Below are positions 1 to 32,000 of a DNA stretch of 32,000 bases, piece by piece. Under the pieces are notes generated by a model. It ran no database searches. It was not told the DNA's origin and saw only the letters and a list, made by a program, of their open reading frames with translations. This stretch comes from Candidatus Omnitrophota bacterium (GTDB lineage Bacteria; Omnitrophota; Gorgyraeia; 2-01-FULL-45-10). The stretch spans positions 90,001-122,000 of the forward strand of contig JAMWCX010000001.1 of the NCBI GenBank assembly GCA_023818895.1. Direction: 5' to 3'. Within the stretch, counting starts at the first letter, position 1; the number at the start of each line of letters is the position of its first letter. The position numbers and the translations under genes were made by a program.

Positions 1-300
1 GGTAAGGCCAGAAAAGATAAAAACGTTCGGAATTTTAAAAATCTTTTGATGCGATCACTCGCCATCCGCAGGGCTGGTTCAGCGGCGCTGGACTTATGCT
101 ATGTTGCTTGCGGAAGGTTTGACGGTTTTTGGGAGATGTATCTCCAGCCGTGGGATAGCGCGGCCGGCGCTATTATCGTTGAAGAAGCCGATGGAATGGC
201 AACTAAGTTTGACGGTTCTAAATTCTTTCCATACCATAAAAATATTCTCGCCACTAATGGACTAATTCATCGTCAGATGTCTCGTCTTCTTAGATACTAA
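1..300 (+). CDS. Inositol monophosphatase (IMPase/SuhB) family protein, C-terminal fragment; the 5' end lies outside the window
   Basis: Frame 1 is open from base 1 to the stop at 298-300. The translation carries the IMPase C-terminal region SAALDLCYVACGRFDGFWE...PWDSAAGAIIVEEADG (WD-x-AAG signature). Confidence 0.8.
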   Translation, partial: GKARKDKNVRNFKNLLMRSLAIRRAGSAALDLCYVACGRFDGFWEMYLQPWDSAAGAIIVEEADGMATKFDGSKFFPYHKNILATNGLIHRQMSRLLRY

Positions 301-357
301 GGATATCAAATATATCATTATATTTTGTTAGGATATAAAATAGTTAAATATTTACTA

Positions 358-386
358 TTGACACTCTTAACGATTTGATATATACT
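358..386 (+). promoter_or_regulatory. Sigma70-type promoter for the 417..770 gene
   Basis: TTGACA (358-363), 17-nt spacer, TATACT (381-386); the ATG follows at 417. Confidence 0.6.
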
Positions 387-416
387 TTAACCTGTTGAAA
401 TTAGAAAAAGAAAGCT

Positions 417-770
417 ATGAAATATAAAACTATTATTAAAATAACATCTGAGGCGCGAGATAAGAACGAGGCGATTGAGATCGTCGACGATTATCTTGCG
501 GGAAACATACGGACTGGTGTTGATATGAAGTGTGCTACCAAGCCTGAGTGTAATTCCGTTAAGATAACCTGTGCGATAGCGATTTGTCTTGTGATTTTAT
601 GGGCGATAGTCGTGCCTACCCAATTGAATACCACGCAAAGCCAAACTCAAAGTTCTCCGGCTTTCAGCGCAGTACAACCGCCGCTTAACACAGAGAGGGC
701 GAACCCTGATTTCAAGAAGCGATGGGAAGAGCGCCGAATCAGAGAGACTCCTCGTAATATCAGGGGATAG
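417..770 (+). CDS. Hypothetical small membrane protein (charged N-terminal domain, one TM helix, S/T/Q-rich tail)
   Basis: 117-aa ORF directly downstream of a consensus promoter. It has a single hydrophobic stretch, ITCAIAICLVILWAIVV. I recognise no family. Confidence 0.45.
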   Translation: MKYKTIIKITSEARDKNEAIEIVDDYLAGNIRTGVDMKCATKPECNSVKITCAIAICLVILWAIVVPTQLNTTQSQTQSSPAFSAVQPPLNTERANPDFKKRWEERRIRETPRNIRG

Positions 771-809
771 AAAGCGCAATCCGAATAAATCATCCGCATC
801 TTATTTGCC

Positions 810-837
810 TTGCAAATTCCAGCCTTTGTTGTATACT
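810..837 (+). promoter_or_regulatory. Sigma70-type promoter for glycine-zipper gene A
   Basis: TTGCAA (810-815), 16-nt spacer, TATACT (832-837). An AAAGGAG Shine-Dalgarno sequence precedes the ATG at 874. Confidence 0.55.
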
Positions 838-873
838 TAGATTCGAAGATTAAGTTAAAAAGGAGAATGGCGT

Positions 874-1344
874 ATGAGGATATTTATTTACATTGTAAGT
901 ATGGTGTTGGCGCTGTCGTTTGGTCTGCAACCAGTATTCGCAGGATCTTATGACGATGATGATCAGGATAACGGTGCAGGATCGGTTTTGGGAGGTACTC
1001 TAATGGGCGGGCTTCTTGGAGGCGGCCTCGGCGCCGCGATCGGAAGCGCCTCAGGCAATGCCGGCAAGGGAGCTCTTATAGGAGCCGGCATTGGAGCGGT
1101 AGGCGGCTCGCTTATGGGCGCCAGTCAGGCTGATCAGAAGAAGAGAGAAAAACAGTACCGCCAGCAAGAAGAGATGTATGAACAGCAGCAGTACGTGCAG
1201 CAACAGCAGTATGTGCGGCAAGCACCAGAGTCTTCTTACGCGGTAGAACAGCTGCCGATAGAGAATGCAAAGATCAAAAAGCGAGTAATACGCCAGTACG
1301 ATGAGCAGGGCAACGTTATATCGGAGAAAGAAGTAGCGCAGTAA
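874..1344 (+). CDS. Secreted glycine-zipper protein (OsmB / 17-kDa-antigen-like Gly-zipper) with a Q/Y-rich region and a conserved C-terminal YD-x2-G motif; paralog A
   Basis: Signal peptide MRIFIYIVSMVLALSFGLQPVFA, an acidic DDDDQD patch, then a GxxxG zipper GGLLGGGLGAAIGSASGNAGKGALIGAGIGAVGGSLMGA. This is followed by QQQYVQQQQYV and a C-terminus KIKKRVIRQYDEQGNVISEKEV. Strong SD. Confidence 0.75.
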   Translation: MRIFIYIVSMVLALSFGLQPVFAGSYDDDDQDNGAGSVLGGTLMGGLLGGGLGAAIGSASGNAGKGALIGAGIGAVGGSLMGASQADQKKREKQYRQQEEMYEQQQYVQQQQYVRQAPESSYAVEQLPIENAKIKKRVIRQYDEQGNVISEKEVAQ

Positions 1345-1377
1345 TAATTCATTAAAGCTATATTCAAGTATATGCAT

Positions 1378-1430
1378 AGGCGGCTTTTTAACAACGGCAG
1401 TTAAATGAGCCGCCTGTTTTATTTTTGTTT
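1378..1430 (+). terminator. Rho-independent terminator after glycine-zipper gene A
   Basis: AGGCGGCT (1378-1385) pairs with AGCCGCCT (1408-1415). There is an inner TTTAAC/GTTAAA helix, and the hairpin is followed by GTTTTATTTTTGTTT. Confidence 0.65.
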
Positions 1431-1444
1431 ATGATGGGACATAT

Positions 1445-2926
1445 ATGATCGTAAAGAAAGAAAACTCTTTTTTAATGGCCTATCTTGAAGATAGCTCAAA
1501 TGTCAAAGGGGGATATGCCGATGAGGTTGTGATCCCTGAGAACATTGACGAGTTATGCGCTTTCTTGAAGGACGCGAACGCAAAAAAAATGCCTGTTACG
1601 ATATCTGGAGGGGGGACTGGAACAACCGGATCGCGAATACCGTTCGGCGGGGCAGTGATATCGCTTGAAAGATTCAATAGGATACTTGCCATAGACTCTG
1701 ACCGCAAGAGCGCATTAGTTCAGAGTGGCGTGATGGTAGACGACCTGAAGAAAGCCTGTGATGAAAAAAAATTATTCTATACTTCCCATCCCACTGAAAA
1801 TACCGCGTCAGTCGGAGGGACGATCGCCACAAACGCTTCAGGGGCAAGGTCCTTTAAATATGGGGCAACTCGAAGGTATGTCAGGACCCTTAAGATGGTT
1901 CTCGCAAACGGAGAGATCCTGGAAATAAGAAGAAATCGGTCCGTTCTTTCGCGTAAAGATTCCCGGATAATCCTACCGGGCGAGAGTGCCATCACCGTGC
2001 CTATTCCTACTTACAGAATGCCGGAAATCAAGACCTCGGCGGGCTATTACGCGAAGGATGGCATGGATCCAATCGATCTTTTCATCGGCCAGGAGGGTAC
2101 GCTCTCAGTCATAGTCGAGATGGAGATAGGTCTTGTCGATAAGCCTTCTAAAATACTAAGCGCGTTTGTATTTTTTGAGACGGAGGAAGATGCCTGGCGC
2201 TTTGCCTGTGAGGCAAGAGACATTTCGCGAAGCGGCAGATCGTTGATAGACGCTTTATCAATCGAATATTTTGACCATAATTCTCTTAGGCTCCTGCGGG
2301 CCCGAGACCGCGATGTCCCTGAAAAGTTCGCAAGCGCCATATTCTTCGAACAGGAGGTGCGTGCCGGCAATAGAGAAGAAGAGGTTCTTGACGCATGGAT
2401 CGAGCTTATCTTGAAGTACAGTCCATCATTGGACAATACCTGGGTCGCTATGAATGAAAAGACTGCCGAAAAGTTCAGTAACTTGCGCCACGCCATCCCT
2501 GAATCCGTCAACGATATCATACGGTCAAGAGGTTTTCAGAAGATCAGCACGGATATCGCTGTCCCCGACGTTGCCAATATCGAGATGATGGGGTTTTATT
2601 CTAAGACGCTTAAGAATGGAGGCCTTGACTACCTAGTATTTGGCCATATAGGAGAAAACCATGTCCACGTGAATATCCTGCCTAAAAATGAGAGGGAGAA
2701 CTTAAGGGCGAAGGAGATGGCTTTGGAGCTCGTCAGAAAAGGAATTGCACTTGGCGGGACCGTATCAGCGGAGCATGGTATCGGAAAGATAAAACACAAG
2801 TATCTTGAGGAGATGTACGGTAAAAACGGCATAATTGAGATGGCGCGGATAAAGAAGGCGTTTGACCCTAATTGCATTCTTGGGCTTGACAACATATTCC
2901 CAAGGGAGGTCTTATACTTGGCATGA
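1445..2926 (+). CDS. FAD-binding oxidoreductase, GlcD / D-lactate dehydrogenase (FAD_binding_4 + FAD-oxidase_C) family
   Basis: 493 aa. FAD-binding region VTISGGGTGTTG...TENTASVGGTIATNASG, and a C-terminal oxidase motif FGHIGENHVHVNI...SAEHGIGKIK. An alternative start at 1475 (MAYLED) cannot be excluded. Confidence 0.8.
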   Translation: MIVKKENSFLMAYLEDSSNVKGGYADEVVIPENIDELCAFLKDANAKKMPVTISGGGTGTTGSRIPFGGAVISLERFNRILAIDSDRKSALVQSGVMVDDLKKACDEKKLFYTSHPTENTASVGGTIATNASGARSFKYGATRRYVRTLKMVLANGEILEIRRNRSVLSRKDSRIILPGESAITVPIPTYRMPEIKTSAGYYAKDGMDPIDLFIGQEGTLSVIVEMEIGLVDKPSKILSAFVFFETEEDAWRFACEARDISRSGRSLIDALSIEYFDHNSLRLLRARDRDVPEKFASAIFFEQEVRAGNREEEVLDAWIELILKYSPSLDNTWVAMNEKTAEKFSNLRHAIPESVNDIIRSRGFQKISTDIAVPDVANIEMMGFYSKTLKNGGLDYLVFGHIGENHVHVNILPKNERENLRAKEMALELVRKGIALGGTVSAEHGIGKIKHKYLEEMYGKNGIIEMARIKKAFDPNCILGLDNIFPREVLYLA

Positions 2927-4200
2927 ACATAGCCATAGCGTATGGTAGAGGTCGGATAAAATTTTCTTTGCCTAAGCGCAGGGTGCTCGGTGTCCTTAAG
3001 AATAAGGTCGCTAGAGGCGATAGTGTAAGAGATTTGACAGTTACGGCGCTTCGCCGCCCTTTAAATGGCGTCTCTTTTGATGATCTTATGGTTGGCAAAA
3101 ACAATATTTTGGTGGCAGTGCCTGATAATACCAGAAGCGCTCATTTGAAAGATATCCTGCCGGTATTATTGAGACGTATAGAATCAAAAGGTCGCGCGAT
3201 TACTATTGTGGCGGCCACAGGTCTGCACAAGTCTCACGACGGGCCAGAACTCCGTAGTCTTGTCGGCAAAGCCATATTCAAAAGTTACAGGGTAAAAAGC
3301 CACACTCAGGATGAGAGATCGCTTATTGATTTTGGCCGCACCTCGAAGGGCGTTCCGGTGGTATTGAATAGGATGGTCAGAGACTGCGATCTTATAATAT
3401 CTGTTGGAGTGATTGAGCCTCATCTCTACGCCGGCTACAGCGGCGGCGCCAAGACCGTGGCGATAGGGCTGGCCGGCAAGGTGACTATAGACCATACGCA
3501 CGGAACCAGATTTCTGGACGATAGGAGCACTAGGATAGCCTCCATCGATGGCAATTTGTTTCAGGATACATTATGGGAGATTGCGGCTAAGACGCCTCTT
3601 GGCTTTTCTGTGAACGTCGTAAATGACCCCGATGGCACGGCAGCGGCTGTATTTGCTGGAAGCCCCAGAGATGTTTTCGAAAAAGGGGTGAAACTCGCGA
3701 AAAAGATTTTTGAAGTGACAGTAGTAAAAGAGGGCGGCATAGTTATATGCGGCATCGGATACCCAAAAGATATAAACCTTTATCAATCTTCCAGGGCTAT
3801 AAATTACGTCGCTAATGTGGACAGGCCCGTTATCAGTAAGGGCGGCGTTATTGTAGTGGCGGCTGAACTTAGGGACGGTATAGGGTTAAGCCAAGCCGAG
3901 AAACTTTTCTACAAGAACTTGTGCGTAATGCGCTCGCCACGGCAGCTTGTTGAAGAGGTCCGCAGGGAAGGATGTGTGGCAGGCAAGCACAGGGCTTATA
4001 TGTTGGCCGCGCCGCTTATGGATTATAAAGTGATATTTGTAACCGCTTCTTCAAAGAAAGGGTTTATGAGGAACCTTCCATTCGAGACTTTTTCTAGCAT
4101 ACGAAAGGCGATTCTAAGAGCGGAGGATATAGTTGGGCGCGACGCTGGCGTATATGTTATACCTAAGGCGCTGGCGACTGTCGCTATAAGGAGAATTTAG
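2923..4200 (+). CDS. larA: LarA-family nickel-pincer-cofactor dependent 2-hydroxyacid racemase/epimerase (lactate racemase-like, DUF2088)
   Basis: 425 aa. Motifs align from memory with L. plantarum LarA: PDNTR (D72/R75), ATGLHK (His108), EPHLYAGYSGGAK (His174, Lys184), DHTHG (His200), GYPKDINLYQ. The start overlaps the upstream stop (ATGA, 2923-2926). Confidence 0.8.
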   Translation: MNIAIAYGRGRIKFSLPKRRVLGVLKNKVARGDSVRDLTVTALRRPLNGVSFDDLMVGKNNILVAVPDNTRSAHLKDILPVLLRRIESKGRAITIVAATGLHKSHDGPELRSLVGKAIFKSYRVKSHTQDERSLIDFGRTSKGVPVVLNRMVRDCDLIISVGVIEPHLYAGYSGGAKTVAIGLAGKVTIDHTHGTRFLDDRSTRIASIDGNLFQDTLWEIAAKTPLGFSVNVVNDPDGTAAAVFAGSPRDVFEKGVKLAKKIFEVTVVKEGGIVICGIGYPKDINLYQSSRAINYVANVDRPVISKGGVIVVAAELRDGIGLSQAEKLFYKNLCVMRSPRQLVEEVRREGCVAGKHRAYMLAAPLMDYKVIFVTASSKKGFMRNLPFETFSSIRKAILRAEDIVGRDAGVYVIPKALATVAIRRI

Positions 4201-4223
4201 ATAAGATGTGGTTTAATTCTTTC

Positions 4224-4252
4224 TTGAAATTTAAGGAACTTTAATGTATATT
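4224..4252 (+). promoter_or_regulatory. Sigma70-type promoter for glycine-zipper gene B
   Basis: TTGAAA (4224-4229), 17-nt spacer, TATATT (4247-4252). A GGGGAGGA SD precedes the ATG at 4286. Confidence 0.55.
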
Positions 4253-4285
4253 TAAGTTGTCTAATATCCACGGGGAGGATAGATT

Positions 4286-4999
4286 ATGAAAGTAAAAATT
4301 ATTTTATCGACTTTACTTATTTTTGTGTGCGCTGTCAGTATCTTCATTTTCCAGTTCGCTTATTGTCAAGACGATGATTCCACAAGAAATATACTCAAGC
4401 AGGGGCTTCTAGGCGCAGGTACAGGCGCCATAGCGGCCAGCGCTTCTGGCGGCAAGGCAGGGCAAGGAGCTCTAATAGGGGCTGGCACAAATGTCATTGG
4501 CGGCGCCTTACTCGATGCGATAACAGGCCCTTCAAGCTCTTCCAGAAGTAGCGCTCCCGCTTATCGTTATTATGACGATTCTGGCGGATATTACTATGAG
4601 GAAGAGCCGCCCCAAGAGTCCAGTACCTCAAAGATAATAAAACAAGGACTGTTAGGCGCAGGTACCGGCGCTCTTGCCTCAGGCATGTCGGGAGGTGACG
4701 CCGGTAAGGGGGCTCTAATAGGGGCTGGCACAAATGTCATTGGCGGCGCCTTGCTTGACGCTATTACTCAGCCTTCCCGACCCAAGAGGGTCTATTACAG
4801 GCCTCCTGCGCAGCAATATCAACCCCAATATCAACCTCAATATCAGCAGCCTTATCAGCAACAATATCAGCCGCAATATCAGCCGCAAAATGTCCAGATA
4901 AAGGAAGAGACTGTTGGCTCTGGCGATGGACGCAAGAAGATAATAAAGAAATACGATTCTAGCGGAAAACTTATTTCAGAGGAAGAGATATATTATTAG
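4286..4999 (+). CDS. Secreted protein with two glycine-zipper modules, a QYQP repeat region and a C-terminal YD-x2-G motif; paralog B
   Basis: Signal/TM segment MKVKIILSTLLIFVCAVSIFIFQFAY followed by DDD. The duplicated module is KQGLLGAGTGA...GKGALIGAGTNVIGGALLDAIT. This is followed by QQYQPQYQPQYQQPYQQQYQPQYQPQ and the C-terminus RKKIIKKYDSSGKLISEEEI. Confidence 0.75.
   Translation: MKVKIILSTLLIFVCAVSIFIFQFAYCQDDDSTRNILKQGLLGAGTGAIAASASGGKAGQGALIGAGTNVIGGALLDAITGPSSSSRSSAPAYRYYDDSGGYYYEEEPPQESSTSKIIKQGLLGAGTGALASGMSGGDAGKGALIGAGTNVIGGALLDAITQPSRPKRVYYRPPAQQYQPQYQPQYQQPYQQQYQPQYQPQNVQIKEETVGSGDGRKKIIKKYDSSGKLISEEEIYY
4388..4774 (+). repeat. Intragenic direct duplication (two ~144-nt copies offset by 243 nt) encoding the two glycine-zipper modules
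   Basis: 4388-4531 versus 4631-4774. The copies share a 41-nt perfectly identical core, 4469-4509 = 4712-4752 (gctctaataggggctggcacaaatgtcattggcggcgcctt), flanked by diverged positions. Confidence 0.9.
4814..4888 (+). repeat. Imperfect 12-nt tandem repeat CAATATCA(A/G)CCN encoding (QYQP)n
   Basis: caatatcaaccc / caatatcaacct / caatatcagcagcct / tatcagcaa / caatatcagccg / caatatcagccg, read directly from the sequence. Confidence 0.85.
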
Positions 5000-5025
5000 G
5001 GCCGACATAGAAAAGAGTCGTTGAC

Positions 5026-5072
5026 CAAAACCTCCGTTATGATACTTCATATCAGAAGGAGGTTTTGTTTTG
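5026..5072 (+). terminator. Rho-independent terminator after glycine-zipper gene B
   Basis: 10-bp stem CAAAACCTCC (5026-5035) / GGAGGTTTTG (5058-5067) with an inner TGATA/TATCA helix. It is followed by TTTTG, a short T-run. Confidence 0.6.
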
Positions 5073-5088
5073 TCGCAGGGATGGCGTG

Positions 5089-5631
5089 ATGAGACGTAAA
5101 AAGATTGGGTATATACAGGCAGTGGCGCTTATCGTAGTATCCGCCTTATACATGGGCGTTAAGTATCTGCCTTTAGGTGGGTGCGCAGCCGCGAGGGAAG
5201 AGTTGCTATATGTCCTGAAGGCGGTGGACGGTGACACGCTGAAACTTTCCGATGGCAGGCGTGTTCGCCTTATCGGGGTGGATACGCCGGAAGTACATTA
5301 CAGCGATAAGCTTGTAAGGGATGCCCGCAAGAGCCGTAAGGATATGAAGCAAATACAATTGCTCGGTCGGAAGGCCTCTGATTTTACCAGGAAGTTGTGC
5401 GAGAACCGGAAGGTCCGGCTCGAGTTTGACGTGACTAAGTACGATCGTTACGGTCGGTTGCTTGCCTACGTATATCTTGAAGATGGCACGTTCGTCAATG
5501 CTAAGATTATAGAGGAAGGTTATGGTCAAGTCATGACCGTACCGCCTAACGTCAAATATACTGATTATTTCCTTAGGCTTGAAAGACAAGCGCGTGAAAA
5601 CCGTAAGGGGTTGTGGGCTGAAAATCCATGA
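5089..5631 (+). CDS. Thermonuclease (staphylococcal nuclease / SNase-like) family protein, membrane-anchored or lipoprotein
   Basis: VDGDTLKL..GRRVRLIGVDTPE...RYGRLLAYVYLEDGTFVNAKIIEEGYG...ARENRKGLWA matches the SNase fold signature. The N-terminus MRRKKIGYIQAVALIVVSALYMGVKYLPLGGC is a signal anchor or possible lipobox. I prefer the ATG at 5089 (AGGGA SD) over the TTG at 5065 given in the track, because 5065 lies inside the terminator stem. Confidence 0.8.
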   Translation: MRRKKIGYIQAVALIVVSALYMGVKYLPLGGCAAAREELLYVLKAVDGDTLKLSDGRRVRLIGVDTPEVHYSDKLVRDARKSRKDMKQIQLLGRKASDFTRKLCENRKVRLEFDVTKYDRYGRLLAYVYLEDGTFVNAKIIEEGYGQVMTVPPNVKYTDYFLRLERQARENRKGLWAENP

Positions 5632-5676
5632 AACCTTGCTTAGGCGCTCTGGTAGCCGAGATATGAGAATAGAGGC

Positions 5677-6597
5677 ATGGAAGATATAAAAATACTCAAG
5701 AACATAGAATTGGCGAATCCGGTTATGATAGCCGGATGGCCCGGCATGGGCACGGTGGCGCTCGGAGTCGTTGACTACCTGCGCAGAAAATTGGGCGCGA
5801 CGAAATTTGCCGAAATAGAACTCGACCCTCTTGCCACTATCGATTCTGTCCTTGTCGAAGACGGAGTGGCCACTATCCCGCCAATCCCAAAGAATATATT
5901 TTATTATGTGAGAAATCCAGATATTATAATACTTGAAGGGGAGGCCCAGCTTTCCGGTCAGGCAGGTTTGGCGCTTTTGGGCAAGGTGCTCGATGTCGCA
6001 GAAAGATTTAAGGTCAGAACCATATATACAGGAGCGGCATTTCCAATGCCTATAAGCCATAGAGAGGACCCAGAAGTCTACGGAGCCGTCAATAGAAGAG
6101 ACCTTCTAGATGTACTTCAGAAATTCGACATAAAGGCTATGGAGGGTGGCCACATATCGGGAATGAATGGTCTGATTCTCGGTCTGGCCAGGCAGAGAAA
6201 TATAGACGCCGTATGCCTTTTGGCCACAATGCCTCAATATGCCATAAGCCTGCCGAATCCCAAGGCGTCCGCTGCTATAATAGATGTTATGCAGAAGATG
6301 TTGAGTTTTGTCGTAAGTCTTGAGGAGTTGTACGAGTACATAAAGGATATGGACGAGAAGATGGCGGTAATAGAGGAAAAGGTGAAGGACGTTCTTACCA
6401 TAGAAAACGAAAAGGAAGCCCAGCCCCCTGCGGACAAGAAGGTTCCCGGCTACATAACCGATAAGATTGAAAGGCTTTTTAAGGAAGCCGAAAAGGATAA
6501 ATCTAAAGCTATTATACTCAAAAGAGAGCTCGACAGGTGGGACCTCTATAAAATATACGAAGACCGTTTTCTGGATCTTTTCAAGGATAGCCAATAA
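5677..6597 (+). CDS. PAC2 (proteasome assembly chaperone 2-like, PbaA/PbaB-type) family protein with a C-terminal coiled-coil extension
   Basis: LANPVMIAGWPGMGTVALGVVDYLRRKLGATKFAEI...IIILEGEAQ...GGHISGMNGLILGLARQRNIDAVCLLATMP resembles archaeal and bacterial PAC2 family members. The last ~90 aa are charged and helical. Confidence 0.65.
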   Translation: MEDIKILKNIELANPVMIAGWPGMGTVALGVVDYLRRKLGATKFAEIELDPLATIDSVLVEDGVATIPPIPKNIFYYVRNPDIIILEGEAQLSGQAGLALLGKVLDVAERFKVRTIYTGAAFPMPISHREDPEVYGAVNRRDLLDVLQKFDIKAMEGGHISGMNGLILGLARQRNIDAVCLLATMPQYAISLPNPKASAAIIDVMQKMLSFVVSLEELYEYIKDMDEKMAVIEEKVKDVLTIENEKEAQPPADKKVPGYITDKIERLFKEAEKDKSKAIILKRELDRWDLYKIYEDRFLDLFKDSQ

Positions 6598-7856
6598 TGA
6601 GGAAAAATAACTTCCTTAAAAAATCGCTTTTTACTTTGGTTGTAATAATTGTAATAGTTGCAACCGCTGTTTTCGTATACAGGTATCAGATAATCCAGTA
6701 CTCTACCGAGGCGGTAGTGCGCAAGCTTCTTCCTGACTATATAAGCGTGGATAAGATTTCTTTTAATTTCAAGGATAGAAAGCTATCGCTAGGCGGTCTG
6801 TGCATAAAAAATCCGCCGGGTTTTCATGGTAAGTATCTATTAGAGGTGGAGAACCTATCTTGCGGATACAATATGCGAGGCAGGCATATCCTTGATGGAA
6901 TAGAGATAACCGAGCCCATCTTCAGAGGGGCAGTTCTCGATATAGAACGGCTGGCGGACGGAAGCATTAATTTACAAAAGATGCAACAGGTTGTTGAAGG
7001 CCCAGCCAAGAATAGCGGTGCTGTCAAGGCTCAAGCCGCGGTGGCAGATGAAAAGAAGGGGAGGGGAGGGGGTGCCGGCGCGGCGCCACTTGAGGCGACG
7101 GGGAAGAAGATTCAGGATGTTGTTAAATTGCCGGAAAAATTCTTGGCCCGGAATTGCAAAGCGCTTTTTACAGACCATATGGTACGACCGGCTCCTTACA
7201 GGCTTACTTTTGAGAACATTGACGCAACCCTTACGCTTAATTTCAACAGTTACTATACAGGGCTTCTTCGTCTTTCATCAACAGGCAGCGGCGATCTTAA
7301 CGGCAGGAAGAATGAGAATATTAAATGGAACATAGTCTGGGATCCTACTACTGCGAGACTCACTATGTCTAACAGGTTCGATGTATCCGGTGTGGATATA
7401 AAGGCCTTTGAGCCATATTATGAAAGGTATTCTCCTTTTGTATTCAACCAAGGGAAATTCTCCGGTGTCCTAATATTCGATTTCGATAATGGCAACATAG
7501 GCTCATCCAACGAGATTCGTTTGTCGCGATTATCTTTTTCAATAAAGAAGGGGCAGGAAAACAGTCAGTTTTTGGAGGTCACGGTTCCGGATTTGGTTAG
7601 ATACTTTAGCTCTTCAACCGGTGAGGTCATATTTGATTTTAAGATCAAAGGGGACATGGCAGATCCTAAGTTTCACCTCGGCCCAATATCCAAACGGGCG
7701 ATGACGGCCATGGCCGTCGATAAAGTATCGGCGGTCATAGCCGAAGTCGCTAAGGCCCAGCAGCAAGGCTCTGCCGCGCCGGGGGGCGAAAGCGAATATG
7801 ACAAGGCCAAAGCCATTGTCGACGCATTCAAAGGCCTTGTGGACAAGAAGAAATAA
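6597..7856 (+). CDS. DUF748 / AsmA-like membrane-anchored protein
   Basis: N-terminal TM helix LFTLVVIIVIVATAVFVY. Contains LCIKNPPGF and the DUF748-like C-terminal pattern IFDFKIKGDMADPKFHLGPI. The start overlaps the PAC2 stop (TAATG at 6595-6599). Confidence 0.5.
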   Translation: MRKNNFLKKSLFTLVVIIVIVATAVFVYRYQIIQYSTEAVVRKLLPDYISVDKISFNFKDRKLSLGGLCIKNPPGFHGKYLLEVENLSCGYNMRGRHILDGIEITEPIFRGAVLDIERLADGSINLQKMQQVVEGPAKNSGAVKAQAAVADEKKGRGGGAGAAPLEATGKKIQDVVKLPEKFLARNCKALFTDHMVRPAPYRLTFENIDATLTLNFNSYYTGLLRLSSTGSGDLNGRKNENIKWNIVWDPTTARLTMSNRFDVSGVDIKAFEPYYERYSPFVFNQGKFSGVLIFDFDNGNIGSSNEIRLSRLSFSIKKGQENSQFLEVTVPDLVRYFSSSTGEVIFDFKIKGDMADPKFHLGPISKRAMTAMAVDKVSAVIAEVAKAQQQGSAAPGGESEYDKAKAIVDAFKGLVDKKK

Positions 7857-7858
7857 GC

Positions 7859-9085
7859 GTGGAAAGACTTACCAGGAATTTTGCGTGGCTTGCGGCTGCC
7901 AATATTATAGGCAGCCTTTTTACCGCCCTTCTTTTTATATACCTCGCAAGGACGCTCGGTGCCGAGGCGTTCGGCCATTTTTCATATGCCACCAGCCTTG
8001 TCTTATACATTTATAACTTCATGGACCTGGGGCTTTCGACCTACGGTATCCGTGAAGTAGCCAAAAATCACGAAGCTGTTTCCGACTACGTATCAAACAT
8101 AATCTCCTTTAAGATAGCCGTCGCATTCGTATTGTTCATAGTGCTTGGCATAATAAATGTTTTTTGCAGCCACTCCTTACTGATGAAGCTGCTGCTGGCC
8201 GAGTCTAGCCTTATGCTTTTTGTTTCAGCGCTCGCAACGGAGTGGGCTTTTCAGGGTCTCGAACGTATGTATATGGTCTTTATATCATTCTCGTTTACTC
8301 CGCTTATCCAGCTCTTGGCCAGCCTCGTACTTGTTAGAGGACCGCAGGATCTAATGAGAGCGCCTCTAATAATATTCTTCGGCACGCTTCCAGTAATATC
8401 CATATTTCTTAAGATTCTTAAGTTCCGGCTAAGATTCGGCATTATTCACATGAAGACCCTCAAAGGATATATGGCAAGCTCGTTAGTAATATGGGCCATC
8501 TCTATGTTCACGCAGGTCTATAACGGCTTGGACATTGTGATCATGGGGTTTTTTCGCAAGGCCGAGGAGGTCGGCTGTTTTACGGTGGCGCGTCGTATAG
8601 TAGGAGGATTTTCGCTTCTTCTGGTCTTTTTGGCGAACGCCCTTCTTCCGCGTCTATCCGCGACATTCTCAAGCGATCCGGTGGAATTCAGGCGGGCCAC
8701 TACCAGGTTTCTGAGATTCGCTGTGCTGGTTGTAACCTTCGTGTTCGTTCCAGTTATAATATTCGGCAGAGAAATAATTACCTTAACCGTAGGAAGTCAG
8801 TATTTGGCGGCAGGCACGTCTCTTAAATTGATGGTCATGGCGCTTACCCTCGTTGTATTCAATATTCCATATTCCACGGCTCTCATAGCCAGTTCTTTTG
8901 AGCGCGAGGTCCTTAAGCAGGCCTTTGCGAGCGCCTGCCTTAATATAATTTTAAATTTCCTAATTGTCCCGAAATATGGTATGATAGGCGCTTCCATATC
9001 GTTTTGCGCAGCAGAAGGGTTGGCGCTTATCTGGGTCTTATGGGCGTATAATAATAAGATAGGGTTTTACCAGAAAGGTTGTTAA
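7859..9085 (+). CDS. Oligosaccharide/polysaccharide flippase (Wzx-like, MOP superfamily, Polysacc_synt family)
   Basis: 408 aa, polytopic. The N-terminus NFAWLAAANIIGSLFTALLFIYLARTLGAEAFGHFSYA is typical of the family. GTG start 2 nt after the upstream stop. Confidence 0.7.
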   Translation: MERLTRNFAWLAAANIIGSLFTALLFIYLARTLGAEAFGHFSYATSLVLYIYNFMDLGLSTYGIREVAKNHEAVSDYVSNIISFKIAVAFVLFIVLGIINVFCSHSLLMKLLLAESSLMLFVSALATEWAFQGLERMYMVFISFSFTPLIQLLASLVLVRGPQDLMRAPLIIFFGTLPVISIFLKILKFRLRFGIIHMKTLKGYMASSLVIWAISMFTQVYNGLDIVIMGFFRKAEEVGCFTVARRIVGGFSLLLVFLANALLPRLSATFSSDPVEFRRATTRFLRFAVLVVTFVFVPVIIFGREIITLTVGSQYLAAGTSLKLMVMALTLVVFNIPYSTALIASSFEREVLKQAFASACLNIILNFLIVPKYGMIGASISFCAAEGLALIWVLWAYNNKIGFYQKGC

Positions 9086-9129
9086 AAGATTTTTGGTGCG
9101 CCAATAATTTTCACAAAAAGGAGGAGATA

Positions 9130-9297
9130 ATGGTAGAGAGGAGTGAGTATAAGGGCAAGCCTGTATTGATAATTAAAAGGAGCGAGGATGATAAGTATCC
9201 TTTCAGCTTTGGGTTGTCGAAAGCCAGGCTTATCCTTGAAAATATCGAGGAGATAAAGCGATTTGTGGAGGACAACTCCAAGGAAGAGGGTACGTAG
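9130..9297 (+). CDS. Small hypothetical protein (55 aa); faint PC4/YdbC-like pattern
   Basis: ATG at 9130 preceded by AAAGGAGGAG. Sequence MVERSEYKGKPVLIIKRSEDDKYPFSFGLSKARLILENIEEIKRFVE. The track start at 9079 lacks an SD. Confidence 0.5.
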   Translation: MVERSEYKGKPVLIIKRSEDDKYPFSFGLSKARLILENIEEIKRFVEDNSKEEGT

Positions 9298-9339
9298 CGG
9301 AAGCCTTCCAAAGCATAAAGACCCCGCCTTTTGCTTAAT

Positions 9340-9377
9340 AAAACAGGCCTTTAATTTTTAAGGCCTGTTTTATTATT
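9340..9377 (+). terminator. Rho-independent terminator at the end of the PAC2-flippase operon
   Basis: AAAACAGGCCT (9340-9350) pairs perfectly with AGGCCTGTTTT (9361-9371) around a 10-nt loop, followed by ATTATT. Confidence 0.65.
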
Positions 9378-9380
9378 ACC

Positions 9381-9409
9381 TTGTCAATTTGTTATTTGTC
9401 TAGTATACT
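9381..9409 (+). promoter_or_regulatory. Sigma70-type promoter upstream of the DUF134 gene
   Basis: TTGTCA (9381-9386), 17-nt spacer, TATACT (9404-9409). Confidence 0.55.
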
Positions 9410-9489
9410 TTTTGTATCTATGTTAATATTGAGTATATACTCATAAAATAACCTGTGGATAATTTTTATAAAATAGGTATTTAAAACTT

Positions 9490-9825
9490 ATGCCGAATGA
9501 GAGAAAAGACGAATTTACTGCCAAAAAAGGGCGCCCCGTTAAACCCAGAATAGTCCATAAAGAGCCTCAAACCACACAATTCAGTCCAAGGGGCAGAATC
9601 GGAAGGCCCGGCTATAAGGAGCTTAAGTTTGAGGAGCTTGAAGCTATAAGGTTGTCTGATTATATGGGGCTGAAGCAGAAAGAAGCGGCTAGCCGTATGG
9701 GGATTAGCCAGCAGACATTTTCGCGGGTATTAAGGAATGGTCGAAAACATCTTGCAGAAGCCCTTATAAACGGCGAAATTATAAAGGTCCAGGGTGGAGT
9801 CTTTAGAATTGAAAAATCGGCTTAA
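9490..9825 (+). CDS. DUF134 / UPF0251 family predicted DNA-binding protein
   Basis: KKGRPVKPRIV..P....FSPRG followed by EELEAIRLSDYMGLKQKEAASRMGISQQTFSRVLRNGRKHLAEALINGEIIKVQGG, which is the family's sigma-70-region-4-like HTH. Confidence 0.8.
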   Translation: MPNERKDEFTAKKGRPVKPRIVHKEPQTTQFSPRGRIGRPGYKELKFEELEAIRLSDYMGLKQKEAASRMGISQQTFSRVLRNGRKHLAEALINGEIIKVQGGVFRIEKSA

Positions 9826-9949
9826 ATTGGCGATATTTTTAATATTTTCGGCGACTCTAGCATTGACCATGGCAGGTTGCGCATCTATACCGATTCCGAG
9901 CCGGATTCCAATACCAAATGAGATACCAATCATTGGCGTATTGATCTAA
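9809..9949 (+). CDS. Candidate 46-aa lipoprotein/small membrane peptide, below the ORF-track length cutoff
   Basis: TTG start at 9809 with a GGTGGAG SD 9 nt upstream. Translation MKNRLKLAIFLIFSATLALTMAGC|ASIPIPSRIPIPNEIPIIGVLI has a positively charged n-region, a hydrophobic core and a lipobox-like TMAGC. It overlaps the DUF134 3' end by 17 nt. Confidence 0.35.
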   Translation: MKNRLKLAIFLIFSATLALTMAGCASIPIPSRIPIPNEIPIIGVLI

Positions 9950-10304
9950 TCTAGAAGTTCACCTAAAAAAGCGCCTAAAACAATCCATAAAAACCATAAA
10001 TAGCGGAGTATGATATATATGATTAAATGTCCTATAATATATCTTATGTTAACTATCTAATATGGAAATATAAATTGTAATATCTTGCACCCCAATATGT
10101 TACATGCATAATCTAATTTCCTGTTGATAAGTATATTTCTTTACGATTTTGGTTTTGTATTAGCTTTTACAAAACCATGGATGAGCGGTAATATTTTGGG
10201 TTGGATTATAAATCCTTATAGATATAATTACTGGCTGGTGTGTGGTGGTCGGGTATTACACAAGATTTTGCTGTGGCGGGCTTATAATGACGAATTTAGG
10301 GCAT

Positions 10305-10694
10305 TTAGCGGCGTTTCTTAGACTTTGTTTTGGCCGGTTTTTTTAACTTCTTTTGACACTCTATGGAGTCTATTGCGAACTCTTTTTGGTATATGATATT
10401 CAGGGACGGACTATGGCATTCCGGGCATATAAACGTCGGCCTTTCCACCATAAACCCTTTTTTGCAGGCCTCGCATTTGATCCCTAACTTAAGCGGACTA
10501 ACGTATAGTTTTACGGTCGAAAAAGGAGTGTTTTTTGCCATGGTCCTGAACGTTTCTTCAAGGGTTTTTGGAGTTACATGGCTTACAGGGCTCAATGCGA
10601 CGCGCACCGATTTTATCTTGATTGCTTTTCCGGACTTTTTCGATTTTTCTGTAAGCGCTGCCAGTATCTCCTGGCAGAACTTAAAATCATGCAT
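10305..10694 (-). CDS. hypA: HypA/HybF-like nickel metallochaperone with a lysine-rich C-terminal tail
   Basis: The N-terminal MHD corresponds to the MHE Ni-binding motif (His2). The zinc site CEAC...CPEC is present, and overall length and spacing are HypA-like. The tail reads KKLKKPAKTKSKKRR. Confidence 0.65.
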   Translation of the reverse strand: MHDFKFCQEILAALTEKSKKSGKAIKIKSVRVALSPVSHVTPKTLEETFRTMAKNTPFSTVKLYVSPLKLGIKCEACKKGFMVERPTFICPECHSPSLNIIYQKEFAIDSIECQKKLKKPAKTKSKKRR

Positions 10695-10704
10695 TGCAAT
10701 CTCC

Positions 10705-11097
10705 TTAAATACCTATTTTTTCGCGTAGTTCCTGGGGTAGTTTTATGGGCTTCAGGTCACGGTTAACGCATGCGCAGATGACCCTCGCGAACACCAGTAT
10801 ATCCTCTCCCCTTTTTATTTCCTGGAAGAAATGTATGGAGGCGTTTCCCATCATCTCAGGCCTGGTAAATACCCTTATTCCATCCCCATATCTGGCAGGC
10901 TTCTTATAGTCTATCTCAAGTCTTACCACCGGAAATATTATGCCGTTTTTGGCATATTCAGCGGTGTCCAAGCCCAGATTCCGGAAGTACTCTGACCTGC
11001 CCTCCTCAAGATGCTTTAGGTAAGATGCGTAGTATACAACTCCGCCTGCATCCGTGTCGTGGTAATATATTTTCTTTTCAATGTAAAAATCGCTCAT
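10705..11097 (-). CDS. Acyl-CoA thioesterase, YbgC/4HBT (hotdog fold) family
   Basis: IYYHDTDAGGVVYYASYLKHLEEGRSEYFRNLG...FPVVRLEIDYKKPARYGD is the classical YbgC signature. Confidence 0.8.
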   Translation of the reverse strand: MSDFYIEKKIYYHDTDAGGVVYYASYLKHLEEGRSEYFRNLGLDTAEYAKNGIIFPVVRLEIDYKKPARYGDGIRVFTRPEMMGNASIHFFQEIKRGEDILVFARVICACVNRDLKPIKLPQELREKIGI

Positions 11098-11720
11098 ATT
11101 CTCAGGATGGTTTTTATTATTGTGGTAATGACATTTTGTATAGTTATTATAACAGGATCTAGTAGTCCTGTAAACAATAACCCAAGAAGTATGAGCATGC
11201 CATATGGCTCCAGCCTCGCGAGCGCGATCTGCGCTCTTGGCGGCAGGATCCCCATAAGAACCCTTGAGCCGTCCAGGGGCGGTATTGGTATCAGGTTGAG
11301 GCTTCCGAGAAGTATGTTTATTCGTGCCAGGACCACCAGGATAACGGCAATGAGCGGATTAGAACGGATTTGCGTGAATTGCAGTAGGGATATAGACATC
11401 GTGGCGATGGCTATATTTACTATGCAGCCCGCTAATGATACAGAGACAAGCCCTATCCTGAAACTCCTTAAGTTAGAATAAGTTATTGGGACCGGCCTTG
11501 CCCATCCGAACCCCACAAGAAAAAGCGCGAGGGTTCCGATCGGGTCAAGATGCTTGAAAGGGTTGAGCGAAAGCCTTCCTGAACGTCTGGCGGTATCGTC
11601 GCCAAACATATATGCTACCCAGCCGTGGGCTATTTCATGGGCTATGACTGAGTATAAAATAGGTACTGATATTACTAAGAATAGAGCAGGATTTTTAAAA
11701 AGCAGCGAAGCGAGGCCCAT
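11094..11720 (-). CDS. Site-2 protease (peptidase M50) family membrane metalloprotease
   Basis: HEIAHG (HExxH) in the first TM region and NLIPIPPLDG as the second metal-binding motif. Polytopic. A 4-nt overlap links it to the thioesterase start. Confidence 0.8.
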   Translation of the reverse strand: MGLASLLFKNPALFLVISVPILYSVIAHEIAHGWVAYMFGDDTARRSGRLSLNPFKHLDPIGTLALFLVGFGWARPVPITYSNLRSFRIGLVSVSLAGCIVNIAIATMSISLLQFTQIRSNPLIAVILVVLARINILLGSLNLIPIPPLDGSRVLMGILPPRAQIALARLEPYGMLILLGLLFTGLLDPVIITIQNVITTIIKTILRI

Positions 11721-11728
11721 CCTCCCCT

Positions 11729-12424
11729 CTACTTTTTGAATGGGTATTTGTTAAGTACCTTGAGGACCGTCTCCGCCGATTTGGGCATCTTCGCGGCGTT
11801 CTGCAGCAGTATCTGTTTTGCGGAAAGGTCTTTTCCATAAAGTTCTTTATCGCCTTCCCAGTGCTGCGCTATTACCGCACCTTCGATCTTGGCCCCGGCG
11901 AATAAGCCGCGGCTCCTTGAATAGGAGAGGATCCCGCCCTTAAGTTGTATGTCGGTAGAGGCCTCAGCCGCTCTTCCGACAGGGCCTGCGGCCACTGACG
12001 CGTCCGCTCCTAGCTTGAACTTTCCCTCAAGTATGCCGTCCACGCTTCGTCTATTCATGATAAGGAGGACAAAGTCTGTGGCCTGGCCGCCGATCTGCCA
12101 ACCGATACTGCCCCCCGCTATTGTGAATATTGCCGGAGGCGACCATTTTCCGCTTTTTTCATCTCTTACCATTATTATTCCCTGTCCGTATTTTCCGCCT
12201 ATTCCGAAACCGGCTGAGATAGTATTTGGAAAGATCGCAATTCCGTGGCAGCTACGGAGTAGGTCTTCCGGTATGGCCTGATCAGGCATCTGCTGGACAT
12301 CCTGGAGCACTTTACCGGCCTCCTCTACCAGATTTTCCCATTTGTTCTCAGCGTAAAGATGGCTGGAAGGCAGAAAAGATAAGTATGCCATCGCTATGGC
12401 GATAATGATATTTTTGACCCTCAT
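11729..12424 (-). CDS. SYLF (Ysc84/DUF500) lipid-binding domain protein, secreted
   Basis: Signal peptide, then IAIFPNTISAGFGIGGKYGQGI...SIGWQIGGQATDFVLLIMN...KLGADASVAAGPVGR...ILSYSRSRGLFAG, which is typical of the SYLF domain. Confidence 0.75.
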   Translation of the reverse strand: MRVKNIIIAIAMAYLSFLPSSHLYAENKWENLVEEAGKVLQDVQQMPDQAIPEDLLRSCHGIAIFPNTISAGFGIGGKYGQGIIMVRDEKSGKWSPPAIFTIAGGSIGWQIGGQATDFVLLIMNRRSVDGILEGKFKLGADASVAAGPVGRAAEASTDIQLKGGILSYSRSRGLFAGAKIEGAVIAQHWEGDKELYGKDLSAKQILLQNAAKMPKSAETVLKVLNKYPFKK

Positions 12425-12447
12425 GCTTTAATGTTCTCCTTTATTTA

Positions 12448-13116
12448 TTATTTTGATTTGATTGCTAGGACCTTAACAAAATCGGCCGCGTCTTCTATCT
12501 TGTCCGTGACGCCCTCCATATATTCGGCCAGTTGGTATGTCAGCAATAGAGTGGCCGGCTCCATCTTGGCGCGGATGATGGCTTCGATAAGAGTCTTCTT
12601 CTGATCGTCGGCGTCATGCTCAAGCCGATCTACCTCGCTGCAATCCGCTATAGCCTTTTTAAGGTCGTTCTTGGCAACAGCTTCTATCGCTTCTTTAAGC
12701 TTCGATATAGAGTTTACGATTATGTCGGTAGCCAGCGATATATTAGTCAGGATGTTTTCAGGCAATTTTTCCTCTATGAACCCCAAAAGTCGGGCCGAAC
12801 CGTTTGTCCAATCAGCTATCTTGTCCAGCGTGTTGGCGAAGTGCATCAGGTCTTCTCTATCGGGCGGTAGCAGAATCCCTTTGGAAAGCTCCTCCACCAT
12901 CTTCGTCCTCAAGAGATCCGCCTTATGCTCGCTCTCCCTTACGTTTGATATAGCGGACATCTTGGCCTGCAGATCGCCTCTTATGAATGCCTTAATAGCA
13001 TCGGCGAAAAAGGATACGGTCTTACAGGCTTCCTCCACATGCTTTTGGGCGTCTTTAAGTATCGATTGTTCTTCAGCCATACCAAGCCAGCCGAGTATGT
13101 TTCTTATCTCCTTCAT
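12448..13116 (-). CDS. DUF47 / TIGR00153 PhoU-like phosphate-transport regulator
   Basis: 222-aa all-helical protein with duplicated E-x-x-AD motifs (SEHKADLL, LEHDADDQ). It sits adjacent to a PiT transporter, which is the usual pairing. Confidence 0.7.
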   Translation of the reverse strand: MKEIRNILGWLGMAEEQSILKDAQKHVEEACKTVSFFADAIKAFIRGDLQAKMSAISNVRESEHKADLLRTKMVEELSKGILLPPDREDLMHFANTLDKIADWTNGSARLLGFIEEKLPENILTNISLATDIIVNSISKLKEAIEAVAKNDLKKAIADCSEVDRLEHDADDQKKTLIEAIIRAKMEPATLLLTYQLAEYMEGVTDKIEDAADFVKVLAIKSK

Positions 13117-13138
13117 GATTAAAACCCCCTTTTTTATT

Positions 13139-14122
13139 TTACGGCGTTTTTATAAAAAAGATAATCCCTTTTAAAGTAACGAAACTTATTATTCCAGATA
13201 TAAATGGTGTGGCCATCCAGCATAACACCATATCTTTCATTATATTCAGATTTAGCACCTTGGAGCCTCGCACCAACCCTACGCCGACGATCGCGCCGAC
13301 GATGGAATGGCTTGTGGAAACAGGTATCCCGAATAAGGTGTATACGTGCACGTTTACCGCGCTTGCAAGTTGCGCAGAAAATGCCATGATCGGAAGAAGG
13401 TTGGTTATCTCCGAGCCCACCGTTTCTATTACTTTATACCCCCAGGTTATTATTCCTACTAGTATTGCCAGCCCGCCTAAGATGGTGCTTATACGAGGCG
13501 AAAGGATGCCCGCGCCGGCCATGACGCCAGTCGAGTTCGCGACATCATTAGCGCCCCATGAATAGGCGACGTAGCAGCCGCTCGCTATTATAAGGGCGGT
13601 AAGAACCTTTCGTATGTAGCGCGTCGGTATTATTAGCTGAAAGACATTCTGGAATATTATGCAAAAAATATAACCTAGAATGGCCGCGCCCAGGGGCGTG
13701 CATATCCAGCAGATGAATATGTCGCCGAGGATCTTCCATTTTACCGGCGCGTGTACAGCCACTCCCGCCCCTGCCACCGCTCCAACTATTGAATGGCTTG
13801 TTGATACAGGCATTTTCCATCTTGTGGCGATGACTAACCATGCGCAGGCCGCGAAACAGGCCACCACGGCGATATATGTCGCCAGCGCCTTGTCGAGACT
13901 GTTTATAGGAACTATACCCTTCCCTATCGTTTTTGTGACATGAGATCCTTGCAGAGTAGCGCCGAGAAAACCGAATATAGATATGAGAAGAATGGCCCGT
14001 TTTAATGTAAGTACCCGCGAACCCACTGCGGCACCGAGGGAATTGGCGGCATCATTGGCCCCTATAGACCAGCCGACACCCATGCCCATCAAGATAGTGA
14101 GCGAGACGAGGAATAAATTCAT
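13139..14122 (-). CDS. pit: Inorganic phosphate transporter, PiT (PHO4) family
   Basis: Both halves carry the GANDxAN signature (GANDAANSLGAAVGS and GANDVANSTGVMAG). Polytopic membrane protein. Confidence 0.85.
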   Translation of the reverse strand: MNLFLVSLTILMGMGVGWSIGANDAANSLGAAVGSRVLTLKRAILLISIFGFLGATLQGSHVTKTIGKGIVPINSLDKALATYIAVVACFAACAWLVIATRWKMPVSTSHSIVGAVAGAGVAVHAPVKWKILGDIFICWICTPLGAAILGYIFCIIFQNVFQLIIPTRYIRKVLTALIIASGCYVAYSWGANDVANSTGVMAGAGILSPRISTILGGLAILVGIITWGYKVIETVGSEITNLLPIMAFSAQLASAVNVHVYTLFGIPVSTSHSIVGAIVGVGLVRGSKVLNLNIMKDMVLCWMATPFISGIISFVTLKGIIFFIKTP

Positions 14123-14130
14123 TGGTTATA

Positions 14131-14159
14131 ATTATATGGGTGGGTACCTCCCGTGTCAA
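14131..14159 (-). promoter_or_regulatory. Consensus sigma70 promoter of the PiT operon; the transcript is predicted to be leaderless
   Basis: The minus strand reads TTGACA (14159-14154), a 17-nt spacer, TATAAT (14136-14131), then only 8 nt (tataacca) before the ATG at 14122. There is no SD. Confidence 0.65.
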
Positions 14160-14190
14160 GGACTATCGGGCCTGCTTTTTTAGCGCGATC

Positions 14191-14218
14191 TTGTTTTTTG
14201 TTTGTCCTGTGATATAAT
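14191..14218 (+). promoter_or_regulatory. Candidate sigma70 promoter for glgC
   Basis: TTGTTT (14191-14196), 16-nt spacer, TATAAT (14213-14218), leaving a ~85-nt leader before the GTG at 14307. Confidence 0.4.
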
Positions 14219-14306
14219 TAATTTACTAAAAAAACAAAAGGTACTTACACCTTTACACCAGTGTCTATAAACCGGTACGGGTTTTGCCAAAAAGAAAGGT
14301 AGGCAA

Positions 14307-15566
14307 GTGAAAAGGACATTAGCGCTTATACTCGGAGGTGGCCAAGGAAAAAGACTTTTTCCGCTTACGATGTACCGGTCTAAACCCGCGGTTCCGATAG
14401 GAGGAAAATACCGGCTTATAGATATACCGATCTCTAACTGCCTGCATTCTGGGCTTAAAGACATATACGTTCTTACCCAATTCAACTCTGAATCTCTTAA
14501 TAATCATATAAATAATACCTACCGATTCGATTATTTCTCGAGGGCTTTTGTCCGTATACTTGCTGCGGAACAGACATTGGATAACACTAACTGGTTTCAG
14601 GGGACGGCCGATGCGGTGAGAAAGAACATGATACACTTGGATCTCAAGGGAGACGAGGAGATATTGATACTTTCTGGCGACCATTTGTATAATATGGACT
14701 ACCGTGAAATGGTATCATTCCATCGCAGGCATGAGGCGGATTTTACCGTTTCCGTTATCCCGATAAAGGTTCAAGAGGCCGCTGAGTTCGGAGTTCTTAG
14801 GATCAATGAAAGCTCAAGAATAACAGGTTTTAAGGAGAAACCCGCCACGCCTTCCGAGCTCAAAGGATTTACGATATCGGTAGACGATCTGGGAGTCGGC
14901 AGGCATCTCGGTAAAAACTGCTGCCTGGCGTCTATGGGGGTGTATCTTTTTAACGTCAAGGTGTTAATGAAGGCCCTTGAGGTGACAGGCGACGCAGATT
15001 TTGGCAAGGAAGTCATTCCCCACTCTATAAAGAAGTTCAAGGGGCTCGGTTTCCTTTATCACGGATACTGGAGAGATGTGGGAACGATAAGGTCTTATTA
15101 CGATGTGAGTATGGATATAGCAAAGCACAAGCCGTATCTTTCATTTTTTCACGAAGGCTCTGTTTTTACAAGGCCGCGCTTTTTGCCGTCTCCCAGAATA
15201 GCCAAGTGCAGGATTGAGGATTCGATAATCGCCGAAGGCTCAGTGATCGAAGACGCCTATATCAAAGAGTCGATAATTGGGCTTAGGTCTATAATAGGAC
15301 GTCGGTGTACGATTACCAGAAGTGTTATTATGGGGGCCGATTACTATGAAGATTTAGTTGCCCTTAAGGAAGATATGAGGGTTGGTATAGGTGACGATAC
15401 TATTATTGAGAGGGCGATAATAGACAAAAATGCCAGGATAGGAAGGAACGTTGTGATAAAGAATCTGAAGAGACTGAAAAACTTCGATGGCACCAATTAC
15501 TACATAAGGGACGGCATCGTCATCATACCTAAGAACGCGGGAATAAAGAGCGGGACGAGGATATAG
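14307..15566 (+). CDS. glgC: Glucose-1-phosphate adenylyltransferase (ADP-glucose pyrophosphorylase)
   Basis: ALILGGGQGKRLFPLTMYRSKPAVPIGGKYRLIDIPISNCLHSG...FQGTADAV...LSGDHLY, plus a C-terminal left-handed beta-helix region. GTG start with an AAGGTAGG SD. Confidence 0.85.
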   Translation: MKRTLALILGGGQGKRLFPLTMYRSKPAVPIGGKYRLIDIPISNCLHSGLKDIYVLTQFNSESLNNHINNTYRFDYFSRAFVRILAAEQTLDNTNWFQGTADAVRKNMIHLDLKGDEEILILSGDHLYNMDYREMVSFHRRHEADFTVSVIPIKVQEAAEFGVLRINESSRITGFKEKPATPSELKGFTISVDDLGVGRHLGKNCCLASMGVYLFNVKVLMKALEVTGDADFGKEVIPHSIKKFKGLGFLYHGYWRDVGTIRSYYDVSMDIAKHKPYLSFFHEGSVFTRPRFLPSPRIAKCRIEDSIIAEGSVIEDAYIKESIIGLRSIIGRRCTITRSVIMGADYYEDLVALKEDMRVGIGDDTIIERAIIDKNARIGRNVVIKNLKRLKNFDGTNYYIRDGIVIIPKNAGIKSGTRI

Positions 15567-16464
15567 CGCTTCCCTGGTGGCTTCCCCTTCTTGAAAATTC
15601 TTCCTCTATCTTCTTTATTGTGCCCATCTTGTCTAATGCCCAGAGAGGCGCTATGTGGTCAGACCTCTTCCCCTCTCCGGTTAAACGTTGGATGATTGTG
15701 GTTTCCGGTAGGTTTTCCAGAAAGTCGCAAACCAGTTTAACGTATTCGTCCTGCTCAAGTATCCTTACTCTGCCTTCTCTGTAAAGACTCTCAAGTCTGC
15801 TACCCTTTAATATGTGCAACAGATGTATCTTTACACCTTCTACTTTAAACTCTGATAACGTTCGCGCTGTTTGAATCATCTCCTCTCTTGTTTCCTGGGG
15901 CAACCCCAGAATAACGTGGGCGCAGACGGGAATGCCATGCTCCCTGGTCATGCATAGAGCCTTTACGAAATCGTCTAATCGGTGGCATCTGTTTATTGCC
16001 TCAAGGGTGGCATCGTGTGCCGATTGTAACCCGTATTCGATCCAAAGATCGTAGCGCTCCTTGTAGGATAAAATCAGTTTTAGTTTTTCCTGGTCGATCG
16101 TATCAGGCCTTGTGCCTATTGTTATGCCAACTATCTCTTTGAACGGCAGTACGTTATCGTATATTTCCTTAAGTTTCTCGATAGGCGCGTAAGTATTGGT
16201 AAAGGCCTGGAAATATGCGATGAACTTTTTGATCCCTTTTGCCTTCTTGAGGTATTCAATCCGGGTGGTGAGCTGCTCTTTTATGGTTTGCGTGGGATCC
16301 GTATAAGAAGATCGCGAACCATTTGCATTGCAGAATGCGCAGCCGCCGTAACCCATTGTGCCATCTCGGGTTGGGCATGTGAAACCGGCATCCAGACCTA
16401 TGCGGTAGACCTTGCATCCGAATTTGGCTTTCAGGTAAGAGCCGTAGTCATTATAATATTTCAT
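15529..16464 (-). CDS. TIGR01212-family radical SAM protein (YhcC-like)
   Basis: MKYYNDYGSYLKAKFGCKVYRIGLDAGFTCPTRDG...GGCAFCN. The start is moved to the ATG at 16464, the family-typical N-terminus. The 3' end overlaps glgC by 38 nt in convergent orientation. Confidence 0.8.
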   Translation of the reverse strand: MKYYNDYGSYLKAKFGCKVYRIGLDAGFTCPTRDGTMGYGGCAFCNANGSRSSYTDPTQTIKEQLTTRIEYLKKAKGIKKFIAYFQAFTNTYAPIEKLKEIYDNVLPFKEIVGITIGTRPDTIDQEKLKLILSYKERYDLWIEYGLQSAHDATLEAINRCHRLDDFVKALCMTREHGIPVCAHVILGLPQETREEMIQTARTLSEFKVEGVKIHLLHILKGSRLESLYREGRVRILEQDEYVKLVCDFLENLPETTIIQRLTGEGKRSDHIAPLWALDKMGTIKKIEEEFSRRGSHQGSAISSSRSLFPRS

Positions 16465-16539
16465 ATTCGTTAAAATCCCAAATTCCAATATACAGCTACC
16501 AGCCAAATCAAAAAATATAAATTCGGATTTAGAGGTTTG

Positions 16540-18354
16540 TTAGAGTTTATGGCTCCCGGCTTCAGATTTTTTCCTTATCCCATCAAGATATACCATGAGT
16601 ATCGATATCGCTGCGGGAGTAACGCCTGATATCCTTGCCGCCTGCCCAAGACTGACAGGTCTTATCGCAGCGAGTTTTTCCTTGATCTCGGAAGAAAGGC
16701 CGTGTATTTTGTTATAGTCTATATTTTCGGGTATCTTTATCTTCTCTGTCTTTTCGAGTCGCGCGATCTCGTTGAGCTGTCTTTTGATAAAACCCTCGTA
16801 TTTTATTTCTATCTCAACCTGCCGCGTTTCGATATCAGACAAGTTTTGAGTTTTTTTGCCGGATACGGCATCAAGATAAGATATTCTCGGCTTTCTGAGG
16901 ACCTTTTCAAGGCCGCTTTCTTTAAGTCGCTGTATCTCGGCTTCTATCCTGTCTTTTTTAGCAAGCATAGCCCTGTAGTCCTCGTCTTTAATCAATCCTA
17001 TTTCATATCCTATCGGCATTAGCCGTTTATCTGCGTTGTCCTCCCTTAGCAGAAGTCGGTATTCCACGCGTGATGTAAACATGCGGTAAGGCTCGTTTGT
17101 GCCTTTGGTGACGAGGTCGTCTATAAGAACCCCGATATAAGCCTGTGAGCGAGCAAGGACAATAGGTTTCTTCCCTTTCGATTTTAACGCCGCATTTATC
17201 CCTGCCATGAGTCCGAGGCTTGCGGCCTCTTCGTAACCGGTGGTGCCGTTTATCTGGCCAGCCAAATATAATCCATCAATTCTCTTGGTCTCGAGTGTTG
17301 GATAAAGCTCTCTCGGATCCACATAGTCGTATTCTATGCCATAGCCGGGCCGCACTATCTTGGCATGCTCAAGCCCTCTTATTGAGTTGACGATTCTTTC
17401 CTGTATGTCTACGGGCAGGCTTGTGGATATGCCGTTTGGATAATACCGTGTTGTGTTAAGGCCCTCGGGTTCAAGAAATATATGATGCCTGTCGCGTTCC
17501 GGAAAGCGGTGAATCTTATCCTCGATGGATGGGCAGTAGCGGACGCCGGTGCCTTTTATGATTCCCGTGAATAAAGGAGAGCGGTTTAGAGCTGATCGTA
17601 TGATATCGTGGGTCCGGGGGTTTGTATAGGTTATGTAGCAAGGAAGTTGTTCCCTCCCAATTTTTTTTGTATGGAAAGAAAAAGGCATTATATCGGTGTC
17701 GCCGTGCTGGACCGCCAGGGCGGCGAAATCTATTGTCCTGCCGTCTAACCTTGGGCATGTGCCTGTCTTAAGACGGCCCACAGCGAAGCCAAGATTCTTT
17801 AGAACGTTTGATAGAGCCGTTGAGTTATTCTCCCCTATTCGGCCACCCGGCCAGTGTTCAAGGCCGATATGTATTAAACCGTTAAGGAAGGTACCAGCCG
17901 TTATTACTACGCAGGAGGCATAAAAGGTTTCACCAACGTTTATTTTTACGCCCTCCACCACACCCTTTTTTATTAATATATCTTCCACAAGCCCTTCTTT
18001 TATATCGAGGTTTTCCTGGCCTTCTATTATGGATCTCATGTAAGAACGGTATGCCTCGATATCTACCTGGGCTCTGGTCGATCTTACAGCCGGTCCTTTT
18101 CTGGTGTTTAATAGCCTGAACTGTATTGCGGTAGCGTCAGCCGCCCGCCCTATCTGTCCGCCTAAGGCGTCTATTTCTCTTACAAGTTGCCCCTTAGCAA
18201 GCCCGCCTATGGCAGGATTGCATGACATAAGGCCGATCGTATCCAGCCTCATAGTTACAAGAAGTGTCCTGCACCCCATACGGCTTGACGCCAGGCTTGC
18301 CTCGCACCCCGCATGACCTCCCCCTACAACTATCACGTCATACTTATCTTTCAT
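16540..18354 (-). CDS. mnmG: tRNA uridine-5-carboxymethylaminomethyl modification enzyme MnmG (GidA)
   Basis: [19 protein letters not shown]... with conservation typical of MnmG across the full length. The start is set at 18354, because the track start at 18462 would run through the promoter sequences. Confidence 0.9.
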
Positions 18355-18364
18355 ATAGTTAATA

Positions 18365-18392
18365 ATTATACCATATATGTTAAAAATGACAA
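18365..18392 (-). promoter_or_regulatory. Extended -10 sigma70 promoter of mnmG; near-leaderless
   Basis: The minus strand reads TTGTCA (18392-18387), a 16-nt spacer ending in TGG, TATAAT (18370-18365), then 10 nt to the ATG at 18354. No SD. Confidence 0.55.
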
Positions 18393-18410
18393 AAATCCAC
18401 CTTTTAACTC

Positions 18411-18438
18411 TTGATTTTTTTAAAAAATATAGTATACT
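18411..18438 (+). promoter_or_regulatory. Divergent + strand sigma70 promoter with no annotated gene downstream
   Basis: TTGATT (18411-18416), 16-nt spacer, TATACT (18433-18438). Confidence 0.45.
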
Positions 18439-18443
18439 AATAA

Positions 18444-18596
18444 ATGGATGACAACGGCTCAATGACCCGTTCTCGGGCCGATGGTACTATGTACCGCTAA
18501 GCGCTGTTGCCATCCTTTTTTTATATTGTAACACCGATAGATACCGCAACGTCGCAATATCTGATTCATTTGCGTGGTTGCGGTATTCCGTTTTTT
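18444..18596 (+). ncRNA. Candidate structured small RNA / leaderless 18-codon micro-ORF with two hairpin + T-run elements (family unknown)
   Basis: Helix GGATGACAACGGC (18446-18458) / GCTGTTGCCATCC (18503-18515) encloses two small hairpins (CCCG-UUCU-CGGG and GGUAC-UAU-GUACC) and is followed by T7 (18516-18522). A second hairpin, 18541-18557 / 18570-18586 (15 of 17 bp), is followed by TCCGTTTTTT. The ATG at 18444 opens [18 protein letters not shown]. Confidence 0.3.
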
Positions 18597-18614
18597 GAGG
18601 AGTGAGCTGCCCAG

Positions 18615-18992
18615 CTACGCTTTTCTTAGCGGCGCAAGCGAAAGCATTATTTGGATAGCTTTTAGCATCTCGTTGAGGTCTATAGGCTTGGTGATATAAT
18701 AGTCAGCCTGAAGATCGTACCCTTTAAGGATACTTGCGGGCTCAGTTAATGCGGTTAGTATTATTACCGGTACCCATTTTCGAGAGTCTCTTAGTTCCTT
18801 GAGAAATTGAAAACCGTCTTTGACGGGCATCTTTATGTCGCAAATGACGATATTGGGGGCCTCAGAATCGAATTTTTTAAGTCCTTCCTCACCGTTGGCG
18901 GCGGATATGACATTGTATCCACGCGGCGAAAGAAAATCTGTCAACATATCGCTTATCTCTTTTTCGTCATCTATTACAAGAATCTTCTCCAT
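18615..18992 (-). CDS. Stand-alone response-regulator receiver (CheY-like) protein
   Basis: 125 aa. The acidic pocket DD (VIDDE), the phospho-acceptor Asp in VICDIKMP, ILTA and the conserved Lys in ITKP are all present. There is no output domain. Confidence 0.85.
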   Translation of the reverse strand: MEKILVIDDEKEISDMLTDFLSPRGYNVISAANGEEGLKKFDSEAPNIVICDIKMPVKDGFQFLKELRDSRKWVPVIILTALTEPASILKGYDLQADYYITKPIDLNEMLKAIQIMLSLAPLRKA

Positions 18993-19003
18993 GCAACTCC
19001 TCG

Positions 19004-19654
19004 CTATTTTGTCTTTCTGTAAAAGTCATTTATGGCGGCTACGACTTCCTGCGGCGAATCCACTACCTTGAATATCAAAAGATCTGACTTGTCTATCATC
19101 TTATGCGAAAGCAGTGTTTTCTTGAGCCATTCCAAGAGGCCTGCCCAAAATTCGCTTCCGAAAAGTATCACCGGCAACGGATCTATTCTTTTGGTTTGTA
19201 CAAGCGTTATAACTTCAAAGAATTCATCGAGCGTCCCATAGCCGCCGGGAAAGGCCACAAGAGCCATCGAGTATTTGGCAAACATAACCTTTCTGCAAAA
19301 GAAGTATTTGAACTCAATAAGTTTTGTGACGAACTTGTTCGGTTTTTGTATGGTCGGTATCATTATGTTAAGGCCTATCGATTCGCCGCCCCCCTTTTTA
19401 GCGCCCTTGTTTGCGGCCTCCATTATGCCGGCCCCGGCGCCTGTTATTATAGAGTATCCGTTTCTGGCCAACCTGTATGCTGTTTCCTCGGCGGCTTTGT
19501 AAGATTTGTCGGACGGTCTTGATCTTGCCGAACCAAATATAGAGACGGCCTCTTTGACGCTGGAGAGTTCCTCGAATCCATCGACGAACTCGCTCATGAT
19601 ACGGAATATCCGCCACGGGTCTTCTTTAGTAAAGTCACCTTTAAGTCTGGTCAT
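19004..19654 (-). CDS. LOG / TIGR00730 family protein (nucleoside 5'-monophosphate N-glycosidase; cytokinin riboside 5'-monophosphate phosphoribohydrolase-like)
   Basis: SIFGSAR...ITGAGAGIMEAANKGA...and the PGGYGTLDE motif. Confidence 0.8.
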   Translation of the reverse strand: MTRLKGDFTKEDPWRIFRIMSEFVDGFEELSSVKEAVSIFGSARSRPSDKSYKAAEETAYRLARNGYSIITGAGAGIMEAANKGAKKGGGESIGLNIMIPTIQKPNKFVTKLIEFKYFFCRKVMFAKYSMALVAFPGGYGTLDEFFEVITLVQTKRIDPLPVILFGSEFWAGLLEWLKKTLLSHKMIDKSDLLIFKVVDSPQEVVAAINDFYRKTK

Positions 19655-19657
19655 TTA

Positions 19658-20083
19658 TCAATCCTTTAGTGTAACCAATAACTCTTTTTTAAACCCCCTG
19701 ATCATCCTGTAGATAACAAAGTAACCAAGTCTTCCTATCGGGTTGGTGAACTGGTCAAATAATATGTGCTGCGTTAGACCTATGGCAGCCGCTTTCCAGT
19801 AATCGGAAAGAGACAGAGCGAATATCGCCAGCCAAAGGATCAGGACGAGTTCGTATGAATGCAAAATGACATATAGCTTTTTTATGCGTATTTCCTCGCA
19901 AGCGTTGTATATATATTTTATGCGTATCGTGAAAGGATGGCTGGTGTAATAATCGATGAAATGGTCGGCGTCTACAAGGACGCCTGCCGCCAAGGAGATG
20001 GCGGCACAGCCGATGGATTTGAAGTAAATCCCGACCGCAATGCTTATGATGCCCGATGCGGCGATATGTGCTAGAGGTTTCAA
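19658..20083 (-). CDS. DUF457 / YdjM-like membrane-bound metal-dependent hydrolase
   Basis: KPLAHIAASG at the N-terminus and LVDADHFIDY are typical of DUF457, with 4-5 TM segments. I prefer the TTG start at 20083 (AGGAAA SD 8 nt upstream, just after the upstream stop). The track start at 20179 would overlap the ParA gene by 82 nt. Confidence 0.6.
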   Translation of the reverse strand: MKPLAHIAASGIISIAVGIYFKSIGCAAISLAAGVLVDADHFIDYYTSHPFTIRIKYIYNACEEIRIKKLYVILHSYELVLILWLAIFALSLSDYWKAAAIGLTQHILFDQFTNPIGRLGYFVIYRMIRGFKKELLVTLKD

Positions 20084-20097
20084 GAGGGTATTTTCCT

Positions 20098-21231
20098 TTA
20101 TCCCTGGAGGTTTATTATGGAATCGAAAGTGCCGAACGAATTTTGCTCTCTTTCGGCGTTCTGAGAGTCGAGAACCCATTCGCCGTCAACAACGAATTTA
20201 TATTTATACCTACCGGGCGCAAGAGTAAACCTTTTTTCCCATTTTCCGTTTTCGAGCCTCGAAAGGCGGCTTTCATCGTTTATCTTCCAGTGGTTAAACT
20301 CGCCTACCACAAATATATTCTTTGCGTTAGGCGCATCTATATTGAAGGAGACCTCTCTTAAAATAGGGCTTGCCGGATCCATTGTCGAGCGAGGAGCATT
20401 GAGTGTTTGGGATACGGATTCTGTGCTTGATTGGGCTTGGCTTAAGGCCTGTTCGAACTCCAGCGCACCGTCCGCCCTCAATAATTCCCGCGCGAGGGCC
20501 AGATAGTCTTCGGCGCCTATCGAATCTTTATTGAAGCTGACAACACAGACGCCTTTTGCCGCTGCCTTCTTAAGATCTACGTTAAGTCTGATTATCGTGG
20601 AGAGCATCTGATTTCTGAAGAAAGTGCTTATTTCATCATACATTGCCTGGGAGTATTTTGTCCTTTTATCGAACAACGTGGCAAGCGCGTTGACCTGAGG
20701 GGCGTGGTTTATTTTTATTTTGATTAGCTCAAGCATCCCCAGAAGCTTCCCAACGCCCATAAGCGAAAACGCGCTCATGTCTATGGGGACTAATATTTGA
20801 TCGGCGGCTCTAAGGGCATTGAACGTCAGGAAGCCGAGGCTGGGAGGACAGTCGATAACTATATACTGGTAAGCCAGCTGGCTTGAGGCGAGCACCTGGT
20901 GGAGTTTCGATACGGCGTCCTCTTTGTCCTTGAGTTCCTGCTCGAGCGTGCTCAGCAGTATGTTTGAAGCAACGATGTCAAGATTATCGGATACCTTGAC
21001 TATGCATTCGTTTATCGTTCTGGTCTTTTCAGGATTCTCAGTAAGGATATTGTAGGTGGAACGGTCCATGCTCTGGTTGGTTACTCCGAGGCCGAAGCTT
21101 GCATGGGCTTGGGGATCGAGGTCTATTATTAGAGTCTTTTTGCCTAAGCTGGCGAGAGCCCCTGCCAGGTTTATGGTTGTGGTGGTCTTGCCGCAACCAC
21201 CCTTTTGATTAGCTACAGCTATTTTTTTCAT
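20098..21231 (-). CDS. Soj/ParA-type deviant Walker-A ATPase fused to a C-terminal AMPK-beta / CBM48-like glycogen-binding domain
   Basis: From the ATG at 21231 (GGAGGGG SD): KIAVANQKGGCGKTTTTINLAGALASLGKKTLIIDLDPQ, then DCPPSLGFLTFNALRAADQILVP. The last 84 aa, VSFNIDAPNAKNIFVVGEFNHWK...GRYKYKFVVDGEWVLD...GTFDSIINL, match the AMPK-beta GBD pattern. Confidence 0.8.
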   Translation of the reverse strand: MKKIAVANQKGGCGKTTTTINLAGALASLGKKTLIIDLDPQAHASFGLGVTNQSMDRSTYNILTENPEKTRTINECIVKVSDNLDIVASNILLSTLEQELKDKEDAVSKLHQVLASSQLAYQYIVIDCPPSLGFLTFNALRAADQILVPIDMSAFSLMGVGKLLGMLELIKIKINHAPQVNALATLFDKRTKYSQAMYDEISTFFRNQMLSTIIRLNVDLKKAAAKGVCVVSFNKDSIGAEDYLALARELLRADGALEFEQALSQAQSSTESVSQTLNAPRSTMDPASPILREVSFNIDAPNAKNIFVVGEFNHWKINDESRLSRLENGKWEKRFTLAPGRYKYKFVVDGEWVLDSQNAEREQNSFGTFDSIINLQG

Positions 21232-21278
21232 GACCCCTCCTTTTCTCCAGTTAAAAATATATACCATCAAACACTATT

Positions 21279-22082
21279 TTACAAATTTTTTTTGGCGAAT
21301 TCGACGCCGTTTCTGAATATATAAAATCCGTCGCCGGGGCCGTCTTTCATTTTTCTGGTCCAGCACGGATGCTGGTAGGGGCTTATATGCCTTTCGGGAT
21401 GAGGCATAAGGCCGAATATGCGGCCTGAAGGATCGCAGATGCCGGCTATATTCTCGACTGAGCCATTGGGGCAATAAGGATATCCCGCTCGCTTTCCTGC
21501 GACATCGACATATTCAAACACTATAAGCCCCTCGTCTTTTAGTTCCCTGAGTATATTTTCATCACGTGGGATGAACTTACCCTCGCCGTGAGCCACAGGA
21601 AGCTCTATCAAGCCATCAATGCCTTTAGCCCATACGCATTTTGATTTTTGATTTTTGGATTCCGGTTTTTTAAGATATACCCACCTATCCTCGAATTTGT
21701 CCGAGTCATTCAACGTAAGCGTGGCTTCGATGTTTTGGAAATTTCCGGATAGATTTGGCAGGAGCCCTGATTTGACAAGTATCTGAAAGCCGTTGCATAT
21801 GCCAATGATTAGCTTGCCATCATTTATGAACTTCTGCAAGTCCGACTCGACTTTGAATTTTAATTCGTTTGCTAGAATCTTCCCGCTTGCTATGTCGTCG
21901 CCGTAAGTGAAACCGCCCGGAATGGCCAGGATTTGATAGTCGTGGATGCTCCGCCTTTTTTTCGTTATCTCGTTTACGTGCACTAGCTCTGCGCGTCCTC
22001 CGGCACGCTCGAAGGCAAAAGCGGTCTCTTTGTCGCAGTTTGTGCCAGCGGTTCTTAATATCAGAACTTTGGGTTTAGGCAT
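21279..22082 (-). CDS. purQ: Phosphoribosylformylglycinamidine synthase, glutaminase subunit PurQ
   Basis: LRTAGTNCDKETAFAFERAG, the nucleophile Cys in GICNGFQ, and the HGEG and PHPE motifs. The start overlaps the purL stop by 1 nt (TAATG). Confidence 0.85.
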   Translation of the reverse strand: MPKPKVLILRTAGTNCDKETAFAFERAGGRAELVHVNEITKKRRSIHDYQILAIPGGFTYGDDIASGKILANELKFKVESDLQKFINDGKLIIGICNGFQILVKSGLLPNLSGNFQNIEATLTLNDSDKFEDRWVYLKKPESKNQKSKCVWAKGIDGLIELPVAHGEGKFIPRDENILRELKDEGLIVFEYVDVAGKRAGYPYCPNGSVENIAGICDPSGRIFGLMPHPERHISPYQHPCWTRKMKDGPGDGFYIFRNGVEFAKKNL

Positions 22083-24982
22083 TACATGTCCTTAAACGGT
22101 TTTTGCCAAGCAGATTTAAGTTTCTCTATGGTAGTATGTACTATATCTTTTCCGTCAAATCCCCGTATCCTGAATCTCTTATCTTTCGTTACCTGTCCCA
22201 GCTTCCATACAGGTATTGTTCCCATAGCCTTTTCGAAAGATTTGGCGTCAGATGTTTCGACTACAAAACGTGTATTCGACTCTGAAAAAAGCATCTCATA
22301 TGGTCTCAAGGGGTACTGCCCTTTAGGCATCTGTCTCATGTTTAATGCGATATCCATGCCGAGGCCGCCGGCAAATGCCATTTCCGACAGGCTTACGGCA
22401 AGGCCGCCTTCAGAGCAGTCATGGCAGGAAGATACCAGGCCTTTTCGCATCGCGCGAGTGAGTCTTATCATTAGCTTTTTGCCATAGGTCGGATCGACCT
22501 TTGGAACATTGTTTCCGGTAAAGCCTCGTATCTTATAATATTGTGAACCGCCAAGCTCGTTACGGGTCAGTCCGACCAGATATACAAAGTTTCCGGCTCT
22601 CTTTGCGTCCATCGAAATAGATTTTGTTATATCATCAATGACCGCTATAGCGGATATGAGAAGAGTCGGGGGAATTGATATAGTCTTTTTGCCGGTCGAA
22701 TATTCATTATTCAGACTATCCTTGCCTGATATAAAAGGTACGCCATATGCCAACGCTATATCATAGCAGCCGTATGATGAACGGACCAGCTCGCCGAGTC
22801 GGTCAGGTTTATTGGTATTCCCCCAGCAGAAGTTATCGAGTATAGCGCATTTCGTTATATCGCCGCCGACTGAGACGATCTGCCTGAGCGCCTCATCTAT
22901 GGCGCTGGCAGCCATCCAATACGGATCTATCTTTCCATAATCGGGATTTATGCCACAACCCAGAATGATGCCTTTTTTTGAGCCCAGCACAGGTTGCGTG
23001 ACGCAGGCATCGCCAGGCCCATGATTAGGCCCCTGCAGCGGCTTAAGGATGCTTCCGCCCTGGACCTCATGGTCATACTGGTGGATTATCCATTCCTTGC
23101 TTGCTATATTTGGGCTGGACATGAGCTTTAGCAGATCCTCTGTGAGGTCCCTGTTTTTTGGAGGAGGAGGTTCTTTAAAACGCGGCTTATTCCACACAGC
23201 CTTTCTCTTTATGATGGGGACTCCGTTATGGAGAAACTTCATGTCCATATCGCAGACGCAATTACCATTGTAAAAAAGCTTAAGTCGTTTTGTGCCCGTA
23301 AATTTTCCAATAACGGTGGCTTCTACATTCTCCGCTTCAAAGATCGCCTTTAGCTTATCGATATTCCTGGGGTCGACCGCCAATACCATGCGCTCCTGGG
23401 CCTCTGATATCCATATTTCCGTGTAGCTTAACCCTGTATATTTTAGCGGCACTTTTTCGAGATGTATTTCGACCCCTAAGGTCTCTCCCATCTCCCCTAC
23501 CGCGCTGGAAAGGCCGCCGGCGCCGCAGTCCGTTATCGCGGTGTAGAGGCCCAAGTCTCTTGCCTTAAGTATAGTGTCGACGAGTTTCTTTTCCTGGATG
23601 GGATTTCCTATCTGGACTGCGGAACCCGAAACGCTTTCAGATTCGTGGGTTAGCTCGCCAGATGAGAATGTTGCCCCATGGATGCCGTCGCGTCCCGTTC
23701 TGCCGCCGATCAGGACGACGAGGTCGCCTTTGCGTGCCGCCTTTTCGCATTTATCCTTGGGCATTATGCCGACATTACCGCAGAATACCAGCGGATTTCC
23801 AACAAAACGTTCATCGAACAGCACGGCTCCGTTGGATGTCGGTATGCCCATCCTGTTTCCGTAATCACGAACACCCGCTACGACACCCTTCATTATTCGC
23901 TTGGGGTGCAACGTCCCCTTCGGCAGCTTAGTGTAAGGGTAATCTGACGGCCCAAAGCAAAAAACATCGGTATTTATTATAGGCTTGGCGCCGAGACCTG
24001 TGCCGAGAGGATCGCGTATCACGCCGCCTATGCCTGTGCCAGCGCCGCCGTAAGGTTCCAGGGCTGACGGATGGTTGTGTGTCTCAACCTTGAAGCAGAT
24101 ATTGTGTTTTTCATCGAACCGGATTATTCCCGAGTTATCCTTGAACACCGAAACGCACCAAGGCTTGTTTAGTTTATCGGTTACTTTCATCACGGTCTGT
24201 CTTAAAAGATTGTCTATAATTATTGTTTTGCGTTTCGGGCTTTTAGCTTTATGTTCTCCGAGCTCTCCTGTGTACTCTATGAGGCCGCGAAAGGTTTTGT
24301 GCTTGCAGTGCTCGGACCACGTCTGTGCCAGCGTTTCGAGTTCGCAGTCAGTGGGGTTTCTGCCTATCGCTTTGAAATGTCTTTTGATAGCCTTCATCTC
24401 ATCAAGGCTTAGAAATAGCTGACCCTCCTTCGATATCTTATTAAGCTTCTCGTCGGAAGAGCTGAGGATGTCCACATGTCGAAGTTCGAATTTGTATGGG
24501 GGTGGCTCAGGCGCGATAGCGGCCGCGCCCTTTACAATATGTTGGATCACTTTGTTATAGAGCACCTTTTCAGCGATAGCATGTATTTCCGAGTAAGAGA
24601 GATCGCCTCTTATTAGGTATTTTCTGGCCGTCTTGAAGCTGCGAACGCCTTTTATGCCTAGATCGGCTATTGCCTTCTTCGCGCTTTCTTCGACAGGGTC
24701 CATAACGCCGGGATTGTACGCTACCTCGACGACTTTATATTTGCTTTCGTTCAGGATTTTTCCGCGGAAGCTATAATCCTGAGTTACCGGGTCTATCAGT
24801 AGGTTTTCGCATATGCTTGTGATGGCATCTACGCTGATATCCCCCTCTAGAAGATATACTTGAACGGTTTTGACCTCCTTGACCTTGCCCTGAAGCCCCA
24901 AATCGTGGATATCGTGTTTAACGCTGGCCCCAATAGCGTCGTAGAAACCCTTCTTTTCTGCTACTTCAACTCTCCAGATCAT
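22082..24982 (-). CDS. purL: Phosphoribosylformylglycinamidine synthase subunit PurL with two N-terminal PurS-like domains (PurS-PurS-PurL fusion)
   Basis: 966 aa. Residues ~1-80 and ~83-150 each follow the PurS pattern (V.V..K.G..D..G......L..LG...V........L.G.......C..L..N.V...). The linker LETLAQTWSEHCKHKTF follows, then AIR-synthase-like duplicated domains (ETHNHPSALEPYGGAGTGIGG). Confidence 0.85.
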   Translation of the reverse strand: MIWRVEVAEKKGFYDAIGASVKHDIHDLGLQGKVKEVKTVQVYLLEGDISVDAITSICENLLIDPVTQDYSFRGKILNESKYKVVEVAYNPGVMDPVEESAKKAIADLGIKGVRSFKTARKYLIRGDLSYSEIHAIAEKVLYNKVIQHIVKGAAAIAPEPPPYKFELRHVDILSSSDEKLNKISKEGQLFLSLDEMKAIKRHFKAIGRNPTDCELETLAQTWSEHCKHKTFRGLIEYTGELGEHKAKSPKRKTIIIDNLLRQTVMKVTDKLNKPWCVSVFKDNSGIIRFDEKHNICFKVETHNHPSALEPYGGAGTGIGGVIRDPLGTGLGAKPIINTDVFCFGPSDYPYTKLPKGTLHPKRIMKGVVAGVRDYGNRMGIPTSNGAVLFDERFVGNPLVFCGNVGIMPKDKCEKAARKGDLVVLIGGRTGRDGIHGATFSSGELTHESESVSGSAVQIGNPIQEKKLVDTILKARDLGLYTAITDCGAGGLSSAVGEMGETLGVEIHLEKVPLKYTGLSYTEIWISEAQERMVLAVDPRNIDKLKAIFEAENVEATVIGKFTGTKRLKLFYNGNCVCDMDMKFLHNGVPIIKRKAVWNKPRFKEPPPPKNRDLTEDLLKLMSSPNIASKEWIIHQYDHEVQGGSILKPLQGPNHGPGDACVTQPVLGSKKGIILGCGINPDYGKIDPYWMAASAIDEALRQIVSVGGDITKCAILDNFCWGNTNKPDRLGELVRSSYGCYDIALAYGVPFISGKDSLNNEYSTGKKTISIPPTLLISAIAVIDDITKSISMDAKRAGNFVYLVGLTRNELGGSQYYKIRGFTGNNVPKVDPTYGKKLMIRLTRAMRKGLVSSCHDCSEGGLAVSLSEMAFAGGLGMDIALNMRQMPKGQYPLRPYEMLFSESNTRFVVETSDAKSFEKAMGTIPVWKLGQVTKDKRFRIRGFDGKDIVHTTIEKLKSAWQKPFKDM

Positions 24983-26527
24983 CTATTCCCATTCTATTGT
25001 CGAAGGAGGTTTGGAACTTATGTCGTAAGCGACTCTGTTGACTCCTCGCACTTCGTTTATTATTCGGTTAGATATCTTCCCCAGCACGTTATATGGTATT
25101 TTCGCCCAGTCAGCGGTCATGCCATCTACAGATGTAACAGCTCGTATCGCTACCACGTTTTCATAGGTACGCTCGTCCCCCATCACCCCCACCGATTTTA
25201 TGGGAAGCAAGACGGCGAAGGCCTGCCAGATTTTGTCGTAGAGCCTCTCCTTCTTTAATATCGATATAAAGCGATCGTCCACTTCGCGCAGGATATCGCA
25301 GCGCTGTCTGGTAACATCTCCTATTATGCGGACCGCCAGGCCGGGTCCTGGGAAAGGGTGGCGACCGAGAATTTCTTTGGGTATCTGGAGCTCCCTGCCG
25401 ACACATCTTACCTCATCCTTGAAAAGATACTTAAGCGGCTCTATCAGCTTGAGATTCATTCTCTTTGGAAGCCCACCGACGTTATGATGCGTTTTTATAG
25501 TAGCGCTGGGCCCACCAAAAGCCGAACGAGACTCGATGAGATCCGGATAAAGAGTGCCTTGTGCGAGAAATCGGACATTACCGAGTTTTTTGGCTTCTTG
25601 CTCGAACACCTTTATAAAGGTCCGGCCTATCACCTTGCGTTTCTTCTCGGGGTCGGTGATGCCCTTCAGGGCTTTTAGGAATTTGTCAGAAGCATCTACG
25701 CAATGCAGGTTTATTTTGAAGTGTTTCTGGAATATCTCCCGCACGAGCCGCGCCTCGTTTTTCCGCAAAAGCCCGTTATCGACGAATATGCAAGCGAGCC
25801 TGCGACCGATCGCTTTGTGAATAAGCACCGCTGCTACGGATGAATCGACGCCTCCGGAAAGACCGAGTATCACCTTGTCGCTTCGCCCCACTCTTTTTCT
25901 TATGTCGCGCACAGTCTCTTGGATGAAGGATCGCATTGACCAGTCTCCCCTGCAACGGCAGATTTCTTTTACGAAATTTCTTAGTATAATCTTTCCGCAG
26001 ATTGTATGGGCCACTTCGGGGTGGAATTGCACGCCGTATAATTTACGGTTGAAATCGGCGAATGCTGCTATAGGTGTATTGCCCGAACGTCCTATGCGCA
26101 CAAAGCCTTTTGGCATTCGTTTTACTTTGTCGCCGTGGCTCATCCATGAGATGGTCGTCTTGGGGACATCCTTGAAAAGAAGCCCGCGGTTTGTGACTGT
26201 AAAAGGTGCCCTGCCATATTCACGGTGACGGGCCTTTTCTACCTTTCCGCCAAGCATTTTAGCCATAAGCTGCATGCCATAGCATATCCCCAGCACCGGT
26301 ATACCCATTGATAGTATCCTTGCATCGCAGTGCGGCGCCTTCGGGGCGTAGACGCTGGCCGGCCCGCCTGAAAATATGATACCCTTTATTTCAGACGGTT
26401 TTATTGTATCCGCGGAAATGTTCGGCGGTACTATCTCGCAAAACACATTAAGTTCCCTTATCTTACGGGCTATAAGCTGGTTATATTGTGAGCCGAAATC
26501 TATTATGAGTATCTTCTCTCTCGACAT
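24983..26527 (-). CDS. guaA: GMP synthase (glutamine-hydrolysing)
   Basis: [27 protein letters not shown], the SGGVDSSV P-loop and a C-terminal ...PPSTIEWE. The start is set at 26527, 1 nt after the purF stop. Its stop abuts the purL ATG (TAGATG). Confidence 0.9.
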
Positions 26528-26528
26528 A

Positions 26529-27935
26529 TCATGCCTTTTTAGCGGCTGGTATACGATTTTTCTCAAGAGACTTTTTTGACGGAGGCTTGTTTATCCTAGT
26601 GGGGTAATTGCCTGTGAAGCAAGCGGTGCAGAATTCATCTCGAGACAGCAACATCGAGTTGAGCATTCCGTCTAGACTCAGGTAAGCCAGGCTATCGACG
26701 CCTATGAATTTTCGTATATCTTCTATTGTGTGATTTGCCGCGATTAGTTCCTTGCGCGTCGGAAAATCTATGCCGTAAAAACAAGGCCACATAAGCGGCG
26801 GACAGCTTACGCGCATGTGGATCTCCGCAGCGCCCGCTGCTCTCAGAGCTCTTACTCTGCCCCTTGACGTAGTTCCTCTTACGATAGAATCCTCAACTAT
26901 CACTATGCGCTTTCCTTTCAGGACATCCCGAACAGGGTTTAATTTTACTTTTACCTTAAAATCTCTTATTAGCTGGCTCGGTTGTATGAATGTCCTTCCG
27001 ATGTAGTGGTTTCTGACGAATGCCATTTCAAGAGGTAGTTTAGATTCTTCAGCATATCCCATCGCGGCGTAGGTGCCCGAATCAGGTATCGGCATGACAA
27101 AATCCGCCTGCGCTGGGTGTTCCTTTGCGAGTGTTCTGCCGAGGTTCTTGCGCGTCAAATATACGCTTTGGGTGTAGATATTAGAATCGGGGCGCGAGAA
27201 ATATATATACTCGAATATGCAGAAGGCATGTTTTCTATTTTGGGGCTGTTTCATAGAGCGTAGGCCCTGCCTGTCGATTATCACGACCTCGCCGGGCTCG
27301 ATATCGCGTATGTACGTAGCCTGTATCATATCTAGGGCGCATGTTTCGCTGGCGACGATATATCCGCCGTCAATCTTCCCTATACATAAGGGGCGGAAGC
27401 CGTACGGGTCACGCAGGGCGTATATGGCGTCATTTATCATCAGAACGAATGAATACGCTCCTTCAAGCCGGCTTGCTATGGAAAGTATCTTTCCAGAGTA
27501 GTTGTTCTGGTGATCCTTGACCAGATAGTGAAGGATGAGTTCTGAGTCCATTGTTGTCTGTAGGATCGAGCCGGCATCCTCGAGCTCATTTCTGAGGTCC
27601 ACAGAGTTTGTGAGGTTGCCATTATGGGCGACTGCTATAAAGCCCTTCTTGTGGTTTATCAGGAGTGGCTGGACATTTTTGGCGATGCTCGAGCCCGTGG
27701 TTGAATACCGCACATGGCCTATGGCCGTATGGCCTTTGAGTTTCTTGAGGTTGGTCTCGGTAAAGACTTCACCTACATGGCCCATTCCCTTTTGCTGGCT
27801 TACCTTTTTACCGTCGAAACTTACAATGCCGGCTGATTCTTCTCCGCGGTGCTGGAGGGCATACAACGCCAGATAAGTAAGCTGAGCCGCGTTTTTGTTG
27901 CCATAGATACCTACTACTCCGCAGTAATCTCTCAT
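26529..27935 (-). CDS. purF: Amidophosphoribosyltransferase (PurF), [4Fe-4S]-type with a short propeptide
   Basis: MRDY|CGVVGIYG is the Ntn nucleophile Cys following a 4-residue propeptide. The PRTase motif [13 protein letters not shown] is present, along with Cys ligands as in the B. subtilis-type enzyme (SCPP..PCFYGID and [10 protein letters not shown]). Confidence 0.9.
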
Positions 27936-27941
27936 GACCTT

Positions 27942-30900
27942 CTACTTTTTTAACTTATGGTACTCTTGCAGACTCTTTACCGATGTCTTCGGTTTCTTGA
28001 TAAGGTTTTCTATGCCGTTTACAGAGGCCTGAGCGCCGGACAGAGTGGTGATAAGGGGGACGTTGTAGAGTATGGCGTGAGAGCGTATCTTAATCTCGTC
28101 CTCCTTTGTCGTTTTCCCAGCCGGTGTGTTTATTATAAGGTTTACCTTGTTGTCCTTGATCAGGTCTAGTATATTGGGTCTACCCTCGTGTAGTTTTGGC
28201 AGGACCTGTACGTCTATATCGTTGGATTTAAGCGCGTCTGCTGTGCCGGAAGTGGCCATTATTTTGAATCCCAGGTCGGCTAGCTTCTTGGCCACGAAAA
28301 CTATGTTGCGTTTGTCCTGGTTCTTGACGCTTATGAAGACGTTGCCCTTTGTCGGAAGTTTCTGCCCGGCCGCTATCTGGCTTTTAGCGTATGCCATGCC
28401 GAAGGTCGAATCTATCCCCATGACCTCGCCGGTTGATTTCATCTCGGGACCGAGGATTGCGTCTACTCCCGGAAACCGAATAAACGGGAATACCGATTCT
28501 TTTACGGTGACGTAAGAAGGAACCTTTTCCTTTGTGAAGCCAAGTTCTTTCAATGTCTTGCCAAGCATTATTTTAGTTGCGAGCTTGGCGAGCGGCACAC
28601 CTATTGTTTTGGAGACGAACGGCACTGTCCTCGAAGCCCGGGGGTTGACCTCCAGTACATAGACGACGTTGTTTTTGACGGCGTACTGGACGTTCATGAG
28701 CCCCTTTACCTTGAGTTCCATTGCCATCGCATAGGTGTTTTTCTTGATCGTTTCGATGATGTCCTTGCCCAGAGTATGCGGGGGAAGGACCATGGCGCTA
28801 TCGCCGGAGTGTATGCCAGCTTCTTCTATATGTTCAAGTATGCCTCCTATGACGCACGTTTGGCCGTCCGCGATAGCGTCGACATCCACTTCTATGGCGT
28901 CCTCCAGGAACTTATCGATAAGTATCGGTCTTTCCGGAGACGCTTCCACCGCCTTCTCCATATAATCGGCCAGGCTCTTTTCGTCATAGACTATCTCCAT
29001 CGCTCTTCCGCCTAAGACAAACGAAGGCCGTACTACTACAGGATAGCCTATCTTCTTTGCCACTTCCTTTGCCTCCTCGAACGATGTGGCAGTGCCGTTA
29101 TCGGGCTGGACGAGCTTAAGCTTCTTGAGCATTTGCTGGAAGAGTTTCCTGTCCTCGGCTATATCGATCGACTCAGGGCTTGTACCGAGGATATTGAGTC
29201 CCAGCTTATGTAGGGTGCCAGATATATTAAGAGGGGTCTGGCCGCCGAATTGTACGATAGCGCCGATAGGTTTTTCGATATCGACTATGTTCATCACATC
29301 CTCTACGGTGAGCGGCTCGAAATATAGCTTATCGGAGGTGTCGTAATCGGTAGAGACAGTCTCGGGGTTGCAGTTTACCATTATCGATTCGTATCCTTCT
29401 TCACGGAGCGCGTAAGAGGCGTGACAGCAGCAGTAGTCAAACTCTATACCCTGCCCTATCCTGTTGGGACCTCCGCCGAGTATCATCACTTTCTTCTTGT
29501 TCGAGGATGGTTCGCTCTCGCACTTGGTTTCGTAGGTGGAGTAATAGTAAGGCCGTTCGGCCTTGAATTCGCCGCCGCAGGTATCCACCAACTTGTAGGC
29601 GGCCTTGATGTTCTTATTTTTTCTTTCTTCTCTCACATCATTCTCCGTTGAGGTAACAAGGAAGGCGATCTGGGCGTCCGAAAATCCATATCTTTTTGCT
29701 TTTAAAAGCAGATTTTGCGGAATCCTGATACCGTCCTTCTGGTTTTCGTTCCTGTATTTTTTAAGCTCTTCCTCGGTTTCCACTATATTCCGTATATTGT
29801 CGATGAACCACCTATCGATCTTGCAAAGCTCATATATCTCTTCATTGGTCATACCGAGCTTTATCGCATACCGTATGTAGAAGAGGCGCTCATCGTTTGG
29901 AACGCGTATCTTCTCCTTTATCTCGTTTATAAGGTCAGCTGATGGATTTTTTAGCATGGAGTCGGTTATCTTATCGCGGCCGTCTGAACCGAGGCCGAAG
30001 CGCCTGGTCTCCGTTGAGCGTATACCCTTCTGAAGGGCTTCCATGAAGTTTCTGCCGATAGACATCGCCTCTCCCACCGCCTTCATAGAGGTATTAAGAA
30101 CGCGTGGGGTGCCCGGAAACTTCTCAAAGGCGAAGCGGCATATCTTGAATACGCAGTAATCTACCGTTGGCTCGAAAAATGCCGTTGTCCTGCCGGTCAC
30201 CTGGTTCAGTACCTCAGGCAATGTTAGGCCCACGGCAAGCTTCGTGGCAACACGGGCTATCGGGAAGCCGGTTGCCTTTGAAGCGAGGGCAGAACTTCTG
30301 GAGAGGCGTGGGTTAACCTCGATTATGACTATGTGGCCATTGGCGGGGTTCTGGGCGAACTGGATATTGGCCCCTCCTCCGGTAACGCCGATCTTGCGTA
30401 TTATCTTTTTTGATAGGTTGACGAATCTTGCGTATTCTTCAGCTGTCAGCGTCTGGGAGGGGGCGACTACTATTGAGTCGCCGGTATGTATGCCCATTGG
30501 ATCCACGTTTTCCATAGAGGTTATCATGATTACGTTGTCAACGCAGTCCCTCATCACCTCGAACTCTATCTCCTTCCAGCCGAGCACGGACTGCTCGACC
30601 AATATCTGGTGAACCGGGCTTATTTCGAGGCCTTTCGCCAGGAATGCCTCGAGCTCCTCCTTATTATAAGCTATGGAACCGCCGGAACCGCCGAGAGTGT
30701 AGGCGGGTCGCAGAATCAGCGGAAAACCTATAGAAAGGCCTATCTTCATTCCTTCTTCGACCGAACGCGCTATTCCGCTCTTCGGGACGTCTATACCTAT
30801 CTCGAGCATTGCCTTCTTGAAAAGCTCCCTGTCTTCGGCACGGGAAATTGCCTGGACGTTAGCGCCAATTGATTCGACGCCGTATTTTTTAAGGATACCC

Positions 30901-31214
30901 TCTTTCATGAGGAAATACGCCAGGTTTAATCCCGTTTGACCGCCGAGAGTAGGTAGTATCGCGTCCGGTCTCTCTTTTTTTATTATCTCGGTGACAGCTT
31001 CAACGGTGAGCGGCTCTATGTAGGTTGCGTCCGCCATATTAGGATCTGTCATAATGGTTGCGGGGTTTGAGTTTACCAGTATCGTGAAGTAGCCCTCTTC
31101 CTTCAGCGCCTTGCAGGCTTGCGAGCCGGAATAATCGAATTCGCATGCCTGGCCTATTATTATCGGCCCCGATCCTATCATCAATATCCTGTGTATGTCC
31201 TTACGCTTTGGCAT
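27942..31214 (-). CDS. carB: Carbamoyl-phosphate synthase large subunit
   Basis: 1090 aa. [33 protein letters not shown] and its internal duplicate [24 protein letters not shown]. The MGS-like C-terminal domain is present. Confidence 0.95.
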
Positions 31215-32000
31215 ATGCCACCTCGCGATATGATTTGGAATTTTTCTTGATTTTTAGAATGCCACCCCCCTTTTTAGCCATGGAGAGAAATCGCGGAAAG
31301 ACCTCATTTATCTCTTCAAAGCCAGGGCTTGCGGGGTTATATTGAACCGACATGAACTTCAAAGTTTTTGATTCCATCGCTTCGATGGTATCGTCGTTAA
31401 CGTTGCGCAGAGTTATCGCCACGCTCTTGTTATTTTTGAGAGAGTTTTCATCAATGACATAAGAATGATTCTGCGCCGTTATTTCGCCCTTGAAAGAAGC
31501 GGCCGGCCGCACCGGATAATTTACGCCATGGTGGCCTATCTTGAGTTTTCTGAGCTTGCAACCCATGGCCATGCCGATTACCTGATGGCCTGTCGCGATG
31601 CCTAACATCGGTATTTTGCCAAGAACCGTTTTAACGGTATCCGCTACTTTCGGAAGGCTTATGTCGTTTTCGGGACCGTTCGAGATTATCAGACCATCAA
31701 CTCGCATGCTCAGGATATCGGAGGCGCTTGTATCATAAGGAAGCAATGTTACATTACAATTCAAAATTTTGAGTTGATGTATAAAACTATTGAGCATTCC
31801 CAGATCCAGGACCGCTATGGTTGGCCCAGATGATCCTGTCTTAAGAGGCGTCGGATGCTTTACGGATATGGCTTTGATAAAGTCTTTGCCGTTTGTCTTC
31901 TGTTGGCTCAATTTCTTCAGCAAGGATTCTTTCTTGAGGTCCGTTGTGGATATGGCGCCGAACATCTCGCCTTTATCGCGTATAGTAATAGCGAGCGTCC
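31201..32000 (-). CDS. carA: Carbamoyl-phosphate synthase small (glutaminase) subunit, 5'-truncated by the window edge
   Basis: The frame stays open upstream of the track ATG through to base 32000 (..[14 protein letters not shown]..). The GATase domain carries ISNGPE and HHGVNYPV. It overlaps the carB start by 14 nt. The region around the expected nucleophile reads [10 protein letters not shown] rather than the usual GICLGHQ, which should be checked. Confidence 0.8.

What the first reader, a model, noticed from the sequence alone, without database searches (positions are those of the whole stretch)
20098..21231. ParA/Soj-type positioning ATPase fused directly to an AMPK-beta/CBM48-like glycogen-binding domain
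The first ~255 residues are a canonical small ParA/Soj ATPase, with deviant Walker A KGGCGKT including the signature Lys, DLDPQ and DCPPSLG. After an S/Q/A-rich linker of ~35 residues, the last 84 residues (nt 20101-20352) read VSFNIDAPNAKNIFVVGEFNHWK..LSRLENGKWEKRFTLAPGRYKYKFVVDGEWVLDSQNAEREQNSFGTFDSIINL. This aligns with the AMPK beta glycogen-binding domain (..V.L.GSFNNW....L.R...NF......LP.G.H.YKFFVDGQW.HDP......S..GT.NNII.V). The alignment includes both sugar-stacking Trp positions (FNHW, DGEW) and the Lys of YKF. ParA-like ATPases normally reach their cargo through a separate adaptor, such as ParB, McdB for carboxysomes, or partners of chemoreceptor arrays; BcsQ does the same for cellulose synthase. 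Here a carbohydrate-binding module is covalently attached and no ParB-like or McdB-like gene sits beside it. The simplest hypothesis is a nucleoid-ratchet system that positions or segregates glycogen (alpha-glucan) granules or a polysaccharide-bound complex. I do not know of such a system having been characterised. glgC lies 5 kb away, which is only weak contextual support.
Basis: partly seen in the sequence, partly recalled or inferred. Interest (0 to 1): 0.72.

Follow-up and report, generated by a model that had tools for sequence, protein, structure and literature searches.

The report
ParA ATPase fused to glycogen-binding module
This gene fuses a complete ParA/Soj-type positioning ATPase, through a floppy tether, to an AMPK-beta-type glycogen-binding module; the family occurs in at least 116 uncultured species and has never been studied, and it probably organises or partitions glycogen stores inside the cell.

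Summary
Window 20098-21231 (minus strand) encodes a 377-aa protein in three parts: a Soj-like deviant-Walker-A ATPase (residues 1-255), a disordered linker (256-292), and an AMPK1_CBM/CBM48 domain (293-375; Pfam 44.7 bits against a cutoff of 26.8). The CBM model (pLDDT 94) superposes on AMPK-beta CBM-cyclodextrin structures (TM 0.80-0.90). Its sugar-contact equivalents W315, K345, W352 and D370 are invariant or nearly so in 83 homologs.

The fusion is a real family. A scan of species-representative genomes found 116 with relatives. The best 80 all cover the full length and fall into two Omnitrophota clades, Thermodesulfobacteriota/Syntrophales, and one Binatia MAG. The held literature describes nothing like it.

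The Arg that Soj/ParA needs for DNA binding is never basic in this family, so a nucleoid ratchet is doubtful. The "no adaptor" claim holds for this window only. Most Omnitrophota homologs follow, often with overlapping stop and start codons, a single-pass membrane protein with a CBM30-like outer domain. Desulfobacterota homologs precede a small conserved protein. The ParB-peptide docking pocket is intact.

Best reading: an ATP-switched, bivalent glycogen tether that organises or partitions glycogen. It is a new variant of a known kind.

The parts
20098..21231 (-). Complete ParA-linker-CBM48 gene (377 aa plus the stop codon at 20098-20100).
   Evidence: ORF. Domain hits. Identical NCBI protein P0001. 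Gene call in L001.
21236..21242 (-). Shine-Dalgarno AAGGAGG, 4 nt upstream of the ATG at 21231. purQ ends about 47 nt upstream, so no upstream partner gene fits here.
   Evidence: Sequence read. purQ at 21279-22082.
20467..21231 (-). Soj/ParA-type deviant-Walker-A ATPase domain (residues 1-255).
   Evidence: AAA_31 at E 5.5e-51. Closest solved structure is M. xanthus chromosomal ParA 8RAY at E 1.7e-45, followed by T. thermophilus and H. pylori Soj. Foldseek TM 0.87 to 8RAY.
21184..21204 (-). Deviant Walker A, K10-GGCGK-T16, with signature Lys K10. Cys13 is a hallmark of this family.
   Evidence: K10, C13, K15, D37, D39 and D127 are identical in every homolog whose N-terminus is present, out of 83 (one is N-terminally truncated).
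20821..20847 (-). PPSLGFLTF (residues 129-137), the equivalent of the ParB-peptide docking loop of MxParA (L150, G151, L152).
   Evidence: It is the most conserved peptide in the family and was the one chosen as a scan pattern. L132, G133 and F134 are invariant in 83 of 83. Pocket residues come from PMC12462528.
20551..20589 (-). Remodelled loop R215-L-N-V-D219-L-K-K-A-A-A-K-G227. It replaces the canonical Soj DNA-binding loop 'PRNVRLSEAPSFG'.
   Evidence: Alignments to 8RAY, 1WCV and 6IUB. Position 219 is never basic in 83 sequences, while K/R221 is always basic. pLDDT is below 50 over residues 218-230.
20356..20466 (-). Disordered low-complexity linker (residues 256-292).
   Evidence: pLDDT below 50 over residues 269-287. 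Length 26-111 aa and 28% identity among 50 homologs.
20107..20355 (-). AMPK-beta-type CBM48 (residues 293-375). Predicted sugar contacts are W315, K345, W352, F366-G367-T368 and D370.
   Evidence: Pfam AMPK1_CBM and CBM_48 both above cutoff. phmmer hits to AMPK-beta CBM and pullulanase CBM48. Model of the CBM alone: pLDDT 94.4. Foldseek TM 0.80-0.90 and rmsd 1.3-2.0 A to 1Z0M, 4YEE and 4YEF. Residue conservation.
19658..20083 (-). Downstream 141-aa multi-pass membrane protein, weakly YdjM-like. It is a possible accessory partner in this genome.
   Evidence: Gene call in L001. YdjM at E 5.6e-4, below the cutoff. It lies within two genes downstream in 16 of 40 close-clade and 4 of 28 divergent-clade Omnitrophota loci.
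14307..15566 (+). glgC (ADP-glucose pyrophosphorylase). It is context only, but it shows the organism can make ADP-glucose for glycogen.
   Evidence: NTP_transferase plus LbH_GLGC. It lies within 8 genes of the fusion in 21 of 40 close-clade loci and in none from the other lineages.

Best explanation
**What it is.** An orphan ParA ATPase, derived from Soj, that is wired directly to cytoplasmic alpha-glucan (glycogen).

**How it probably works.**
1. The ATPase core is a normal ATP-driven monomer-to-dimer switch. All catalytic residues are kept.
2. Each subunit carries, on a flexible tether of 20-110 aa, an AMPK-beta-type CBM48 with an intact sugar-binding site.
3. ATP-dependent dimerisation turns a weak monovalent glycogen binder into a bivalent one. 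The dimer can clamp onto a glycogen particle or bridge two of them. ATP hydrolysis releases it.
4. The dimer also forms the conserved hydrophobic pocket that accepts ParB's N-terminal helix in ordinary ParA. I infer that a partner peptide docks there and times hydrolysis.
   - In most Omnitrophota, the candidate is the cytoplasmic N-terminus of the adjacent CBM30-like membrane protein.
   - In Desulfobacterota, it is a small downstream protein.
   - In this window, the partner is unknown or encoded elsewhere.
5. The net function is to organise, anchor or evenly partition glycogen granules. That matters in very small cells holding few granules.

**Shown versus inferred.** Shown here: domain identities, conservation of the catalytic, sugar-binding and pocket residues, and the taxonomic spread. 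Inferred: glycogen binding, the avidity switch, the identity of the partner, the surface the dimer works on (nucleoid or membrane), and the cellular role.
For: - **ATPase.** K10, K15, D37, D39 and D127 are conserved throughout 83 sequences down to 45% identity. The fold matches Soj.
- **CBM.** Pfam hits are above cutoff. The model superposes on the cyclodextrin-bound AMPK-beta CBMs. W315 and W352 are in 83 of 83, K345 in 81, D370 in 80, and position 366 is aromatic in 80.
- **Alpha-glucan specificity.** The nearest CBM relatives are tandem arrays, some on GH13 alpha-amylases.
- **Selection.** Both domains are constrained (75% and 70% identity) while the linker drifts (28%).
- **Persistence of the fusion.** It is kept in 116 species genomes across Omnitrophota, Thermodesulfobacteriota and Binatia. 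The best 80 loci all cover the full length.
- **Partner pocket.** L132, G133 and F134 are invariant.
- **Linked genes.** Conserved neighbours exist even where the wider neighbourhood differs.
- **Not a ParAB pair.** No ParB lies within 10 kb in 84 loci.
- **Glycogen precursor supply.** glgC is present in the window.
Against: - There is no experimental evidence. All carriers are uncultured MAGs.
- The canonical DNA-binding Arg is missing, so the usual ParA working surface, the nucleoid, is uncertain. No alternative surface has been demonstrated.
- A cargo-binding domain sitting on ParA itself does not fit the standard model, in which a stimulating factor on the cargo creates a ParA depletion zone.
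- The window, like 13 of 40 close-clade loci, has no cluster-1 partner next to the gene.
- I could not check whether the genome encodes the rest of the glycogen pathway, or a separate ParAB.
- CBM48-type folds are sometimes used for protein-protein contacts.
Confidence: 0.42

Rival explanations
1. Glycogen is the scaffold rather than the cargo. On this reading the CBM has replaced the lost DNA-binding surface, so ATP-dimers coat glycogen instead of the nucleoid. The thing being positioned or regulated is the partner: the CBM30-like membrane protein in Omnitrophota, or the 145-aa protein in Desulfobacterota. One version has the system tethering glycogen to the membrane and linking a periplasmic glycan-binding domain to cytoplasmic stores.
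For: - The canonical DNA-binding Arg is lost in all 83 sequences.
- The upstream membrane protein has stop/start overlap with the fusion gene (often 4 nt) and a conserved cytoplasmic N-terminal peptide. It is linked in 26 of 28 and 19 of 40 loci despite unrelated wider contexts.
- Its outer domain is CBM30-like.
- The ParB-type docking pocket is invariant.
Against: - The partner is absent from the window, from 21 of 40 close-clade loci and from all Desulfobacterota loci.
- CBM binding is not inherently ATP-dependent.
- A membrane-embedded cargo cannot be moved far.
- No interaction was modelled or measured.
Confidence: 0.2
2. It is this lineage's chromosomal Soj/ParA, still working with a ParB encoded elsewhere. 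The CBM48 is a regulatory add-on that couples chromosome segregation or replication control to glycogen or energy status, much as AMPK-beta senses glycogen.
For: - The closest solved structures are chromosomal ParAs.
- The ParB-peptide pocket is intact.
- In the close Omnitrophota clade the gene sits 2-4 genes from mnmG/gidA, the classical gid-par neighbourhood. No other ParA-like gene occurs in those flanks.
Against: - No ParB lies within 10 kb in 84 loci.
- The DNA-binding Arg is missing.
- It scores below NCBIfam's ParA_partition equivalog cutoff, 105.8 against 180.
- The divergent Omnitrophota clade and the Desulfobacterota carry the gene in unrelated contexts.
- Close-clade proteins are more similar to the Desulfobacterota ones (54-59%) than to the other Omnitrophota clade (45-49%). 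That suggests horizontal transfer of an accessory gene.
- From general knowledge, Desulfobacterota normally have a canonical ParABS of their own. I did not test this.
Confidence: 0.15
3. The C-terminal domain has the CBM48 fold but does not bind glycogen. Instead it mediates a protein-protein contact or binds another glycan, so the system has nothing to do with storage polysaccharide.
For: - E-set/CBM48-like folds are reused as interaction modules. For example, NCBIfam gives a weak hit to a T9SS plug protein.
- Conservation of surface aromatic residues would also fit a protein interface.
Against: - Every AMPK-beta sugar-contact equivalent is retained across three lineages.
- The best structural matches are cyclodextrin-bound CBMs.
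- The nearest sequence relatives are tandem CBMs on GH13 alpha-amylases.
Confidence: 0.12
4. It is a BcsQ-like ParA/MinD ATPase belonging to an (exo)polysaccharide synthesis or secretion machine.
For: - Weak Pfam and NCBIfam similarity to BcsQ.
- A partner with an extracytoplasmic CBM-like domain.
- A Polysacc_synt (Wzx-like) gene in the window, 11 kb away.
Against: - No glycosyltransferase, synthase or export gene is conserved near the fusion in any lineage.
- Similarity to Soj (E 1e-45) is far greater than to BcsQ (E 2.5e-8).
- The CBM is cytoplasmic.
Confidence: 0.04

Closest known systems
Chromosomal ParA/Soj (M. xanthus ParA 8RAY; T. thermophilus Soj 1WCV/2BEK; H. pylori Soj 6IUB)
   Same: - Same fold (TM 0.83-0.87).
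- About 35% identity in the structural alignment.
[quoted passage not shown]
- Intact equivalents of the hydrophobic pocket that binds ParB's N-terminal peptide.
   Different: - The DNA-binding Arg (MxParA R238) is replaced by D, T, A, S or V.
- The 'RNVRLSEAPSFG' loop is remodelled.
- There is no adjacent ParB.
- A 120-aa C-terminal extension (linker plus CBM48) has been added.
- Walker A has Cys where other ParAs have Val.
AMPK beta-subunit carbohydrate-binding module (CBM48; 1Z0M, 4YEE, 4YEF) and SEX4/pullulanase CBM48
   Same: - Beta-sandwich fold, rmsd 1.3-2.0 A over about 85 residues.
- Equivalents of W100, K126, W133, G147-T148 and N150 are retained.
- Like AMPK-beta, it tethers a cytoplasmic regulatory or enzymatic unit to glycogen.
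   Different: - It is attached to a ParA ATPase rather than to a kinase scaffold or a glycoside hydrolase.
- L146 is replaced by Phe or Tyr, and N150 by Asp.
- Sequence identity is only about 27%.
McdA-McdB carboxysome positioning, and other orphan ParA cargo systems (PpfA, ParC, PomZ)
   Same: All use a ParA-family ATPase, not paired with ParB, to position a non-DNA cytoplasmic cargo. Partner proteins act through short terminal peptides.
   Different: - Those systems recognise cargo through a separate adaptor and use the nucleoid as the working surface.
- Here the cargo-recognition module is part of the ATPase itself, and DNA binding is doubtful.
- Sequence similarity to McdA is low (E 1e-11).
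PhaM (PHB granule-nucleoid tether of Ralstonia eutropha); recalled from my own knowledge, not tested here
   Same: The concept is the same: a protein that physically links storage-polymer granules to a cellular scaffold so that both daughter cells inherit them.
   Different: PhaM is not an ATPase and is unrelated in sequence. It acts as a passive tether.
BcsQ (the ParA/MinD ATPase of cellulose secretion systems)
   Same: A ParA/MinD-fold ATPase associated with a polysaccharide.
   Different: BcsQ is encoded in the bcs operon and has no CBM. Here there is no synthase context, and the protein is much closer to Soj.

Membership tests
ParA/MinD superfamily (deviant Walker A ATPases) | Deviant Walker A, KGGxGK[ST], with an N-terminal signature Lys. 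| tested here: met
   K10-GGCGK15-T16. It is identical in every one of the 83 homologs whose N-terminus is present.
ParA/MinD superfamily (deviant Walker A ATPases) | Walker A' and Walker B aspartates, and the Soj-like alpha/beta fold. | tested here: met
   D37, D39 and D127 are invariant. Foldseek gives TM 0.87 to 8RAY and 0.86 to T. thermophilus Soj.
Chromosomal ParA/Soj of a ParABS system | Arg or Lys residues for ATP-dependent non-specific DNA binding (MxParA R238; H. pylori Soj K227 and K230; the B. subtilis Soj R189 equivalence is from my own knowledge). | tested here: not met
   The R238 equivalent (position 219) is D here and D, T, A, S or V in all 83 sequences. The equivalent of HpSoj K227 is L, M, Q or H. 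R190 and K/R221 are basic in all three clades, and R215 in 76 of 83 (PMC12462528; PMC6393308). DNA binding through other residues is not excluded.
Chromosomal ParA/Soj of a ParABS system | A cognate parB gene (usually adjacent) and parS sites. | tested here: not met
   No ParB domain occurs in the window. Whether ParB exists elsewhere in the genome could not be tested with these tools.
Chromosomal ParA/Soj of a ParABS system | [quoted passage not shown] | tested here: met
   By alignment these map to L132, G133 and F134 (83 of 83) and I174 (I, L or M in most). Y81 maps to Y60 and E117 to E97, both invariant. E82 becomes N, and D110 becomes N or H.
Chromosomal ParA/Soj of a ParABS system | Scores above NCBIfam's ParA_partition equivalog cutoff. 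| tested here: not met
   NF041546 scores 105.8 bits against a cutoff of 180.
CBM48 / AMPK1_CBM glycogen-binding module | Profile-HMM match above the curated threshold. | tested here: met
   PF16561 scores 44.7 bits against 26.8, and PF02922 scores 27.0 against 22.4. With the domain alone the scores are 48.0 and 30.4.
CBM48 / AMPK1_CBM glycogen-binding module | A beta-sandwich fold that superposes on solved CBM48 domains. | tested here: met
   The model of the CBM alone has pLDDT 94.4. Foldseek's top 50 hits are AMPK-beta, SNF1 and SEX4 CBMs plus a Rhodothermus GH13 alpha-amylase CBM48, with TM 0.80-0.90.
CBM48 / AMPK1_CBM glycogen-binding module | The sugar-binding residues: two stacking Trp, a Lys, the loop Leu-Gly-Thr, and an Asn. 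These are AMPK beta-1 W100, K126, W133, L146-T148 and N150; their roles are recalled from the published 1Z0M structure. | tested here: met
   By alignment the equivalents are W315, K345, W352, F366-G367-T368 and D370. Conservation in 83 sequences: both Trp 83 of 83, K345 81, G367 82, D370 80, position 366 aromatic in 80.
CBM48 / AMPK1_CBM glycogen-binding module | Actual binding of glycogen or other alpha-1,4-glucan. | not testable with these tools
   This needs pull-down or ITC with glycogen, amylose or beta-cyclodextrin.
McdAB-type adaptor-dependent cargo positioning | A small adaptor protein (McdB-like) encoded next to the ATPase. | tested here: inconclusive
   None is present in the window, where purQ is directly upstream and a weakly YdjM-like membrane protein is downstream. 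In other genomes a CBM30-like membrane protein (upstream) or a 145-aa protein (downstream) is tightly linked. No interaction has been shown.
MinD | A C-terminal amphipathic membrane-targeting helix, with MinC/MinE partners. | tested here: not met
   The C-terminus is the linker plus CBM48. There are no min genes nearby. MinD models score far below cutoff.
BcsQ-type polysaccharide-secretion ATPase | Encoded within a polysaccharide synthase or secretion operon. | tested here: not met
   The neighbours are purine-biosynthesis genes (purF, purL, purQ, with guaA), LOG, mnmG and a radical-SAM gene in one clade. In the other they are RmuC, TilS, nucleases, PFOR, UvrD and PilM/O.

The most novel reading that the evidence does not exclude
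This would be the first dedicated active system for organising or partitioning a storage polysaccharide in bacteria.

In this reading, a ParA-type ATPase has exchanged its nucleoid-binding surface for a tethered glycogen-binding module. ATP-driven dimerisation then acts as an avidity switch on glycogen. Hydrolysis is timed by the cytoplasmic N-terminal peptide of a membrane protein whose periplasmic CBM30-like domain senses an external glycan. The two-gene module would physically link periplasmic carbohydrate status to the placement and inheritance of cytoplasmic glycogen.
Probability: 0.22. Interest if true: 0.85.

Novelty: new variant of a known kind. Interest (0 to 1): 0.68.

Why it matters
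How bacteria place and inherit glycogen granules is essentially unknown. Active ParA-type positioning has been shown for chromosomes, plasmids, carboxysomes, chemoreceptor arrays and division sites, but not for a storage polysaccharide.

This family differs from known systems in design. Its cargo-recognition module is built into the ATPase rather than carried by a separate adaptor, and the canonical DNA-binding Arg is missing. It therefore tests how far the ParA mechanism can be rewired, including whether it can work on a surface other than the nucleoid.

The family is easy to work with. The protein is small and soluble, and mutants are easy to design: K15, D39, W315, W352, K345 and the L132/F134 pocket. 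The gene occurs in at least 116 species genomes across two or three phyla.

It may also explain how ultra-small Omnitrophota cells avoid losing their few glycogen granules by chance at division.

Tried and rejected
**Assembly or frameshift chimera: rejected.** At least 120 independent clusters and the 80 best of 116 genome loci share the full-length architecture.

**Alternative TTG start at 21270: rejected.** The Shine-Dalgarno sequence and the homolog N-termini support the ATG at 21231.

**ParB search: negative.** No ParB domain occurs in any window ORF. Genome-wide absence could not be tested.

**Cluster-1, cluster-13 or cluster-37 homologs in the window: none found** by tblastn. Cluster 37 looks like a spurious ORF over a conserved upstream region.

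**BcsQ-like secretion context: rejected** on neighbour annotation.

**Using the exhaustive CBM-only search to find the fusion in other phyla: uninformative.** Multi-copy CBM proteins filled the top 150 hits. The genome-collection scan answered the question instead.

**Full-length Foldseek:** it returned only ParA hits, so I built a separate model of the CBM alone.

**Literature:** ten full-text searches found no description of the architecture.

**Post-ATPase helix 'EFEKAL' as a general regulatory element: rejected.** It is conserved in the close Omnitrophota clade only.

**tRNA and Rfam scans of the window:** both empty.
Full report

Yes. The minus strand carries an ORF at 20098..21270. Its true start is the ATG at 21231. 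An AAGGAGG Shine-Dalgarno sequence lies 4 nt upstream, and all homologs begin MKxIA.

The 377-aa product has two Pfam-supported domains:
- AAA_31/CbiA/MipZ/ParA over residues 1-250 (AAA_31 at E 5.5e-51).
- AMPK1_CBM over residues 302-374 (E 1.5e-11, 44.7 bits against a gathering cutoff of 26.8), with CBM_48 also above its cutoff.

The exact protein is in NCBI as 'AAA family ATPase [Candidatus Omnitrophica bacterium]'. At least 120 clusters at 90% identity share the full-length architecture, so this is not an assembly or frameshift artefact.

**2. Anatomy**

*ATPase.* The closest solved structures are chromosomal ParA/Soj proteins:
- M. xanthus ParA 8RAY, E 1.7e-45.
- T. thermophilus Soj, E 7e-35.
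- H. pylori Soj, E 1e-31.

McdA, MinD and the plasmid ParA types are far behind. The AlphaFold model built from a 50-sequence alignment (pLDDT 79) gives Foldseek TM 0.87 to 8RAY. The signature Lys K10, K15, D37, D39 and D127 are identical in every homolog whose N-terminus is present, out of 83 spanning 45-100% identity. An unusual Cys in the Walker A motif (KGGCGKT) is conserved in the same way.

*Linker.* Residues 256-292 are disordered (pLDDT below 50). Among homologs the linker varies from 26 to 111 aa and is only 28% identical. The ATPase is 75% identical and the CBM 70%. This is the pattern expected of a flexible tether between two constrained domains.

*CBM.* phmmer matches a pullulanase CBM48 (E 7.5e-8) and the AMPK beta-2 and beta-1 CBMs (E 7e-6 to 5e-5). 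A model of the CBM alone is very confident (pLDDT 94.4, pTM 0.84). Nearly all of its top 50 Foldseek hits are AMPK-beta, SNF1 or SEX4 CBMs, with TM 0.80-0.90 and rmsd 1.3-2.0 A. They include the cyclodextrin complexes 1Z0M, 4YEE and 4YEF.

The AMPK beta-1 sugar-contact residues map as follows. Their roles are recalled from the 1Z0M structure paper.

| AMPK beta-1 | Here | Conservation in 83 homologs |
|---|---|---|
| W100 | W315 | 83 of 83 |
| K126 | K345 | 81 of 83 |
| W133 | W352 | 83 of 83 |
| L146 | F366 | aromatic in 80 of 83 |
| G147 | G367 | 82 of 83 |
| N150 | D370 | 80 of 83 |

T148 maps to T368, which is less conserved: T or S in the close Omnitrophota clade and the Desulfobacterota, but mostly G in the divergent clade.

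An exhaustive search of 1.84 billion representative proteins with the CBM alone found 7623 relatives. The nearest outside the family carry 3-18 tandem copies of the same domain, and some of these are on GH13 alpha-amylases. That independently points to alpha-glucan specificity.

**3. Distribution**

A scan of one genome per species (GTDB) found 116 genomes encoding relatives. The best 80 all cover query residues 1-375, apart from one cut by a contig end. None of them lacks the CBM. They fall into three groups:
- **Close Omnitrophota clade**, 55-82% identity. It includes MAGs labelled 'uncultured Planctomycetia' that share the window's gene order.
- **Divergent Omnitrophota clade**, 45-49% identity.
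- **Desulfobacterota and Binatia**, 54-59% identity. These MAGs are labelled Thermodesulfobacteriota, 'delta proteobacterium', Syntrophales or Syntrophorhabdales, plus one Binatia MAG.

The close Omnitrophota clade is more similar to the Desulfobacterota proteins than to the other Omnitrophota clade. This suggests the gene has moved horizontally as an accessory gene.

**4. Context and candidate partners**

In the close clade the gene sits in a strongly conserved block: purF-guaA-purL-purQ-[±X]-ParA_CBM-[±YdjM-like]-[±LOG]-[±response regulator]-mnmG-radical SAM-glgC (opposite strand)-PhoU/PHO4. glgC therefore belongs to a general block of conserved gene order. It is near the fusion in 21 of 40 close-clade loci and in none of the other lineages.

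No ParB is found in the window or within 10 kb in 84 loci.

Clustering 1270 neighbouring ORFs revealed two tightly linked genes.

*X, or cluster 1 (220-300 aa).* It lies immediately upstream on the same strand in 26 of 28 divergent-clade and 19 of 40 close-clade loci. Its stop often overlaps the ParA start by 4 nt. This linkage holds even though everything else in the neighbourhood differs between the two clades. The protein has four parts:
- A conserved N-terminal cytoplasmic peptide (MSKxxExLK ... LAxTYF).
- A basic stretch.
- One transmembrane helix.
- A C-terminal CBM30-like beta-sandwich. Pfam CBM30 matches 12 of 30 members (best E 4e-7), and the family profile hits the CBM30 structures 1WMX and 2C24 at E 2e-4.

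*Cluster 13 (145 aa).* It lies immediately downstream in 13 of 15 Desulfobacterota loci. It has an Fn3-like 'WWEPV..A..YVVYV' core, a basic N-terminus (MPFIRKRR) and a C-terminal tail resembling that of LivG.

The window has neither. purQ ends about 47 nt upstream of the start codon, and tblastn finds no homolog of either anywhere in the 32 kb. The window does have the weakly YdjM-like membrane protein directly downstream (19658-20083). That gene recurs in 16 of 40 close-clade and 4 of 28 divergent-clade loci.

Neighbours in the divergent clade are RmuC, TilS, nucleases, PFOR, UvrD and PilM/O. There are no glycosyltransferase or export genes.

**5. Two residue-level tests of the mechanism**

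*(a) DNA binding.* MxParA R238E lacks non-specific DNA binding (PMC12462528). H. pylori Soj uses K199, K227, K230 and K247 (PMC6393308). In the alignments the canonical loop 'PRNVRLSEAPSFG' reads 'IRLNVDLKKAAAKG' here. The R238 equivalent is D219, and it is D, T, A, S or V in all 83 homologs, never basic. R190 and K/R221 are basic in all three clades, and R215 in 76 of 83. AlphaFold is not confident over residues 218-230. Canonical nucleoid binding is therefore doubtful, though binding through other residues is not excluded.

*(b) Partner docking.* The MxParA residues that contact ParB's N-terminal helix are L150, G151, L152 and L192. They map to L132, G133, F134 and I174. The first three lie in 'PPSLGFLTF', the most conserved peptide of the whole family, and are invariant in 83 of 83. 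Y81 and E117 of the adjacent activation patch are also retained. The protein therefore looks built to receive a partner's amphipathic helix when it dimerises.

**6. Most likely mechanism**

*Shown.* The protein is a catalytically complete, ATP-dimerising Soj-type ATPase. It is joined by a flexible tether to a CBM48 with a complete AMPK-beta-type sugar site. The fusion is under purifying selection in three lineages.

*Inferred.*
1. The CBM binds cytoplasmic glycogen.
2. ATP-driven dimerisation makes the protein bivalent, giving an avidity switch on a multivalent polymer.
3. A partner peptide docks in the conserved pocket and controls hydrolysis.
4. The outcome is anchoring, spacing or partitioning of glycogen granules.

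I put 0.42 on this overall. The sub-claims rate higher: about 0.75 for glycogen binding and about 0.85 for the ATP switch.

*Rivals.*

| Rival reading | Confidence |
|---|---|
| Glycogen is the scaffold and the partner is the cargo, or the system tethers glycogen to the membrane | 0.20 |
| It is the lineage's chromosomal Soj, with the CBM as a glycogen-sensing regulatory add-on | 0.15 |
| The CBM-like domain does not bind glycogen | 0.12 |
| It is a BcsQ-like component of a polysaccharide secretion machine | 0.04 |

**7. Comparison with known systems, and novelty**

It works like an orphan ParA cargo system of the McdAB, PpfA or PomZ type. It differs in three ways:
- Cargo recognition is built into the ATPase itself.
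- The predicted cargo is a storage polysaccharide.
- The canonical DNA-binding Arg is missing.

It is a member of the ParA/MinD superfamily and descends from the Soj clade. It fails three membership tests for a ParABS ParA: the DNA-binding Arg, an adjacent ParB, and the NCBIfam equivalog cutoff. The CBM passes every computational test for CBM48/AMPK1_CBM.

Ten full-text searches found no description of this architecture or of ParA-type glycogen positioning. The domain combination is visible in automatic annotations, but those only say 'AAA family ATPase' or 'chromosome partitioning protein'. I rate it a new variant of a known kind, interest 0.68.

**8. Limits**

- All carriers are uncultured MAGs.
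- I could not read whole genomes, so ParB, a second ParA and the full glg pathway remain unchecked.
- I could not inspect model coordinates to measure surface exposure.
- The three lineage groups were assigned from the record titles and identity bands.
- ORFs in the fetched loci were called with a simple longest-ORF rule.

Noticed in passing
L003:7287-7997, L004:7275-7997 and 44 other loci (alignment A3); absent from the window: A family of single-pass membrane proteins with no Pfam annotation. Each has a conserved cytoplasmic N-terminal peptide (MSKxxExLK...LAxTYF) and an extracytoplasmic CBM30-like domain. Its stop often overlaps the start of the ParA-CBM48 gene by 4 nt in most Omnitrophota. 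It is a candidate ParA partner.
   Followed up: partly
L034:11181-11618, and 12 other Desulfobacterota loci: A conserved 145-aa protein lies directly downstream of the fusion in Desulfobacterota. It has an Fn3-like core and a basic N-terminus (MPFIRKRR). Its C-terminal tail (LEEV.DNEEV.DAYLG) matches the C-terminal tail of LivG-type ABC ATPases (PF12399, E 4e-5, just below cutoff).
   Followed up: partly
P0254 (384 aa) and P0244 (213 aa), from the representative search: A CBM 61-67% identical to this one appears on other N-terminal domains: HEPN_AbiV in P0254 and a Methyltransf_33 fragment in P0244. Both are singleton metagenome proteins. They may be real evidence that this CBM is a reusable glycogen-targeting tag, or they may be assembly chimeras.
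   Followed up: no
P0121-P0270: A large uncharacterised population of proteins carries 3-18 tandem AMPK1_CBM copies, including many of about 480 aa with four copies. Named examples come from Hydrogenedentota and Lindowbacteria. Some are fused to GH13 alpha-amylase.
   Followed up: partly
window 21184-21204 (Walker A): The Walker A motif has an invariant Cys (KGGCGKT) in all 83 family members, where other ParAs have Val or Ile. It could be a redox-sensitive or metal-sensitive position.
   Followed up: no
window about 9100-11100: Gene orientation and cumulative GC skew both switch here. Genes at 1-9 kb are on the plus strand with positive skew. Genes at 11-32 kb are on the minus strand with weakly negative skew. 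That is the pattern of converging replication forks or converging transcription. The roughly 2-kb stretch holds only small ORFs and has no tRNA or Rfam hit.
   Followed up: partly
window 19658-20083 (-): A 141-aa multi-pass membrane protein, weakly YdjM-like (E 5.6e-4, below cutoff), lies 14 nt downstream of the fusion gene. It recurs downstream of the fusion in both Omnitrophota clades.
   Followed up: partly
L034-L039, about 260 nt upstream of the fusion gene (for example L034:9727-9984): A conserved upstream stretch in six Desulfobacterota loci is picked up as an implausible 78-120-aa ORF (cluster 37). It may be a conserved non-coding leader or regulatory element.
   Followed up: no
window 5677-6597 (+): A PAC2-family protein (related to proteasome assembly chaperones; E 1.8e-37) is encoded in this bacterial genome, next to a DUF748/AsmA-like gene and a Polysacc_synt flippase-like gene.
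   Followed up: no
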